DNA from: a virus
Lineage: Duplodnaviria > Caudoviricetes
Reading direction: 5' to 3' (one strand)
Length of the DNA: 64,000 nucleotides
Virus record (IMG/VR): IMGVR_UViG_3300021368_000002
Position 1 is the first letter of the stretch. Each line of letters starts with the position of its first letter. Made by a program: the position numbers and the translations under genes. Shown here in pieces: positions 1 through 64,000 of the stretch. The notes below the pieces were generated by a model that had not been told where the DNA came from, made no database searches, and worked only from the letters and a program-made list of their open reading frames with translations.

Positions 1-645
1 AGTAATACAGTTTCTTGCTTCTGGCGAGAGACGTTTAAGTGCGTCTTTGATACCGGCTGGACCTTTGCGGCCTGATATGTGGACATTGCACTTGAAATCT
101 TGAAACTGCTTACCATAACCCATCCACCTCGCTACATCTATGTGGTATTCGAATTCTTCAATTGAACGCTCGACAATCTCGGGGTTGTCGCTTGCAAGTA
201 CAGTAAATTGGCCTGGGTGCATCGATAGTCGGACATCGAGGGCTCTTGCCGTTTCTCCGACTTTTGCGAATTCTCTAGCGGCGTAATCACGTACATCAGG
301 CAAGCGCCAATAATAACTCCACTCATGCTGGGTATAAACAGGAAGCACATCGCTACCCAATCGGACCATTCTAAGCTCTGGAGGAAGGCTTCCCACATAT
401 TCAATCAACCTCTTGTATGACGCAATGTTATGGACCATAATGTCCCATAAGCGTTCTTCAGCAACGTCACGTGTCTGCCTATTCAGCCACTGTACTGTTG
501 TGCTACGAGTATTTAGCGGACGTTGAATCTCCTCGAGCAATTTCTTTTTTTGTGTTTGATCAGGATCCATATATTTGCAAGCAAAGCCTATACGTTGTTG
601 CTGGGCTCGCAAATAATCACCTGCTGTAGTAAATTTTAAATCCAT
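1..645 (-). CDS. uvsE: UV-damage endonuclease UvsE/UvdE (runs off the window edge; missing from ORF track)
   Basis: Manual translation from ATG at 645: MDLKFTTAGDYLRAQQQRIGFACKY...MVRLGSDVLP...RLSMHPGQFTVLASDNPEIVERSIEEFEYH...; RIGFAC, RLGSD and SMHPGQF are UvsE motifs. Confidence 0.9.
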   Translation of the reverse strand, partial: MDLKFTTAGDYLRAQQQRIGFACKYMDPDQTQKKKLLEEIQRPLNTRSTTVQWLNRQTRDVAEERLWDIMVHNIASYKRLIEYVGSLPPELRMVRLGSDVLPVYTQHEWSYYWRLPDVRDYAAREFAKVGETARALDVRLSMHPGQFTVLASDNPEIVERSIEEFEYHIDVARWMGYGKQFQDFKCNVHISGRKGPAGIKDALKRLSPEARNCIT

Positions 646-662
646 AGTTTATAATAACACCT

Positions 663-1358
663 TTATTGCCATCTGTCAATCACCCAAGGATCTCTACAAT
701 CTGCTGGATTAGGATCCCCATGAAATACTGCTATACTTGTTTCCGGGAGAACGTTTGGTTCTCCTATATCTTTAAAATTGCGTTTGCCATTGAATCTTAC
801 CATTTCTGGCTTTCCTCGCATTTCCCACTTATAACTTTGTATCCACTCATCTGGCCAAAACAAAAAATCTCTTTTCACTTTAGAGTAAATCCAATCTTGG
901 TCTCCGTGAAACCTGCGAGCACCTTGTGGATTTTGTATAAAGTCTTCGTATACATAAGCATGATCGCCAGCTTGTAATCTAAATACACTACTGTTCATTC
1001 TATCCCAAGTTGGCCTTTGGTGCCTATTGAAATCTCTAATTATACAAAACTGTTCAGGATTCCAGGTAAAAAGTTTGTCTATGTTTTCAAAAACAACTAC
1101 ATCTAGATCTAAGTATAAAATTGTACCATTTAATCCTAAATGTGGATTAAAGAAGTAGGGTTTATACCACCAGCCTGTAAGTCTGTGATCTAGATGTAAT
1201 GATAACACTTCTATTTCGTTGTTTAATCCTGCACTGTTTTCAGTCAGACAAACAAATTTAAACGGAATAGTTAAATTCCGTTTAACCATATTATATAACC
1301 TATTTACATATTCTGGACCATACTTAGTTCCATGTTTTAAACAGGCTACATAGTTCAT
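663..1358 (-). CDS. GT-A fold glycosyltransferase (GT8-like)
   Basis: YLDLDVVV (DxD), NSSVF, GDQDWI and IAVFHGDPNP motifs. Confidence 0.7.
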   Translation of the reverse strand: MNYVACLKHGTKYGPEYVNRLYNMVKRNLTIPFKFVCLTENSAGLNNEIEVLSLHLDHRLTGWWYKPYFFNPHLGLNGTILYLDLDVVVFENIDKLFTWNPEQFCIIRDFNRHQRPTWDRMNSSVFRLQAGDHAYVYEDFIQNPQGARRFHGDQDWIYSKVKRDFLFWPDEWIQSYKWEMRGKPEMVRFNGKRNFKDIGEPNVLPETSIAVFHGDPNPADCRDPWVIDRWQ

Positions 1359-1846
1359 GTTCTAAATTTATCTTCCACGAAACTAGTTTTTTGCACAGTA
1401 AACGGTGTGTAGATTGCACTGTTGGCACCATGCTCTGCACATTCTGCACTTTCACACCATACTCTACCGTCTGTATCTTTTTGTACAAGATCATTTGCAA
1501 ACTTCCAAGCGTGATACGCAAAACGTTCTGCACCTACACCATCAAGTTGTACAACCTGTGCAAGCCCTTTTGTTTCAAGCAGTAGTAGTTCATCTTTCAT
1601 TGGATCATTTTGATCAATTACAGTTTTATGATCGAAAGTGTCTTCTAGCCATTGCTTTAAAGGTTTCAGTCCTCCAAAGTCTTGTACCCAGTTTCTGTGA
1701 TCCAAATCACTAGCACCAAATGTAAATTTAAATTGTAAACTGTATCCATGTAAAAATCTACAGTGTGAATGATCTGCGTGGGGTTGACGGAACACCGCCG
1801 AAAGTCCGATGTTGTGTCCGTATGTTTTTGTTGAATAATAAGCCAT
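1355..1846 (-). CDS. queD: 6-carboxy-5,6,7,8-tetrahydropterin synthase QueD/PTPS
   Basis: HSHCRFLHGYS, WVQDFGGLK, TFDH, E-HGANSA motifs; SD AGGAG. Confidence 0.9.
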   Translation of the reverse strand: MAYYSTKTYGHNIGLSAVFRQPHADHSHCRFLHGYSLQFKFTFGASDLDHRNWVQDFGGLKPLKQWLEDTFDHKTVIDQNDPMKDELLLLETKGLAQVVQLDGVGAERFAYHAWKFANDLVQKDTDGRVWCESAECAEHGANSAIYTPFTVQKTSFVEDKFRT

Positions 1847-1849
1847 TGT

Positions 1850-1905
1850 TTTCTCCTATAAAAATAATGGCGGCAGAATTAGAAGGGGTGACGCCAAGTC
1901 CTATA
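1850..1905 (-). promoter_or_regulatory. Candidate cis-regulatory pseudoknot in the queD 5' UTR
   Basis: Stem UGGCG(1896-1892)/CGCCA(1872-1868); loop CUUCU(1885-1881) complementary to SD AGGAG(1857-1853). Confidence 0.4.
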
Positions 1906-1915
1906 ATTTATACTT

Positions 1916-1944
1916 ATATTACACTAGATTGCTAATTTTGTCAA
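1916..1944 (-). promoter_or_regulatory. sigma70-type promoter for queD
   Basis: TTGACA-17 nt-TAATAT. Confidence 0.7.
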
Positions 1945-2506
1945 GTGAAACATTTGTATTTTTCCACTCTTTTGGTAATTTCCATCCTTTGTCTGCATAC
2001 ACTACAAAACGTTTTTTTGGAAAATGTTGAAATACTTTGCTAATTTGATATATCCAATATCGTGGATCAACTGCTCGCTTTTCGCTGATATTATAATTAA
2101 GTGTATCTTTGTATATATTGTTAGTTTTGCCTTCTATTCCGTAAAGGTCAAATCCTAACAGCCCTATTGGCTGGGTAGATTTTTTTGCTGCAAGCAACAC
2201 AGCATATGGACCACTTCCCCATTGAAATGGTTCATCTACTCTATCACTTCCTACATAGGGTAGATCTGGAACTAACCTTATATGCCGTTTGTCTTTATAC
2301 CTGTCGATCCAATCTTCTCTAGTATAGATAAAACTATTAAGATTTGCTCCATGAGATATTGCTTCATTTACCATTCTTTTATCAACACATACAATATGTC
2401 GCACAGAATTAAAATCTCTAAAGACTGCATTACAACCTACTTTATCGACGTCTAAATCGTCTATGTTTATTCCTTTTCGGCTTTCACCGTTACCAATAAC
2501 AAGCAT
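1919..2506 (-). CDS. Conserved phage protein, DUF115/MptE/sialyltransferase-like Rossmann fold
   Basis: VIGNGESR...GCNA...SGPYA...LLGFD pattern. Confidence 0.5.
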   Translation of the reverse strand: MLVIGNGESRKGINIDDLDVDKVGCNAVFRDFNSVRHIVCVDKRMVNEAISHGANLNSFIYTREDWIDRYKDKRHIRLVPDLPYVGSDRVDEPFQWGSGPYAVLLAAKKSTQPIGLLGFDLYGIEGKTNNIYKDTLNYNISEKRAVDPRYWIYQISKVFQHFPKKRFVVYADKGWKLPKEWKNTNVSLDKISNLV

Positions 2507-2554
2507 ACTATATTTAATAAATACAACTGTTAAAAGATTAATTTTAGGAATTCC

Positions 2555-5500
2555 TTGATGTCAAACCATAATCCTACAATATACGACTTTTTCAGAAAAG
2601 TCATGGCCAGAAACGCAGGTGACAGTAGCGTTATAGGCGAAGTGGAAGCAGACAATACGCTAGACACACTAGAACTCCACCAAGGAGATAATATTGTACT
2701 AACAGTTGATCCTGGTAGTGACAGTATTGAAATTGCAGCAGACAGCACAGATTTATTTGTGCCGGTAGGTACCACTACATTAAGACATCAGCAAGGACTT
2801 GATCAGTATGACGTAAACCTAGTAGGAGGGTATGGCGTAGATGTTATAAGAAATAGTTCAGGCGAATTAGAAATTAAAGCTGGTGAGGGTGATACAAATA
2901 TATTATGGGTATCACGCACACAAGGTGACGATACAAACGACGGCATAAATGCTCCTGTGCGTAGTATTAAAACTGCTTGTAAACTAGCAAGTGAAATTGC
3001 CTACTCGCCTACTATAACACAAACACAGAGCTTTGTAGATGCCGAATTCCTTATAGATGCAAACATAGAATTTATGAAGGATGAAGTAATTGCGTTTCTA
3101 ACACAAAACTATCCTTCTTTAACTTACAATACAGCAAAGTGTAAAAGAGATACAGGATATCTTGTAAATGCAGCACTATATGATTTAAAATTTGGTGGTA
3201 ACTCAGCAAGTAGACTTAGCGCAGAATTATACTATGAACAAGGAAGTGCAGCAGTTCTAAACAATCAGCTAGTAGAAACTATCGCAGCAAATATTTTCTT
3301 AAAAACTTTGTTAGGAAACATATTAAACAATGTTACAGTAACAGCACTACAGTCTGTTACACAGCAAACAACAGACAATACTAAAACTGTAAGTGCAGCT
3401 GATGTAACTGCTTTACAAGATAGTTTAGACATTACAATAGATGCTTTAAACGCTGGAAATACAAATAGCCTTCCTGCTTTAGTCAAACCTACTTTAAGTT
3501 TTACTCCTACTACGATTAAAATATCTTCAGGAGATTATATAGAACAAAACCCAATCATTGTACCAGATGGTGTTTCACTTGTAGGCGATAGTTTAAGAAC
3601 TGTAATTATCCGACCTGCTAATGCAAATAAAAATATGTTCAGCCTAAGGAACGGTAGTTATATCACACAAATTACTTTCCGTGATCATTTAGACTCTAAT
3701 GGTGCACCGGACTGGACTTGGAAGTTTACGTTTGGGTTTGATGACATTTACGACACAGACTATGATAGAGGTGACTACAAAAATCTAAGTTCATTCAAAC
3801 CTGTAGTTACAACATCACCATATATTTTCAATGCTTCTTTAATATCGTTTTTAGGAGGTAGCGGCGTTGATGTAAATGGAGATTTGGTTGAGGAACCCAA
3901 CCAGCCTGCACAGGCGTTAGAACTTGAATTAGCAACTGATACTACGCCAGGTCTTCCTAAGCAAGGTAAGAGTATGATCGGTGCTGCTTACACAATGTTA
4001 ACCTTTGGCGGTACAGGTTGGCTTATTAGAAACCAAGCATATTCTCAATTAGTTAGTTGTTTCCAGATTTTCGCTAAAAACGGAATATATACCCAGAACG
4101 GCGGTTACTGTAGTGTAACAAACTCAGCTACAAACTTTGGATTATATGCATTACGATCAATTGGTCAAATGCCAGTATCTTTTGAATTTGATAGACCTAT
4201 TATTTCAGGCAATGGTATATTCGAAGGTAAGCAATCTTTTAAAGTTGTAGGAAGTAAAAGAGCTGCTACAGAACACTTTATTGTAAGAATTATAAACTCT
4301 ATCGGTACAGATATAACAAACAACCATAGACAAACTGGTACACAACAAACATTTGATAGTAGCACTAATATAGCAGGAAACCTAATTAATATACCAGGGC
4401 ATGGATTTGTAGGTGGTGAAAAGGTTGTTTACCGTAACAATGGTAACAAAGATTTAATCGGATTATTAGACAGAAATGAATACTATGTTTTTGCTGCTAA
4501 TGCTAATGAAATTGGACTTTTTGAAGATGTAAATAGTGAATATAGAGCAGTTCCTATTGCAACCACAGCTAGCCAAACACACATCATCGAAACACCCGAC
4601 GAAGAATGGTTTGTAGATGAAATTATCGATGAACATTCAGTTTATCAAAGACTAACCCTAGCAGCTGGCACTTATAACTTTATTCCGGGCAATAGTATTA
4701 CTGGTGACGAGGGTGGTATTCCATTAGCAGGTATAGTTAGTTCTTGGGACGCTACATCTAGAGAACTTGTAATTAGTGTTGAAAAAGTACAAATAGGTGA
4801 TACTGCTGTCAGAAACCAGTTTAGTTTAACAAGTACAATTACACAAGATCACACATCAGGCACCCCTGTTACAAATATCAATATTACATCATTTGCTGAT
4901 CTTACAGATTTGTTTACAACTGAATTTACTATCAGTAGCACTTACGGCACAAGCACATTCCAAAATATTGCAAATACAACAAACTTGACTATGCATTTGC
5001 ATAGACCTTCGATCGTCAACTCATCTGCGCACACATGGGAGTATGCAGGATCGGGTATTGATTATAATGCATTGCCAGAAAACGGTGGACAAACTATTGC
5101 TGACTATCAGCAATATAGAAACCAAGAAGGTAGAGTTTATACTTCAGGTACAAACGAACTAGGTGACTTCTTAGTTGGTGATTTTATTACTGCTGAAAAC
5201 AAAACAGGCAACATCCAATTTAGAAATAAAGTTACGATTACTGAATTAGACAGTTTGAGCCTAACTCTTTCTGATGTAACAATTAACGAGATATCAGATG
5301 ACATAGGGCTTGGAGATAACGACCTAAACGGCCCCCTACACAGCAGACTTGTAACACAGTTAGCAGTTCGTAGTTTCCTTGACAATAGACTAGGAGACTT
5401 CATTGACAAGAGTGTAAGCACAAACGCTGTTCCTAGTGCAATAGCACAATTAAACAGCGCAGGCCAACTTAACCCGGAACTTATTCCTGCAACACGTAGT

Positions 5501-8500
5501 TTTGCAAGCTATGTGGTTGACGAATATGAAGGACGTCTAAGAATTAGTGAAGACATACCTGCAGGTGATTCGCAAAGTGGCGACATTGCAATCGAAAATT
5601 ACGAAGAAGATGTTCTTACACTAAGTGGTGGAATAACTGTTGTAAAAGGTGAAACTATTACTCAAGCAAATAGTGGTGCAACAGGTGAAGTCAAGCAAAA
5701 CTACACATCATCAACTAGTTTGAAACTTGTAAACACAAGTGGAACATTTACAACTAATACAGCAGACACGTTGTCCGGCAGCACCAGTGGCGCTTTAAAT
5801 GTGTATCCTACGGTGGTTGACGCAGGCGCAGAACAACAGGATAGTTACTTCCTTAACAGAGATACTAGTTCACAATTTTTAATCTTAGAACCTGGCACAT
5901 ATAGCTTTACAAATGGAAATCAAGTTGTAGGTGCAGTAAGCCAGGCAGATGGACAAATTACTAGCTATGTAACCGGTGTTGTTATTGTAGTTAACAACGT
6001 GGCACTAAACGGCGGAACAGGGTATAACACTGACGGAACTTATGTTGATGTAGCACTTACAGGAGGAACTGGAACAGGAGCTACTGCTGACATTGTTGTA
6101 AGTTCAGGTAGTGTCAGTAGTGTTGATATTAAATCAGGTGGCTCAGGATACGCAGCAGGTCAAACTCTTTCAGCTGCTGATTCCAGCATTGGCGGAAGAT
6201 CAGGCGGAAGTGCATTTAGTATTAGTATAACAGATGTAGAACAAAGACTTTTCATTGATTTAGGTGCAGGAGGAATCAAGTTTAGTGCAAGCGGTGCTAA
6301 CCCTGATTTTATTAGAGATAATAATAGTCCTACAGTTACAATAAATCAAAGTTACACTGCAACTAATAGCTTTGATGCAAACACTGATGTTGCATATACA
6401 CAGAATCAGATTACCATTACAAATCATGGTTACACCACAGGTGATCCAGTAAAATATTCAAGCGGTGTAAACCTACCAATTGGCAATCTTGCTAATAACG
6501 CAGTTTATAGAGTTCGTGTGTTAGATGCAAATACAATCTCGTTATACGATGATTACGATATTACAACACAAAGATTGTTTTCAAGTTCTAGCACAGGAAC
6601 GCATACCCTAACTATCAACGGTGTTGAAACAGTTGGTAGTACATTTTACCAACCAGCACACGGATTAACAACAGGTGATGCACTAGAGTATACAGCATCA
6701 GTTCCGCCCACAGGAATAACAGCTGGAGGATATTACTTTGTAGGTAGTGTAACAACAAACAGTTTTACATTACATCCTAGTAGAGCTAACGCTCTTACAA
6801 GTATTAATGGTATAACTTTTGCAAAGCAAAATGTTACTACCCAAGGCACAGGTAATGCTACTCTTAATTTACATGATGTCCAAGTTAATACCCAAATAAA
6901 CACCAGTAGCACATTACGTGATAACTGGAGTGTTTTAAGTTCAGGCAATATAGATGCAAGCAATATTATTTCAGGTATTATTGATAGTACACGTTTAGGT
7001 ACTGGTACAGCAAATAGTGATACTGCATTGTTTGGAGATAGTTCATATAAACTTGTTGTCAAAGATATTACAAATAATACTACAGACGATCCTATAACAC
7101 TTGCTGGAACATTCTTTACAGACGGTAGTGGCAATGAGCATTACTATGGAAGCATAGATATAAGAGTTGAACCTGCTGGTGCAGATACGGCTGTTACAGC
7201 TGATGCTAACCAAGCATACTATTCAAGTGGTGTTGCAAAGTTCCTTAAAGAACATTTTACTAATAGCACTACAGGTCAAATCGGTGTAAAACCTAGCACA
7301 CAAGGCGGAACAGTTGATGCAGCTACATTAGGTGGTGTAGGTAGAACACATTATGAAAATCCTGAAAATTTAAGCCGTGCAGTTCCTATAACTTTAGGCG
7401 GTACTAATTTGTCAGGGTATGCAGCAGGTGATATGATATATGCTGCAACTGTATTAGACGATGATTTAGATGCTTTTAGTAAATTAACTATTGGTACAAG
7501 CGGCCAGGTTTTACAAGTAAGTAGTTCTTCAATACCTGAATGGACCAGCAACCTTAACCTTAGCGGCGGTACTTTTGGCAACATACAAATTGGAGTAACA
7601 AACGATAATACTATTGATATCGTTACAGGTCAAGGTGATCTTACACTAGGTGTTAATACAATTATTACAGGAAATCTTACAGTTCAAGGAACAACAACAA
7701 CTGTAGATAGTACAACCACACAGGTAGTAGATCCTATATTCCAAATAGGTGGTGGAACAGGTGGTGCTGCTCTAACAACAGATGATAACAAAGATAGAGG
7801 GATTGCATTTAAGTGGTACGATACTACTGAAAAGACAGGTTTCTTTGGCTTTGATGATAGTGCAGGTAAATTTGTATTCATTCCTGATGCAACAATTACA
7901 AATGAAGTAGTTTCAGGCACGCTAGGAGAGATAAGTGCATCTGTAGACTGGGCAAATGTTCTAAACAAACCAGATCCGCAAATTACAGTGACACTAACAG
8001 GCGATGTAACTGGCTCAGCAAATACTACCCTTACTGATCTAGGTAATGGTACAATATCAGTTGCAACTACTGTCGCTGCTAACAGTGTAGCACTAGGTAC
8101 TGATACAACTGGTAACTACATGGTTAATGTTACAGCAGGTCAAGTTGATTCAACGGCTGGTATTTCTATTAGTCATACACAAGGTGAAGGCAGCTCAGCA
8201 ACAATATCTCATGCTAATACAAGCTCTCAAGCAAGTGTTAACAATAGCGGTAATACATTTATACAAGATATTACAGTTGATACCTATGGACATATTACAG
8301 GGCTAACAAGTGCTACTGTAGATCAAGGTGTGTCTGATATAACAGGTGGCAACGCTATCACAGTTAGTGCTTCAACAGGTTCTGTAACTATTAATCATAC
8401 TGACACAAGCTCACAAGCAAGCGTAAATAATTCAAATGGTACTGTAATACAAGATGTAACACTTGATACCTATGGCCATGTGACAGGATTAAATAGTGTT

Positions 8501-9022
8501 AACCTAGATAGCAGATATATTAATACTACCGGCGACACTATGACTGGTACATTAACAACTAGGAATTTGCAGCCTAATCAAAATAATACTCGCAATATTG
8601 GTACTAGTAGTTTAAAATACAACACTGTGTATGCAACTACATTTGATGGCACTGCTACGCAAGCAAAATACGCTGACTTAGCAGAAAAATATCTAGCAGA
8701 TGAAAATTATGAAATAGGTACAGTGATAATGATAGGCGGTGAAGCTGAAGTTACAGCAGCAATCGAAGACCAAGCCCATAGCGTTATTGGTGTAGTTAGT
8801 GAAGCACCTGCATTTTTAATGAATAAAGATTTAGATGGTGGCACAGCAATAGCACTTAAAGGGAGAGTAAAAGTCCGTGTACAAGGTAAAGTATCAAAAG
8901 GCGATCGTTTGTGCGCAAGTAGTTTGCGCGGCGTGGCATATCCTAATAATAATAGGGGTGCTTGGAGTTTTGCAATCGCACTAGAAAATGGTGAAGATAT
9001 AGTAGAAGCAGTTATTCTTTAA
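2555..9022 (+). CDS. Giant virion structural / tail-fibre protein (2155 aa) with beta-helix region, internal repeats and C-terminal chaperone-like domain
   Basis: T/G/S/N-rich; repeated HG(F/Y/L)xxG(D/E)xxxY units; duplicated TSSQASVNNS..xIQDxTxDTYGH unit; C-terminal DGTATQAKYADLAEKY...IALKGRV; late-promoter motif TAAATA at 2518-2523. Confidence 0.75.
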   Translation: MMSNHNPTIYDFFRKVMARNAGDSSVIGEVEADNTLDTLELHQGDNIVLTVDPGSDSIEIAADSTDLFVPVGTTTLRHQQGLDQYDVNLVGGYGVDVIRNSSGELEIKAGEGDTNILWVSRTQGDDTNDGINAPVRSIKTACKLASEIAYSPTITQTQSFVDAEFLIDANIEFMKDEVIAFLTQNYPSLTYNTAKCKRDTGYLVNAALYDLKFGGNSASRLSAELYYEQGSAAVLNNQLVETIAANIFLKTLLGNILNNVTVTALQSVTQQTTDNTKTVSAADVTALQDSLDITIDALNAGNTNSLPALVKPTLSFTPTTIKISSGDYIEQNPIIVPDGVSLVGDSLRTVIIRPANANKNMFSLRNGSYITQITFRDHLDSNGAPDWTWKFTFGFDDIYDTDYDRGDYKNLSSFKPVVTTSPYIFNASLISFLGGSGVDVNGDLVEEPNQPAQALELELATDTTPGLPKQGKSMIGAAYTMLTFGGTGWLIRNQAYSQLVSCFQIFAKNGIYTQNGGYCSVTNSATNFGLYALRSIGQMPVSFEFDRPIISGNGIFEGKQSFKVVGSKRAATEHFIVRIINSIGTDITNNHRQTGTQQTFDSSTNIAGNLINIPGHGFVGGEKVVYRNNGNKDLIGLLDRNEYYVFAANANEIGLFEDVNSEYRAVPIATTASQTHIIETPDEEWFVDEIIDEHSVYQRLTLAAGTYNFIPGNSITGDEGGIPLAGIVSSWDATSRELVISVEKVQIGDTAVRNQFSLTSTITQDHTSGTPVTNINITSFADLTDLFTTEFTISSTYGTSTFQNIANTTNLTMHLHRPSIVNSSAHTWEYAGSGIDYNALPENGGQTIADYQQYRNQEGRVYTSGTNELGDFLVGDFITAENKTGNIQFRNKVTITELDSLSLTLSDVTINEISDDIGLGDNDLNGPLHSRLVTQLAVRSFLDNRLGDFIDKSVSTNAVPSAIAQLNSAGQLNPELIPATRSFASYVVDEYEGRLRISEDIPAGDSQSGDIAIENYEEDVLTLSGGITVVKGETITQANSGATGEVKQNYTSSTSLKLVNTSGTFTTNTADTLSGSTSGALNVYPTVVDAGAEQQDSYFLNRDTSSQFLILEPGTYSFTNGNQVVGAVSQADGQITSYVTGVVIVVNNVALNGGTGYNTDGTYVDVALTGGTGTGATADIVVSSGSVSSVDIKSGGSGYAAGQTLSAADSSIGGRSGGSAFSISITDVEQRLFIDLGAGGIKFSASGANPDFIRDNNSPTVTINQSYTATNSFDANTDVAYTQNQITITNHGYTTGDPVKYSSGVNLPIGNLANNAVYRVRVLDANTISLYDDYDITTQRLFSSSSTGTHTLTINGVETVGSTFYQPAHGLTTGDALEYTASVPPTGITAGGYYFVGSVTTNSFTLHPSRANALTSINGITFAKQNVTTQGTGNATLNLHDVQVNTQINTSSTLRDNWSVLSSGNIDASNIISGIIDSTRLGTGTANSDTALFGDSSYKLVVKDITNNTTDDPITLAGTFFTDGSGNEHYYGSIDIRVEPAGADTAVTADANQAYYSSGVAKFLKEHFTNSTTGQIGVKPSTQGGTVDAATLGGVGRTHYENPENLSRAVPITLGGTNLSGYAAGDMIYAATVLDDDLDAFSKLTIGTSGQVLQVSSSSIPEWTSNLNLSGGTFGNIQIGVTNDNTIDIVTGQGDLTLGVNTIITGNLTVQGTTTTVDSTTTQVVDPIFQIGGGTGGAALTTDDNKDRGIAFKWYDTTEKTGFFGFDDSAGKFVFIPDATITNEVVSGTLGEISASVDWANVLNKPDPQITVTLTGDVTGSANTTLTDLGNGTISVATTVAANSVALGTDTTGNYMVNVTAGQVDSTAGISISHTQGEGSSATISHANTSSQASVNNSGNTFIQDITVDTYGHITGLTSATVDQGVSDITGGNAITVSASTGSVTINHTDTSSQASVNNSNGTVIQDVTLDTYGHVTGLNSVNLDSRYINTTGDTMTGTLTTRNLQPNQNNTRNIGTSSLKYNTVYATTFDGTATQAKYADLAEKYLADENYEIGTVIMIGGEAEVTAAIEDQAHSVIGVVSEAPAFLMNKDLDGGTAIALKGRVKVRVQGKVSKGDRLCASSLRGVAYPNNNRGAWSFAIALENGEDIVEAVIL

Positions 9023-9317
9023 TATTTTTTTTAAGAATTTTAATTTCTTCACTAGTAGCAGATAAATTAGATTTTATTTTACCAAATAGAGTTGCTAACC
9101 ATGCGATTTTGTATATTGCCCACCACCACCAAACGATTGCAATGACCGACATAAGGATTGTTATAACACCTATTATGGGAATCTTATAATCAGTCAAGCC
9201 CATAAATTCACAAACAACAACAACCACAAGAGCTATACTAGGTAGAACCCTAGCTGCCCAGGCCCACCATTTTACTTCTTTAATTGTTTGTGTTGAAATA
9301 TCTTTTTCTTTGTTCAT
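9012..9317 (-). CDS. Small two-TM membrane protein (holin-like topology)
   Basis: Two hydrophobic segments, Trp-rich, basic C-terminus. Confidence 0.5.
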   Translation of the reverse strand: MNKEKDISTQTIKEVKWWAWAARVLPSIALVVVVVCEFMGLTDYKIPIIGVITILMSVIAIVWWWWAIYKIAWLATLFGKIKSNLSATSEEIKILKKNIKE

Positions 9318-10447
9318 CTACCAATAGCACCAAAGGGCTTCCAATCACCAGGTGAACCGTCTGCTACACAGATCCAACCAACCCAGCTTCCTGCATTAGG
9401 TTCATCGTTCCACACAATGTCGCCTCTTTTGTATGTGCCAACAGTTGGATAGTTTTGTCCAACTTCAAATTTCTTGTTTGAAAATTTGATAGGGCCTGCA
9501 ATTTGCATACTTACATCAGGGTCAATATTGTTTACACCTACGCCTACTTTTCCGTAAACATTTAATTTTGTGCTGTCACTGCCTTTAGTGCCAATAGTAA
9601 TATTTCCAGTAGCAGATACACTTATTCTTCGGATATCATCTGTAACTAGGTGTAAATCATTTGCTGTCCAAGTTCCGATCTTGAAAGAATCATTATCTGC
9701 ATCTAAAACTAATTCAGCATCATTTCCTGATAGTGATAGTAGTCCATGCGGCTGATCAGTTCTAATACCTAAACGCTCTTGATCACTGTTCCAGAATATC
9801 ATGTTATCTATATTCAAATCACCTGCGGTTTCTAGGTTGCGTAGTCTACCTACGGAAGTTAAACTACTATGTCTAACACCAGCACCTATTTCAGAAGCGT
9901 CTATTATTTTTTGTCCTTCGATAGAAATAAATCTACCTCTATGGAGTTCGATATTTTCAGAGCTAAAAAATCTATCAGGGTTAGTTTGATACACAAATTG
10001 TTTTGTATGTCCCTCACCTACCCAGTGTAAACCTTTGTTGGTAAGTGTGTCGCCGTCTGTGGTTTCAAATTTTAAAGATTCTGTTCTGCTTTGTCTAATA
10101 TCTGTTGTTAGGTTTGCAACGTGCATATTAGATGCAGTAATGTTTCCACTTACATTAAGATTACCACTTACAGCAGTGTCTCCTACAAGTGTAGCAACAT
10201 CTATATTATCTGTAAGTATACCTTCATTGTTTACTAGCACTGTAAGTCTAGTAGCACTATCTTTTATTCCTACACTTTGGAAATTAGTTATAGTACCACC
10301 GTTAATTACATTACCACTAAGACTCCTATCAGCAATAGGTGCTGGTTGAGCAGCAGGCCTATCTGCTAAAGTATCTACAGCATTCGCTAAAACACTTAGT
10401 CCGTCGCGAATTTTAAGTATGTTATCGTCTGAAATATCTCTCGCCAT
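9314..10447 (-). CDS. Putative virion structural protein
   Basis: 377-aa ORF, beta-rich, C-terminal GDIVWNDEP..GWIC...G.WKPFG module; late motif TAAATA at 10452-10457. Confidence 0.55.
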   Translation of the reverse strand: MARDISDDNILKIRDGLSVLANAVDTLADRPAAQPAPIADRSLSGNVINGGTITNFQSVGIKDSATRLTVLVNNEGILTDNIDVATLVGDTAVSGNLNVSGNITASNMHVANLTTDIRQSRTESLKFETTDGDTLTNKGLHWVGEGHTKQFVYQTNPDRFFSSENIELHRGRFISIEGQKIIDASEIGAGVRHSSLTSVGRLRNLETAGDLNIDNMIFWNSDQERLGIRTDQPHGLLSLSGNDAELVLDADNDSFKIGTWTANDLHLVTDDIRRISVSATGNITIGTKGSDSTKLNVYGKVGVGVNNIDPDVSMQIAGPIKFSNKKFEVGQNYPTVGTYKRGDIVWNDEPNAGSWVGWICVADGSPGDWKPFGAIGR

Positions 10448-10457
10448 ACTGTATTTA

Positions 10458-11750
10458 TCAACTTACCTTAAGAAGCACAGTATCAGGATTGCATCTACCG
10501 TTTAATTTTGTATCAGTAGTCTTAATCTCATCCAAGAACTTACGCAATTTAACTTTTCCTGCCCCTTTGAACTCTTTCAATTGCTCGTCAGGTTTACGTA
10601 ATGTTTTTTGTATGCTTAACTGTTCATCAAATTGTGTGATAGTTGTTCCTTTAACGCTAAGGCCACTGCCTTCTCTACCCATCCCTTTTGGATCAATATT
10701 TTTTGCAACATACCTGCCTAACTTACGTGTCTTGATATTAAACACCCAAAGTTCACTTGCACCTACGATTTGATCTGGGCTAATACTTGCTAGTTGATAC
10801 TTACTATCAACTTTCATAAACTTTAATTTCTCTACAAGTTTTGTAGCACTCTTCGGCTTTGCTTTTCTAGGTTTACGTGTAGCTTTAGCAGTGTCAATAA
10901 CAAAGTCTAATGCACTTAGCAATTCAGTAATAGCAATAGTATACTGCTTAATGTCTGCTTTTTTAAGATGACTATAACCTTCTTTCAACTGTAACCATAA
11001 GTCTGCTTCTAGCTCTCCCATCTTTTTAAGTTGGCCGGCAGTTGGCATTCTTTCAAGTTCTTTAAAATCATCTAGCTCGTGTTCGTAAAAGCTCTTTAGT
11101 TTTCTTGCATGAGCTTGTGTTACACCAGTTTCTGAAAAGTGTTTTTTAAAGTCAAATCCTTTAGGATCAAATTCTTTTTTGTTCAAGATCCAGCCTTCAA
11201 GCCATTCTTCTATAGCCTCGCTTTGTTTAAATGCCTGGTCTCGGATACGTTCTTGGATACTAGGAACGTAAACATTTTTCTTTGCTTTTTCTTCTTCCTG
11301 CTTTACTTCTACAACTTTACTTCCTGCTTCAATAGCACGTTCAATGCGTTCTTTCAAAAACTTTGATGCAGGTTGCACACTGCCCATTGTACCAGGCAAA
11401 CTTTCCCAATATTCGTTTTCTTTAGGATTATAATCTGGCATCCCATCTAGCAACTGTTTGGCAACAATAGCGGCAGTTACACTCAGTTCATAACTAGGAG
11501 CAGCTTTTGCGTGTTTGATCTGTTCTTTGGTATATCCATTATCGGCCATCCATTTGTATGTATGTGGATATAGATCTTGTGGCTTGTAGTTTTCGTAATA
11601 AAAAGATCTGCTAACATCGCGGAAGCGATGATAATCTTTTCCTTCCCAATCTTCCCAACCTTCCCAGCTAGGTGCTTGTAATTTATTACCTCTTTTTACA
11701 CGAGGTGCTGCTCTCACTGTTTTCTTTTTTCTTGCTTTAGGCAATGCCAT
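10458..11750 (-). CDS. Conserved phage protein, unknown function
   Basis: 430-aa ORF with SD, Lys-rich N-terminus. Confidence 0.6.
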   Translation of the reverse strand: MALPKARKKKTVRAAPRVKRGNKLQAPSWEGWEDWEGKDYHRFRDVSRSFYYENYKPQDLYPHTYKWMADNGYTKEQIKHAKAAPSYELSVTAAIVAKQLLDGMPDYNPKENEYWESLPGTMGSVQPASKFLKERIERAIEAGSKVVEVKQEEEKAKKNVYVPSIQERIRDQAFKQSEAIEEWLEGWILNKKEFDPKGFDFKKHFSETGVTQAHARKLKSFYEHELDDFKELERMPTAGQLKKMGELEADLWLQLKEGYSHLKKADIKQYTIAITELLSALDFVIDTAKATRKPRKAKPKSATKLVEKLKFMKVDSKYQLASISPDQIVGASELWVFNIKTRKLGRYVAKNIDPKGMGREGSGLSVKGTTITQFDEQLSIQKTLRKPDEQLKEFKGAGKVKLRKFLDEIKTTDTKLNGRCNPDTVLLKVS

Positions 11751-11776
11751 AATCTATCTCCGCTTTCTTTTATATA

Positions 11777-12151
11777 TTAATCGCCGAAATCAAACAAGTC
11801 CATTCCGAAATTACCCATTGTATTAGGTGGAGGACTTTTTTTTGGTTTTGCTTTTTTTGCTGGTGCTTTTTTCTTATCTAAGTTACGCACTTCTTTCAAT
11901 CCGCCTTTTACACGTTCTGGATATTCACCAAGGTATGTGCCTGCGTTTAAATCATCTACGGTTATGTGATGTTTATGAAAGTGTTCTATGTTATCCCACT
12001 CTTTGAGCATGGTTTTGCCCATTTGATCAAAAAAAGCATCAGAAAAAATAGGATCGGATTCAACATAGTAAGCGTATGCTGCCATCAAGTACCAGGGTAC
12101 ATATAGATTTTTGTTTTTTTCTAACAAACTAGCAGCATACGCTTCAAGCAT
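11777..12151 (-). CDS. Stand-alone protein resembling the N-terminal Ia domain of NAD+-dependent DNA ligase
   Basis: AYAYYVESDPIFSDAFFD resembles the LigA Y-Y-x-x-x-P-x-x-S-D-x-x-Y/F-D motif. Confidence 0.5.
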   Translation of the reverse strand: MLEAYAASLLEKNKNLYVPWYLMAAYAYYVESDPIFSDAFFDQMGKTMLKEWDNIEHFHKHHITVDDLNAGTYLGEYPERVKGGLKEVRNLDKKKAPAKKAKPKKSPPPNTMGNFGMDLFDFGD

Positions 12152-12662
12152 TTACAAGCTCGTCTAAGTTGATAGGTTTATAATTAATCTGTTCAACACA
12201 AACGCACTTGTATGGTCCATCGGGCGAAGGATTACTGTGGATATGTCCGTGGGCATTAAGCAACGGACCGTCTCCCCATCTATGCCTTTCACCTAGTGTT
12301 GACTCATGCAATGGAGTATGAGTACAAATAACACCAGGTAATTCTATCCACAGCTGAATGTCCTTAAAGAAAGGAGCAAGAAACTTTACATTATCGTGGT
12401 TACCTAGCACAAGTCTTTTCTTACCAGGCAACTTTGCAAAGTTTGCTTCTAACCAATCTACTTTGTTTTCACCAAAAAGGACATCGCCACAATGGATAAC
12501 TGTATCGGCAGGCTTTACAGTGTCTGCCCAGTTATCTAACATAACTTGGTTCATTTGATCAACATTATCAAATGACCTAGGAGGAAGCCCTGCATAATCC
12601 TTGAAGTTAAGGATCTTTGCATGGTTAAAGTGTGTATCGCTGATTAACCAAATATCGGCCAT
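12144..12662 (-). CDS. Calcineurin-like metallophosphoesterase
   Basis: SDTHFNH, HCGD, LGNHD, THTP, HGHIH motifs. Confidence 0.85.
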   Translation of the reverse strand: MADIWLISDTHFNHAKILNFKDYAGLPPRSFDNVDQMNQVMLDNWADTVKPADTVIHCGDVLFGENKVDWLEANFAKLPGKKRLVLGNHDNVKFLAPFFKDIQLWIELPGVICTHTPLHESTLGERHRWGDGPLLNAHGHIHSNPSPDGPYKCVCVEQINYKPINLDELVNA

Positions 12663-12698
12663 GACGCCCCTCTTGCTTTTTTGTTACGCTATGTTTAT

Positions 12699-12727
12699 AT
12701 TATAATAGGATCAGGACCGTTTGTCAA
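12699..12727 (-). promoter_or_regulatory. Consensus sigma70 promoter
   Basis: TTGACA-17 nt-TATAAT. Confidence 0.8.
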
Positions 12728-13185
12728 CCGTTATGTTCCTTGTATGTGCCAAAAACATGGTCCCATATTGGAAAAAATAAGCTGTAATTATTTTTCCAAT
12801 ACTTATGATGGACTAGATGTGTTTTTCCTGCACTAAACGGCCAAATGTCAAATTTTGGATTATGCTCGACCCATTCTTGTATAAAGCCTGTCCAAATCCA
12901 ATACCAAACAAAAATCCACCAATGTCCTGTGACAGCACAAAACGCAAGAGTAGGAATAACTTCTGTAACCCATAAGTCAGCTGTACTTCCCCAATCGTCG
13001 CTCCAGAGGAATATATTTTGCCACATCCATTGTGGTTGTCCTCCTAAAACATATTGATGATGCTGCCAATGTATATCTTTAAGGTATGGAGTTACATGGC
13101 ATATGCGGTGAACCCAATATAATAGACAAGTCCAAATAAAAAACATAATAGGGTATATAACTACTTCCATCTTGGATTGGTCCAT
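12724..13185 (-). CDS. Sterol desaturase / fatty-acid hydroxylase family membrane protein
   Basis: His boxes YWVHRICH, HWQHH, HLVHH and NYSLFFPIWDHVFGT. Confidence 0.8.
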   Translation of the reverse strand: MDQSKMEVVIYPIMFFIWTCLLYWVHRICHVTPYLKDIHWQHHQYVLGGQPQWMWQNIFLWSDDWGSTADLWVTEVIPTLAFCAVTGHWWIFVWYWIWTGFIQEWVEHNPKFDIWPFSAGKTHLVHHKYWKNNYSLFFPIWDHVFGTYKEHNG

Positions 13186-13808
13186 TCTTCTTTTAGTTCA
13201 GGTCTTGGTACAAACATCCTGTGTAGGTATTTATTTTCTATAATGTCAACGTACTCTGGTGTAGGATTACCAGTCCACGGTGCACCTATGCATAGAGTTA
13301 GTTTTTGTGTATCGCCAGGCTCTAGTCCGTGTGGATGACTGCCATCTAAAATATAGGTATCATAACAATCAGGCACGTATACCTTTTCGTATCTGCTGTT
13401 TATAAAATAAAGTCTATCTATTTCACCTGTTAAAGCAATTCTAAATTTGTGTTGCAATGTTCCTACTTCTTCAGCTTGGCTATCTAAATGTTCATTTAAT
13501 CCAAATCCAGGAGGTGTTTTTAGAATTGTAACTCTACCCTCAGGGCACATCCATTTGAATATTTTGTTTTCTAATATGTTTTGCAATGTAGGACACATTG
13601 CTCCTGCTTCTGTGTATATTAGCTCGCCCTTTGCTATATTATTTTTTAAGCCGCCACTGTTATATATAGGAAGCATATGACAGCCTCTAAAACTGTCGTA
13701 ATACCACATTTCGTTTGGCGTTGCTAACACTTCATTTGTAATTGTAATTTTTGTTTGGGCATTTATTCCTAAGTCAAATGCACAAAAGGTAATATCATTC
13801 AGTTGCAT
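13161..13808 (-). CDS. Asp/Asn beta-hydroxylase-like 2OG-Fe(II) oxygenase
   Basis: GLNEHLDS (HxD), HKFRIAL, LDGSHPHG cupin-type motifs. Confidence 0.6.
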   Translation of the reverse strand: MQLNDITFCAFDLGINAQTKITITNEVLATPNEMWYYDSFRGCHMLPIYNSGGLKNNIAKGELIYTEAGAMCPTLQNILENKIFKWMCPEGRVTILKTPPGFGLNEHLDSQAEEVGTLQHKFRIALTGEIDRLYFINSRYEKVYVPDCYDTYILDGSHPHGLEPGDTQKLTLCIGAPWTGNPTPEYVDIIENKYLHRMFVPRPELKEEWTNPRWK

Positions 13809-14157
13809 CTCTTGTAAAGTATCTTGTTTTTATATTTTCAGGTTTAAAAAAGGTGTTTACTAAGTCTATCACAGTCCTAGTGTCAAATGTTTTGCAAGAA
13901 AACACATCCATGTAAAAATTACCATCTTTATCACAAAAGTGACAGGTGATGTTACTAGTTTCAATAAGTTGTACTAGAGTGTAACCTGCTTTATCGGGAT
14001 CGTGTGTGGCAAAATGTTCTACAATTGGATCTCCATATGGAACCATATCTATTCGTTCAACTAAAGTATTGCTGAACTCTTTGATTGTATCACTATTTGT
14101 CACAGCATCCATGTCGCCTGCTTTGCAATCTAGTGTTAAGTGGTATCCCCAGCTCAT
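13795..14157 (-). CDS. speD: S-adenosylmethionine decarboxylase proenzyme
   Basis: GYHLTLD, GYTLVQLIET-SNITCHF (self-cleavage site), MDVFSCKTFD. Confidence 0.85.
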   Translation of the reverse strand: MSWGYHLTLDCKAGDMDAVTNSDTIKEFSNTLVERIDMVPYGDPIVEHFATHDPDKAGYTLVQLIETSNITCHFCDKDGNFYMDVFSCKTFDTRTVIDLVNTFFKPENIKTRYFTRDATE

Positions 14158-14178
14158 AATAATAATTATCCTTCCTTT

Positions 14179-15636
14179 TTAAACCGACATTAATTTTTGA
14201 TAGTATTCTTCTTTCTTTTTGTTCGTATCCATTCTAATACGTAGTCTTGTCTTTTCCCATGGTTCGTTGTTAAGTATATCAAAAACGTCAGGCAGACTAT
14301 ATCCTAGTCCTAATATTCGTCCTATAAATGTAGCACTTGCAAACTTCCGTTTATTAGCAATAAATGGATCGGCATTTATACTATCCATAATCTCCTTGCC
14401 TTGTGTTCTTGTCATTATAGGACTTTCCCATTCAAAAGTATCTTTATTAAAACTGTACCCGTACTTTTCAGGATCGTCACCCATTTTATTTCCTGCTCTC
14501 CCATCTTTTGATTCTTTTAGTGTCAAAAGATTTAGTTCGAATGCATCAATAGGACAATCTGGGTTTTTCAAATAATCTACCGTATCCATAATACTGCTTA
14601 CAGGTTCTTCAGGTAATCCTATTATAAAATTAGCAGATACTAAAACATCGTCCTTCCAGTACTCTTTACAATCTACAAGTATATCCTTAATCCTTCCTGC
14701 ATCCATTCCTTTACCTATTGCTTTACCTGCTAGTGGATGAAAAGTTTCAATTCCAAAAGCAAGTCCTATGGCACCGCTATCTTTTAACAAAGGAATCATT
14801 TGAGGATACCTGACTATCATATCTATCCTGCCATACGATGTATATTCGAAATTAAACGGCAATTTTTGTTTAACTCTTGCAAGTGCTTCTAGCTTTAGAA
14901 CGCTTTCGTTAACAAGCTCGTCAGCTAACATATACTGTGTTATGCCGTATCTTTCATAATTATACATAAGTTCTTCATAAAGAGTGTTTTCAGCTTTTGT
15001 CCAATCTCCTATTTTTTTGCCTATTAAATCAAAAAAGCAATATGAACATTTAAATATACATCCTCTAGCAAGTTCTAATGGTAATGCTTCGCCCGGAAGT
15101 ATTATGTCGTTATCTTGCCATACAATTTTACTAGTCGCAAATTCTTCTTGTGTGTAAAAATAATCATCACCGTTGATGTGTATTGTGTGTCTGCCTTTTT
15201 TACAAATTAAGTCATCCCCGTATTTTAAATGTTTAGCAAGGGCAACAGCAGCATGATCGCCTTTGTTAATTACAGCATAGTCTATATAAGGCCAATCACT
15301 TGCGTAATCTATCTGAGGGCCGCCTACTACAATTTTAACTTTTGGATTTATGCTCCTAGCATGGTCGATTAAATCGATTAAATGTTCTTCTAACAACCCC
15401 CATTCATTTTTATCCCTCCATCCAGTAAGTAATGTAACACTAATGCCTATAAAATATGTTTCTTCATTTACAAACTTATCAATTAATTTTTTTATTCTGT
15501 TATGTCCTAGAAATCTAATACTATCTATAACTTGTGTAGGAAAACCGTTTGCACGAAGCTCTGTAGCAACTTTATAAGTTCCTGCATATTTTCCATAACC
15601 TGGAGTTGTTCCAACATCAGTAAGTAATAATATCAT
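14179..15636 (-). CDS. B12-binding radical SAM protein
   Basis: RGCIFKCSYC (CxxxCxxC), N-terminal cobalamin-binding-like region with IVVGG, FGIETF, FIIGLPEE. Confidence 0.85.
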   Translation of the reverse strand: MILLLTDVGTTPGYGKYAGTYKVATELRANGFPTQVIDSIRFLGHNRIKKLIDKFVNEETYFIGISVTLLTGWRDKNEWGLLEEHLIDLIDHARSINPKVKIVVGGPQIDYASDWPYIDYAVINKGDHAAVALAKHLKYGDDLICKKGRHTIHINGDDYFYTQEEFATSKIVWQDNDIILPGEALPLELARGCIFKCSYCFFDLIGKKIGDWTKAENTLYEELMYNYERYGITQYMLADELVNESVLKLEALARVKQKLPFNFEYTSYGRIDMIVRYPQMIPLLKDSGAIGLAFGIETFHPLAGKAIGKGMDAGRIKDILVDCKEYWKDDVLVSANFIIGLPEEPVSSIMDTVDYLKNPDCPIDAFELNLLTLKESKDGRAGNKMGDDPEKYGYSFNKDTFEWESPIMTRTQGKEIMDSINADPFIANKRKFASATFIGRILGLGYSLPDVFDILNNEPWEKTRLRIRMDTNKKKEEYYQKLMSV

Positions 15637-16220
15637 AAGGCTTGAAGTAGGCTCCGAACTTGCTCAATTTTTAAACTAGGTATTGTAATATAAACAAAAA
15701 GTGTATATCCTTCGGATACCACACCATGTGGCTGTTCAGTATTCAATAGCACTGGCACATATTTAGTATGCCTATATGAAGTATTCCAGTTTTCGGAAGT
15801 AATATATTTTAATGTTTTATCTTTTGGTAGATAGTAATTTTTTGTGATAAATTCACTATCTGCATTATTTAGAGTAGGCCAGTATGTAATTCTGCGTGTA
15901 AAGTCTCCTTCAATAGGGATAGCTAGATTGCAATATCTTTGTAAATGTGCAGGCTTACCTGGTGCAGCATCTGTATGAATATTACACTCGTGGTCTGTAT
16001 CTATTACACTAAATTGAAAATTATCAAGTTTTATGTATTTTTTAATAATAGATTTAACTTTTGTTTTAAATTCAGCATTAGTAAATTTTAAAGGCAAGTC
16101 TAACTTTTTTTCATAAATTTCATCTCTATCAGTCTTTACAAATATGTCACTTTGGTAATTTAATTTGCTTAGTTCTTCAGCAAGAGGAGTTAATTCTGTC
16201 AAGGGATAATAATATAACAT
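15633..16220 (-). CDS. Hypothetical protein, possible cupin/2OG oxygenase
   Basis: IHTD and PVLLNTEQPHGV resemble an HxD...H facial triad. Confidence 0.45.
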   Translation of the reverse strand: MLYYYPLTELTPLAEELSKLNYQSDIFVKTDRDEIYEKKLDLPLKFTNAEFKTKVKSIIKKYIKLDNFQFSVIDTDHECNIHTDAAPGKPAHLQRYCNLAIPIEGDFTRRITYWPTLNNADSEFITKNYYLPKDKTLKYITSENWNTSYRHTKYVPVLLNTEQPHGVVSEGYTLFVYITIPSLKIEQVRSLLQAL

Positions 16221-16236
16221 ATGGTATTTAATAAAT

Positions 16237-16311
16237 TGGAGTTACGGGCCGGATTCGAACCGGCGTAAAACAGTTTTGCAGACTGTTGCATATCCTCTCT
16301 GCCACCGCAAC
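16237..16311 (-). tRNA. tRNA-Cys(GCA)
   Basis: GTTGCGG...ACAGT CTGCAAA ACTGT...GGTTCGAATCC...CCGTAAC T CCA; U73 discriminator. Confidence 0.95.
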
Positions 16312-16312
16312 A

Positions 16313-16389
16313 TGGTCGGGGATGCAGGATTCGAACCTGCGACCTCTCGCTCCCAAAGCGAGCGCACTACCAGACTGTGCTAATCCCCG
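16313..16389 (-). tRNA. tRNA-Pro(TGG)
   Basis: CGGGGAT...CTCGC TTTGGGA GCGAG...GGTTCGAATCC...ATCCCCG A CCA. Confidence 0.95.
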
Positions 16390-16463
16390 TGGCATCGGTG
16401 GACGGAGTCGAACCGCCGCTTTTGGTTTTGGAGACCAACGTGCTACCATAACACTTCACCGAC
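16390..16463 (-). tRNA. tRNA-Trp(CCA)
   Basis: GTCGGTG...TTGGT CTCCAAA ACCAA...GGTTCGACTCC...CACCGAT G CCA. Confidence 0.95.
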
Positions 16464-16497
16464 AAAAAAAGCCCCTAACAGTATTAGTGCTAGGGGC
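16464..16497 (-). terminator. Intrinsic terminator (attenuator 3:4 helix) abutting the tRNA-Trp 5' end
   Basis: GCCCCTAGCA-CTAATAC-TGTTAGGGGC followed by T7. Confidence 0.9.
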
Positions 16498-16529
16498 GTA
16501 TCTTAAATAACTTTTTTTATAAAGTCGTG

Positions 16530-16592
16530 TTAAGACATACCCCCTTTCGGTGGACACCACGGTAATACTTGTGTTGCGTTTGTCTTAATCAC
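16530..16592 (-). CDS. Putative attenuator leader peptide MIKTNATQVLPWCPPKGGMS
   Basis: GTG start with AAGGA SD upstream; codons 11-15 CCG TGG TGT CCA CCG; TAA stop lies within the antiterminator arm. Confidence 0.75.
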   Translation of the reverse strand: MIKTNATQVLPWCPPKGGMS

Positions 16593-16621
16593 GTATCTAT
16601 TCCTTCTGTTAGTATGTAATT

Positions 16622-16650
16622 ACTATACTACATTTATTTATGTTTGTCAA
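16622..16650 (-). promoter_or_regulatory. sigma70 promoter for the leader + tRNA-Trp/Pro/Cys unit
   Basis: TTGACA-17 nt-TATAGT. Confidence 0.85.
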
Positions 16651-16666
16651 CCTTTTTTGGTAACAG

Positions 16667-16756
16667 TGGCGGTGGGTCAGGGATTCGAACCCTGGAAAGG
16701 CTTTCACCTTTGCTGGTTTTCAAGACCAGTGCATTCAACCGCTCTGCCAACCCACC
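16667..16756 (-). tRNA. tRNA-Ser(TGA)
   Basis: CTGGT CTTGAAA ACCAG anticodon arm, long variable arm, encoded CCA. Confidence 0.95.
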
Positions 16757-16917
16757 TACTTTATTTTTTCAACTTCACTTCTAGCTTTTTGGCCACAGTG
16801 TGGACAGTGAAAGCTAAACCTTTCTATTGATATTTCTTCCATTGTTGCGTAGGTGAACCAGCCTTTGCATTTATTGCAAGTCAAATGCCAAATAGTTTCT
16901 TTGACGGCTGTGAACAT
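16756..16917 (-). CDS. 53-aa zinc-ribbon protein (missing from ORF track)
   Basis: MFTAVKETIWHLTCNKCKGWFTYATMEEISIERFSFHCPHCGQKARSEVEKIK; CxxC...CxxC; TAAATA motif upstream. Confidence 0.7.
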   Translation of the reverse strand: MFTAVKETIWHLTCNKCKGWFTYATMEEISIERFSFHCPHCGQKARSEVEKIK

Positions 16918-16925
16918 GAAAGTAT

Positions 16926-17333
16926 TTATTCATGTTCTCCTCCAGGATCGTTTGGATCAAGTGTCACCTTTTCACCATTTATCCACATATACTGTCGTGT
17001 GCGACTTACACTGTGATATCCAGGGCGCAAGTTAAAAAGTTTGTTAACCTTTTGAGGATTCTTATCTGCTGCATTTAGTGTTACCGCAGTGATAAAAACA
17101 CCTGTGATCAGTGCAATGTGAAATACGGCACTAATACCAAATGCCATTGTGCTACCAACCATTACAGCAAAAATGCCTGACCACATAAACGCTAAAACTT
17201 GGAACACCATATGTGCTACTCTTGGATCAAGTTTGCGTAGTGACGATCCTTCGATGGTCATTACACTATCCCATGCTTCTTTTAAACTTAAAATTGAATT
17301 TGCCCATCCAATGGGTCTTACTTGTTTTGTCAC
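16926..17333 (-). CDS. Hypothetical membrane protein
   Basis: Two hydrophobic segments; GGAG SD before GTG. Confidence 0.6.
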   Translation of the reverse strand: MTKQVRPIGWANSILSLKEAWDSVMTIEGSSLRKLDPRVAHMVFQVLAFMWSGIFAVMVGSTMAFGISAVFHIALITGVFITAVTLNAADKNPQKVNKLFNLRPGYHSVSRTRQYMWINGEKVTLDPNDPGGEHE

Positions 17334-17518
17334 GTCACTCTCCGTGTGTCTGTGTTGGTGCGCCTGGAGGGACTTGAACCCCCACGCCGTGAAGCACTAG
17401 AACCTAAATCTAGCGTGTCTACCAATTTCACCACAGGCGCTTTTCTTCTAACACGACAAATAGGGCAGAATCTTCCTTCCGGCAATTCGAAATTACATTC
17501 AGGACAGTTTTCTACCAT
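17330..17518 (-). CDS. Zn-ribbon ORF that reads through tRNA-Leu
   Basis: AGGAGG SD; MVENCPEC...FCPIC; no stop until after the tRNA. Confidence 0.5.
   Translation of the reverse strand: MVENCPECNFELPEGRFCPICRVRRKAPVVKLVDTLDLGSSASRRGGSSPSRRTNTDTRRVT
17356..17440 (-). tRNA. tRNA-Leu(TAG)
   Basis: CTAGA TTTAGGT TCTAG anticodon arm, variable arm, encoded CCA. Confidence 0.95.
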
Positions 17519-17534
17519 ATTTGCCTCCTTAAAA

Positions 17535-17610
17535 TGGTGCTGGTTGAGAGACTCGAACTCCCGACCTGAGGTTTACAAAACCCCTGCTCTACCAACTGAG
17601 CTAAACCAGC
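17535..17610 (-). tRNA. tRNA-Thr(TGT)
   Basis: GGGGT TTTGTAA ACCTC anticodon arm; AGTTCGAGTCT T-loop; encoded CCA. Confidence 0.95.
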
Positions 17611-17615
17611 GTGTG

Positions 17616-17813
17616 TTACTTAGTCAATTTAAAATAAATTGCCTCGTTATTTTGATTATCAAGAACAGTTAAAGCTGGAACGCCTGATGGCGTAGTTTTA
17701 CCTACATACTCCCAGCTATAGCCATCCTTGTATTGGCTTTCTGCTGTTCCGAAGAACTCTTGATGTTCCCACATAAACAGTGCGCCTACTAATGCTATAA
17801 CAAACATTTTCAC
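17616..17813 (-). CDS. Small exported hypothetical protein
   Basis: AGGAGG SD, GTG start, hydrophobic N-terminus. Confidence 0.6.
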   Translation of the reverse strand: MKMFVIALVGALFMWEHQEFFGTAESQYKDGYSWEYVGKTTPSGVPALTVLDNQNNEAIYFKLTK

Positions 17814-17824
17814 CTCCTAGTAGT

Positions 17825-17898
17825 TGGAGCGGGTAACGAGAATCGAACTCGTATCCTCAGCTTGGAAGGCTGCGATAATACCATTATACTATACCCGC
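17825..17898 (-). tRNA. tRNA-Gly(TCC)
   Basis: GCAGC CTTCCAA GCTG anticodon arm; encoded CCA. Confidence 0.95.
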
Positions 17899-17901
17899 AT
17901 C

Positions 17902-17990
17902 TGGCGGAGGGTGTGGGAGTCGAACCCACTCTACGCTTTACACGTAGTACGGATTAGCAATCCGCTGCATTACCGTCCTGCCCACCCTCC
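17902..17990 (-). tRNA. tRNA-Ser(GCT)
   Basis: CGGAT TGCTAA TCCG anticodon arm, long variable arm, encoded CCA. Confidence 0.95.
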
Positions 17991-17991
17991 T

Positions 17992-18489
17992 TTAATTAGC
18001 GTTAATACTCACACTAATTGGAATTTGATCTCCAACATTATATTTGTTATAAGTGTAACTGCGTCCTTGGATACCGTTCCAGCTATACCAAATTGTATAG
18101 TTTTTGATCTGTTGTGACTGCTCAGTAGTGAAGCGTTTTTCACAACGTTGTTCTTGTTTGTAACCTACGATAGCCTGGCGATTGTTCTTTTTATCAGCAG
18201 CTATCATGCCTCCTAGCACAGCACCTGCGGCTGCACCATTATCTTTGTTAGTGACACCTTTACCAATTAGTCCACCGATGATCATTCCGCCTAGCACATC
18301 TCCTGCACTAGCACCACCGCCAGCGTTTCCGTAAATTGGTACTTCTACATTATAACATTCTGTAGTCGGAATATTCTGAGTTACAGTTACCCAATTAGGA
18401 TCAACTCGTGTAATTTCGGCGTAACGTGTATCTGCTTGAGCGGTCGACGCTACTGCGCAAAAGGCTACACCAGCTAGTAACTTTTTCAT
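17992..18489 (-). CDS. Glycine-zipper 2TM exported protein (YcfJ-like)
   Basis: Signal peptide; GGMIIGGLIG...GAAAGAVLGG zipper; TTGACT-17-TATACT promoter upstream. Confidence 0.8.
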   Translation of the reverse strand: MKKLLAGVAFCAVASTAQADTRYAEITRVDPNWVTVTQNIPTTECYNVEVPIYGNAGGGASAGDVLGGMIIGGLIGKGVTNKDNGAAAGAVLGGMIAADKKNNRQAIVGYKQEQRCEKRFTTEQSQQIKNYTIWYSWNGIQGRSYTYNKYNVGDQIPISVSINAN

Positions 18490-18559
18490 TTTGTACTCCT
18501 ATTTTCTTACCTTATATTTATAGTATAGTATCACTTAATACAAAAGTCAAGAACTTTTT

Positions 18560-18913
18560 TTAATATTGTGCTTCCCATTCGCTTCCGCCATTTCCGTAAG
18601 GAATAACTTCCACTTTTTTCACACGATCATATCTAAAGCTTCTGAAACCTTTTGACTCGATTGCCCATACAGCAATAACCTTATCGGATATCTCACGAAC
18701 TTTCTTTTGTGTGATAGGATCATCTTTTTTAGCAGGTGGCAACATACTTTCGATTAAAGTACACGGCATTTTTCTTTCTTCACCGTTTAATTTGGTAAAG
18801 GTAACTTCTACCACTTCCTTCTTAAGAAGATTTACTAGTTCTTCTCGTGTCGGAATGCCTTTTAGTGTTGCTACGGTATCAGCTACCGTAGACGATTGTG
18901 TCTGCGAGTCCAT
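18560..18913 (-). CDS. DUF2693/WYL-like SH3-fold phage protein
   Basis: [19 protein letters not shown]...[13 protein letters not shown]. Confidence 0.7.
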
Positions 18914-19466
18914 ACTCTACTGCCTCCTCTGCGCTCATAAATGTGTCTCTATCCATATCTCTTTCAAAATCTTCGTAAGTCTTTCCTTTAGTGTTATGTT
19001 GCACATAAAGTTCGGTCAAACGTTTCTTCCAATATTGGATTTCACGATAACTAATTTCAATATCACTTGCCATCCCTCTTGCACCGCCACTTGGCTGATG
19101 AATCATATGACGAGCATTTGGTAACAGCATTCGCTTGCCTTCCTGTCCTGCTTGTGCTAGGAAACTACCCATTGAGCAAGCCTGTCCCATTACAATAGTG
19201 TGTACAGGTGATTTGATATATTGCATAGTATCATAAATGCCCATTCCAGATGTAATCACACCTCCAGGAGAATTTATATAAAACTTAATAGGTTTATCTG
19301 AGTTTTCTGCTTCTAAAAAAAGCATCTGTGCAATTACAATATTAGCACTATAATCCTCAACTGGACCATTAAGCATTACGATTCTATCTTTTAACAGACG
19401 ACTGTAAATATCATACGAACGTTCGCCGCGAGCTTCTTGCTCAACTACCATAGGTACTAATGGCAT
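18879..19466 (-). CDS. clpP: ATP-dependent Clp protease proteolytic subunit
   Basis: [46 protein letters not shown]. Confidence 0.95.
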
Positions 19467-19630
19467 TATAATTCCTCCCAAATTCCGATAAACTCAGCAA
19501 TAGCAAAAAACAAAGCTAGAGCTACGACTGAGCCTGTATAGGCTGCCCAAAGACAGCCACCTAATCTTACTGCACTCTTTACCAAACTTAAATAAAAGTG
19601 CTTTTTTGAAACATCTACTGGCTCAGGCAT
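19466..19630 (-). CDS. 54-aa membrane protein (missing from ORF track)
   Basis: [54 protein letters not shown]; stop overlaps the clpP ATG. Confidence 0.65.
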
Positions 19631-19826
19631 TTTTTACTTCTGCTAAAGGTTGGACACTGCTAGTGTCAATCCAGTCTGTTCCGTCTTTAGTAAACTGCCT
19701 AATAGTAGTTTCTTTTCTAAGCATACCGTCTTTAACACGATATGTTATAAATTCTTGTTTAACGACACCTTGAACATCTGCTTCAAAAGCAGAAATCAAT
19801 GGTCCGTCTAATTTACTATTCATCAT
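19623..19826 (-). CDS. Hypothetical protein
   Basis: ORF with AGGAG SD in a tightly packed run. Confidence 0.6.
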   Translation of the reverse strand: MMNSKLDGPLISAFEADVQGVVKQEFITYRVKDGMLRKETTIRQFTKDGTDWIDTSSVQPLAEVKNA

Positions 19827-19832
19827 AATCTC

Positions 19833-20018
19833 CTAGTGTAATGTTACTTCTTCTGTTGGATCAATACCAAAAAACTTTTTACAAATTTCTACAATGGTTT
19901 CTGGTACTTCAGCATCGTCTTCACCTTCTGGAATAAACATTCCTTTAAGTGATCCGTCTTTACCGATAATAAGACCCCAATCATCTTCATCTAATGCATC
20001 TTCAAAAGTTGTTTTCAT
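19833..20018 (-). CDS. Small acidic hypothetical protein
   Basis: ORF overlapping neighbour by ATGA. Confidence 0.6.
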   Translation of the reverse strand: MKTTFEDALDEDDWGLIIGKDGSLKGMFIPEGEDDAEVPETIVEICKKFFGIDPTEEVTLH

Positions 20019-20245
20019 TTTTTTCCTAACAATTTAAGATTCAAAACAAAGTTCTCAACTAATAGTTTAACAATGATTGCTTTGTTTGTCAAGTCATCAT
20101 TTTCCATTTCAGCAACGTGCATTGCCATTAAGTTAAAAGCCTCAGATTCACTTATGTTTAGTTCTCCCCAGTCAATAGGGTCAACGTTTTCGGTTTCTTT
20201 AGCAAGCTCTGCTAGTAGCTGCCAATCAGTCCCAGAGGCTTTCAT
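20015..20245 (-). CDS. Hypothetical protein
   Basis: Packed ORF. Confidence 0.55.
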   Translation of the reverse strand: MKASGTDWQLLAELAKETENVDPIDWGELNISESEAFNLMAMHVAEMENDDLTNKAIIVKLLVENFVLNLKLLGKK

Positions 20246-20663
20246 AGTATTTCCCAAATAATTTAAATCCGTTGCTTATACGTTCTTGTTCTTTGTCCAT
20301 TGCGTCTCTTTCTGTCTTTAGATCGAAACGCATATAAACTTCGTCTTTGTTTACCTTAGAGTCGAACGCATATATCATTTCGTCTAAAACCCAGTCCCAA
20401 CGTTTAAAAAAGTTTTCGTCTGTTTCACCAACTTGTGCGTACAGTTTATTAAACGCTTCTGCATCGGGTGGCCACAACTCTTCAGGCACATCTTTAAACT
20501 CTACAGCCGGAGCACCGTGTTTTGTTTCCTTTAGTTGCTTGAGCATAGGAAGTACAATATGTGCAAGAGTGTAGTCCATACTCCAAGTATCCCAAGGATC
20601 AATTTGTACTTCTACTACCTGGTCTTCACCGTCATCTGTATAATTTTCAATGTTTACTTTCAT
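20226..20663 (-). CDS. Conserved phage protein (IDxWDTWSMDxTLAxI...RWDWVLDEMI type)
   Basis: Motif familiar from T4-like phage hypotheticals. Confidence 0.65.
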   Translation of the reverse strand: MKVNIENYTDDGEDQVVEVQIDPWDTWSMDYTLAHIVLPMLKQLKETKHGAPAVEFKDVPEELWPPDAEAFNKLYAQVGETDENFFKRWDWVLDEMIYAFDSKVNKDEVYMRFDLKTERDAMDKEQERISNGFKLFGKYYESLWD

Positions 20664-20892
20664 AAGTAGCATACTCTGGCCATTGTGCAGCAAAACTATC
20701 TGCATCTAATTTATGTTCAAAGATAAAAGTATCTTCATAAACGTCTGTGTATTCTTTTACGATCCACTGATGTTGGAACATTTGAATCTTACAATATTCT
20801 TTACCTTGACTCCGCAAGTCACTGTGCAACCTAACCACATAGCCGTTTGGTTCCCAGCGTTTTTTATATTCAAATATCTCTATTGGTGTCAT
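20647..20892 (-). CDS. Hypothetical protein
   Basis: Packed ORF. Confidence 0.55.
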   Translation of the reverse strand: MTPIEIFEYKKRWEPNGYVVRLHSDLRSQGKEYCKIQMFQHQWIVKEYTDVYEDTFIFEHKLDADSFAAQWPEYATYESKH

Positions 20893-21484
20893 CTTCAGCC
20901 TTAATTTTCTTTTTGATTGTTTTATGAATGCCTTCATTCACTTTCAATACCGAAGGCATCATTTCATGTCTAATAAAGTTACGTGTGTAATGTAAGTCTT
21001 CGTTGCTTTCATCTTCGATGTAAGGAACGTTTTTTAGATCTAACCACAATTTAAAATCACGCTTTCTGTTTAATCTAAAAGGGCGAATTACATTACGTCT
21101 GCGATAAGGAATAATTTTAGGATTGCCATGCATACTACTCCATACCCAAGTTTCTACACAATCATCTAAATGATGAGCTGTGATGATAGGAGCATCATCA
21201 AACCTATCAAAAAAAGCATAACGCTTTTCACGCCAGAACGCTTCTCTACTTAGCCCTGGTGGAATTGTCTCCTTGTTTTGTTCATACAACAAATCAATAT
21301 CATTTTCACCACAATACTTTAGCATAAACTTCATTGCCTTGTCACCATGAGCGGTTCCGTGATGGTAGTGTAAAATTCTTACAGAATGATTTCTTTTGAG
21401 AAAGTCAACTACCGCCATAGAGTCTATGCCTCCGGAACAAGCAACATAAATTTCTCTCGGCAACTTACCCTGAAGTTTTATCAT
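20870..21484 (-). CDS. tilS: tRNA(Ile)-lysidine synthase-like PP-loop enzyme
   Basis: VACSGGIDSM PP-loop, TAHHLDDCVET, IRPF, IEDESN, YTRNFIRH. Confidence 0.85.
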   Translation of the reverse strand: MIKLQGKLPREIYVACSGGIDSMAVVDFLKRNHSVRILHYHHGTAHGDKAMKFMLKYCGENDIDLLYEQNKETIPPGLSREAFWREKRYAFFDRFDDAPIITAHHLDDCVETWVWSSMHGNPKIIPYRRRNVIRPFRLNRKRDFKLWLDLKNVPYIEDESNEDLHYTRNFIRHEMMPSVLKVNEGIHKTIKKKIKAEDDTNRDI

Positions 21485-21680
21485 CGCACCATTCTCTCCA
21501 AGGTACAATTTCCATGTCTTTGCCAACGCCTTCTGTTTTTAGAAAACCTTGTTCAATAAGGCCATCAATAATCTGTTCAGTCGCTGAATGCGCCATACTG
21601 TTTTGGCCCCAACGCCAGCCTACATATGTAAAAACTATTGCTGTTCCTAAAAGCCAAACTTCATTTATCCACAGTTCCAT
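21465..21680 (-). CDS. Small membrane protein
   Basis: N-terminal TM segment. Confidence 0.55.
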   Translation of the reverse strand: MELWINEVWLLGTAIVFTYVGWRWGQNSMAHSATEQIIDGLIEQGFLKTEGVGKDMEIVPWREWCDDKTSG

Positions 21681-22351
21681 TATACTTTATACACCTTTAC
21701 ATAATTTAGAGCAGTTTCGTTTACATCAAATAAACGGTTTTTAGTATGTGCTTTTACTTTAGCACGGAATTTTCTACGTTCGCCTTCTGGAATCTCAAAT
21801 TTACTCCAAAAGCTAATTAAGTTACCCATGTAATCGGCAGTGTAGGCATACCGTTCGTAATGGGTGCTATAATGTGTGTTCAAAACCTGACATACACCTT
21901 CTACACTATCTCCTACACCGCCAATATACAAACTGTCACGATACTCTGTGCGGATTTTTTTCTTCATTGCGTTATCTTTAATTTCACGCTTAACTAATTC
22001 TGGCACATATGCTACAATACCTAGTTTACTATATTCTACAGTATCACTGCTAATAGCATCAAAAACATTTTGCTGGAATTCGTTTAATTGCTCTCCTAAT
22101 ACTCCTAACGTATATCTACGAAAATGCTTCATAGCATCATCTACGTTTTCATAATCTTCAGCTGTAGTCTTTACAGGAGTAAAATCGTCTGGGCGAAACT
22201 CAGGACGGAATTGGAATTTAATCATATCCTTGTTTGAAAACAAAGTTTTGTTTTCGGGTTCAGAAAACCTATATGTATCTTTTACATATCCGTCGTTAAG
22301 TTTGTATACTGCAAAAGCAACAGCCATTACGTCTTGAGTCTTGAATTCCAT
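21680..22351 (-). CDS. Conserved phage protein with C-terminal OB-like region
   Basis: 223-aa ORF; promoter TTGACA upstream. Confidence 0.55.
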   Translation of the reverse strand: MEFKTQDVMAVAFAVYKLNDGYVKDTYRFSEPENKTLFSNKDMIKFQFRPEFRPDDFTPVKTTAEDYENVDDAMKHFRRYTLGVLGEQLNEFQQNVFDAISSDTVEYSKLGIVAYVPELVKREIKDNAMKKKIRTEYRDSLYIGGVGDSVEGVCQVLNTHYSTHYERYAYTADYMGNLISFWSKFEIPEGERRKFRAKVKAHTKNRLFDVNETALNYVKVYKV

Positions 22352-22404
22352 TTTAGCCTCTTTTAGTTTTTACTTTACAAGTATAACACCTTTACAACCA
22401 TTTG

Positions 22405-22839
22405 TCAACGGTCATGTGTCCAGTTTTTGTTACCTAAATTATTATCTTGTGCCCATCTGACAAACAACCCTACTTCTCGTCCATGTGCTTCAATTTCCCA
22501 AGGTCTATCCCAATAATCTGTTTTAGGATCTATTAACTTGCCTTGCCATTTACTACATCTATCGTCAAGTTCATTTCTAGCATACTGTTTGACATGGACC
22601 ATTTCGTGTGCAACAGTTTCCAACAATCTACGCAAACGCATAGATCTGTCAACTTCTATTTCAAAATGACGCTTGTCTAAACTCAAACAATATCCATATG
22701 CATCTTTTGGACTTGTAAGATTAATTTCAATATGGAGAGAACGCATTCTAGGCATGAGCTTTTGAATACAATATTCTGCCATGCTAGTTACGTAGTTTTT
22801 TTGGCGTTCAGTGCCGCCTTGCACAAGTATAATGTTCAT
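22405..22839 (-). CDS. Zincin-type metallopeptidase-like protein
   Basis: TVAHEMVHVKQ (HExxH) and PWEIEA. Confidence 0.75.
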   Translation of the reverse strand: MNIILVQGGTERQKNYVTSMAEYCIQKLMPRMRSLHIEINLTSPKDAYGYCLSLDKRHFEIEVDRSMRLRRLLETVAHEMVHVKQYARNELDDRCSKWQGKLIDPKTDYWDRPWEIEAHGREVGLFVRWAQDNNLGNKNWTHDR

Positions 22840-22882
22840 ACTACTAATATAACATCATTTGTTAATTAGTCAAGCAATTTGG

Positions 22883-23104
22883 CTAAAGTCTAAAGGTAAT
22901 CCTTCCTTTTTCCAAATCATAGGGTGTCATTTCTACCCTAACCTTGTCGCCCTGAACTAAGCGTATTCTAAATTGTCTCATCTTACCTGCGGTATACGCA
23001 GTTACAATATGTTCATTCTCTAATTGTACTTTGAACATTTGGTTTGGAAGAACTTCTACAATTTCTCCCTCAAGCTCGAATAGATCACTATTCTTTGCCA
23101 TCAT
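22883..23104 (-). CDS. infA: Translation initiation factor IF-1
   Basis: [21 protein letters not shown]...[33 protein letters not shown]. Confidence 0.95.
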
Positions 23105-23276
23105 CGTCCTCTACATCAGAAAGTATGAGACTTCCTTTGTCGCCTACCATTATTTTAATTCTTGTGCCTTCTCCCCAGCCTTTTGCTTCTAAAATTTCTG
23201 GGGGAATTGTCATTAGAACATTATCTGGGTCGTTTGGATCTTCTTCAAAAATGTCTTCGTATTTGTATTCTTTCAT
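23088..23276 (-). CDS. AbrB/MazE-like small protein
   Basis: [22 protein letters not shown]. Confidence 0.6.
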
Positions 23277-23279
23277 ATG

Positions 23280-23975
23280 TTATTTATTACTCCAAACATA
23301 AGCACTATAACCTTTGCCGTTTGTGTCACCGCCAGCATTATCAATTTCAGTACCATCATACTCAACACTTTCGACAGTGTCATCACCGTTCCAGTATTCG
23401 TTAGTATAGAACTTTAATTTTTTAGGATCAAATGCCTTGTTAGTTTCAATAACTCCATCAAAGAATGTGCCTTTTTCAGCACTCCATACTTGACAAACAT
23501 AATCAGGCTGTTCTGCTTCAACTACATCCATTTCGATTAAATTTGCTTCATCTTCGTATTGTTCAACTAGTTCTGGTAAATCTTGTCCATTAATAATTGT
23601 AGACTTTGTAGGAGCCATGTAATCATCTGACTCAACTTCTTCTACTGTTATACGGGCTGAATAATAATCTACACCATATTGATGAACTGCTTCAGTTGGT
23701 GCTTCATACCAGCTACTAATATAGCCTTCTTCATCTTTTAAGAAGGCATACTTGTCATCAATTTCTTGTTCACCTTCGTCGTCTAAAACATATTCCACTA
23801 GTTCATTATCGCCGTCTTCTTCATGCTTAGCCTGCCAATATTCAAACTGTTCTTTGTTAAGACCAATATATGCACTTTCACCACCATAACCATAAAGCAT
23901 AACTCTATAGTAGCGAACAGGGTTTTTGATTGTTTCTACCAACTCCTTATTTTCTTCTGAGGTATATGTGGTCAT
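23280..23975 (-). CDS. Acidic hypothetical protein
   Basis: 231-aa ORF. Confidence 0.6.
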   Translation of the reverse strand: MTTYTSEENKELVETIKNPVRYYRVMLYGYGGESAYIGLNKEQFEYWQAKHEEDGDNELVEYVLDDEGEQEIDDKYAFLKDEEGYISSWYEAPTEAVHQYGVDYYSARITVEEVESDDYMAPTKSTIINGQDLPELVEQYEDEANLIEMDVVEAEQPDYVCQVWSAEKGTFFDGVIETNKAFDPKKLKFYTNEYWNGDDTVESVEYDGTEIDNAGGDTNGKGYSAYVWSNK

Positions 23976-24193
23976 TTTTTATACTCCATTTCGGTTTTAA
24001 TTTCATTACCTTGTTTATCGTTAGCAATACCATATGCTATACTTTGTATATCATCTAACAACGCCTGACAAGATATTTTATCATACTCTTTGCCTGATAT
24101 CTCAGCAAATTGGTTGCGGAGTCTATGTAACTCTACAGCCTTATCATGCATAAGATTAATTCTTCTAATCAAGTCTTCAACAGTATGTAACAT
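23972..24193 (-). CDS. Hypothetical protein
   Basis: AGGAG SD. Confidence 0.6.
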   Translation of the reverse strand: MLHTVEDLIRRINLMHDKAVELHRLRNQFAEISGKEYDKISCQALLDDIQSIAYGIANDKQGNEIKTEMEYKK

Positions 24194-24211
24194 AGGTTCT
24201 CCTTTTTAAAT

Positions 24212-24233
24212 GAGAGGCTAACCGTGGCCTCTC
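24212..24233 (-). terminator. Hairpin after the peroxiredoxin gene
   Basis: GAGAGGC-CACGGTTA-GCCTCTC; weak U tract. Confidence 0.5.
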
Positions 24234-24242
24234 GCGAGCATA

Positions 24243-24794
24243 TTAAGCTGCTACCCTACCCCTAGTTTTCTGCAGATATTTTACGCAGTTTTCAGGAGTT
24301 GTCTGTTCGTACGGATCATCATCCGCACCTTCGTTATTAATTCCCGGCTCTTGCCACCATTCTTCGACTACACCGTCATTAATCACGCACATATAGCGCC
24401 ATGAACGCATACCAAATCCTAGATGGTTCTTACCGATAAGCATACCCATATATCGTGTAAAGTTACCAGACCCGTCTGGAATTACTTTAACGTTTTGAAT
24501 TTCCTGTTGCTTTGCCCAAGCATTCATAACAAAAGCATCGTTTACACTGATACAGTATACTTCGTCGATGTCTTGGTTACGAATCTCATCGTAATTTTCT
24601 TCAAATCCCGGAAGCTGATATGTAGAGCAAGTGGGTGTAAATGCACCTGGTAAACTAAACAATACAACTCTTTTACCTTTAAACAACTCATCACTAGTAA
24701 CGTCTTGCCAGCGATAAGGATTTGGGCCTTCGATTGATTCATCTCGGACTCTAGTTCTAAAAGTAACGCAGGGAGGAACGAAACCTTTAATCAT
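24243..24794 (-). CDS. Peroxiredoxin (Prx5/PRX_like)
   Basis: FSLPGAFTPTCS, ISVNDAFVM, IPDGSGNF, RSWRY. Confidence 0.9.
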   Translation of the reverse strand: MIKGFVPPCVTFRTRVRDESIEGPNPYRWQDVTSDELFKGKRVVLFSLPGAFTPTCSTYQLPGFEENYDEIRNQDIDEVYCISVNDAFVMNAWAKQQEIQNVKVIPDGSGNFTRYMGMLIGKNHLGFGMRSWRYMCVINDGVVEEWWQEPGINNEGADDDPYEQTTPENCVKYLQKTRGRVAA

Positions 24795-24911
24795 ATATAT
24801 TCTCCTTTAGGTTTATGTTATTAAATAATAACGCATTATTTACAGTTTGTCAACCATTTTCTTTCCAAAAAAGGTTAAATACATATGTAATAGCAGAGCG
24901 TGAGGGCGCAT

Positions 24912-25190
24912 ATGGATTTTTTAAGTTTAGTATCAGATGTAGGTTTTCCAATAGCTAGTGCTCTAGCAGCTGGAGCATTTGTTTTTACTACACTTAAATT
25001 TATCCTAGCTGGAGTTACAGGTTCCGTTAACAGTTTAAAAAACATAATCGGTGCATTAGACAATCGTGTGCAAACTATGAACAATGATCTTATAAAGATT
25101 GATGCTTTATTAAGTTACACTCTTAACATAAGACCAAACGTCGATAGGATAGCAGCAAATGAGGGCAAAGAAGATGCAAGGAGAGACTAA
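24912..25190 (+). CDS. Small membrane protein (YvrJ/BhlA-like GFP motif), paralog of 25413
   Basis: MDFLSLVSDVGFPIA, TM, coiled coil. Confidence 0.65.
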   Translation: MDFLSLVSDVGFPIASALAAGAFVFTTLKFILAGVTGSVNSLKNIIGALDNRVQTMNNDLIKIDALLSYTLNIRPNVDRIAANEGKEDARRD

Positions 25191-25438
25191 TGTTTTGGTT
25201 AGATTATACAGTTGAAAGTATAGGATTACACGGACAAGCATTTCGTGTAAAAGGCGATTGGCCAGGTGAAGTAATGGGCGTTGCCAAAGATGGCACACCT
25301 AAAGATAACTGGCTCTACAAACCAGGTGATGTTTATATCGTAGACGATAATGGATGGTTACGCAAGTCAGATCATCTATCAGCCCTCATGATGAAGTATG
25401 AGGACGGTAAAAATGGATCTAGCAGCAGCAGTCAGTGA
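25190..25438 (+). CDS. Hypothetical protein
   Basis: Coupled ORF. Confidence 0.55.
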   Translation: MFWLDYTVESIGLHGQAFRVKGDWPGEVMGVAKDGTPKDNWLYKPGDVYIVDDNGWLRKSDHLSALMMKYEDGKNGSSSSSQ

Positions 25439-25739
25439 ATATGGATTTCCAATAATCGCTGCATTCGGTTTAGGATATTTTGTTTATTATATTTGGAAAT
25501 GGGTGACAACAGAAATCAATCCTGTCGTCGGCGAAGCAAGTAAGACATTAATCCAATTAGTAGATCGAGTGCGTATGCTAGATAATGATATGATAAGGTT
25601 AAACCAAAAATTATCTATGGTCCTTGAATATCGAGCAAAACTTAATCCGCAAAGGCAAAATGAGTTGCAAAGGCTAGTTGATGAATACAAAGCTCAGTCA
25701 ACTTCATCAGATACAACAGGAGAAGAAAAAAATGAATGA
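25413..25739 (+). CDS. Small membrane protein (YvrJ/BhlA-like GFP motif), paralog of 24912
   Basis: MDLAAAVSEYGFPII, TM, coiled coil. Confidence 0.65.
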   Translation: MDLAAAVSEYGFPIIAAFGLGYFVYYIWKWVTTEINPVVGEASKTLIQLVDRVRMLDNDMIRLNQKLSMVLEYRAKLNPQRQNELQRLVDEYKAQSTSSDTTGEEKNE

Positions 25740-25842
25740 TTGTAAATGTGAAAAATGCAAATGTGATAGTCATTGCGGCCAAGAGTGCAAAAATTGTGCA
25801 AACGATGTTTGCACAGGTTGTGTATGTGAGAAATGTAAATGA
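25732..25842 (+). CDS. Metallothionein-like 36-aa peptide (missing from ORF track)
   Basis: MNDCKCEKCKCDSHCGQECKNCANDVCTGCVCEKCK; 11 Cys; AGGAG SD. Confidence 0.7.
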   Translation: MNDCKCEKCKCDSHCGQECKNCANDVCTGCVCEKCK

Positions 25843-25991
25843 GTAAATGGGATAAATGGCTTAGCAAACAAAATGATGCTACCCGTACATACTTTGAAAA
25901 TCGTATGGCAGAAGAAGCTCCTTTTATTTACACTTGTGTAGGTATTGGTTTCTTTTGGGGTTTTGTTATTGCTACTTTGTTGATGCTATAA
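25839..25991 (+). CDS. 50-aa membrane peptide (missing from ORF track)
   Basis: ATGA-coupled; MSKWDKWL...GIGFFWGFVIATLLML. Confidence 0.55.
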   Translation: MSKWDKWLSKQNDATRTYFENRMAEEAPFIYTCVGIGFFWGFVIATLLML

Positions 25992-28023
25992 ACACACCAT
26001 TCCAATCTTCAGGAAGATCTTGAGTTTTCATATACTCACAGCGTTCTATCCACATTTTATAGTAGCCCTCTAATTTATGATCAAAGTGTCCTTTAAGCAT
26101 ACGGCATTTTTCTATAGCATCGTCAAATCTTTGAGCTCGATAATCTTCATGCATTTGTGCGTGTTTCTTTTGGGCTGATGCCCATGCAGGCCCTACATCA
26201 TCTAATACAGTATAAATTGCAAGTCCTACACTTTTGCCCTTGACTTGTAAATCGTCTACTTTTAAGTAGAAGAAATCATCCTTAGTGGCTTCGTAAGTTG
26301 CCTCTCCAACTAAGAGTAAACATCCATACTCTTTGCATTTTGATTCAATACGTGCTGCTGTTGATACAGCATCTCCTAAGACATCATAGGAATGGCGCCT
26401 TGTAGAGCCCATTTCGCCAAGGTAACCCAAGCCAGTATTAATACCAGCACCCATGCCCACTGGCGGGCGGTTGTGTCTTTGTAATGCCACATTAAATTTC
26501 TCCACCGCTTTTAACATATCTAATCCGCATTGGACTGCGGTTTTAGGATGTTGAGGATCATCAATTGGTGCATTATGGATATGCATACTTGCATCACCTA
26601 TATACTTTATTACCATTCCGTCTGAATCAAGAATAGGTTGTGTAATAGCATCCATATAGCCGTTCATTATTTTTGTTAGTCCTTTAACATCGTCACCAAA
26701 GGATTCTCCTAAAGGCGTAAAGCCTCGTAAATCTGAAAATAGTATTGATACTTCTTTTTTCATTCCTTCTTTAATTAGTGCAGGATTCTCCTGTAACAAA
26801 CGTACCACAGTAGGAGATGCATATCCTGCAAATTGTTTTTTAATTGCTTGCTTTTGTATAAATTCAGAAACAAATCTATTAAAGACTGCATGAAGGCCTA
26901 CTAACAGCACAGTAGCTAATGGCATTGTTATATCTAACAAATATAGATAATTTATCCACGCATAATGTGCTGCATAAATCAATCCTCCCGCAAACACAAC
27001 TATTTTAATACCAACAAGCCAGTAAGGAGCAAATCGTGCAAGTAGCACAAGAGCTATGCCCAAGACTGCTGTTGTCATCAATTCTGCTAATAGTGCCCAG
27101 TAAGGACGTTCTATTTGATCGCCATCTAATACTGTTTGTAAAGTTACTGCTGCTGGAATATAGTTGTGTTGCGGTCCGGTCGGACTTGCGATTAAGCCTC
27201 CAATGCCTTCTGCTGTTACGCCTACTATCACTGTTTTGCCTTCTACGATACTAAAATCATCCTCCGCTGAGCTCACACTAGGAAATTCTTTATTCCAGCG
27301 TAGCCATATTTGTCCGTTAGGATCGGTCCTAACGATTGGATAACCTGGCACCCTTACAGCTTCAACGCCTCCTTCATTAGCCTTAATTTGATAGGATGGA
27401 GCACCAGTAGCAACTCGTATAACTTCAACTGCTACAGCAGGATACGTATCTTCCCCAATACGCATTAGGAGCGGCACTCTACGCACTACACCGTCGATTT
27501 CTGGAAAAGTGTTAAGCACACCTACACCGTCGGCATTATCTCCTAGCAGTTGTATAGGTCCCAGCATCCCTGGCCATTCAAATAAGAACGGAATAGGATC
27601 ACCTATCTTCGCAACTCCACGCGGCACTGGGTTGCGGCTTACACCGGATGTAGTTCCCGTTTGGGCAATAACCACACCGTTTCCTACAAGTGCTTCGGCT
27701 AATGTCATATCTCCGCCGAGCCTATCTGGTTCCGAGAATAACATAGGCATTACAATAATGCCAGCACCTGCTTCACGAAGCTTCCAAACTATGTCTGCAA
27801 GAACATCACGCTTCCAGGGCCATTGACCATACTTTTCAATAGCTGTTTCGTCGATGGTGACTACTGCAATATCCTGGGATAATATCACCTCATCTTGTGC
27901 TTGGAGTAGATCAAACTGCTTGAGGCGAGCTGTTTGGACAATGGTACCATCCCCATAGTGTATGAGTATCATAACTATAGCTGTAATAAATGCTAATGTC
28001 CAATGTGTGATCCACTTTGTCAT
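25972..28023 (-). CDS. CHASE2-domain class III adenylate/guanylate cyclase
   Basis: N-terminal TM, CHASE2 (IAVVTIDETAIEKYGQWPW, DGVVRRVPL), 3 TMs, FSDLRGFT, KYIGDA, GDAVSTAARIE. Confidence 0.92.
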   Translation of the reverse strand: MTKWITHWTLAFITAIVMILIHYGDGTIVQTARLKQFDLLQAQDEVILSQDIAVVTIDETAIEKYGQWPWKRDVLADIVWKLREAGAGIIVMPMLFSEPDRLGGDMTLAEALVGNGVVIAQTGTTSGVSRNPVPRGVAKIGDPIPFLFEWPGMLGPIQLLGDNADGVGVLNTFPEIDGVVRRVPLLMRIGEDTYPAVAVEVIRVATGAPSYQIKANEGGVEAVRVPGYPIVRTDPNGQIWLRWNKEFPSVSSAEDDFSIVEGKTVIVGVTAEGIGGLIASPTGPQHNYIPAAVTLQTVLDGDQIERPYWALLAELMTTAVLGIALVLLARFAPYWLVGIKIVVFAGGLIYAAHYAWINYLYLLDITMPLATVLLVGLHAVFNRFVSEFIQKQAIKKQFAGYASPTVVRLLQENPALIKEGMKKEVSILFSDLRGFTPLGESFGDDVKGLTKIMNGYMDAITQPILDSDGMVIKYIGDASMHIHNAPIDDPQHPKTAVQCGLDMLKAVEKFNVALQRHNRPPVGMGAGINTGLGYLGEMGSTRRHSYDVLGDAVSTAARIESKCKEYGCLLLVGEATYEATKDDFFYLKVDDLQVKGKSVGLAIYTVLDDVGPAWASAQKKHAQMHEDYRAQRFDDAIEKCRMLKGHFDHKLEGYYKMWIERCEYMKTQDLPEDWNGVFIASTK

Positions 28024-28030
28024 ATAGTAT

Positions 28031-28588
28031 TTATTTGTAATTAGGACTTCTTCTTCCTTGACTTAACCTAAAAATGTTGCGGAATGTGCAAAACTTTATG
28101 GATGGATGATAATCTTGTACTTTACAAATTGCTTCTGCTAGCCTCTGCGATGGGGTTATTCCAAATTGATCATATTCAATGCATCCATCTAGTACAATGT
28201 AGTGCTGGATATGAGGATCTCTATCTATCCATTCTAAAAGTCCGCTTTTATGTCCGAGAAGACAACCTCCTAGATTTGACCCAGCAATGAATCTATATTC
28301 AACTGATCCTATCTTATCAGCAAGAAATGCAACTTCTTTTGTGCTAACTTTATCAGGAAAAGAAAGCCAGTTTGTTACACTTTTTTGTGTTTTTTTAAAT
28401 TTCTGTAAGAAGCTGCCAGGATCTTGTAGATGATTATCCGTTATTAAAAACAGTTGTTTATTGTACCATTTTTGGTTAAGTTCAAACCAATTCTTGAAAT
28501 TCTGGTATAGCCAATCCTCTGCTTCTTTTTCTGCTAAAAGAGCTGAATCGTGATGTCCGAAGTCAATTAAATGTAAATGGAAAAGCAT
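28031..28588 (-). CDS. Hypothetical protein (possible isochorismatase-like fold)
   Basis: LHLIDF and FIAGSNLGGCL; weak resemblance. Confidence 0.45.
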   Translation of the reverse strand: MLFHLHLIDFGHHDSALLAEKEAEDWLYQNFKNWFELNQKWYNKQLFLITDNHLQDPGSFLQKFKKTQKSVTNWLSFPDKVSTKEVAFLADKIGSVEYRFIAGSNLGGCLLGHKSGLLEWIDRDPHIQHYIVLDGCIEYDQFGITPSQRLAEAICKVQDYHPSIKFCTFRNIFRLSQGRRSPNYK

Positions 28589-28590
28589 AA

Positions 28591-28896
28591 CTAACCCTTT
28601 TTGCCCATTAGTTTTGCTTTTAGATCATTTAATTCGTTTTCTTTTGCGACTCTATTATCTTCTTCTCGTGTTCTCGCCATTGGTGTTTGCGGCTTTCGTT
28701 TCGCTTCATCCACCAATTGCTTGGGTTGTGTCTGTGTATTTTTATTGGATTGGTATACGCTTGCATGGCTGCTTTGTGCAGCGGCGATCCTTCTTCTAAG
28801 GTCGATGATCCTATTTTCAAGTACATCTTCAAATGCCCTTTCTACGACTTCAGTCGTGCCCTTTTTACAGATGATATCACATAACCATTGTATCAT
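28591..28896 (-). CDS. Hypothetical protein
   Basis: 101-aa ORF. Confidence 0.55.
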   Translation of the reverse strand: MIQWLCDIICKKGTTEVVERAFEDVLENRIIDLRRRIAAAQSSHASVYQSNKNTQTQPKQLVDEAKRKPQTPMARTREEDNRVAKENELNDLKAKLMGKKG

Positions 28897-28904
28897 AGTA
28901 ATAT

Positions 28905-29279
28905 TTAGTTGACTTTAAATAGAAACTCTATACCAATAACTACACCATCTTGTATACCTGTAGCAGTTCTTTCGTAGCTAGGTGCAACAAAATATGTAAT
29001 ATTATTGGTATTAAAATATGCTCTGGCATATGGCAACACGTCTGTACTAAAAGTTTCATAACCTGAAACTGCACCTAATTCTACGCCTATGTTAAAATAA
29101 TCAGGTCCTACTTCCCAATAACGCCCTCCATAGAAACTTGTATTGCCTTCGCTATTATCGTACACGCCTGCAACAAATCTTTCTGTTTCTATCCTAGCAT
29201 GAGGGTGAATCTCTTGGTATTGATCTGGGTTTTGAAAATTTAGATGCGACGAAAGTGCTATGCCTAAAAGTATGTCCAT
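28905..29279 (-). CDS. Small outer-membrane beta-barrel (PagP-like family)
   Basis: Alternating aromatic/hydrophobic strands, GVYDNSEGNTSFYGG, GAVSGY, terminal IGIEFLFKV. Confidence 0.5.
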   Translation of the reverse strand: MDILLGIALSSHLNFQNPDQYQEIHPHARIETERFVAGVYDNSEGNTSFYGGRYWEVGPDYFNIGVELGAVSGYETFSTDVLPYARAYFNTNNITYFVAPSYERTATGIQDGVVIGIEFLFKVN

Positions 29280-29286
29280 ATTGTAT

Positions 29287-29973
29287 TTAGTTGTTTCTAT
29301 TGACGGTAACAGCACAACCGCCTGCTGTATAACAAGTTCCAGTTATACTAAAACTATCAGCACTTGTAGTGACGTTTTGGTTAAGAGTATAATCATATGC
29401 TCCTCCTCCGTTTGTTAGATCTATTGCGGCACTTGCTGAGTTACTGCCTCTTTGATCTACATCTACTGTGTGTCCGTCGCCTGTAAGTACAATGTCTGCC
29501 CATTTAGCACCGCCGTTGCCTCTTTGGTACAAGCTGACTGCGTTGTCGTCTCCTTGTATTTCTACGAATCCGTCGTGTCCTGCTTTGCCCATTTGCGTGT
29601 GTCCTACTAGATTGTTGTCACCATTTACTATATTTGCTAGGTGATGTGGAGCTCCGCCGCCGCCGGCTCTATTTACATCAGTTTGAGCACTGCCTACATA
29701 GTTGTTGTTACCTGTAACAGTCCAATATGCTTCGTGACCGCCGGTTTCGTCATCGTCTATACTACCATCAACGTGCATACCTTGACGAAAAGACATACTA
29801 TTACCATCACCTGTACTGTTTAAGCTCACGTAGTTGTTTTGACTACGCTGTTGAATCTCCAAGGCGAGATCGTCACCAGCTTGGCTGATATAAATTTCAT
29901 TTGCACTAGTTGGTTTGCTTAATGTTAATAGTGTTAGTACCAACACCAAGCCTGTAATCCATAACGGCTTCAT
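29287..29973 (-). CDS. Curlin-like repeat protein (CsgA/CsgB-type)
   Basis: Signal peptide; repeats such as IYISQAGDD, IQQRSQNN, IVNGDNN..HTQMG, IQGDDN..LYQRG, VLTGDGH..VDQRG. Confidence 0.75.
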   Translation of the reverse strand: MKPLWITGLVLVLTLLTLSKPTSANEIYISQAGDDLALEIQQRSQNNYVSLNSTGDGNSMSFRQGMHVDGSIDDDETGGHEAYWTVTGNNNYVGSAQTDVNRAGGGGAPHHLANIVNGDNNLVGHTQMGKAGHDGFVEIQGDDNAVSLYQRGNGGAKWADIVLTGDGHTVDVDQRGSNSASAAIDLTNGGGAYDYTLNQNVTTSADSFSITGTCYTAGGCAVTVNRNN

Positions 29974-31021
29974 CACCTTGCTCCATATTAATTGTATATC
30001 CGCTATCTTGACTCATTGTTACATCAAGATGATTTTGCATAGATGTATCGTCTCTAATTATCCTATAGTTAGGTTCTTCTACAATAAGCGTAATTCGTGT
30101 TTGTTCATCATATCCGCTTTCTCGTGTTACAAAAAATTCTTCATTCTGCTTATCCAGTTCACTTCTAAACAATGCTGCTAATGCTTTATTTAATTCATCT
30201 AACATATCATGAAGTAACTCTTGTAAGTAGTATTGGTTCCTATCTAAATCAGTTACCCAAATGTCTTTGATATCATCTGTAAGAGCATCTTCATTTAAGT
30301 CGTCAAACTCTAAAAAGTCTATATCTAAAAATTCAAACATTGCCTTTGCTTTTTTACGTATTACATCTTCTTCTTCCTCGTACGGTGTTTTTTTACGTAG
30401 AATCAACAAATTATTAATGTCGTTTTCGTCTAGGGGCAGCACTAGCGGCCTAGTAGGTGCTTGCCAACTGTGCTTTACAACTGTAGTTTGGAAAGATTGA
30501 TTCATTATAACGATACCGGCATCCGACTCTACTGTAATTTCTCCGGTTACACAATAACCTTCTACATCACAACTAGGCAGTAATGTTATCATACTGCCGC
30601 CAAATTCATCTACAACCATTATAAAGTCGGTGCCACGCACACCAATTGTAGCACTAGGTGTTCTTATCTTTACATTTTGTTTGAAACGTTTTGCAATTTG
30701 TCCGCTTGCATATCTAACAGTACCTAGTGTTGCTTTTACACTAAGACTACCTATATCGTTTGCAGGATCGTAGACAAATTCATCAATTAATAATCTAGAA
30801 TGTTCAGTAATATCAACTCTTGTTTCGTCCACAAAGTCAATACGCATCCTGCCCTTAGCTGTAACAGCAGTGTCCATGCTTTGTACTGATACACCAGTTG
30901 TACCAGGTATAACGTCTTTGCCACGCTCTAAAACACCACTGCCTTTAATTTCGCCAATGTTGCCTGCGCTCGCAAATACAAGGTTAGGAAGAAAAAGAAA
31001 TAGTATTAGCCATTTATACAT
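29906..31021 (-). CDS. FecR-domain exported protein
   Basis: Signal peptide; D...T..GRMRIDFVDETRVDITEHSRLLID; KIRTPSATIGVRGTDF. Confidence 0.85.
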   Translation of the reverse strand: MYKWLILFLFLPNLVFASAGNIGEIKGSGVLERGKDVIPGTTGVSVQSMDTAVTAKGRMRIDFVDETRVDITEHSRLLIDEFVYDPANDIGSLSVKATLGTVRYASGQIAKRFKQNVKIRTPSATIGVRGTDFIMVVDEFGGSMITLLPSCDVEGYCVTGEITVESDAGIVIMNQSFQTTVVKHSWQAPTRPLVLPLDENDINNLLILRKKTPYEEEEDVIRKKAKAMFEFLDIDFLEFDDLNEDALTDDIKDIWVTDLDRNQYYLQELLHDMLDELNKALAALFRSELDKQNEEFFVTRESGYDEQTRITLIVEEPNYRIIRDDTSMQNHLDVTMSQDSGYTINMEQGDEAVMDYRLGVGTNTINIKQTN

Positions 31022-31752
31022 TAATCACTCTGTGTTATATCAACCTCTTGGTTGTCGCCGTCAAATGTAGCATCAATTGTGTTATCACCTATCCCACTTT
31101 GGGTTATATTGTAATAACTGCCGCCACCTGTTATGTCTAGCGTCACTGAGTGTCCGTTGGTATCTCCATCACCGGTTATATCTATGTCTAGCACATTTCC
31201 TGCATTTGAGCTTGACAATGTGCCGTTAGTTGCACCTGTTGATGCAAGACTTGCACTGTTGTCAATTGTTACATCTAGCACCACTGATGTTCCGTCAACT
31301 GTTGCTTCAATAACATTGTCATCGCCTGTAAGAGTAAAACTAATGTCTGCACCATCTGCATCATTTGTTTGACCTATATCAAAGTCAAATGTATTTGAGT
31401 CACCTGTAGTTGTTATATCAAGAGTTACATTCTCACAATTCAACCCAGTGTTAGAGTCACACAATAAATCAACTGTATTATAGTCGCCAGTGAATTCCCA
31501 CGTACCAGTGTATGTGTTACCTTTAATTACAGCAGCTATGTCGTTGTTGTTACCAGTTTGAGTTATAGTAAAAGTCATTGTGTCGCCTTCTAAAGTGACA
31601 CTTGTGGTACTATCACCAAATTCATTATCACTTCCATCTTGTGTAATTGACAAGTCTAGATTATCACCAACCTGTGCAATGTATATGTCATTTGCTTTTG
31701 CTGCACCAGAAAAAGCTAGTAATCCTAGACTTAATAATACCCAATACTTCAT
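31021..31752 (-). CDS. Curlin-like repeat protein (CsgA/CsgB-type)
   Basis: Signal peptide; ~23-aa repeats IAQVGDN, ITQDGSDN, ITQTGNNN, ITTTGDSN, ITQSGIGDN. Confidence 0.75.
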   Translation of the reverse strand: MKYWVLLSLGLLAFSGAAKANDIYIAQVGDNLDLSITQDGSDNEFGDSTTSVTLEGDTMTFTITQTGNNNDIAAVIKGNTYTGTWEFTGDYNTVDLLCDSNTGLNCENVTLDITTTGDSNTFDFDIGQTNDADGADISFTLTGDDNVIEATVDGTSVVLDVTIDNSASLASTGATNGTLSSSNAGNVLDIDITGDGDTNGHSVTLDITGGGSYYNITQSGIGDNTIDATFDGDNQEVDITQSD

Positions 31753-31862
31753 GATATATCCCTCCGACCGGCCCTCCCAGTCACATAACTATTTATCGTG
31801 TTTCTATATTATAAATACTACTGTATTTACTGTAAATATATTTACGATTAAGCGAGTGTTTT

Positions 31863-32096
31863 ATGATTGATCGAAAAGCTGAACAAGATGCATTATATCA
31901 GGTTATGGAAGACTTGAAAGAATACCATGAAAAAAACAAACCTGCGTTGCCTGATGAATTGAAAAACCTTGAAGTATCTAGAATACAAAGTGCTTTAGCA
32001 GAAGCAAATGGTAATCATACAAATGCAGCCAAAATTTTAAAAATAGGTAGAACTAATCTTCTTGCTAAAATGAAAAAATATAAGATTAGTTCTTAA
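31863..32096 (+). CDS. Fis-type HTH protein
   Basis: ALAEANGNHTNAAKILKIGRTNLLAKMKKY. Confidence 0.85.
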   Translation: MIDRKAEQDALYQVMEDLKEYHEKNKPALPDELKNLEVSRIQSALAEANGNHTNAAKILKIGRTNLLAKMKKYKISS

Positions 32097-32892
32097 ATTT
32101 CCAAAGTTTCTTTCGAGAACCTTCGTTAATCAATTCAATAATACCTGCTTCTATTGCTGCCCTAACAGCATAATTTACAGGTTCGTTAGTGCTAAATCCA
32201 ATTTCGCTTTCGACTAATTTTGTGCCTAAATCAAAAAACTTAAAAATATCTGCGCCTGATCTATAACTTGCTATAGTTTTTTCTGTAGCTACACTAAGCA
32301 AAACTTTACCTGTGCTCACACTAACAATTCTCATAACTACTGTGACTGTGTCTACCCTATATTCTGTTTGAGCACCTACGCCTAAATACCTGGCACCTGC
32401 ACCACCTACTGCTGTGTTACTATCATAACCTACTATACCGCCTTCTAATATCAATCCTGCAAACACCATTGGCTTCAAAGGTGTCGGTCCATTAGGAAGT
32501 TCTTTTTCATATACTTCTCTTGTGTTACGTATAAGCTGTCTTTCTTTTATAAGGTTGTCCATACCTACACGTTCTACAACTTCAAACCATGTGCCTTTGC
32601 CTACATCTTGTAGAGCTTTAATCACCCAAACTTCACCGCCTTGTGTAACAGCTGAACTTAGATTTGCAATATTATCTGCAGGTTTACGTTGCCCTGTTTT
32701 GTCTAAAAAACTATATACAGCGATTGTAATTTTAGGACCGTCTAATGGAGGGACAGCATCTAACCTTTCAGCAATAGGGCTTATCTGAACTGTAGGACTA
32801 CGATCTGCTTCTTCTAATTTTTTTAAGCTATCTATAGCAGCACAACCAGAAAGTATGGTCATGGCTAAAACAAGTAGTGCGGTGCGAAACAT
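32086..32892 (-). CDS. csgG: Curli secretion channel lipoprotein CsgG
   Basis: Lipobox LSGC; IAVYSFLDKTGQRK, SSAVTQGG, WFEVVER.G.DNLIKERQLIR, GGIVGYDSN, TNEPV..AVRAAIE. Confidence 0.92.
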   Translation of the reverse strand: MFRTALLVLAMTILSGCAAIDSLKKLEEADRSPTVQISPIAERLDAVPPLDGPKITIAVYSFLDKTGQRKPADNIANLSSAVTQGGEVWVIKALQDVGKGTWFEVVERVGMDNLIKERQLIRNTREVYEKELPNGPTPLKPMVFAGLILEGGIVGYDSNTAVGGAGARYLGVGAQTEYRVDTVTVVMRIVSVSTGKVLLSVATEKTIASYRSGADIFKFFDLGTKLVESEIGFSTNEPVNYAVRAAIEAGIIELINEGSRKKLWKFKN

Positions 32893-33354
32893 TTAAAAAT
32901 TAAACTCCCCTGCTCCTGGTATAGTTATTTCAGTATACCCGTCTGGTCCATCTACTATCAATGTAATTGCACCAGTATCTGTATCCTTAGTCCATGTAAT
33001 TGTTGCACCCTCTACTTCTGCTGTTCCTGTATTAGCACAGCTATCGCCACAGTCAGCAAACATTGCATCTACCATTTGCTTAGACAATGTAGCATAAATT
33101 CTTGATTCTACATTTCTTATAAATTTTGCGAGAGTGGTATTTTCCAACTCTCTTTCTAACCTAGCCGCTTCAGCATCTGCTGCTTTCCTTGCGTCTTCCT
33201 TCCTATTGTGTTGTAGTTGTTCAACAGAAAGAACGTGTGTACTATATCCATTTCCAAAATGAAATGCAGGTGATTTAAAACTCCAGGTTAGATCACTTGC
33301 AGCTACGTTAGGCAGTGCAAAAAATAAAAAGAATAAAAAAGCCAAATATTTCAT
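32893..33354 (-). CDS. csgF: Curli assembly protein CsgF
   Basis: Signal peptide; SDLTWSFKSPAF.GNG; FIRNVESRIYATLSKQ. Confidence 0.8.
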   Translation of the reverse strand: MKYLAFLFFLFFALPNVAASDLTWSFKSPAFHFGNGYSTHVLSVEQLQHNRKEDARKAADAEAARLERELENTTLAKFIRNVESRIYATLSKQMVDAMFADCGDSCANTGTAEVEGATITWTKDTDTGAITLIVDGPDGYTEITIPGAGEFNF

Positions 33355-33383
33355 ATTCTATACCTCATATATATAGGTATTTA

Positions 33384-34709
33384 TTAAAAATGTAGCTTGA
33401 AAGAAAATCCACCTTTTGTAGGATCAGTTGCGCCTGCTTTTGTTTCAACAGTTACTTTAGCGTTAATTTTTGCAGGCCATTGTGTAGTAAAGCTCATTAC
33501 ACCACGTACTAATTTTGCATCTTGCTGGATAAAGTTAAAGCCAAGTATTTCTAAAACTGCTGCTTCAAAGTTTGGTATAATTCCGCCGTTGATTGCATTC
33601 ATTGCGGCTGCTTTAACTACATAAGTAAGTTTTCCTGCATCTAAAGCATTACCTTTTGTTCTAAGTTCACTAAACAAATTTTGGTATTGCGGTAATTCTG
33701 TTTTTTGTTTCCTGCTGTCTAAAATCTCTTGTATTGCTTCTGGTGTCCAAGGAAGGAATTCATGAAATTTAGTAGGAATTGATTGTGGATCTGCTTCGTA
33801 GCACAAGTTCATAACTTTATAAACTTGACTGATTGTTGTAGGCTTTGGCAAATTAGGATTTTTTACAAGCTCTATAAAGTCGATGGCAGTTTTATATTGC
33901 TTTTTTTCATACATCGCTTTTGGAATTTCTAAAGTTGAAATACTTGGCGGAGCGCCACCGCCTTTGCCTTTACTGCTAATGTTAATTTGGTGTCCTGAAT
34001 TAGGATCTATAAGAGCGTAACTGTCTGCTAATGGTGCGTTTGATGCTTCTGGAAATACTAGAGTAAGATCTTCTATCTGTGTACCCATCCATTTTATAAA
34101 CTTTTCTTTAGCAGGAAAATTACTTACACCTTGAATAAGAGCTTGCACTCCTAAATATTCGCCTGCATAATCATTAATTGCAGCCACTACGCCTTTTCCT
34201 AGTTCCTTTACAGGTACAGTAGGATTTTGACCTGCATTTATTTGCTTAGACATTTCCTTTACAGGATCGCCTGCTTCTTGTACTGAATAATTGGCTGCTA
34301 AAATTTCACTGTGGAGATCGCCTGCCTTAATTCTTCTATCTACAATACCTATATCGCTAGGTTTAAGGCCGGCAGCTTCTTTTGGTATATCTTTGTTTGC
34401 AACGGTCTGGCCTGGGGGGATTGCTTGTCCGCCGTAGTCTTTTGTTTTTAGAAAACTTCCTAGTGCAAATTCTTTACCGTCTTTGCCCTTGATAGTAACT
34501 TTATTTGTAAATTCTCCGTTATCTAAAAGATCTTGGAATCTATCTGCTTCTTTAGGATCTGCAATAAATTCTGTGCCGTCAGTAAAATATAATGGTTTAC
34601 CTGTACGAATATTATTTAATAGATTGTTAAATCTATTCATATCCTTAGTAAGTTTACCCGGTGTCAGGGTTGTCAGGGCTTCTACAATTTTAAATTCTTC
34701 GTAACGCAT
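33384..34709 (-). CDS. Putative internal virion protein
   Basis: MRYEEFKIVE N-terminus shared with 59293; late motif TAAATA at 34714-34719. Confidence 0.55.
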   Translation of the reverse strand: MRYEEFKIVEALTTLTPGKLTKDMNRFNNLLNNIRTGKPLYFTDGTEFIADPKEADRFQDLLDNGEFTNKVTIKGKDGKEFALGSFLKTKDYGGQAIPPGQTVANKDIPKEAAGLKPSDIGIVDRRIKAGDLHSEILAANYSVQEAGDPVKEMSKQINAGQNPTVPVKELGKGVVAAINDYAGEYLGVQALIQGVSNFPAKEKFIKWMGTQIEDLTLVFPEASNAPLADSYALIDPNSGHQINISSKGKGGGAPPSISTLEIPKAMYEKKQYKTAIDFIELVKNPNLPKPTTISQVYKVMNLCYEADPQSIPTKFHEFLPWTPEAIQEILDSRKQKTELPQYQNLFSELRTKGNALDAGKLTYVVKAAAMNAINGGIIPNFEAAVLEILGFNFIQQDAKLVRGVMSFTTQWPAKINAKVTVETKAGATDPTKGGFSFKLHF

Positions 34710-34716
34710 AAAGTAT

Positions 34717-35409
34717 TTATGCTAATTTAGGGAATAACATATCTGTACAGAATTTATCAACATCTTCCTCAGGAAGTCCTAGAGATTTCATTACATTTGG
34801 TGTATGTGGATTTTGTTGCTGATTATGACAGTAGTAGTCTTGGCAAGCAGACACGATTGCAGGATCACCTTCTCCATCAGTTATGCCTACTTCGTCAAAG
34901 TATGCTCTTAAATTATCTAATGCAATACGTATGATCTCAGTTGCTTCTTCATCTGTCTTTACATTACCAGCGGCAAGCATTTTGTCTGTAAAGATATTAC
35001 GAGCCCATTCTGGCAGTTCACGTTGCTTTTCTGGTATAAAGTGTTCTACACTTTCAAAGTAACCTTGTATCATATCGTGATTAGGGTCAGCACTTGGTGA
35101 AAAGTCGTGGAACGCACCTGTCATTTTATTTTTACCAGCAATAACATCAAAGCCGTAAATAGGTGCAGGATTGTTCAGTTGAGGGAAAATACAAACGTGC
35201 ATCATCCATAGTCCTTTTGAGTCCCTAGCATCAACAACATCTATATGAGCTCTTCGCACACTTTTGTTTGCCCAAACTCTGTTAATCCAACCACTGTCAG
35301 GTCTATTAAAATGATCTAATCCATCTTCTTGTATTTCTGTTGCCTGTTCATCAAAAATATTAATTATTTCATCTTTGCATTCTATTAGTTTATCCCAAAT
35401 CAAACTCAT
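34717..35409 (-). CDS. Ferredoxin-dependent bilin reductase (PcyX/PcyA-like)
   Basis: VRRAHIDVV, LWMMHVCIFP, PIYGFDVIAG, GAFHDFSP, LPEWARNIF, YCHNQQQNPHT; adjacent to heme oxygenase. Confidence 0.85.
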   Translation of the reverse strand: MSLIWDKLIECKDEIINIFDEQATEIQEDGLDHFNRPDSGWINRVWANKSVRRAHIDVVDARDSKGLWMMHVCIFPQLNNPAPIYGFDVIAGKNKMTGAFHDFSPSADPNHDMIQGYFESVEHFIPEKQRELPEWARNIFTDKMLAAGNVKTDEEATEIIRIALDNLRAYFDEVGITDGEGDPAIVSACQDYYCHNQQQNPHTPNVMKSLGLPEEDVDKFCTDMLFPKLA

Positions 35410-35935
35410 CTGCAAGTTCCTTAAATAATTGTGTAGCAAATTCAAAACAGACAATAGCTTCCTCTGCCATTGAATCGTTTATCTTTGCTCTAATTTTTTC
35501 TTTATATTCGTTAACATCACAATCAAATTTGTAATAGTTACCTTCTCCTGGTACCCGCTTGGCTATCATTTGTCCGCCGCTTAGGTCGCCCATATGTCTT
35601 ACATAGACGTGTGCCATAATTTTATCTGCATCGTCCATGATAGATAACATATGTTTATGGTATTCTTCTATAACGTCTGTGTACTTGACAACTTTGTCTT
35701 TAGGCCATAGTTCTCTAGCATCTTTTAATATTGCTGGCCCACGTCTAATGTTTGGTATGTCATTAAATAATCCATGAGCCATTGCCATTGCTTCTAAAAC
35801 ATCATAGCAAGCGTGTTGGTGCCAAAGGTAACAAGCATACTGTTCATCAGTTAGCTGTCCTTTGAACATTGCTTTTACAAATGTTTGGCGTTCTGCATTT
35901 TTATGATGTTCCCAAGTAAGGTCTTTTAAACTCAT
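35390..35935 (-). CDS. Heme oxygenase (HemO/Ho1-like)
   Basis: LKDLTWEHHKNAE, AHVYVRHMGDLSGGQMI, EEAIVCFEFA. Confidence 0.9.
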   Translation of the reverse strand: MSLKDLTWEHHKNAERQTFVKAMFKGQLTDEQYACYLWHQHACYDVLEAMAMAHGLFNDIPNIRRGPAILKDARELWPKDKVVKYTDVIEEYHKHMLSIMDDADKIMAHVYVRHMGDLSGGQMIAKRVPGEGNYYKFDCDVNEYKEKIRAKINDSMAEEAIVCFEFATQLFKELADEFDLG

Positions 35936-36249
35936 TCTTCCTCAACTTTGATTTGCAACGGAAAGCCATTTTGTCTGCTTAAATTAGTTGCTTCTATTGC
36001 CTTTTGTTCAGCTATTTCATATGTATATATGCCTGCTACTCCTGCACCTTCATGATGAATGGTTAGAGTTAACTTTTCAGCAGTATCGGATGAGTGTCTA
36101 AAAATCTGTATGAGTAATTCTATTACAAAATCAATCGGTGTATTGTTATCATTTAAAAGAATTACCTTATATAGAGGTGGTTCAAATGCAGTATCTTTAA
36201 TTTTTTCGTCGATAACAATTTCTTCTAAAATATCAATATCAGCTGACAT
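35932..36249 (-). CDS. clpS: Clp protease adaptor ClpS
   Basis: PPLYKVILLNDNNTPIDFV, IHHEGAGVAGIYTYEIAE. Confidence 0.92.
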   Translation of the reverse strand: MSADIDILEEIVIDEKIKDTAFEPPLYKVILLNDNNTPIDFVIELLIQIFRHSSDTAEKLTLTIHHEGAGVAGIYTYEIAEQKAIEATNLSRQNGFPLQIKVEEE

Positions 36250-36263
36250 TACATTCTCCTTGG

Positions 36264-36289
36264 AAAAGAGGGGGGATACCTTCCCCCCT
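36264..36289 (-). terminator. Intrinsic terminator after hsp20
   Basis: AGGGGGGA-AGGTA-TCCCCCCT-CTTTT. Confidence 0.75.
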
Positions 36290-36296
36290 AACTATA

Positions 36297-36761
36297 TTAT
36301 TCTTGAGTTTCGCCTTCTAGAATATTGTTACCATCTACGATTTTAATACGCTTAGGTTGTAACTCTTCTGGAACTTCACGCTTCAAGTGGATGTTTAGCA
36401 TACCTAGTTCAAGGTTTGCACAATGCACTTCTACGTGATCAGCAAGTGTAAACTCTCTACGGAAGTTTCGGCCACCGATGCCCTTGTGTAGATAGTTTAC
36501 TTCATCTCCTCCTTTAGGAGCTGTTCCTTCTACTCTCAAAATATTACCGTCTTTAGTAATTTCTAAGTTATCCATACCAAAGCCAGCAACCGCAAGAGAG
36601 ATCATATACTCGTCTTCGTTGATTTGTGCAATGTTGTATGGAGGATAACCGTTACCGTTTGGACTGTTTGCAAATGAACGTTCTAGTTCATTGAATAGTC
36701 TGTCAAAGCCAATAGTTGCTCTGTGAAAGTTAGGTAGGTCTAGAGTTGTTAGTCTTGTCAT
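36297..36761 (-). CDS. Small heat-shock protein Hsp20 (IbpA-like)
   Basis: IGFDRLF, YPPYNI, LAVAGF, YLHKGIGGRNFRREFTL, GMLNIHL. Confidence 0.95.
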   Translation of the reverse strand: MTRLTTLDLPNFHRATIGFDRLFNELERSFANSPNGNGYPPYNIAQINEDEYMISLAVAGFGMDNLEITKDGNILRVEGTAPKGGDEVNYLHKGIGGRNFRREFTLADHVEVHCANLELGMLNIHLKREVPEELQPKRIKIVDGNNILEGETQE

Positions 36762-36815
36762 GTTTTTTCTCCTTTAATAAGCAAGTTAACATTTGTGCCC
36801 TTTTCGGCGCACGTT
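36762..36815 (-). promoter_or_regulatory. ROSE-like RNA thermometer candidate
   Basis: 5' hairpin GUGC..GCAC then CUUGCU-N7-AGGAG, the ROSE UUGCU/SD pairing pattern. Confidence 0.5.
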
Positions 36816-36864
36816 TTATTTATCATCATAATACTATAATATAATAAAAAAGAACGATTGTCAA

Positions 36865-37437
36865 CTAAAATTTTATTAATATTTCAGTGCCAACCCATAT
36901 TCTTCTTGGCTGATATCTGTCATTAGACTGTGTCTGTACAAAAATTCCATAGTCTACTTTTTTGCCTTTCCACTTTGTTCCAACATAAGTCATTATCAAG
37001 GGAATTTGTTTGGTATCTATTACGTAATGCGGCTCTACAAATATGTATGGTTGTCCTATCAATTCATACTTTTGCCATTTATATCCTATTCTTGGTCTAT
37101 AACGTAATTGATTATCTCTACGTTGCCGCTCTCTATATTCAAATCGTGACCAATAAAAAAATCCGTTATCATAATGTTTAATTTGAAAACGGACGTTATT
37201 CAGTTTTTGATCGTTAAGAGTTTGACGTCTGTACTCAAATTGATAAGGAGTATCCTTTATTTTATATCTTATCCATTCGTGATTATCTGGATGGTTATGG
37301 AATTGTTTTATTCCGAAACTAAGTTCATTGTTGACTTTAAAATCAAAGTTAAGTTCAGTCCTTTCAAATCTTTCTATATCAGCAAGAGCTGGAAAGGCCG
37401 TTAAAAGTAAAATAATAAAAGTTGTTGCAAGTTTCAT
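36865..37437 (-). CDS. Outer-membrane beta-barrel protein (DUF2490-like)
   Basis: Signal peptide; RFEYRE...RYRPRIGY; C-terminal Phe. Confidence 0.6.
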   Translation of the reverse strand: MKLATTFIILLLTAFPALADIERFERTELNFDFKVNNELSFGIKQFHNHPDNHEWIRYKIKDTPYQFEYRRQTLNDQKLNNVRFQIKHYDNGFFYWSRFEYRERQRRDNQLRYRPRIGYKWQKYELIGQPYIFVEPHYVIDTKQIPLIMTYVGTKWKGKKVDYGIFVQTQSNDRYQPRRIWVGTEILIKF

Positions 37438-37488
37438 AAATCCTCCGTTGTAAGTACAGAACATTTATCTCTTTTGCAACAACTTGGT

Positions 37489-38646
37489 TTAAAATCCGAC
37501 TGTGTTTTTTTCGTATACTGCATTGTGCGTTTGTGTACAACGCACAAACGTGGTGCATTTACTTAGATGCTTTAATCTTACTGCACCTGCGTAAGTACAA
37601 GCAGAACGCAACCCACCCAAAATATTTTGAATAGTATTACCCACTGCTCCTCTGTAAGGCACAAGAACTTCTCGTCCTTCACTACTTCTATACTCCTTAA
37701 GGCCACCAAAATGTTTGTCGTTCGCGGCCTTTGAACTCATTCCGTAGAATTGTACAAACTGCTTGTTTTCTATTACAGGATGATAGGTTTCGTCATTTTG
37801 CTTAAACCAGTGTTCACCTGTTGCGTAATATTTGGTGATTACTTCCCCACCGCCTTCATCGTGCCCAGCAAGCATCCCGCCAAGCATAACAAAATCTGCT
37901 CCGCCTGCAAAGGCTTTAGCGACATCTCCAGGGCAAGTACACCCGCCGTCAGCAATAACGTGACCCCCAAGTCCATGTGCGGCATCTGCGCACTCGATAA
38001 CCGCAGATAACTGCGGATATCCAACACCAGTTTGTATGCGAGTAGTGCAAACACTCCCGGGACCAATGCCCACTTTAACAATATCAGCTCCTGCAAGGAT
38101 AAGTTCCTCCGTCATTTCGCCAGTAACTACGTTACCTGCAATAATTACAATTTGTGGATACAGCTGTCTAAACTGCCGTACAAACGCAACAAAACGCTCA
38201 CTATACCCATTTGCTACATCAATACAAACATATTTTAGATTACCGTCTGCTTGCTCGTATACGTCACGAAACTTTTGATGGTCAGTATCAGTAATACCGA
38301 TACTCATAGCAACATAGTTTGTACGTTCATACATATCAGTGTCAAAATAACCCACAAGCTCTTGCACAGAATAAGTTTTCTTCAAGCAAGTGAATAAGCC
38401 GCCAGCAGCCAATTTATCGGCGATAGCGAACGTACCAACACCGTCCATGTTAGCAGCCATAATAGGAACACCACGCCAATGACGGTTATCAGGACGTATT
38501 TGCTCCATAGTCATATCTTCTGGCTGCCAATTACGCCATGTATAGCCTCGTTCTAGATCAACTTGTTTACGACTGCCTAATGTACTACGCTTAGGACGTA
38601 TCAAAACATCTTTGTAATCTAATTTGTTATCTGACTCAAGACGCAT
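37489..38646 (-). CDS. guaC: GMP reductase
   Basis: [54 protein letters not shown]. Confidence 0.95.
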
Positions 38647-38648
38647 TT

Positions 38649-38909
38649 TTAATAACCTAAATCCTGCTCACGTTTTTTTACTTTCTTAAGCCAACGAGCT
38701 CTACCAGCAGCTTTTGCTTTCTTACGCTTTTCACTAGGTTTTGTATAAAATTGACGTTCTCTAAGTTCTTGTAGGATTCCGTCCTCTTGAACTTTCTTTT
38801 TAAATTTACGTAATGCGTAATTGAAATCACCGTTACGCACCTCAACAGATAGGCCTGTCTTTTGACGCTCGCCTTTCTTATTATTATTGATGTTGTTGTT
38901 TCTTCTCAA
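38649..38909 (-). CDS. rpsU: Ribosomal protein bS21
   Basis: [19 protein letters not shown]...[14 protein letters not shown]; TTG start with GGAGG SD. Confidence 0.9.
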
Positions 38910-39336
38910 TGTAACCTCCAAATGTGTCTGATAAGAAATCTAGATTGTATTGCCTGTTATCACTTAATATATTATAATACAGGTATTCAGTATTTGTCAA
39001 CCAAAAAACATTGTCATGTGAAATTAAATAACTTGTAAAATTCTTTACAACATTATCTGAATTATCAACATCATAAATTACAATATTTGATTGCTTGATC
39101 AAAGTCAAGAGCCATTTTATATCTATATTATCATTTTCTAAAACATAGACATTAACATCAAACTCTATAGTTTCTAGATGTTTTTGTAGCTCTAATTTTA
39201 GTCCTTTACTAGGACAGATTAAAACAATACTATAAGTGTTATTGTATAGTATGTCAGGTGGAGTAATTAATCTAATCTTTGTCACGTTGTATCCGTTGCC
39301 ATATTGTATTATTGCCTTGCTCGGCATTTTGTTCAT
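38884..39336 (-). CDS. Hypothetical protein
   Basis: ORF; LITPPD motif; start uncertain. Confidence 0.55.
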   Translation of the reverse strand: MNKMPSKAIIQYGNGYNVTKIRLITPPDILYNNTYSIVLICPSKGLKLELQKHLETIEFDVNVYVLENDNIDIKWLLTLIKQSNIVIYDVDNSDNVVKNFTSYLISHDNVFWLTNTEYLYYNILSDNRQYNLDFLSDTFGGYIEKKQQHQ

Positions 39337-41329
39337 ATGTTGGATTAGTTTCTTTCTTGACTTGCTCGCCTTTTTCTAGCATGATATACTTTTTAGTAGG
39401 CAAATACTTCTGCCAAGGAACTTCATCTAACTTACCTTGTATATATGCTTGCTTTTGTTCCTTGATAGTGCTATCTGGATTTTCATCTTTCCATTGACGT
39501 TTAGCTTTTTGCCAATCTTCAAGTTGTTCTTGTTCTTCTAGTTCTTGGGCTCTTTCTTGTTCCTCGGCAGTTGTAAGTAAAGGTCCTGTGTCCTCCTCCA
39601 CTGTCTGCCCTGCTGGAACACTTGCCCCATCGCTATCTTGCCCCATTCGTTCATCGCTGTCCACATTGACTTCTTGTAATGGTAGCTCAAGTTGGTTTTC
39701 ATCATTGTGTCCATCATTTGTAGGCTCATCAATTGGATCTTTAGTAGGTGGTATATCATCTACTTCTCCTTCTTCATTTTTTTCTTCAGTCTCCTTCTCA
39801 GGAGTATTAACAGTATAGCCAGGGTTGTCAACTATTCGTTGTGCCCTTGCTTGCTCGTATTGCCGAAGCCAGTCACCGCGGTCATCTTTGCGTTTTCTAA
39901 ACTCAAAGGTATATTGGCTTGCTATCAGCAATAAGACTGCTAGTGGGTCAAATACAAATATAATAATAAGTATCACCCAACGAACTGCTTCCTCAAGAAC
40001 AGTATTGTCTGCTGTGTCTCCATATACAAATTCTGCAATGTATTTGATTGGTCCTACTTCTGCTTCTAATTTCCTGTATTCTGCTTGTAAAGCATATTTT
40101 TCTTCTGTTAATGTGTCTATCTCGTCTTCTGCTTTTTTGATACGTGCTAGTTGCTCATCTACTGCCGCATCTATTTCATCAGCCTTGTCTGTCTGTGCTA
40201 GTTGTGATCTTAGACGTTCAATCAGTGCTTGGCTGTTAGCAACCTGGTCTTCTGCACTTTTGCGTAGTCTTTGTATTTCATCTCTTGCTGTTTGAATTAC
40301 TGGTGACTCTGTTTGACGTACTTCGTCGATCTTGCTTAACATAGTCAATTCGCGATCTTTTAATGCAGGTATCTGTGTCTGTCGAATATCTTTAACAACA
40401 CCTGCTAGGCGTTCACGTTCTGTGTCAACTGTAGTTGTAGCATTTTGACGAAGTTTGCTGATGTCGCCTTGTATTTGTGTTATGCGTTCACGCTGGGCCG
40501 CAACCCAAGCAACCAGAGCTTTACGGGTATTATTACCAAATGCTCCATCACTTGTTACACCAATAATTGCTTGCCCTGCTCTAATCTGATCTCGTTCACC
40601 ACTATTAACTTGGTTTGTTACACGAATAATTTCTTTTTCAATTGTATCTATTTGTTCAAGTAAAGGATCTACTGCACTTGTATCAGCACTTAGATTTGCA
40701 ATTTTTCCTTCGTATTCTCTTGCACTAGTTTCAAGTCTAAGTATTTCTGCTTGAATACTTGTTAGTTGATCTTCGTATGGTTTTGTTCGATTTGCATCGC
40801 CTGCTCTAGCATCTTCTATAATTTTATTTTGCTGTGTAATAGCAGGTTGAATACGTTCAAATGCTTTATCTATACGTTCCTGCTCTTTATCAATTTGTGC
40901 TTGTATATTGGCATCTGCACCTGTGCCGCTTGACTCTAGTTGTTTTATCTTAGCTTCAGCACGATCTATAACAGCATTTAATCTACCTAGCTCACTATCA
41001 ATTTGTTCAACCTGTGCAATACTTTCTTCGCTTGCACTTGTCTGTTCAATATGTGCCTTTGAAAGGAAACCAAAAATGCCCATGCTTGTTATAAACATCA
41101 GCACAATTACAGCAGTTGTCAAATAAGTTTTAAGCCACCAAGTTGCCTGCTTCCAATACTTGTGTAACCATACCGCAGTGACTAGTTTGCCGATTTCTAA
41201 TGCGCCGCCCATAACCATAATAGGGAAAGCGGCTGCGGCAAAGATTGCCACAAGCCCTGCGATAGAGTAATAAATTGCTACACCGCTAATTGTAAGAGCG
41301 GTAATTAAAACTAATATTCCTAATGCCAT
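39272..41329 (-). CDS. Large coiled-coil membrane protein (DUF4407-like)
   Basis: Three N-terminal TMs, long coiled coil, FVFDPLAVLLLIA TM, acidic tail. Confidence 0.7.
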   Translation of the reverse strand: MALGILVLITALTISGVAIYYSIAGLVAIFAAAAFPIMVMGGALEIGKLVTAVWLHKYWKQATWWLKTYLTTAVIVLMFITSMGIFGFLSKAHIEQTSASEESIAQVEQIDSELGRLNAVIDRAEAKIKQLESSGTGADANIQAQIDKEQERIDKAFERIQPAITQQNKIIEDARAGDANRTKPYEDQLTSIQAEILRLETSAREYEGKIANLSADTSAVDPLLEQIDTIEKEIIRVTNQVNSGERDQIRAGQAIIGVTSDGAFGNNTRKALVAWVAAQRERITQIQGDISKLRQNATTTVDTERERLAGVVKDIRQTQIPALKDRELTMLSKIDEVRQTESPVIQTARDEIQRLRKSAEDQVANSQALIERLRSQLAQTDKADEIDAAVDEQLARIKKAEDEIDTLTEEKYALQAEYRKLEAEVGPIKYIAEFVYGDTADNTVLEEAVRWVILIIIFVFDPLAVLLLIASQYTFEFRKRKDDRGDWLRQYEQARAQRIVDNPGYTVNTPEKETEEKNEEGEVDDIPPTKDPIDEPTNDGHNDENQLELPLQEVNVDSDERMGQDSDGASVPAGQTVEEDTGPLLTTAEEQERAQELEEQEQLEDWQKAKRQWKDENPDSTIKEQKQAYIQGKLDEVPWQKYLPTKKYIMLEKGEQVKKETNPTYEQNAEQGNNTIWQRIQRDKD

Positions 41330-41332
41330 ACA

Positions 41333-41857
41333 TTAATCCCATCTATAAAATATATGTTGTCCAATCCGTCCAATAAGTGTTTTATGTTTTGCCCATTTAG
41401 GATTTACATACTTTGCATGATAGTGTGTTGCGCCTTCTGTTATTCCAACAAACTGTTTGTCCCAAAGCATATAATAAGCAAGTGTTTGTGCCGAAATCCA
41501 AGCGTCTTGATCTGATGGATCATCTGCTTTGCCGTCGCAATACCAACTAAACTGACAAGCATTACGCACCATTACCATTTTGTTTGGATCTTTCCAACTT
41601 GGCTTTTGTTTACCTTGTTTTACTACTTCGCAAATAGTGTTTGGATACCGTGTGTCCTTAACTCTGTTCAATACAACATCTGCTACTGCCGCCTGGTCTG
41701 CCTTACTGCTGCTTCTTGCTTCGTAATAGATATTCAAAGCAAGACAATACTCTTCAGGATTGCTCTCTGCAGTGTACAATGACTTAACTTCTGCCATTGT
41801 AGCATTTGTAGAGAACAGAACTGCTACGCCTAAGATGGTGCCTATAATAAATCTCAT
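41333..41857 (-). CDS. Cell-wall hydrolase (SleB/Hydrolase_2)
   Basis: CLALNIYYEAR, VLNRV..RYPNTICEVV, CQFSWYCDG, GATHYHA, IGQHIFY. Confidence 0.92.
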   Translation of the reverse strand: MRFIIGTILGVAVLFSTNATMAEVKSLYTAESNPEEYCLALNIYYEARSSSKADQAAVADVVLNRVKDTRYPNTICEVVKQGKQKPSWKDPNKMVMVRNACQFSWYCDGKADDPSDQDAWISAQTLAYYMLWDKQFVGITEGATHYHAKYVNPKWAKHKTLIGRIGQHIFYRWD

Positions 41858-41913
41858 GGTTATAAACCTCGTGTAATATTTAACCTGTTTTTCGTGCTAA
41901 CTTCAATACTAAC

Positions 41914-42369
41914 TTAATTCCTACGCATCTGTGATGCTTCGATAGCTTGTTTTTTGCTTGTGATAGGAACAAGATTGCTCTTGTGTGTTGTAGTGATACC
42001 AATAATATAGTCGCCTGTATACTGCTGATTTTCACGCTTTGGTGCATAACCTGCAATATTATTAGACAAACTTGGGTAATTAGGAGTTTCTCTATAGTTT
42101 GCACTTTTCTGCGGCACATATGACCCGTTTGACACACTTTTCTGCGGCTTATACTCACCCCTAGTATAGGCAATGTAATCATCTAAAGTGTCAAATTGTG
42201 CTTCATGACAATGCATTTGCCGCATACGCTTATTGTGTTTGCGCCATTCAACTTCTAATTTGTTACGTTGATTGTCTGTAAGGTTCTTTGCCTTACGCTT
42301 CTTGTAATTTGTAGTGGTCATATAAGGACCTACAAGGTGCATAGTCATAAAAAACTCCTGTTGTAACAC
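41914..42369 (-). CDS. Conserved phage protein
   Basis: MHLVGPYMTT...YTGDYIIGI.T.HKSNLVPI...EASQMRR. Confidence 0.65.
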   Translation of the reverse strand: MLQQEFFMTMHLVGPYMTTTNYKKRKAKNLTDNQRNKLEVEWRKHNKRMRQMHCHEAQFDTLDDYIAYTRGEYKPQKSVSNGSYVPQKSANYRETPNYPSLSNNIAGYAPKRENQQYTGDYIIGITTTHKSNLVPITSKKQAIEASQMRRN

Positions 42370-42413
42370 ATTTGTAGTATTACTATAACAGGAGTTTAAT
42401 GTATTGTCAACCT

Positions 42414-42893
42414 TTATTTGTCCATTTTAGCCACAGCAGCATCGTAATCTGCTCTGTCAATGATTCCTTCACGTAAAAGTTTTTCTCTGTTTGCCATATG
42501 TTTCATTTGTATTTCTTCTTTTGAACCACCAAAATATGCTACTGCATGGCCTTCTTCAACAAGAATATCTGTTAACCGTTCTGCGGGTTGATCTTCCCAA
42601 CGTTCTACCATAAAGTCTCCTAAGATACGTCCGAACTTGCCTTTCATATCTTCACCGTTTTTATTAATTTGTGTTTTTAATATTACATCGCCTTCTAGTA
42701 GTTCTTTTACTCTAGCCTTTGCAGCTTCGCCGAATAAATCTTCAACTTTATCTCTTGTTCTTGATTCTGGTGTATCAATGCCCATGATTCTCACACGTTC
42801 ATCTTTCATTACAATACCAAAACCTAAATCAATATCAACATCAACGGTGTCACCGTCTATTACTTTTATCACAGTTGCTCTGTACTCATACAT
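42414..42893 (-). CDS. Thermonuclease (SNase-like)
   Basis: VIDGDTVDVDIDLGF, RIMGIDTPESRT, GKFGRILG. Confidence 0.88.
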   Translation of the reverse strand: MYEYRATVIKVIDGDTVDVDIDLGFGIVMKDERVRIMGIDTPESRTRDKVEDLFGEAAKARVKELLEGDVILKTQINKNGEDMKGKFGRILGDFMVERWEDQPAERLTDILVEEGHAVAYFGGSKEEIQMKHMANREKLLREGIIDRADYDAAVAKMDK

Positions 42894-42903
42894 TGCCCTC
42901 TCC

Positions 42904-43224
42904 TCATTTTTTAAATAGTTCCCAAAACTTGCCCATTAGTATTAATATGCCTCCTAGTATCAGCCATGCTATTGCAGGACCACCTCCGTCTGTATACCAT
43001 ACTACTGGAAAGCCTAATAACCATACAGTCTTTGCTGCATAGCTTTTCCAATTCCATAACACATATATTACACCGTCCCAGCTACGCCACTTCTTTGGTT
43101 TGTCTGGACCAAAAGTTGTTTTAGCATCGAGGTGTCTATAAAGTTCTGGATTTCTTTTGTAATAAATCCAAACTACTAAAAACATCAGCCCTATAAAGAT
43201 TAAAGCTGCTGTGTGTTCGCCCAT
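42904..43224 (-). CDS. Small membrane protein
   Basis: Hydrophobic segments. Confidence 0.55.
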   Translation of the reverse strand: MGEHTAALIFIGLMFLVVWIYYKRNPELYRHLDAKTTFGPDKPKKWRSWDGVIYVLWNWKSYAAKTVWLLGFPVVWYTDGGGPAIAWLILGGILILMGKFWELFKK

Positions 43225-43418
43225 TATTCAGATCCAAACATTCCAATTAAATCGGGGCCGTAAGTTCCAGCTGCCCATGCTAATGCTACGATAGTAATAA
43301 CACCGTAAACTAGCCATTTCATTTTGAAGTCATCGACTTCCATTTTAAGGGCAACTAATTCGTTACCCAAAATTCTTACTGCTACTTCTAGTTTGCCTTT
43401 ATCGTCTGGTTGTGCCAT
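43224..43418 (-). CDS. Small membrane protein
   Basis: C-terminal TM. Confidence 0.6.
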   Translation of the reverse strand: MAQPDDKGKLEVAVRILGNELVALKMEVDDFKMKWLVYGVITIVALAWAAGTYGPDLIGMFGSE

Positions 43419-43568
43419 TCATCTTCCTTGTCCGCGATATTTTTTATAACTTTTGCGTCTACTTTTGTTCATACTAGCCGTTTTAATCATACCATTGTTG
43501 CCACCGATAGACGTCTTTTTCCGTGTCGGTTCAAAAACACTTTTAAACCCTACTACTTGTCTTGCCAT
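43419..43568 (-). CDS. 49-aa basic peptide (missing from ORF track)
   Basis: MARQVVGFKSVFEPTRKKTSIGGNNGMIKTASMNKSRRKSYKKYRGQGR; GGAGG SD; TAAATA upstream. Confidence 0.7.
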   Translation of the reverse strand: MARQVVGFKSVFEPTRKKTSIGGNNGMIKTASMNKSRRKSYKKYRGQGR

Positions 43569-43613
43569 AATAACCTCCAATCGTTATATGTGTATTTATT
43601 GCTAGGAGGTCAT

Positions 43614-43636
43614 AAAAAAAGGGTGCCGAAGCACCC
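43614..43636 (-). terminator. Intrinsic terminator
   Basis: GGGTGC-TTCG-GCACCC-T7. Confidence 0.9.
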
Positions 43637-43657
43637 TAGTTTTAAATATCTAAAAAA

Positions 43658-44062
43658 TTAGAAGTTAAATGAAACACCTACTTCAATTTCTCCACGATCT
43701 TCATCGTTTAGGTTCCATGATGTGTCACCATAAACAGTAGTTGATTCCGATAAATCATAATCAAAACCTAGATCGATAGCTGGACGATGCCCATCTTCAA
43801 ATACATTCATAATTGCAATATCATCGCCACTTGCATGATCAGTTGCATACACTGTAACCAATGTGCCTAATGAGAATGTTAATGGACCATCTGCACCTGG
43901 TGTCCAGTTAACAACAGGCTCGATTGTCACGTTATTAGTTTCTGCATCTACTAAGTGAAATGCTTTTAGTTCTGTATCTAATGATACTCCAGGCGCTAAA
44001 TCTACTGCCTGTGCTGTGCTTGCAGCCATTACTGCTGCCAATGCGATTAGTGTCTTACGCAT
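43658..44062 (-). CDS. Porin-like outer-membrane beta-barrel protein
   Basis: Signal peptide MRKTLIALAAVMAASTAQA; terminal EVGVSFNF. Confidence 0.65.
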   Translation of the reverse strand: MRKTLIALAAVMAASTAQAVDLAPGVSLDTELKAFHLVDAETNNVTIEPVVNWTPGADGPLTFSLGTLVTVYATDHASGDDIAIMNVFEDGHRPAIDLGFDYDLSESTTVYGDTSWNLNDEDRGEIEVGVSFNF

Positions 44063-44157
44063 AAAATTTCCTTTCAAATATGTAACGGGTTTGTTGACGA
44101 ACGCCAACACTCTATTTATTGCGGTGCAGCATCTAAACTAATGGTTGTGATGCAGAT

Positions 44158-44189
44158 AAAAAAAAGTGTTGCATCTCTGCAACACTTTT
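44158..44189 (-). terminator. Terminator after tmRNA
   Basis: AAAAGTGTTGCA-GAGA-TGCAACACTTTT-TTTT. Confidence 0.85.
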
Positions 44190-44425
44190 CTAGCCGTTTG
44201 GTAACAAGGTGGACCAACCCCGTGAATCATGCCGCTAGGGCTAACTCAGGTGCAAAGTTATCGTTTGCATTTGTGTTTTGTAAACTTGCCTACCTGTCGA
44301 ATCCTATTTCGCCCCCATCATAATTACTCTACGCCGTAAATTTGTGGTTTTTACGCTACAGAGTAATTATGGTGGAGGCGCCCGGTACCGCCCCGGGGTC
44401 CAAATACGCTTTGTAACGCCTACGA
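44190..44425 (-). ncRNA. ssrA: Circularly permuted two-piece tmRNA (outer ends approximate)
   Basis: Acceptor piece CCCGG-GGCGGTA-CCGGG-CGCCTCCACCA ending 44370; hairpin intervening segment; coding piece starting GGGGGCGAAATAGGATTCGAC at 44316; tag ANDNFAPELALAA* at 44268-44227; promoter TTGACA-17-TATAAA at 44458-44430. Confidence 0.92.
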
Positions 44426-44438
44426 TTTATTTATAGCA

Positions 44439-44636
44439 TCACTGTGATTTATTGTCAAGATAATTTTTTATATTTGGCGCAAATAAAGCCACCAACCCAA
44501 AGATAAGTAAAAATACAAACCAACCTATTGCAATATAGGCTCCTGCTCCCCATTCGTAATCTACATACATAGGTGCAAAAATAGCACTTGCTATACCTGC
44601 TAAAATACAAATTGTCCAATATATTTTTTTACCCAT
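44439..44636 (-). CDS. Small two-TM protein
   Basis: Hydrophobic profile. Confidence 0.6.
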   Translation of the reverse strand: MGKKIYWTICILAGIASAIFAPMYVDYEWGAGAYIAIGWFVFLLIFGLVALFAPNIKNYLDNKSQ

Positions 44637-45312
44637 TTTTTCCTCTTATGTATTTTAAGGCACCTTGTACAAATCTTCCTAAATGTGCTTGCGGGGTAGT
44701 AATTTTATCTATTTCTTCTTTACTTGCAAAATGCAAATTTAATTTGTAAGGTTCATTTGTCAATGGTATAATTTGACACAACGGATTGCCTGTTTCTAAT
44801 GTAATTATTCTATTAGTATGTTGATGTGCCATAATATTGATATGTGTCAAAGGTATGTGGTGTAATTTTAGTACACCTGGCAATCCAAACAATCCGAAAT
44901 CGTCTGCATACTCCCAAGTTGGCCAAATCATTAAAAAATCTATGTCCTTATTTGCCTTTATGTACCACGGACTCATTAGTTTAAAATGAATATGATTGTC
45001 TAAAAAGCCTCTACGCTGTTCAGGAGAGTGCATTTGAACACAATCTTCGCCACATACCTGATAACCAAATTCACCACTATCAATCTTCAACATAATATCT
45101 TCCCAAGCAGGAATCATAAAACCATGTTGATATAGATCTAATATTCCCATGCAATGTTTTATAGATCTATTTTGTGCCAAAGCACCAACAGGTGCATCCT
45201 CAATGGCTGGTATTCTTTTAAACCAGTCAGGCATACACTTGTTGGATTTTTGTATTGGTGCTGCTTTAAATGCAGCCTGATTGTTAGTGTAACAATCTAT
45301 AACTAGAGTCAT
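44629..45312 (-). CDS. Conserved phage protein (dUTPase-like/DUF6065-type beta fold, uncertain)
   Basis: PDWFK...IKHCMG..D...GFMIPAW...HFKLMSPW...GNPLCQIIP. Confidence 0.5.
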   Translation of the reverse strand: MTLVIDCYTNNQAAFKAAPIQKSNKCMPDWFKRIPAIEDAPVGALAQNRSIKHCMGILDLYQHGFMIPAWEDIMLKIDSGEFGYQVCGEDCVQMHSPEQRRGFLDNHIHFKLMSPWYIKANKDIDFLMIWPTWEYADDFGLFGLPGVLKLHHIPLTHINIMAHQHTNRIITLETGNPLCQIIPLTNEPYKLNLHFASKEEIDKITTPQAHLGRFVQGALKYIRGKNG

Positions 45313-45488
45313 TACATCTCGTTCTTTTTGTCTTGAATTTCTTTTCTACGGTCTTTTGTAAGTTTACCAAGATCTCCAAGAGCTTTACGAGCTCTAGCAG
45401 CCGCAGCTTTTACGCCTTTATCATCAAAGGTTTCTGCTTCTTTTAGGTAGTTGTTGTACGCTTGTACTATTTCTTCATGTAGTGTCAT
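45312..45488 (-). CDS. Hc1/histone-like small basic helical protein
   Basis: KGVKAAAARARKALGDLGKLTKDRRKEIQ. Confidence 0.65.
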   Translation of the reverse strand: MTLHEEIVQAYNNYLKEAETFDDKGVKAAAARARKALGDLGKLTKDRRKEIQDKKNEM

Positions 45489-45502
45489 GCCTATCTCCTT
45501 TT

Positions 45503-45793
45503 TTATGGGCCTGCAAAAACGTCTCCAGATCCTGCTGCGACAGAAGTGCATCCGTCAAGAGCGTCTCCAACTCTACCGCATCCAAGATTGTTGACAAAAA
45601 CTGTAGTTGATCCAACAGAAATAGGAGCGGTGTGACTAGGACACGGAACTCCTGGAAGAAGGTGTGATGTGTTAACGTCAGTCTGTCTGCTTACTGCAAT
45701 ATTATTTACAAATACATTAGGACTGCCTACTGCTCTTGTCATTCCTGAGCAATGATCAACATCTGCATCACCTATTCTAGTTACTGCTGGCAT
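45503..45793 (-). CDS. PAAR-repeat tail-spike tip protein (T4 gp5.4-like)
   Basis: AVTRIGD, GSPNVFVNN.AVSRQTD, GSTTVFVNN..CGRVGD, GSGDVFAG. Confidence 0.88.
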   Translation of the reverse strand: MPAVTRIGDADVDHCSGMTRAVGSPNVFVNNIAVSRQTDVNTSHLLPGVPCPSHTAPISVGSTTVFVNNLGCGRVGDALDGCTSVAAGSGDVFAGP

Positions 45794-45986
45794 TTTCTCT
45801 TTCCCTCTTCATTAAATCTTGTAGCCTATTGTTCCATTGTTCTATCTCCTCATGCTGTTCTTCTGTATGAGGTGGCTCCGGGACTGTAGGCTTAAATTCT
45901 ATTACGTGATCAAAGTCTAATGGAATATCTTCGTATTCAGTATACGTTTCTAATACTCCATTTCTTTTAACCACAAACTTACTCAA
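45777..45986 (-). CDS. Hypothetical protein
   Basis: FDHVIEFKP..PEPPHTEEQHEEI. Confidence 0.6.
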   Translation of the reverse strand: MSKFVVKRNGVLETYTEYEDIPLDFDHVIEFKPTVPEPPHTEEQHEEIEQWNNRLQDLMKRERENASSN

Positions 45987-46234
45987 AGCGTATGACCTGT
46001 TCCTGTATAACCTGTTGCTTCTACATAGTTCATGAAGTCATCCTTTGAACCAATTACTTTATCTAATATTTTTATTTGCGGAAATGTCCTAGCACCCGGA
46101 AAGTTTTCAAATACTTCTTCACGAGTAAAATCTACATCTAATTGCTTGTACACATATTTAAAGCCTCTAGTTTCGCAAAACTGTTTTGCTTGATCGCAAT
46201 GCGGACAAGCAGGCTTACCCCAAATCTCAATCAT
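45983..46234 (-). CDS. Glutaredoxin
   Basis: CPHC, TFPQI. Confidence 0.9.
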   Translation of the reverse strand: MIEIWGKPACPHCDQAKQFCETRGFKYVYKQLDVDFTREEVFENFPGARTFPQIKILDKVIGSKDDFMNYVEATGYTGTGHTL

Positions 46235-47334
46235 AAACTAAATCCTTTTAACATATCTTTATCAACGTCTTGTTTAATACCGCCAATAACATAACTTTCA
46301 ACTTCTGTCTCTTGCGGAGCAACTTGAAGACCTGAAGAACTTAACCAATGCTGTGTCCACGGTAGTGGATTTGTGTTTACTGGTGCATCAAAGATTGCAT
46401 CAAAGCCTAGTGCTTTCAGTCTACGGTTTGCAATGTACTCTACATATTGATGCAGTAGTGTGCTGTTAAGACCAATCATCGAACCATCTTTGAACAAATA
46501 GTCAGCCCAGTCTTTTTCTTCTGCAACACACTCACGCCATAACTCGTACACTTCTTCTTCACACTCTTTTGCAATCTTAGCCATTTCTGGATCGTCTTTG
46601 CCTTGAGCCCAAAGTTTAAGAACGTGTGTGCTTAGTGCAAGGTGTTGTGCTTCATCACGAGCAATAAGTGAAATAATCTTTGCAGAGCCTTCCATCAACT
46701 TTAATTCACCAAAGCCAAAAGTACAAGCAAATGAAACATAGAAACGTAATCCTTCAAGAATGTTTACCGTTTGCATTGCAAGATACAGTTTCTTCTTGAC
46801 TTCATACATCGAACCTTCACCACGGTGCATAAATGCATCTGCGGCTTCATTAAACGCATCATAATGTTTAGTAACAGAAACAGCACGTTGAATAATTTTG
46901 TCATCATCAAGAATTGTATCAAATACTTCGCTTGGATCTGGATACACGTTTTTCATAATATGTGTATATGAACGTGAGTGAATTGTTTCAAAGAAGTCCC
47001 AAGTAACAATACAGCCTTCTAGCTCAGGTAAACTTACATGAGGCAAGAAAGCCAAACAAGGACCACGTCCTTGTACACTGTCTAGCAGTGTTTGATACTT
47101 TAGGTTAGCAGTAAAGATATGCTTCTGTTCTGGACGAAAGTTTGCATAGTCTGCTCTATCTTTTTGCAAACTTACTTCTTCTGGTCTCCAAAAGTATCCC
47201 AGCATTGTCTGATTTAATTTATCAAATACTGGAAACTTAAATGTATCATACCTTTGGGTATTTTGTTCTGCACCAAAGAACATTGTTTCTTTAGTGAAGT
47301 CTACTTTTTCCTTGTTAAACACTGTGCGTGACAT
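46231..47334 (-). CDS. nrdB: Ribonucleotide reductase class Ia beta subunit
   Basis: FWRPEEV, LLDSVQGR, ETIHSRSYTH, LEGLRFYVSF, RDEAQH. Confidence 0.97.
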   Translation of the reverse strand: MSRTVFNKEKVDFTKETMFFGAEQNTQRYDTFKFPVFDKLNQTMLGYFWRPEEVSLQKDRADYANFRPEQKHIFTANLKYQTLLDSVQGRGPCLAFLPHVSLPELEGCIVTWDFFETIHSRSYTHIMKNVYPDPSEVFDTILDDDKIIQRAVSVTKHYDAFNEAADAFMHRGEGSMYEVKKKLYLAMQTVNILEGLRFYVSFACTFGFGELKLMEGSAKIISLIARDEAQHLALSTHVLKLWAQGKDDPEMAKIAKECEEEVYELWRECVAEEKDWADYLFKDGSMIGLNSTLLHQYVEYIANRRLKALGFDAIFDAPVNTNPLPWTQHWLSSSGLQVAPQETEVESYVIGGIKQDVDKDMLKGFSL

Positions 47335-47393
47335 CTGATTTCCTTATGTTTCTCTGTGTATAGTATATACTACTTATCTACAAGTGTCAAGCA

Positions 47394-49724
47394 TTAAATT
47401 GCACACGCTTCGCACATTTCATCATCTTCTGTAGCCAAAGTAGCTGGTTCAACCTCTGGTTGATTGTCGTGCCATCCTAATGAGTGTGCTGGTTCATCTA
47501 CCATTTCACTTGGATCTGTTTTGTAATCATATGTGTTTTGGTAGTAAGAAGTTTTCCAACCTAGCTTGTAAGTATTTAACAAGTCTTGCATCATAACACT
47601 CATTGGTACTTCGTTGTCTGGATACTGGGTAGGATTGTAACTCCAGTTTCCTGAAATAGCTTGATCAAAGAACTTTTGCATTACTGCGACAACGTTGATG
47701 TAACCTTCGTTGCTAGGCATTTCCCACAACAAGGTGTAGTGTTGCTTAAGACTTTGATATTGTGGAACAATCTGCTTAAGAGGCCCTTTTTTGCTTTTCT
47801 TAACGGACAGGTAGCCTCTAGGTGGCTCGATACCATTTGTTGCGTTCGACACAACGGAACTGCTCTCTGAAGGCATCTGTGCGGACAGTGTGCTGTGCCG
47901 TAATCCGTGCTCTCTAATATCGTTGCGTAAAGATTCCCAATCATATTTTAATTTGTTTTCTACAATAGTATCTACATCTTTTTTGTATGTATCTATAGGC
48001 AGGATGCCGTCTGAGTATTTAGTGCGGTTAAAGTACTCACACGCACCTCTTTCCTGCGCTATTTTGTTGCTGGCACGTAGCAAATAGTATTGGAATGCTT
48101 CAGTAAGATCATGCACAAGTTGCCATGCTTCCTGATCAGCATAGTTTACTTTATTCTTTGCCAAATAATGTGCTAGTCCAATATAACCAACTCCAAGCGA
48201 GCGTCTTGCTTTTGTAGAAATTTCTGCTGCTTTGATAGGATAGTTTTGATAATCAATTATTTCTTCTAATGCACGAACTGCTAATTCGCAAAGATCTTCT
48301 AAATCGTCTAACTCTTTAATTACACCTACGTTAATTGCACTTAAAATACAAAGAGCAATCTCTCCGTTCTCGTCGTCAATGTGCTCTAATGGCTTTGTTG
48401 GTAATGTAATTTCTTGACACAAGTTACTCATATAAACTGTGTCTTTGAACGAACTATGTGTATTAGAGTGATCTACATTCATAATATAGATACGTCCTGT
48501 TTCTGCACGTTCTTTAATTAATGCTGAAAATAATTCCATTGCAGAAATCTTTTTCTTTTTGATGCTTGTTTTGCGTTCATACATTTCATACATTTCTTTA
48601 AACGCATCCGCATCACCAAAGTATGCTTCATATAAGCCAGGCACATCATGTGGTGAGAAAAGAGTAATATCTCCGCCGCTCAACAATCTTTCGTACATAG
48701 TTTTGTTAAGTTGGATTGAGTAGTCTAGTTTACGTACACGGTTGTCTTCTGTGCCTTTGTTGTTCTTTAGCACAAGAATATCTTCAATCTCTTGATGCCA
48801 AAACGGGAAGTGTGTAGTAGCACTACCACCACGTACACCATTTTGTGTACAACAGCGTACAGTTGCTTCAAACTTCTTTAGGAACGGAATAATACCTGTA
48901 TGAGCTACTTCTCCTCCTCTGATTTTAGAGTTGACGCCTCTAATTCTTCCTGCGTTGATACCGATGCCAGCCCTCTGCGCAGTGTACCTTCCAATAGACA
49001 TATCGGAAGCAAAGATACTGTCAAGAGTGTCGTTACTGTCAACGAGGACACATGAAGCAAACTGGCGGACAGGGGTGCGGACTCCTGCCATAACTGGCGT
49101 TGGGATGTTGATTTTAAAAAGTGAGGTCGCATCATAATATCTCCTTACATAGTGCATACGTTCGTGCTTAGGATATTGCGAAAACAAAGTTGCTGCAATC
49201 ATCATATACATGAACTGAGGAGTCTCAAATAACTGGCCTGAAGATCTGTCCTGACAAAGATATTTGTCTACAACTTGACGCAGCCCTGCGTAGGTAAAAT
49301 TCTCGTCACGCTTGTGATGAATATATGAATCCATCCTTGCAATTTCTTCGCTATCATATTCATCAAGGATTGCTGGATCGTAAACACCTCTCTCAATGTT
49401 TTTATCGATCATTTCTCGCAATGTAATTGGCTCATAGCGACCGAACACTGTTTTGTTTACAGTGTAACCTAACAAACGAGCAGCAGCAGTTTGGTAATTA
49501 GGTGCATCAAGAGAAATCAAATCGTTTGCACTACGGATTAGAATTTCTTGTATTTCCGTTGTGCTCATACCATCGTAAAACTGTAAATTAGCATTCATTT
49601 CAATTTGGCTACTACTTACGCCTGCTAAACCTTTACAGGCTTCTTCTACAACAAAATGTATTTTGTCAATGTTTAATAATTCTTTAGTGCCATCTCTTTT
49701 GATAATATGAATGCCATTGGCCAT
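47394..49724 (-). CDS. nrdA: Ribonucleotide reductase class Ia alpha subunit with ATP cone
   Basis: IKRDG ATP cone, PTPVMAG, SCVL, SNLCQEI, MPSESSS, GIEP, C-terminal CEACAI. Confidence 0.97.
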   Translation of the reverse strand: MANGIHIIKRDGTKELLNIDKIHFVVEEACKGLAGVSSSQIEMNANLQFYDGMSTTEIQEILIRSANDLISLDAPNYQTAAARLLGYTVNKTVFGRYEPITLREMIDKNIERGVYDPAILDEYDSEEIARMDSYIHHKRDENFTYAGLRQVVDKYLCQDRSSGQLFETPQFMYMMIAATLFSQYPKHERMHYVRRYYDATSLFKINIPTPVMAGVRTPVRQFASCVLVDSNDTLDSIFASDMSIGRYTAQRAGIGINAGRIRGVNSKIRGGEVAHTGIIPFLKKFEATVRCCTQNGVRGGSATTHFPFWHQEIEDILVLKNNKGTEDNRVRKLDYSIQLNKTMYERLLSGGDITLFSPHDVPGLYEAYFGDADAFKEMYEMYERKTSIKKKKISAMELFSALIKERAETGRIYIMNVDHSNTHSSFKDTVYMSNLCQEITLPTKPLEHIDDENGEIALCILSAINVGVIKELDDLEDLCELAVRALEEIIDYQNYPIKAAEISTKARRSLGVGYIGLAHYLAKNKVNYADQEAWQLVHDLTEAFQYYLLRASNKIAQERGACEYFNRTKYSDGILPIDTYKKDVDTIVENKLKYDWESLRNDIREHGLRHSTLSAQMPSESSSVVSNATNGIEPPRGYLSVKKSKKGPLKQIVPQYQSLKQHYTLLWEMPSNEGYINVVAVMQKFFDQAISGNWSYNPTQYPDNEVPMSVMMQDLLNTYKLGWKTSYYQNTYDYKTDPSEMVDEPAHSLGWHDNQPEVEPATLATEDDEMCEACAI

Positions 49725-49764
49725 TTTTTGACTCTCCTTGTTTTTGATCTATTTAAATGAATAT

Positions 49765-50193
49765 TTATTTGGTTTTGTGCATAGGATATTTTTTCTGAAT
49801 TTGAAGTGTTGCTGGCAACTCCTTAACATCAATGTGTGTATTTTTATCATATCCAATCACTCTATTATTAATGACGAGGAGATAGTAATCGGCTGATTTT
49901 GTACTATCTATACCAATATGTATCTCAAAGTCGGACCCCGAAAAGCGGTCGGTTAACTGTAAAGAATAGCATTGTCCTAGTACGATACAAAAGTCACAAT
50001 ACTGATTCTCTTGTATAAGTTCCCAAGGACTAGGCCAGCTTTTTTCATCCCACGGGTCAGTATGTATACTAACTGTAGGAACATCATTATATTTGTCTAC
50101 TACATCTTGTAAAGGATCTTCAGCAGACTCTAGAGACACTCTAAAATCAGACCAAGCCCGTAGCCTGACTTCATAAGAACTATCCCTAAACAT
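49765..50193 (-). CDS. Conserved phage protein
   Basis: RLRAWSDFR...WPSPWELI..NQYC. Confidence 0.6.
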   Translation of the reverse strand: MFRDSSYEVRLRAWSDFRVSLESAEDPLQDVVDKYNDVPTVSIHTDPWDEKSWPSPWELIQENQYCDFCIVLGQCYSLQLTDRFSGSDFEIHIGIDSTKSADYYLLVINNRVIGYDKNTHIDVKELPATLQIQKKYPMHKTK

Positions 50194-51881
50194 TAATTGA
50201 CATATGTGAGTTTGTATGAAAAGTCTGCTCCGTCATATGTAGAGCCTTGCCTTTCATCAAATTGGTTTGTGTAAGTAACAAATGCTGTATCGCTTGCAGC
50301 ATCGTACTTAGAATAAAATCTAAGTTTCGGTAAGTTTGTTGCATCAAATGCATCATTGCCTCTTATATCAAAATCGTCTGTTAATTGTGCGTTTGTTTGT
50401 GTTGCGTTTATGTTTACATTTAATGTACCCGAACGTTGGATGTCTCCAGCTTTGGATTTATAAATGTAGTCTATTTTTACCTTCCTATCAGCTTCTCCTG
50501 GCAGTCTAATTAATTCTACTTTAGTAGTAGTTGATAGGTTTTCTATTACTAATTTATTATGTACACGTCTTTGAGTGTGTATTCCTGGACCAGCAACTTC
50601 TGCTTTATAAAAGTCGCCAGCGTAAGTAACCATATCCTCACTGACCTTAGATCTATCAAACCATTCTCCTGTGCTTTGATTATTAAAGTCGGTAAGTTTT
50701 ATTACTGAATATTGCTGTGTTGTTTCACTAGCACCATCGTTACCACATCCTGCGTAATAGTTAAAGTCCATATAGTTTTGCTGTCCTTTTTCTATCCAAA
50801 TTGCTTCACGCATGATGTTTGTAAACCTATTGTTAGATATTTTTGATCTACTCGGACCGTCTGTGCTGCCATCAACATTTAGTATTACTTCGCCAAACAC
50901 AATGCCTCTGCCTAAAGTATCAAATTTACAATCATCAATCAATGTGTCAACAACATCATAGTTACATTTAATTGCATATGTCATATTGTTAAAATCACAT
51001 CCAACTATTTCATTGTTAGCAGTTGTTGTGTTGTTAAAAGCGGTCATCTCTATTCCTGCTTTTAAAGGATTAAGTGCATCCGAAGTGACCCAAGCAGTTG
51101 ACATAGCAATGTTTGTAAATTTACTTTCCTTCATTGCCTCGGCTAGTATTATAGTTGCGTCTTGTAAACTGTTGTTAATTGTAAAATCTGATAGTTCAAT
51201 ATTTTTAGGCTGATTAGATACTGATGTAGTTGCTAATCCTTCACCAACAACATTTGTTTTATTGGCTGCTCCTGCTGTCCAATCAATAGAAACATTTGCT
51301 CCGCTAGATCCGTCATAGGAGTTAACAACCTGAAATGCAGGATCTACTGAACTGTTAAAAATAGTTTTACCTTTACCTGACCCAACAATTTTACAGTTGC
51401 TAGGAATATATATTGTATCAGTAAGAGTGTATTCTCCTGGATTAATAATCAATGTTACACGACTAGGTATATTTGAATTGCTTAAATCAACAGGGAAAAG
51501 TTGTAGGATAGCATTTTGTAATTCTCTTGTAACATCTTCACCTGGCAATATTGCAAAGTTTGCTCCGTTAACTTGATCATCAAGTCTACTTTGCAATGTT
51601 CTCTTTACAGGATGGTTACCGTCCTTGCCTGTTAATACACCTTGATCGTTTGCTTTATATTCGTAAGTTTCACCTATAATAGAAAATATATCACTATTTT
51701 CAGTCAGTATCTGCGTATTTCCTACAGCAGGCGCTCCTTCACTAACACTTCCGTTACCAATATAAAGTTCTTGCGAATCCACTGCCCAACCAAACTCTCC
51801 GCTTGCTAACTGCGGAATGCCAGTTCCTGTGTTCTTTTGCCCTCTGCGAACTTGGATTCTTGATATTTGTACAACAGCCAT
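50193..51881 (-). CDS. Virion structural protein with N-terminal RIQVRRG attachment module and beta-helix
   Basis: MAVVQISRIQVRRG...PQLASGEFGWAVDSQELYIGNG; pectate-lyase-like repeats. Confidence 0.7.
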   Translation of the reverse strand: MAVVQISRIQVRRGQKNTGTGIPQLASGEFGWAVDSQELYIGNGSVSEGAPAVGNTQILTENSDIFSIIGETYEYKANDQGVLTGKDGNHPVKRTLQSRLDDQVNGANFAILPGEDVTRELQNAILQLFPVDLSNSNIPSRVTLIINPGEYTLTDTIYIPSNCKIVGSGKGKTIFNSSVDPAFQVVNSYDGSSGANVSIDWTAGAANKTNVVGEGLATTSVSNQPKNIELSDFTINNSLQDATIILAEAMKESKFTNIAMSTAWVTSDALNPLKAGIEMTAFNNTTTANNEIVGCDFNNMTYAIKCNYDVVDTLIDDCKFDTLGRGIVFGEVILNVDGSTDGPSRSKISNNRFTNIMREAIWIEKGQQNYMDFNYYAGCGNDGASETTQQYSVIKLTDFNNQSTGEWFDRSKVSEDMVTYAGDFYKAEVAGPGIHTQRRVHNKLVIENLSTTTKVELIRLPGEADRKVKIDYIYKSKAGDIQRSGTLNVNINATQTNAQLTDDFDIRGNDAFDATNLPKLRFYSKYDAASDTAFVTYTNQFDERQGSTYDGADFSYKLTYVN

Positions 51882-51903
51882 CTACGTTCTCCTATATCTA
51901 TAT

Positions 51904-52584
51904 TTATGCGTAGTTCTCGTAATATTGATAGACTCTGTTGTACCATTCCTGTCTCCATTCCTCGTACTCGTCTGGCCATATATCAAATTGTTGATATTCT
52001 CCTGCACGGCTACACATAAACACATGACCTTCACGAATAGTGGTTCCATATATCTCATTGTGTGCTTCTGCATATGCGACAAGTTGTAAAAAATAATCTA
52101 CAACCCACTCAATCTTCTTAGGCTTATTTGTCTGTTTAAAATCCATAATTGAAGGTTGACCTTTGTACTGTCCTACTAAGTCTGTTGTACCAGCATACAT
52201 ATTAGGCATATACAAATTTACTTCACTTCCCCAAATTTCATCAACATCTGTTAATGCTTGTTCTTTAATTTGAGTTGCCATCATGTGAGCTTGCTTTGCA
52301 TAGGGATTACTACCAGGTGTAGGCCATTCACCAGTTTCCACATAATCTTCTAGATATTTGTGCATTCTAGTTCCAACGCCGGCAGCTTCTGTAGTAATCT
52401 CTCTTGCTTTTTGCTCACCTACACGTTTACGCCAAGCAATAAGATGTGTCTTGTCTTTGGTTGCGTCAAGGATAGTGGTAACACTAGCTACTGCGTTACC
52501 ATCGGGAGTAGCGTATAATCTTTTGCCGTTTACTTCTTTTCTATTAATTGGTTGGTAATTAAACTTTTCAATTAGAAGAGTCAT
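51904..52584 (-). CDS. PD-(D/E)XK exonuclease (Cas4/RecB-like)
   Basis: SVTTIL, GTRMHKYLE, YAGTTDLVG, IMDFKQT, QLVAYA. Confidence 0.85.
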   Translation of the reverse strand: MTLLIEKFNYQPINRKEVNGKRLYATPDGNAVASVTTILDATKDKTHLIAWRKRVGEQKAREITTEAAGVGTRMHKYLEDYVETGEWPTPGSNPYAKQAHMMATQIKEQALTDVDEIWGSEVNLYMPNMYAGTTDLVGQYKGQPSIMDFKQTNKPKKIEWVVDYFLQLVAYAEAHNEIYGTTIREGHVFMCSRAGEYQQFDIWPDEYEEWRQEWYNRVYQYYENYA

Positions 52585-52909
52585 TAGCACCCTCATCTTC
52601 TGTTTCCCAATCATCAAACATGAATGGGTCAGTGTAGTAAGGGTCTACAGTACTAAACGGATCGTCCTGCGCTTCGACAGACTTGATTTCTGGAATGTAG
52701 TGCATCATCATATTTTGAACACCCATTTTAAGTGTCATTGTTGAACCTGCACATCCCGAACAAGCACCGCCTAATTCTAATAGTAATGCGCCGTCATCAT
52801 AGGAGACAAATTCAATATTACCTCCATGGCTTGCAACAGCAGGCTTTACGTGGCTTTCGATAAGTGCTTTGATTTCTTGAATAATTTCTTCGTCTGTTCT
52901 TTTAGTCAT
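52568..52909 (-). CDS. NifU/NfuA C-terminal-domain Fe-S carrier
   Basis: VKPAVASHGGNIEF...LGGACSGCAGSTMTLK. Confidence 0.9.
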   Translation of the reverse strand: MTKRTDEEIIQEIKALIESHVKPAVASHGGNIEFVSYDDGALLLELGGACSGCAGSTMTLKMGVQNMMMHYIPEIKSVEAQDDPFSTVDPYYTDPFMFDDWETEDEGANDSSN

Positions 52910-52968
52910 AATATTTCCTTTACACAATATATAGTGTAGTTTCAGTTAGTTAGTTTGTCAAGTGATTT

Positions 52969-53286
52969 TTACAAATCTTTCAAATTTGTTGCTCTTTTGG
53001 CCATTGCACTTACTTCGTCACCATCACCCTGTCCTGCTCCACCCGGAGCATCAAAGTCACTGTTACTTACAAGGGTTATAGTTTCTTTGTCAAAGTTTTT
53101 TACAATGCCTTGGATACGTTGATCCATGTCATAAGCAGCTTTGAAAACATCGTAATCAAATTGCTGGTCGCCCATGCCGCCCATAACGTCATTAAGCTCT
53201 GTAAACGAAATATCTACATTGCTATCATCTTTTGCTTTAGTAAGTAAAACTTGAAGTAAAGTTGCTGTGTCTACAGCTTCATTCAC
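52969..53286 (-). CDS. Hypothetical protein
   Basis: Acidic ORF coupled to upstream gene. Confidence 0.6.
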   Translation of the reverse strand: MNEAVDTATLLQVLLTKAKDDSNVDISFTELNDVMGGMGDQQFDYDVFKAAYDMDQRIQGIVKNFDKETITLVSNSDFDAPGGAGQGDGDEVSAMAKRATNLKDL

Positions 53287-54152
53287 TTTTTTTTTGAAAG
53301 GATTTGTCCTAGCTTGCGTGAACGTTCTACAGACTCTCGTTTAGCTCTACCTGCTTCTTCTTCGCCGCCTGTAGCTGCTTCGTCTGCACCAAACTCATCA
53401 TCTAGTCCTGCTTCGGCATCAATGTCGACATCGCCCATATCATCGTCGCCACCTTCCATATCGGTTGTTGGCTCCATATCCATTTCCATGTCATCAGCAC
53501 CCATAGCATCCATAGGTTCGCCGTCACCTGTTAGTTGGCCTACACCTGCTGTTAGACTTTCGCGAGTTGATTCCATTGCTGTGTACATTGCTTCTAGCGC
53601 AGGCTTAACTGTGTTTACAAACGCTTCACTTGCTTCGCTGCCCATTTCGTCACGGATAGCATCAGCTAGTTCTAGCATTGATTCAGTTTGCATTTCAGCT
53701 GTATCTTCCATCCAGCCTGTAACACGATCAACCATATCTTTAGCTGCCATTACTAGTTCTGCTTCGTCTTCTGCGCCTTCGGTAACAACTGCTTCATCAG
53801 TTTTCTTTTTATTTTTATCTTTAATGGCTTTCTTCATTGGCTCTTTTTTATCGCCATCTTTATCCATATCTAAAAAGTCAGGCTTTGATTTTTCTTGAAT
53901 AGCTTCGCGTTCCTTAATAGCAACATTAAGAACATCCAAATACATTTTAGATTTTTGATAGTTTTCGCTTTTCACAGCATCAAAACTTTCGTTAGTTTCA
54001 ATTTGACTCAGTGCAGTACGAATTTTGTTTCTTGCATTTTCTAATTGCTCTAAAGTAAATGCCTCAAGATCTAAACGCTGGCCGAATTTTTGTGCCAGGT
54101 TTTCGTTAAGCATTTCTGCTGTAATTGGTTTTGCTATTTCTGATATAATCAT
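53283..54152 (-). CDS. Acidic putative head core/scaffold protein
   Basis: Highly acidic, DxDxDGD motif, basic C-terminus; late motif upstream. Confidence 0.5.
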   Translation of the reverse strand: MIISEIAKPITAEMLNENLAQKFGQRLDLEAFTLEQLENARNKIRTALSQIETNESFDAVKSENYQKSKMYLDVLNVAIKEREAIQEKSKPDFLDMDKDGDKKEPMKKAIKDKNKKKTDEAVVTEGAEDEAELVMAAKDMVDRVTGWMEDTAEMQTESMLELADAIRDEMGSEASEAFVNTVKPALEAMYTAMESTRESLTAGVGQLTGDGEPMDAMGADDMEMDMEPTTDMEGGDDDMGDVDIDAEAGLDDEFGADEAATGGEEEAGRAKRESVERSRKLGQILSKKK

Positions 54153-54194
54153 GTTTCTTTCCTATATGCGCTCCGCAATGTTACTTTGTATTTA

Positions 54195-54602
54195 TCAAAA
54201 GAAAATAAATTTATTCAACTTATCGGCTACTGCTTTTCTTCTGTCTACTGCATCAGACAGTCTAATTTCAGAAATATCACGTTTTAAGTCGTCTTTTGAA
54301 TGTTTAAGGGTGTGTTTATAAAACATACAGTCAATATCATACTTGCTATATGTTCTATCTAAATCTAATATTTCCAAAGCACGATGGCTTTTATTAGCTA
54401 ATGCAAGTGCAGCGTTTTTAGAATAGGTTTTTCCTAAACGGTTTTTTGTTTTTAGACAATATACAATATATCCATCTGACTTAGGAGTAATTATAATTTT
54501 ACCTATTCTAATACTATTATCTTGAATGTGAGGAATAGGAGTCTTGGCTAAGCCTGACTCTATTATATACGCTAAATCATTCAGGAGTTTTACTTTGTCC
54601 AT
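54195..54602 (-). CDS. Hypothetical protein
   Basis: 135-aa ORF. Confidence 0.55.
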   Translation of the reverse strand: MDKVKLLNDLAYIIESGLAKTPIPHIQDNSIRIGKIIITPKSDGYIVYCLKTKNRLGKTYSKNAALALANKSHRALEILDLDRTYSKYDIDCMFYKHTLKHSKDDLKRDISEIRLSDAVDRRKAVADKLNKFIFF

Positions 54603-54789
54603 AACCCACTACCATTGTCATACCGTTACACACTAATTTAGTTACCATGCTCTTTCTAATAAGACTATCAATTATGAATTGTTCTCGTTCATTAAAACTA
54701 TGTAGAGGCTTTGCGCCAAACGTTTTGTCTAGCACTTCAGACTCTTCATTAGTCAAGATAGTCCTTACAGTTAAATCACCAATCTTCAT
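54577..54789 (-). CDS. Hypothetical protein
   Basis: Coupled ORF. Confidence 0.6.
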   Translation of the reverse strand: MKIGDLTVRTILTNEESEVLDKTFGAKPLHSFNEREQFIIDSLIRKSMVTKLVCNGMTMVVGYGQSKTPE

Positions 54790-55025
54790 TGTTCAACCTG
54801 TACAATATCTCCTGGCTTGATGCCCCTATCCACTGTTCCTGTTGTCTTGGTGTTTAGCGTTAGCTTACCTGCAGGATCTTTAGATATCATTCCAGGTTTT
54901 TTTGGATCTTTTGGTACTACTGTTTTAATTTTGGTAGATGGATCTTGTAGCACAGTTTCATCATCGTTATCATCTAGAACTTGCAGGTTCATGTTTGCTT
55001 CTTTAATGACATCAAATAATTTCAT
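54786..55025 (-). CDS. Hypothetical protein
   Basis: Coupled ORF. Confidence 0.6.
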   Translation of the reverse strand: MKLFDVIKEANMNLQVLDDNDDETVLQDPSTKIKTVVPKDPKKPGMISKDPAGKLTLNTKTTGTVDRGIKPGDIVQVEQ

Positions 55026-55026
55026 A

Positions 55027-55308
55027 CTACATCTTCCTTGGTTTTAGGTTAATTCTTTTCAGCTTCTTACTAGCTGGGTTTGTTCGTTGTGTTCTGCTTC
55101 TTTTAATTTTTAAACTACTCGCCTTATGAGCTTTTGTCTTTTTAAGCGAAGCAGATTTTTTTAAATTTAATGGCTTTGTGCAAGTTGAAGGCTTTGCAAC
55201 GATACGTCCTTTTCTTGTACCACTTGTGCATCTGTACTTCCTTACATTCTTACTGCCTTTACGGCTCCAAACTTGCGTTACGCTTTCGATAATCTCTCTT
55301 AAATTCAT
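55027..55308 (-). CDS. Highly basic small protein, paralog of 55305
   Basis: VWSRKG..VRKYRC.SG.RKGRIVAKPSTC. Confidence 0.7.
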   Translation of the reverse strand: MNLREIIESVTQVWSRKGSKNVRKYRCTSGTRKGRIVAKPSTCTKPLNLKKSASLKKTKAHKASSLKIKRSRTQRTNPASKKLKRINLKPRKM

Positions 55309-55586
55309 CTTCGTGACGCCTTGTTTAGTGCTTGTACTCTACGACTTGCTGGATTAATTCTTTTGGTTCTTTTAGATTTCCTAGCCATCTTAGAACCCAA
55401 TCTTGCTTTCGTCATTTTTAACTTCAAGCGTTTCTTTACATCAGGTGCAGCAAAACATTGAGAAGCCTTTGCTACTACTCGTCCTTTACGTTTACCAGCA
55501 GAACAACGATACTTGCGTACCACACTCTTTCCTGATCTTGCCCAGACAGGCTTTTCTACTAATGATGTTAGTTCTCGTAATAGCAT
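55305..55586 (-). CDS. Highly basic small protein, paralog of 55027
   Basis: VWARSG..VRKYRC.AG.RKGRVVAKASQC. Confidence 0.7.
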   Translation of the reverse strand: MLLRELTSLVEKPVWARSGKSVVRKYRCSAGKRKGRVVAKASQCFAAPDVKKRLKLKMTKARLGSKMARKSKRTKRINPASRRVQALNKASRR

Positions 55587-55603
55587 AAAGTATTTATACT
55601 ATT

Positions 55604-55840
55604 TTAATTGAATTGAAATAAGATAACGACTATAGTTGATAATAGTCCGGCAACAATAGTTCCTGCTGTACCAATAAGTATCTTAGTCATGCTTTGCTGA
55701 CCAGCAGTAATATCTTCGTGAATACGCTCTACTTTTTCTTCTATTTTAGTAAGGCGGCCCTCAAGCACCTCGTAACGCTGAGCGCAAAGGTCTACGTGTG
55801 CTTCTAAATTTTCTTTTTCTAAGTCTGTTGGCTGTGCCAT
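55604..55840 (-). CDS. Coiled-coil + C-terminal TM protein (holin/XhlA-like topology)
   Basis: ENLEAHVDLCAQRY, then TM. Confidence 0.55.
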   Translation of the reverse strand: MAQPTDLEKENLEAHVDLCAQRYEVLEGRLTKIEEKVERIHEDITAGQQSMTKILIGTAGTIVAGLLSTIVVILFQFN

Positions 55841-55927
55841 ACATATCTCCATTGTACCCCTACTCCAGGGCAATTAGTAAACTCGTGGTTGGCCTAATGA
55901 ATGGATGCCTTTTTATTGCCTATGTAA

Positions 55928-56311
55928 CTATTTATCAATCAAGCTAAAAATAATGTTAATTTTGCTAGAATTCTTAGTAAAAAATACTGCGTCTTTAAAT
56001 TTAACACTTTCGTCTAATCCTTGTATGAAAGGTACAAGATCAAAGTCTTCTATTAAACTTTCTAGTTCAAGTCCGCCGTATTCAATATCAAACTCTACAT
56101 TCCAGTAGTGCTTTATGTTTTTATATATTGAACCGAACCCTTCGTGTGTACCTTTAATTTTTTCTATTTTAAAATTAGTTGGATTAGATCTCATACCTAT
56201 TGTTTGGTAAACAGTCATAAAGTTAGCCTGTTGATTAACTTCTTTTTCGCCTTCACCGCGTCTTGCTTTAGTTTCTGTCACGTCTACAATAGTTTTTAAA
56301 TTAAATCTCAT
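55928..56311 (-). CDS. Conserved phage protein
   Basis: TIVDVT...QQANF.T..Q.IGMRSN...DFDLVPFIQGLDE. Confidence 0.6.
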   Translation of the reverse strand: MRFNLKTIVDVTETKARRGEGEKEVNQQANFMTVYQTIGMRSNPTNFKIEKIKGTHEGFGSIYKNIKHYWNVEFDIEYGGLELESLIEDFDLVPFIQGLDESVKFKDAVFFTKNSSKINIIFSLIDK

Positions 56312-56328
56312 ACTATATTTACAGGCAT

Positions 56329-56358
56329 AAAAAAAGAGCCACTATAAAAGTGGCTCTT
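56329..56358 (-). terminator. Intrinsic terminator
   Basis: AAGAGCCACT-TTTAT-AGTGGCTCTT-TTTTT. Confidence 0.9.
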
Positions 56359-56378
56359 CTGTGACAGTAATTAATTAA

Positions 56379-56696
56379 TTACTTTGCAGCGTTAAATGTT
56401 GCTTCAATAGTTGTAGCAGCACCTGTTACGCCTAGTGCATCTGTGCTATCAGCAGCTAGTACTGGTCCCTGTACAGCAAAAAATACTGCGTCAGTTGTTC
56501 CAGAAACAAAAGCTGATCCGTCAGCTGTGCCCACACCTGCGATTGTGTGTGTTAGTGCTAGTTCCTGCACTGCTGCGTCTAGGTTAGCTTGTGTCATGTT
56601 TGTTAGAGCAAACTTCACGATTTGTGTGTTTGCACCTAGGCCGTTGCCTAGTTTTACGTCATAGTTTGCTGCGTTAGCAAATCCGATTCCAGCCAT
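56379..56696 (-). CDS. Small Ala/Thr/Gly-rich putative virion protein
   Basis: Own late promoter, 5' hairpin, strong SD and terminator. Confidence 0.6.
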   Translation of the reverse strand: MAGIGFANAANYDVKLGNGLGANTQIVKFALTNMTQANLDAAVQELALTHTIAGVGTADGSAFVSGTTDAVFFAVQGPVLAADSTDALGVTGAATTIEATFNAAK

Positions 56697-56753
56697 TTTC
56701 TTTCTCCTTAACTCTGAAATGACAATACCGCGACTCTGCGGCGTTGTTATATG

Positions 56754-56759
56754 TATTTA
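56754..56759 (-). promoter_or_regulatory. T4-like late promoter core TAAATA (recurrent motif; one example)
   Basis: Same motif shortly upstream of many ORFs: 2518(+), 10452, 28028, 33378, 34714, 55591 and others. Confidence 0.65.
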
Positions 56760-56808
56760 GCAATATAAAGAAAAAAGTGCTATAATAGCCTTAAAATGAC
56801 GGAAAATT

Positions 56809-57681
56809 TTACTTCTTAGTATAATTTTTTGATCTTTGGTGTAATAATCTTAGTTGTTGAACAAATCCAGGACCAGCCTGCACTATATCATTAAGCATTT
56901 TTACTGCTGGCATATAACCTCTTACTGCGGTATTAGGAATACTTTCCCCATTTTCTGCTTTTTTAAGGAAAAGTCTTGTTTGTGCTAGATTCTTATTACC
57001 AACTATCAGTCTGTATAATAAAAGATCTCTGTCATCAAAACCTAAATCAGGATTACTAACTGTAGGGTTAGTATCTTTGACACCTGTGCTTTCTAGACCA
57101 AACTGTGCTATTGCTTTAGAAAGATCATCAATTAAGTCGCTTGCTCTTAATCGTGTTCTAGCAGCTAAGAGGAGATTGGTAGCTGCTGTTTTCTTTTCTA
57201 TTGTATTAAGTTCTGCAAAATTAATAATTCTGCGTCTAGTATTTTTTAAAGTTGTGTCCGTTATACCAAGTTGTCTTTCAATTGCTACAAAAGTTTCCAT
57301 AACATTAGTTGGAGGACTTCCTGTTCCCAGTGTTTTAATGTAAAAATGTATTTGGCGCAAAGGAACGTTTGTTTTCTGTCTTGCTTTCCAAGCAGCACCA
57401 GGATCTTTTAAAACTGAAAGAGCTTTTTCATCTCCGTTCACCCAGTACATAAAATTATACATATCTGTACTAGCAGGGCGGAATTTAGAATATTCTCTAT
57501 ATCCAGAACTTCTTCTGCAATAATCACTTGCTGTCTTTGCATAGGCAGGAAACTGACGTAATAATTCTATACATAACATACTTAGGTATAAATTTAATTT
57601 GCAATCAGCATAGGTAAGTTTGCGAGCATCATTTGCGTCGCGAGTCATCCTACCTTCTTGAAGTTCTTTAATAAAGTCCAT
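56809..57681 (-). CDS. Putative virion protein
   Basis: MDFIKELQEGRM N-terminus. Confidence 0.55.
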   Translation of the reverse strand: MDFIKELQEGRMTRDANDARKLTYADCKLNLYLSMLCIELLRQFPAYAKTASDYCRRSSGYREYSKFRPASTDMYNFMYWVNGDEKALSVLKDPGAAWKARQKTNVPLRQIHFYIKTLGTGSPPTNVMETFVAIERQLGITDTTLKNTRRRIINFAELNTIEKKTAATNLLLAARTRLRASDLIDDLSKAIAQFGLESTGVKDTNPTVSNPDLGFDDRDLLLYRLIVGNKNLAQTRLFLKKAENGESIPNTAVRGYMPAVKMLNDIVQAGPGFVQQLRLLHQRSKNYTKK

Positions 57682-58088
57682 TATCTACCTTTGGCATAAT
57701 CCTGTGCATCTCTATCGATGTCGTCATCGCTTGGACGCTTATCTTCTGGATCTTCGTCATCGTCTGATGGCTCTGGATCTTTTACACCTGCTCCCATTTT
57801 TGCGCTTGCACTTTTACGCATTATTGCTTTAGCAGTTTCAACATCAACTTCAGCAGCCTTCAATGCTTCACCTGCTGATCTTGGACCAAACTGTCCACCT
57901 ATTGAAATTAGCTGTGTGCTTAATTCAGCAGCCTTATTAAATTCTTCGTCGTCCCACTTGATACCACTTGCTGGTTCTAGTGCTGCTCTAATTTTATGTC
58001 CCATATCAATAAATGGTTTATGTTCAGGCTTAATTTCAAAATGTGTTGGAATATTAGCCTCTGTGTTTACAAATTCTGATGCTCTCAT
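57681..58088 (-). CDS. Putative virion protein
   Basis: MRASEF N-terminus; acidic tail. Confidence 0.55.
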   Translation of the reverse strand: MRASEFVNTEANIPTHFEIKPEHKPFIDMGHKIRAALEPASGIKWDDEEFNKAAELSTQLISIGGQFGPRSAGEALKAAEVDVETAKAIMRKSASAKMGAGVKDPEPSDDDEDPEDKRPSDDDIDRDAQDYAKGR

Positions 58089-58099
58089 TATTATCTCCT

Positions 58100-59293
58100 C
58101 TAACGCACCTTCGCTCTATTAGCCTTTGAGAAATACTCTCTAGGTACTAATTTAATATCGCCTTCTGGATGTGCCATAACATATCCTTCGCCGCCTGAAG
58201 ACTTTCCTATCTTCTGTACAACGTCTGCATCATGCGAGTCAAACTGGTTAATAATATCATCTTTTACTTTAATTATTCCTGATACGACTTTCCATAATGC
58301 ATTAAAGGCAGTTGGATGTTGTCCTATATGTTCTAAAACTCTAGTACGCATAGGTCCACTTAATTTACTACTCGCTACCCAATCTTTAAAGTCTACTCCA
58401 AGGTTATTTAATCCTGTGTCAACTTTACTATTCAGATATGTATACAACATATCTGCAAATCCAGATAGTTTCTTTTGTTTTAATTCTACTTGGTTAAGAA
58501 GCTCATCTATTTTAGGAGCGTTCATTTTAACTATAGTTTCTAATTGTTTAATGCTTTTCATATCTACATTGGCTGCTTGAACTGCATAAGTAGGCGGCAT
58601 AGCTAAAACTTCGCTGCCTTGTAATGCAGATTCTAATCCTTGCGGAGTAACTCCTGTTTCTTTGCCTTGCAAATCAATATACCTGTGGATTACGATTCCT
58701 GTTTTACTAGTACCAATCTTCATGCCCAATGCACTGTCGGCATCAACTTCATATGTAACTAACTGTGGAGTAAAACTGTATCTTCCATTAAGTTTTGGAG
58801 GAGTGTTATAATACAACAAATCGCCTTTAAAATATCCTCTAAAGTTAGGAGCAACAGCTTTTTGATATTCGTCAAATATGTCTTTCATATTTTGAATAAA
58901 TTTTTCTCTGTCTGCTAGTTTCTTAGGGGAAGGGTCTTTAACTTTTCTATTACCTAAAACTTTACCTAACATATCTGCACTTGTTGCTTTACCATCATAT
59001 CCTTTAGCACTGAAACCTGATTTATCAGTAAGGATGAAGTCACCGTTTTCATTACGGCCAAATATAAGTGCAGGCGATCCATCCCATTTTATTGTAGTAT
59101 CTTTGTGACCACCTGTTGCCATACTTTTCAAAGCATTTAATGCTCTAGTTGCACCTTTACTACCTTCCCAGAATACTATATCTTCTGCGTGTTGAATACG
59201 AGCTTCTGCTTCAGTTAAAACTTCGCAACCGCAAGGTTCACTATAGCATTTTCCACAGACCCATTCTACTATTTTAAATTCACTGTATCTCAT
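58100..59293 (-). CDS. DUF6267-like conserved phage protein
   Basis: ARIQHAEDIV, TIKWDGSPALIFG, ILTDKSGF, KGDLLY, GGEGYV. Confidence 0.6.
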   Translation of the reverse strand: MRYSEFKIVEWVCGKCYSEPCGCEVLTEAEARIQHAEDIVFWEGSKGATRALNALKSMATGGHKDTTIKWDGSPALIFGRNENGDFILTDKSGFSAKGYDGKATSADMLGKVLGNRKVKDPSPKKLADREKFIQNMKDIFDEYQKAVAPNFRGYFKGDLLYYNTPPKLNGRYSFTPQLVTYEVDADSALGMKIGTSKTGIVIHRYIDLQGKETGVTPQGLESALQGSEVLAMPPTYAVQAANVDMKSIKQLETIVKMNAPKIDELLNQVELKQKKLSGFADMLYTYLNSKVDTGLNNLGVDFKDWVASSKLSGPMRTRVLEHIGQHPTAFNALWKVVSGIIKVKDDIINQFDSHDADVVQKIGKSSGGEGYVMAHPEGDIKLVPREYFSKANRAKVR

Positions 59294-60126
59294 TGTACCA
59301 ATACACTACTGTTTAATGTTTTTGTTAAAGACAGAATTCTATCTAACTGCTTATCGGCAAGTGTTTCAAAAGTTTTTGACTCAGGAACTTCCTTACCTTG
59401 TTTCAACATATTTTCTTTCCAAGGACCTATAAGTTCTTCGTAGTTTGGATCCTTTTTAAGAACCGCAAGCATACTATCAACTGTATGAGTATCTTTTTCT
59501 GTAGCAGATGGTCCTAATAGTAATTTAGCAATCTCATCCCAATCGTCTGCTACTACTTTGTCGCCTTGGTTTGGATCAACAAGTCCAAACTTAGGGCTCA
59601 TCTTAAATCCTCTACCTCTAGCCAAGCTAGAAAGTAAAACTGCTCTGTCAGCACCAGTGTATTGTCCTGTGCCTCCACGCTTGGCTCCACGTTGGTAAGC
59701 TGGCTTAGCTGTCATCATAAAGTCAACTTGTACATACCCTTCGCCACCTTGGATAGGCATACGGAAATGTACTTGGTCACCTGCATTGTGAATCCATCCA
59801 CCTGTAAACTTGCGACCTTGATTCATTATTTCATTATCTGCAATGCCTTTGCTTTTGCACCAAGCAGTTAGTTTGGCAATCAATTCGTCTTTGCTTATCT
59901 TATTTAGGTCAGTATTTAAATCTAAATCACCTGACGAATTCTTTTCAAAAGAACCATCTGGATCTGTCTTCTTACCTGTTGTGCCTAATAAGTCATCATC
60001 GATAAATTCTAATCCTGTAATCTTTTCAATTGCATCTACAGTAGGTCTGACTGCTGGTGTAGGAATACGCTGCGTTAGCGGACCTTGCTCTGTTTTGAAT
60101 ACGTTACCACCTTCTTTAAGAATCAT
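59290..60126 (-). CDS. Putative nucleotidyltransferase-fold virion protein
   Basis: LLGTTGK...SSGDLDL and YVQVDFM resemble the Pol-beta superfamily G[GS]..DxD..D pattern. Confidence 0.5.
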   Translation of the reverse strand: MILKEGGNVFKTEQGPLTQRIPTPAVRPTVDAIEKITGLEFIDDDLLGTTGKKTDPDGSFEKNSSGDLDLNTDLNKISKDELIAKLTAWCKSKGIADNEIMNQGRKFTGGWIHNAGDQVHFRMPIQGGEGYVQVDFMMTAKPAYQRGAKRGGTGQYTGADRAVLLSSLARGRGFKMSPKFGLVDPNQGDKVVADDWDEIAKLLLGPSATEKDTHTVDSMLAVLKKDPNYEELIGPWKENMLKQGKEVPESKTFETLADKQLDRILSLTKTLNSSVLVQ

Positions 60127-60376
60127 TACGCTTGGCCTCTATTATTTTTTGCATACCACGTTTGAATTTACGAGGATCTCCAGACTTTATGCTATTAATA
60201 AAACGTCTTTCTAATTCACCTGCTGTTTGAGGATCATAAGTTCTGTTTATACGGTTCATTAGATTAATTGCGCTTTCTAATATATTATTCGCACTGGATT
60301 CAATTAGGAAATCATTATCCCTATTAGGATGCAAATTATTAAGTTCTTCAAGTATACTTCTTGTGTGTTTTTTCAT
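60116..60376 (-). CDS. Conserved phage protein
   Basis: TRSILEEL...RFINSIKSGDPRKF.RG. Confidence 0.6.
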   Translation of the reverse strand: MKKHTRSILEELNNLHPNRDNDFLIESSANNILESAINLMNRINRTYDPQTAGELERRFINSIKSGDPRKFKRGMQKIIEAKRNDS

Positions 60377-60441
60377 TTTATATCCTCGTAATGTATTTAG
60401 CGCAGGAATAAATATGAGTAGTACACTTGGGGGAGGGCATA

Positions 60442-61206
60442 ATGTCAATAAAAGATATGAATTTCAAAGAACGTTCCTTATTATTTGCAAAACTTGCGAG
60501 CATTGCTTATAGTAACGAAAAAGAAGCAAAAAGTCAAGTGAAAAAATTAGGGTTTACAACAGTAGAATTTTACAACAGAGACGGAGCACAAGCATATCGC
60601 TTTATGAACAAAGATGACATTGTTATTGCTTGCCGTGGTACACAACCTTCAGAGTTTAACGATATAAAAGCAGATCTAAAAGCCATGCCAGTAATGGCAG
60701 AAACAGTGTCAAGAGTACACAGAGGATTCAAAGCAGAAGTAGATGAACTTTGGCCAATGGTTGAAGAAGACATCCTCCGCAAAGTTAATATTAAGAAAAC
60801 ACTTTGGTTCTGTGGGCACTCGCTTGGTGCAGCAATGGCAACCATTATGGCAAGTCGTTGCAAACACAACATCGATCTAAACGATCCTATCGAACTATAC
60901 ACATACGGGTCTCCAAGAGTAGGATGGAGAGCATACTGCAAGAGCCTAAACGTTGAACATCATCGTTGGGTAAACAACAATGACGTTGTAGCAAGAGTGC
61001 CACTTGCTATAATGGGGTATGTACATCATGGGCAAGAGCATTACATGAACGCATACGGAAACATTCGCAACATGACACCTTGGCAACGAGTTAAAGATCG
61101 CTGGCGCGGTATGTGGATGGGCATTAAGAAAGGAAGTATTGATAACTTTTCAGATCACAGCATGGTAAACTATGTTGCTAATTTAGAAAGATACAATAAA
61201 GAATGA
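60442..61206 (+). CDS. Lipase class 3 family protein
   Basis: IACRGTQP, VHRGF, FCGHSLGAA (GxSxG), TYGSPRVG, NNNDVVARVP, DHSM..Y. Confidence 0.9.
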   Translation: MSIKDMNFKERSLLFAKLASIAYSNEKEAKSQVKKLGFTTVEFYNRDGAQAYRFMNKDDIVIACRGTQPSEFNDIKADLKAMPVMAETVSRVHRGFKAEVDELWPMVEEDILRKVNIKKTLWFCGHSLGAAMATIMASRCKHNIDLNDPIELYTYGSPRVGWRAYCKSLNVEHHRWVNNNDVVARVPLAIMGYVHHGQEHYMNAYGNIRNMTPWQRVKDRWRGMWMGIKKGSIDNFSDHSMVNYVANLERYNKE

Positions 61207-61207
61207 A

Positions 61208-61423
61208 GTGAAATATTTTTTAGTAGTAATGTTTCTAATGCAAGATGGCACTTGGTTGCCCGGGGACATTATTGCGCCCGATGGCTGGAGTGCTTTGCAA
61301 TTTGAAACAGAAGAGTTGTGTTTAGCCGCAGAAGATAGAATCAACAAAAATTTTAATATGAGTGACTTCGCAGGAAAAGCATACGGCGTTTGCCTAGATT
61401 GGCAGCCAGGAGAGTCTATCTAA
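61208..61423 (+). CDS. Small hypothetical protein
   Basis: GTG start, hydrophobic N-terminus, two Cys. Confidence 0.5.
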   Translation: MKYFLVVMFLMQDGTWLPGDIIAPDGWSALQFETEELCLAAEDRINKNFNMSDFAGKAYGVCLDWQPGESI

Positions 61424-62172
61424 TCCTTACGGATTGAGTTGTTATAGTCTAATGCTTCTTCAAGCAGAGTCATACGAGTATTAGCACTGACGTTTGCACT
61501 GCGTACGGTTGCAAGGGTATCTTTAGGCAAGCAGTGTCCTCCAAAGCCTCGCTCTTTTGTTACGTGGCTATGACTTTCGCCAATACGATCATCAGCTGTA
61601 ATAAACTTACGCACCTTTTCAAAGTCTACACCTTCACCCGCACAATAGTCATACACTTGGTTAAAGAAAGTTACCTTGGTTGCTAGGTAACTATTTCTAA
61701 GTTGCTTCATTAGGATAAGTTCTTCAGGCTCGGCAGGAGTAATATTGATATTACCTAGAGCACCTAAAAACAATCCACTCCAGAATGCTACACTTTCTCC
61801 GCCAAAGTAAAAGTCACGTTTGTTAAGGGCATCTTCTTCCCAGTGTGCCGCACGTAGGAACTCTGGCGAGAACGTTATGTTCTTGTTCTTGCAAGTATCA
61901 GTTATCAATCTCCAACCTTCAGGAGAGATCGTACTCTTAATTAGGATTGGCACATCAGGTGCTTCGTCAATCACATCACACACATTGGTTACATCACAAT
62001 GTCCACTTACGTCTTTTTGCGGTGTGCTAACACATATAATTATTGCATCTGCGTGAGCAAGATTACCGTACTCGCCCTGTGCAGGATCTGAGATTATAAT
62101 CTCATGTGATTGTTTAAATATCTTTTCGTGGGCCTTGCCAACAAAGCCGTAACCTGCAATACCTATTTTCAT
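61420..62172 (-). CDS. UDP-glucose/GDP-mannose dehydrogenase family protein (lacks C-terminal domain)
   Basis: GIAGYGFVG, ICVSTP, IKSTI, FSPEFLR, GFGGHCLPKD. Confidence 0.85.
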   Translation of the reverse strand: MKIGIAGYGFVGKAHEKIFKQSHEIIISDPAQGEYGNLAHADAIIICVSTPQKDVSGHCDVTNVCDVIDEAPDVPILIKSTISPEGWRLITDTCKNKNITFSPEFLRAAHWEEDALNKRDFYFGGESVAFWSGLFLGALGNINITPAEPEELILMKQLRNSYLATKVTFFNQVYDYCAGEGVDFEKVRKFITADDRIGESHSHVTKERGFGGHCLPKDTLATVRSANVSANTRMTLLEEALDYNNSIRKD

Positions 62173-62405
62173 CGTTTACCTAATGCTCTTAGCATCATCT
62201 CCTGATCATGTTTCTTTAAATAGTCTTCTTCTATGTCACCATAGGTGCTACACTTATCTAGTTCCTGTTGCACAAAGAACAGTAGTTCGTACAGTTCTCG
62301 TTTGCTACCCCAAGTGTTAAAGCCGTCCATCCTTGGATCTGTTGCGGCCCAAGTGATCTTGCCTATGGTTCTACAGATATCTTTTATGTCCCAATCTTTT
62401 ATCAT
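62169..62405 (-). CDS. Hypothetical protein
   Basis: ORF downstream of TTGACT-17-TATATT promoter. Confidence 0.6.
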   Translation of the reverse strand: MIKDWDIKDICRTIGKITWAATDPRMDGFNTWGSKRELYELLFFVQQELDKCSTYGDIEEDYLKKHDQEMMLRALGKR

Positions 62406-62439
62406 ACAATATATAACATAGTTTTGTTATCAAGTCAAG

Positions 62440-62469
62440 AAAAAAGGCAGTGTCGTCGTTCACTGCCTT
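62440..62469 (-). terminator. Intrinsic terminator
   Basis: AAGGCAGTG-AACGACGA-CACTGCCTT-TTTT. Confidence 0.85.
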
Positions 62470-62475
62470 GGCTTC

Positions 62476-63447
62476 TTAAAGTCCGTTTGGTAAGATCACA
62501 TAATGGATAGCCAATACCAGTGCAACTGATGCACCCAAGCCTACCATCATCTTACCAAAGTCTTTTGCAACAAGTGGAAACACTGATTTGGTTTTCTTCT
62601 TACCAAAGTATGTTGCCATTGCAAGTTCTCGTCCTGCAAGTAAACCTACGAACACCCAAGTTGTACTCATTGGGATGTCATTCAGTTCCTTAAAGAAGTA
62701 CAAGCACAACCAATAGAACAAGTCGATCAATGTAGCACTACGCACATATCGTGTGTTGTGCTTCTCTAGAACAATCTGTTGGATCTTGCCGCCTTTTTCT
62801 CTAAACATAAAGAACAAGCCCGCAACAAACACAACCGATATAAAGATCATCATATCAACTGGCACCACCCGTGGTAGGAAAACTGCGATGTTTGCCATGT
62901 CATGACTTAGCCATGTCCACCACAAGCCGCCTGTTGCTACCCATTGTGCAATACGCCAAAACTTCTTGTTGCCTTCGCTAACTGGCTGTGTTTCATCATA
63001 CCACTTAGCAAAGAACTTGTGTATTGCAAACCAAATGCAATATGCAAATGCGGCTGCAACACCGTAACCCATAATAGATTTCATTAGCATTTTTTCCAAC
63101 ACAAAGGTTGAAGCAAATACTGATAGAACTAAGAATGAAGTTGATACCGGCACACCAAGTCTAGTAAGGGCTACTAGGATAGCAGGTGCTGCCGCATGAT
63201 ACCATTGGACTTCCTGCCAAGGTATTCTCGTTAGTCGTTCGTAACTGATGTCTCCACCATTTACACTCCAACCATACCACAGGGTTGCAAGTAACACTGC
63301 ACTTGCCGCGGCCCATAATGTTTTATAGTTGAATCTCTCATTGTTTGATGCCATCCATGTACCGAGAGTTTGTACTGAATCGTTTGCTATAACCGCATAT
63401 GCGGCAAGCAGGAACCCAACAAGGCTCCATAGTGTGAATGCGTCCAT
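62476..63447 (-). CDS. Multi-pass membrane transporter, PiT/PHO4-like
   Basis: About 10 TMs; two PiT-like signature repeats IANDSVQT and SHDMANIA; GVPVSTS / IPMSTT. Confidence 0.6.
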   Translation of the reverse strand: MDAFTLWSLVGFLLAAYAVIANDSVQTLGTWMASNNERFNYKTLWAAASAVLLATLWYGWSVNGGDISYERLTRIPWQEVQWYHAAAPAILVALTRLGVPVSTSFLVLSVFASTFVLEKMLMKSIMGYGVAAAFAYCIWFAIHKFFAKWYDETQPVSEGNKKFWRIAQWVATGGLWWTWLSHDMANIAVFLPRVVPVDMMIFISVVFVAGLFFMFREKGGKIQQIVLEKHNTRYVRSATLIDLFYWLCLYFFKELNDIPMSTTWVFVGLLAGRELAMATYFGKKKTKSVFPLVAKDFGKMMVGLGASVALVLAIHYVILPNGL

Positions 63448-63824
63448 TTTTTATCTCCTCGCTTGACGGCTTTACCCCGTCGCTCACTATTAAGACCGAG
63501 CTCGACGTCTGCTCGGCAATGTTATTTACACTATAAGATAAATTCTTAACTGTGTCAACCTAAAGTTGACAGACTCATGCAAAAATAGCATAACAGTCTT
63601 TACAAAAAAGCAGTAGACTTTTGTGTTATACTATAGTATAGTATGATAAATAGTTGGGAATAGGACAGTGATACTGCACTATTTTAAACTCCTAGAGCGT
63701 CTTCAGCTCTATAAAAATGATGAAGGGCATTTCCTATGCCATACAAAGGTAGCGCCGGGAGAGACCGGGGTACGTGACAGACCTTATTAGCCACACATAC
63801 ACATATACAAAGGAGAATGTAGCA

Positions 63825-64000
63825 ATGACTACACTAATCAATACGGCCAATTGGGTTGGCCTGCCATCTATCGCGGGATGGTTAAAGAAGCAAAGCGTAA
63901 AAATCAAAGCAAGAAGACTTGCAAATCAAACTGTAAAAGAACTATCAAGACTTTCAGATCGTGAACTAAACGATATGGGTCTTTCACGCTGTGACATTCG
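63825..64000 (+). CDS. DUF1127 small protein (runs off the window edge; missing from ORF track)
   Basis: MTTLINTANW...ELSRLSDRELNDMGLSRCDI; AAGGAG SD. Confidence 0.85.
   Translation, partial: MTTLINTANWVGLPSIAGWLKKQSVKIKARRLANQTVKELSRLSDRELNDMGLSRCDI

Follow-up and report, generated by a model that had tools for sequence, protein, structure and literature searches.

A putative leader-peptide attenuator whose codons vary with the tRNA genes behind it in uncultured marine phages

Introduction

How does a large phage decide when to make the tRNAs that it encodes? Why phages carry tRNA genes at all, and how these genes are controlled, is debated; proposals include compensation for differences in codon usage, replacement of tRNAs lost at host shutdown, and escape from tRNA-cutting defences. 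The question is raised by a 64 000 nt stretch of DNA from an uncultured marine jumbo myophage (IMG/VR record IMGVR_UViG_3300021368_000002; the whole stretch is referred to here as the window). Three tRNA genes of this phage stand directly behind a promoter, a 20-codon ORF and an intrinsic terminator, and the ORF contains codons for the amino acids carried by these same three tRNAs. An earlier note, made from the sequence of the window without database searches, read this arrangement as an attenuator that controls tRNA genes through their own codons. Here, we describe the locus, collect its relatives, and ask whether the codons of the leader, the helices of its RNA and the tRNA genes behind it have changed together.

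Methods

The leader family was collected with three DNA patterns: one was applied to viral contigs, a slightly relaxed version was applied to JGI metagenomes, and a terminator-only pattern, which left the leader unconstrained, was applied to viral contigs. Two of the three patterns included part of segment 2 of the leader RNA (defined below) as a requirement. An exact 15-mer of the codon run, searched for in viral contigs, returned 120 unrelated loci that represent random matches, and was dropped.

The association between leader codons and tRNA genes was assessed in 67 distinct leader/tRNA-set combinations, 56 of which have at least 700 nt of downstream sequence. The match score counts those codons of the leader for which a cognate tRNA is encoded behind it. 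For antiterminator energies, only the RNA downstream of the ribosome was folded. A ribosome-masked RNAfold test was discarded because it still allowed pairs to form across the ribosome, and was hence non-physical.

Results

Organization of the locus

All elements of the unit lie on the minus strand. The sigma70-type promoter (16650–16622) has 11 of 12 consensus matches, with the −35 box TTGACA at 16650–16645, a 17 nt spacer and the −10 box TATAGT at 16627–16622; it is the top-scoring promoter-like site within positions 14000–19000, and its position places the expected transcription start at approximately 16615. A Shine–Dalgarno (SD) sequence, AAGGAAT (16605–16599), lies 6 nt 5′ of the GTG start codon of the leader ORF, MIKTNATQVLPWCPPKGGMS, which consists of 20 codons and a stop (16592–16530; GTG at 16592, TAA at 16532–16530). 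Leader codons 11–15 (16562–16548) read CCG TGG TGT CCA CCG, encoding Pro Trp Cys Pro Pro, and are the candidate sensed codons. In the predicted fold this run is unpaired, and is located between two segments that pair with each other.

The first of these, segment 1 (ACGUGAUUAAGACA, 16594–16581), contains the start codon, and its pairing with segment 2 gives the predicted protector helix. Segment 2 (AGGGGGUAUGUCUUAACACG, 16545–16526) contains the stop codon and has two possible partners, segment 1 and segment 3. The 3′ half of segment 3 (UUAAGAUACGCCCCU, 16506–16492) is also the 5′ arm of the terminator, so that pairing of segment 3 with segment 2 would form an antiterminator. A small apical stem, GACUUU/AAAGUU (16526–16509), forms the tip of the antiterminator in the fold of the truncated transcript described below, and is also compatible with the terminated state. 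The intrinsic terminator itself (segments 3:4, 16497–16464) comprises a 10 bp stem with six G-C pairs and a 7 nt loop (16497–16471), followed by a T7/U7 tract (16470–16464), and is the only terminator-like site on the minus strand within 14000–19000.

The gene for tRNA-Trp(CCA) (16463–16390) begins directly after the U-tract with no gap, and is followed by those for tRNA-Pro(UGG) (16389–16313) and tRNA-Cys(GCA) (16311–16237). The other five tRNA genes of this cluster are located 5′ of the promoter, outside the unit. The cassette measures approximately 190 nt and the leader RNA approximately 150 nt. The minus-strand scan of 14000–19000 detected no terminator 3′ of tRNA-Cys. Read-through would probably extend into the genes beyond it, which encode a 195 aa ORF, a radical-SAM protein, an AdoMet decarboxylase and a hydroxylase. 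The earlier note had already drawn this map: the promoter, the SD sequence with its GTG-initiated ORF, the codon run, the terminator with three tRNA genes immediately behind it, and the five tRNA genes outside the unit were all found where it had placed them.

The source phage and the search for relatives

The cyclase encoded in the window is 66% identical to its counterpart in Methylophilales phage Melnitz and 47% identical to that of Pelagibacter phage HTVC008M, and one window protein is also encoded on a contig of 303 728 bp. Among cultured phages, no near relative of the window was found. When the region was compared with them by blastn, only the tRNAs were matched, and the leader alone gave no match; no isolate in the cultured-phage collection searched carries the leader family. 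The radical-SAM neighbour likewise found no match among cultured phages by tblastn.

The 195 aa downstream protein had no relative among viral contigs, and its distant homologues stand in other gene contexts without tRNAs. Four contigs from four metagenomes encode an identical 195 aa protein; these are 100% identical throughout the region and so add no comparative information. The exact junction between the Trp and Pro tRNA genes had no match in viral contigs. The 135 aa neighbour protein has hundreds of homologues, and these led to three relatives with a recognizable leader. Metatranscriptome contigs matched only tRNA sequences, and many of them come from other organisms; two span tRNA-Pro through tRNA-Trp to position 16478.

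A family of leaders in marine phage contigs

The pattern searches yielded a family of 91 loci in contigs of uncultured marine phages; among these, 62 leaders and 58 ORFs are distinct. A TTGAC −35 box is present in all 62 distinct leaders, 54 of which fit the full promoter pattern TTGACN-16..18-TAnnnT. The terminator and an in-frame ORF of 17–22 codons are kept in 62/62. The SD sequence AAGGAAT is invariant among 44 aligned leaders and has diverged in some members that were found later. A Trp codon occupies codon 11, 12 or 13 in every one of the 58 ORFs, 10–22 nt 5′ of the GGGG of segment 2.

The same constancy is seen on the far side of the terminator, where tRNA-Trp is the first gene at 89 of the 89 loci with sufficient flanking sequence; one of these genes was missed by ARAGORN and was confirmed by Rfam and by its CCA anticodon. 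The sequence 5′ of the promoter varies from locus to locus (a tRNA, a zinc-ribbon ORF, the 135 aa gene or other genes), which identifies the module as a self-contained cassette. Judged from these sequences, the recurrence of one architecture at 91 loci is more than chance would produce.

Competing helices in the leader RNA

The leader RNA of the window is predicted to fold into helix 1:2 plus the terminator, at −40.4 kcal/mol (z=−3.95 relative to shuffled sequences). In the truncated transcript, segments 2 and 3 together with the apical stem form a hairpin of −21.6 kcal/mol, compared with −17.5 kcal/mol for the terminator.

This competition is conserved across the family. Segment 2 pairs with the terminator arm in the truncated transcripts of 62/62 leaders, and the mean energies over these leaders are −19.7 kcal/mol for helix 1:2, −20.6 kcal/mol for helix 2:3 and −18.4 kcal/mol for helix 3:4; in 55 of the 62, the antiterminator exceeds the terminator in stability. 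With the spacer shuffled, the mean for helix 2:3 weakened from −20.6 to −13.1 kcal/mol. In the alignment, 89% of cells are paired for helix 1:2, compared with 26–55% in slid controls; for helix 2:3, which has 15 pairs and one mismatch, the figures are 88.6% and 28–56%.

Helix 1:2 shows two compensatory changes, GUG/CRCG to AUG/CRUG and UUAAGAC/GUCUUAA to UCAAGAC/GUCUUGA, and the upper stem of the terminator shows compensatory changes (C-G to U-A, and G-U). The changes in helix 2:3 are single-sided with pairing kept (U to C opposite G, A to G opposite U), and it has no double compensatory change because segment 2 is near-invariant, which is in part a consequence of search patterns that required it. 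The GGGG and RCGACUUU motifs are nevertheless invariant in the 44 aligned leaders without having been required by the search patterns, and so is the GACTTT of the apical stem.

The mutually exclusive helices claimed in the earlier note pair as it described (segment 2 at 16545–16526 with segment 3 at 16506–16492, and helix 1:2 in the predicted fold), and each part of the 1:2/2:3/3:4 layout that it recognized was recovered by computation: the leader codons, an antiterminator built from the end of the ORF and the 5′ arm of the terminator, and the protector helix. Its expectation of compensatory changes was borne out for helix 1:2, with two pairs, and for the upper terminator stem; helix 2:3 offered single-sided changes only.

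Coding signature of the leader ORF

Between the promoter and the genes that would be controlled, directly past the former, lies a short ORF preceded by a ribosome-binding site, and this arrangement is conserved in the 62 distinct leaders. Among these, 46 start with GTG and 16 with ATG, and 47 stop with TAA and 15 with TGA. Although RNA pairing fixes both ends of the ORF, its length varies only in steps of whole codons. Where UUAAGAC/GUCUUAA has become UCAAGAC/GUCUUGA, the pair in helix 1:2 is retained and UAA has changed to UGA, so that the stop codon is preserved along with the helix. Synonymous variation is present within the family for Cys (TGT/TGC) and for Pro (CCA/CCG/CCT). The leader, therefore, bears the signature of a translated frame, and is presumably translated.

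Leader codons vary with the downstream tRNA set

If the leader reports on the tRNAs encoded behind it, its codons should co-vary with the tRNA set, as the earlier note had proposed to check. The match score over the association set was 227, compared with 155.8±8.5 when tRNA sets were permuted and 179.5±6.4 when they were permuted within leader types; both comparisons gave P<5×10⁻⁵, and these permutation values are optimistic because the loci are related. The overall association between codons and tRNAs had a z of 7.5–8.4. Phylogenetically independent pairs of loci that differ in a tRNA were also compared, on a tree of the flanking sequences alone; summed over all tRNA types, they changed in the expected direction approximately 17 times and in the opposite direction less than once. 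For single tRNA types, the sign tests on independent pairs reach only approximately 0.06. The flank-only tree mixes leader types, which points to frequent recombination, and the association holds nonetheless. The proposed co-variation is thus borne out.

Several codons contribute individually. A Cys codon is present at 45/45 loci with tRNA-Cys and at 11/16 without it (Fisher's exact test, P=7×10⁻⁴). The corresponding counts are 9/9 and 9/47 for ATA codons and tRNA(UAU) (P=6×10⁻⁶), 17/17 and 21/42 for TCN codons and tRNA-Ser(UGA) (P=1×10⁻⁴), and 11/11 and 28/45 for Gln codons and tRNA-Gln (P=0.011). Five entries, representing four distinct ORFs, have no Cys codon and read RWPP, GWPS, YWYP or NWPP around the Trp; all five are without tRNA-Cys. 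Pro codons behave differently, being present at 42/42 loci with tRNA-Pro and 21/21 without (not significant). As at least one Pro codon follows the Trp in all leaders, whether or not tRNA-Pro is encoded, Pro alone is uninformative as a sensed codon. The match between Pro, Trp and Cys codons and their tRNAs that the earlier note described can be retained in part: Cys codons track tRNA-Cys, the Trp codon and tRNA-Trp are both invariant, and Pro codons do not track tRNA-Pro.

Counted from the Trp codon, cognate codons are in excess only at positions −8 to +4, the part of the ORF that lies unpaired between segments 1 and 2. The extremes of the ORF (codons −11 to −9 and +5 to +8) are not enriched.

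Comparisons of similar leaders illustrate the pattern. Between loci L212 and L215, a single codon has changed from CCA to TCA, and genes for tRNA-Ser and tRNA-Gln have been inserted. Between the window type and L244, which has tRNA-Ser, GTA has become TCA and CCG has become TCG, giving two new TCN codons. Relative to L211, loci L230 and L271 have three new ATA codons and possess tRNA(UAU). From L264 to L248, TGT has become CGT and TCA has become GAA (Cys to Arg and Ser to Glu), with gain of tRNA-Arg(ACG) and tRNA-Glu and loss of tRNA-Ser. The leader of L324, which has no tRNA-Cys, has the core PIYWYPI before tRNAs for Trp, Ile, Tyr and Pro, and that of L306 has SIIGWPS before tRNAs for Trp, Pro, Gly, Ser, Met and Ile.

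There are also counter-examples. The NWCSPS leader occurs both with and without tRNA-Ser (L229, L231, L269 and L252), L278 retains three ATA codons without tRNA(UAU), and L355 has a Cys codon without tRNA-Cys. Identical leaders stand before different tRNA sets, which suggests that gain and loss of tRNA genes outpaces adaptation of the leader.

Discussion

The module probably acts as a leader-peptide attenuator of transcription, operated by the ribosome, and controls entry of the polymerase into a phage tRNA cluster whose first gene is that for tRNA-Trp. This is the reading put forward in the earlier note, and the family comparison supports it through the co-variation of codons with tRNA genes and the conservation of the helices. 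The leader codons and the tRNA genes that follow them change together, so these tRNAs are most likely made only when ribosomes run short of them.

In the model that we favour, host RNA polymerase would start at the strong promoter and a ribosome would load on the 20-codon leader during its synthesis; as helix 1:2 buries the start codon, only co-transcriptional translation would count. If decoding were fast, the ribosome would reach the stop codon and cover segment 2, leaving the 3:4 terminator to form; if no ribosome were present, segment 1 would capture segment 2, and the terminator would form again. In both cases, transcription would end at approximately 16464–16470, directly 5′ of tRNA-Trp. 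If charged tRNAs were scarce, a ribosome stalled at the Trp codon or its neighbours would separate segment 1 from segment 2. The freed segment 2 could then take segment 3 as it emerged, before segment 4 was made, forming an antiterminator of approximately −21 kcal/mol, and the polymerase would read into tRNA-Trp, tRNA-Pro and tRNA-Cys, and probably into the downstream genes as well. Fresh tRNAs would relieve the stall and switch the unit off again, amounting to negative feedback on tRNA supply. We infer both the step from stalling to read-through and its physiological trigger. Segment 1 covers the start codon, unlike its counterpart in trpL, and the proposed block of helix 1:2 by the stalled ribosome is therefore a steric argument. 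A link to defences based on anticodon nucleases is pure speculation.

We lean towards a broader interpretation, in which the leader ORF would serve as an evolvable test strip of codons. Selection would rewrite the codons around the fixed Trp at each gain or loss of a tRNA gene, and the cluster's transcription would respond, by feedback, to the decoding speed of precisely those tRNAs that it encodes; ribosome-sensed attenuation might then be a general and hitherto undescribed way for large phages to control their tRNA genes.

Could the leader instead be a gene in its own right? The approximately 150 nt RNA might be a stable product, or the 20 aa peptide with its Trp next to Cys or Pro might have its own function; the terminator would then leak constitutively to supply the tRNAs, and the match of codons would be incidental. 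The RNA has the typical shape of a bacterial small RNA (a 5′ hairpin, an A/U-rich linker and a terminator hairpin) and gives a weak Spot 42-like match (23.7 bits relative to a gathering score of 80 bits); RNase P cleavage at tRNA-Trp would free the same leader RNA even after read-through, and Trp with an adjacent Cys or Pro is kept as a peptide motif would be. However, the position of the Cys flips between PWC, CWP, CWC, NWC and YWY contexts, unlike a structural motif, and a stand-alone function leaves unexplained both the co-variation of codons with tRNA genes and its confinement to the unpaired stretch around the Trp. Leak also sits poorly with a conserved strong terminator placed between a strong promoter and promoterless tRNA genes and opposed by a competing helix of equal strength, an arrangement that is switch-like. 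We regard a stand-alone product as unlikely.

Two further alternatives keep the switch and change what it senses. The ribosome might respond to the nascent peptide or to an elongation factor, either through a Trp-x-Pro-Pro arrest that requires EF-P, as in mgtL, or through sensing of free tryptophan, as in TnaC; the same switch would then report on proline, EF-P or tryptophan. Pro-Pro motifs are known ribosome pause sites, and the invariant Trp at codon 11–13, together with a Pro codon after it in every leader irrespective of tRNA-Pro, would fit such an arrest. Pro-Pro is itself not conserved, however, as leaders with just one Pro are numerous (WCSPS, WCQPL and WPL). A Pro that follows the regulatory codons is, moreover, a common feature of classical leaders such as hisL, pheL and ilvL, and may simply tune the dwell time. 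TnaC works at its stop codon through Rho rather than an intrinsic terminator, which counts against a TnaC-like reading, and no fixed arrest motif would account for Cys, Ile-ATA, Ser-TCN, Tyr, Glu and Arg codons that co-vary with tRNA genes; a sensor of this kind is distinctly improbable. Alternatively, the switch might dispense with translation altogether, the tRNA anticodons pairing directly with the exposed codon run like a T-box specifier. It is true that the run occupies an unpaired loop and that the tRNAs correspond to its codons. The SD sequence, start codon, in-frame length classes and preserved stop all indicate translation, neither T-box nor any other Rfam family matched the leader, and we know of no T-box with a run of several adjacent specifier codons, all of which makes an RNA-only switch very hard to credit.

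If the attenuator reading is correct, a switch that responds to slow codon reading would make phage tRNA supply demand-driven, and the leaders would offer a direct read-out of which tRNAs limit a phage in its host. Classical attenuation would be extended from amino-acid genes to the molecules of decoding. The family also shows regulatory sequence tracking gene gain and loss among close relatives, and the compact module of approximately 190 nt lends itself to easy reporter testing and to possible use as a sensor of tRNA availability.

Full-text searches of the literature yielded no publication in which tRNA genes are attenuated by a leader peptide, in line with the earlier note, whose author knew of no described attenuator that controls tRNA genes through their own codons. 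None of the Rfam leader families (Trp_leader, His_leader, Thr_leader, Leu_leader and others) matched the region 16100–18200, where hits with E values up to 5 comprised only the tRNAs and sub-threshold noise. The T-box elements (Stem I specifier loop and T-box antiterminator) likewise had no Rfam match in this leader of approximately 150 nt with a conserved ORF.

The closest parallels are the leaders trpL of Escherichia coli, hisL, pheL and leuL, in which a promoter-proximal short ORF with an SD sequence is similarly combined with helices 1:2, 2:3 and 3:4 and an intrinsic terminator before the controlled genes. Leaders of the trpL type also have their regulatory codons 10–22 nt 5′ of segment 2, with Pro codons after them. 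The phage leader has no sequence or Rfam relationship to these systems, and differs from them in that its segment 1 covers the start codon rather than the regulatory codons, and in that it has one Trp codon with mixed neighbours, whereas the classical leaders have runs of regulatory codons. The phage-borne module would control tRNA genes and not biosynthetic enzymes, and would therefore sense its own product.

The pheST attenuator and the T-box riboswitches follow the logic proposed here, in that more of a component of the decoding machinery is made, by read-through of a terminator, when charged tRNA runs short. pheST controls a synthetase, whereas the phage module would control the tRNA genes themselves, and T-boxes read uncharged tRNA directly on the RNA by means of Stem I and the T-box sequence, both of which are absent from the phage leader. 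Lastly, the multivalent attenuators of thr (Thr/Ile) and ilvGMEDA (Ile/Val/Leu) provide a precedent for a single leader that reports on several amino acids or tRNAs at once; in the phage family, by contrast, the targets would be tRNAs, and the codon mix is rewritten between close relatives after the gain or loss of tRNA genes.

Genes and RNA elements around the leader and tRNAs

Immediately 3′ of tRNA-Cys lies a run of genes (window 12724-16220, minus strand) that encodes, in order, a 195-aa protein, a B12-binding radical-SAM enzyme, an AdoMet decarboxylase, a 215-aa protein and a fatty-acid-hydroxylase-like protein; the 195-aa protein is of unknown family and the 215-aa protein is uncharacterised. 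No terminator was found between tRNA-Cys and these genes, which may share a transcript with the tRNAs upon read-through of the terminator that follows the leader ORF.

At some relatives' loci bearing the module of leader ORF, terminator and tRNA-Trp, the latter two are set apart by an insert of 75-96 nt (L129:1221-1297; similar in L219, L228, L247, L248, L263, L289, L299, L350 and L387). Its predicted fold is one long hairpin, in which UUUU comes directly after a stem of 12 bp (-24.2 kcal/mol, z -3.6); the insert could represent another terminator or a site of RNA processing. The ATA codons of the leader are tracked by a UAU-anticodon tRNA (L129:1625-1718; also L130, L230, L271, L306, L324, L355 and L359), which is 91-94 nt long, scores 58 bits as a tRNA in Rfam and is drawn by ARAGORN with an extra arm of approximately 22 nt that is left unpaired.

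On the minus strand, a small ORF (window 17330-17518) is preceded by a strong SD, AAGGAGG, and begins with MVENCPECNFELPEGRFCPICRV; its product looks, from its sequence, like a zinc ribbon. Because there is no stop codon ahead of tRNA-Leu (window 17440-17356), the frame spans that entire tRNA gene. A 135-aa protein (window 16926-17333, minus strand), for which no Pfam match was found, ends in the invariant C-terminal motif DPGGEHE, and the genes for its 422 homologues in marine metagenomes mostly adjoin phage tRNA or tmRNA genes.

Placement of the phage

A 683-aa protein (window 25972-28023, minus strand) shares 66% identity with one from the Methylophilales phage Melnitz whose annotation gives it an adenylate/guanylate cyclase catalytic domain. 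This protein-level similarity places the phage near the group of Melnitz and the Pelagibacter phage HTVC008M.
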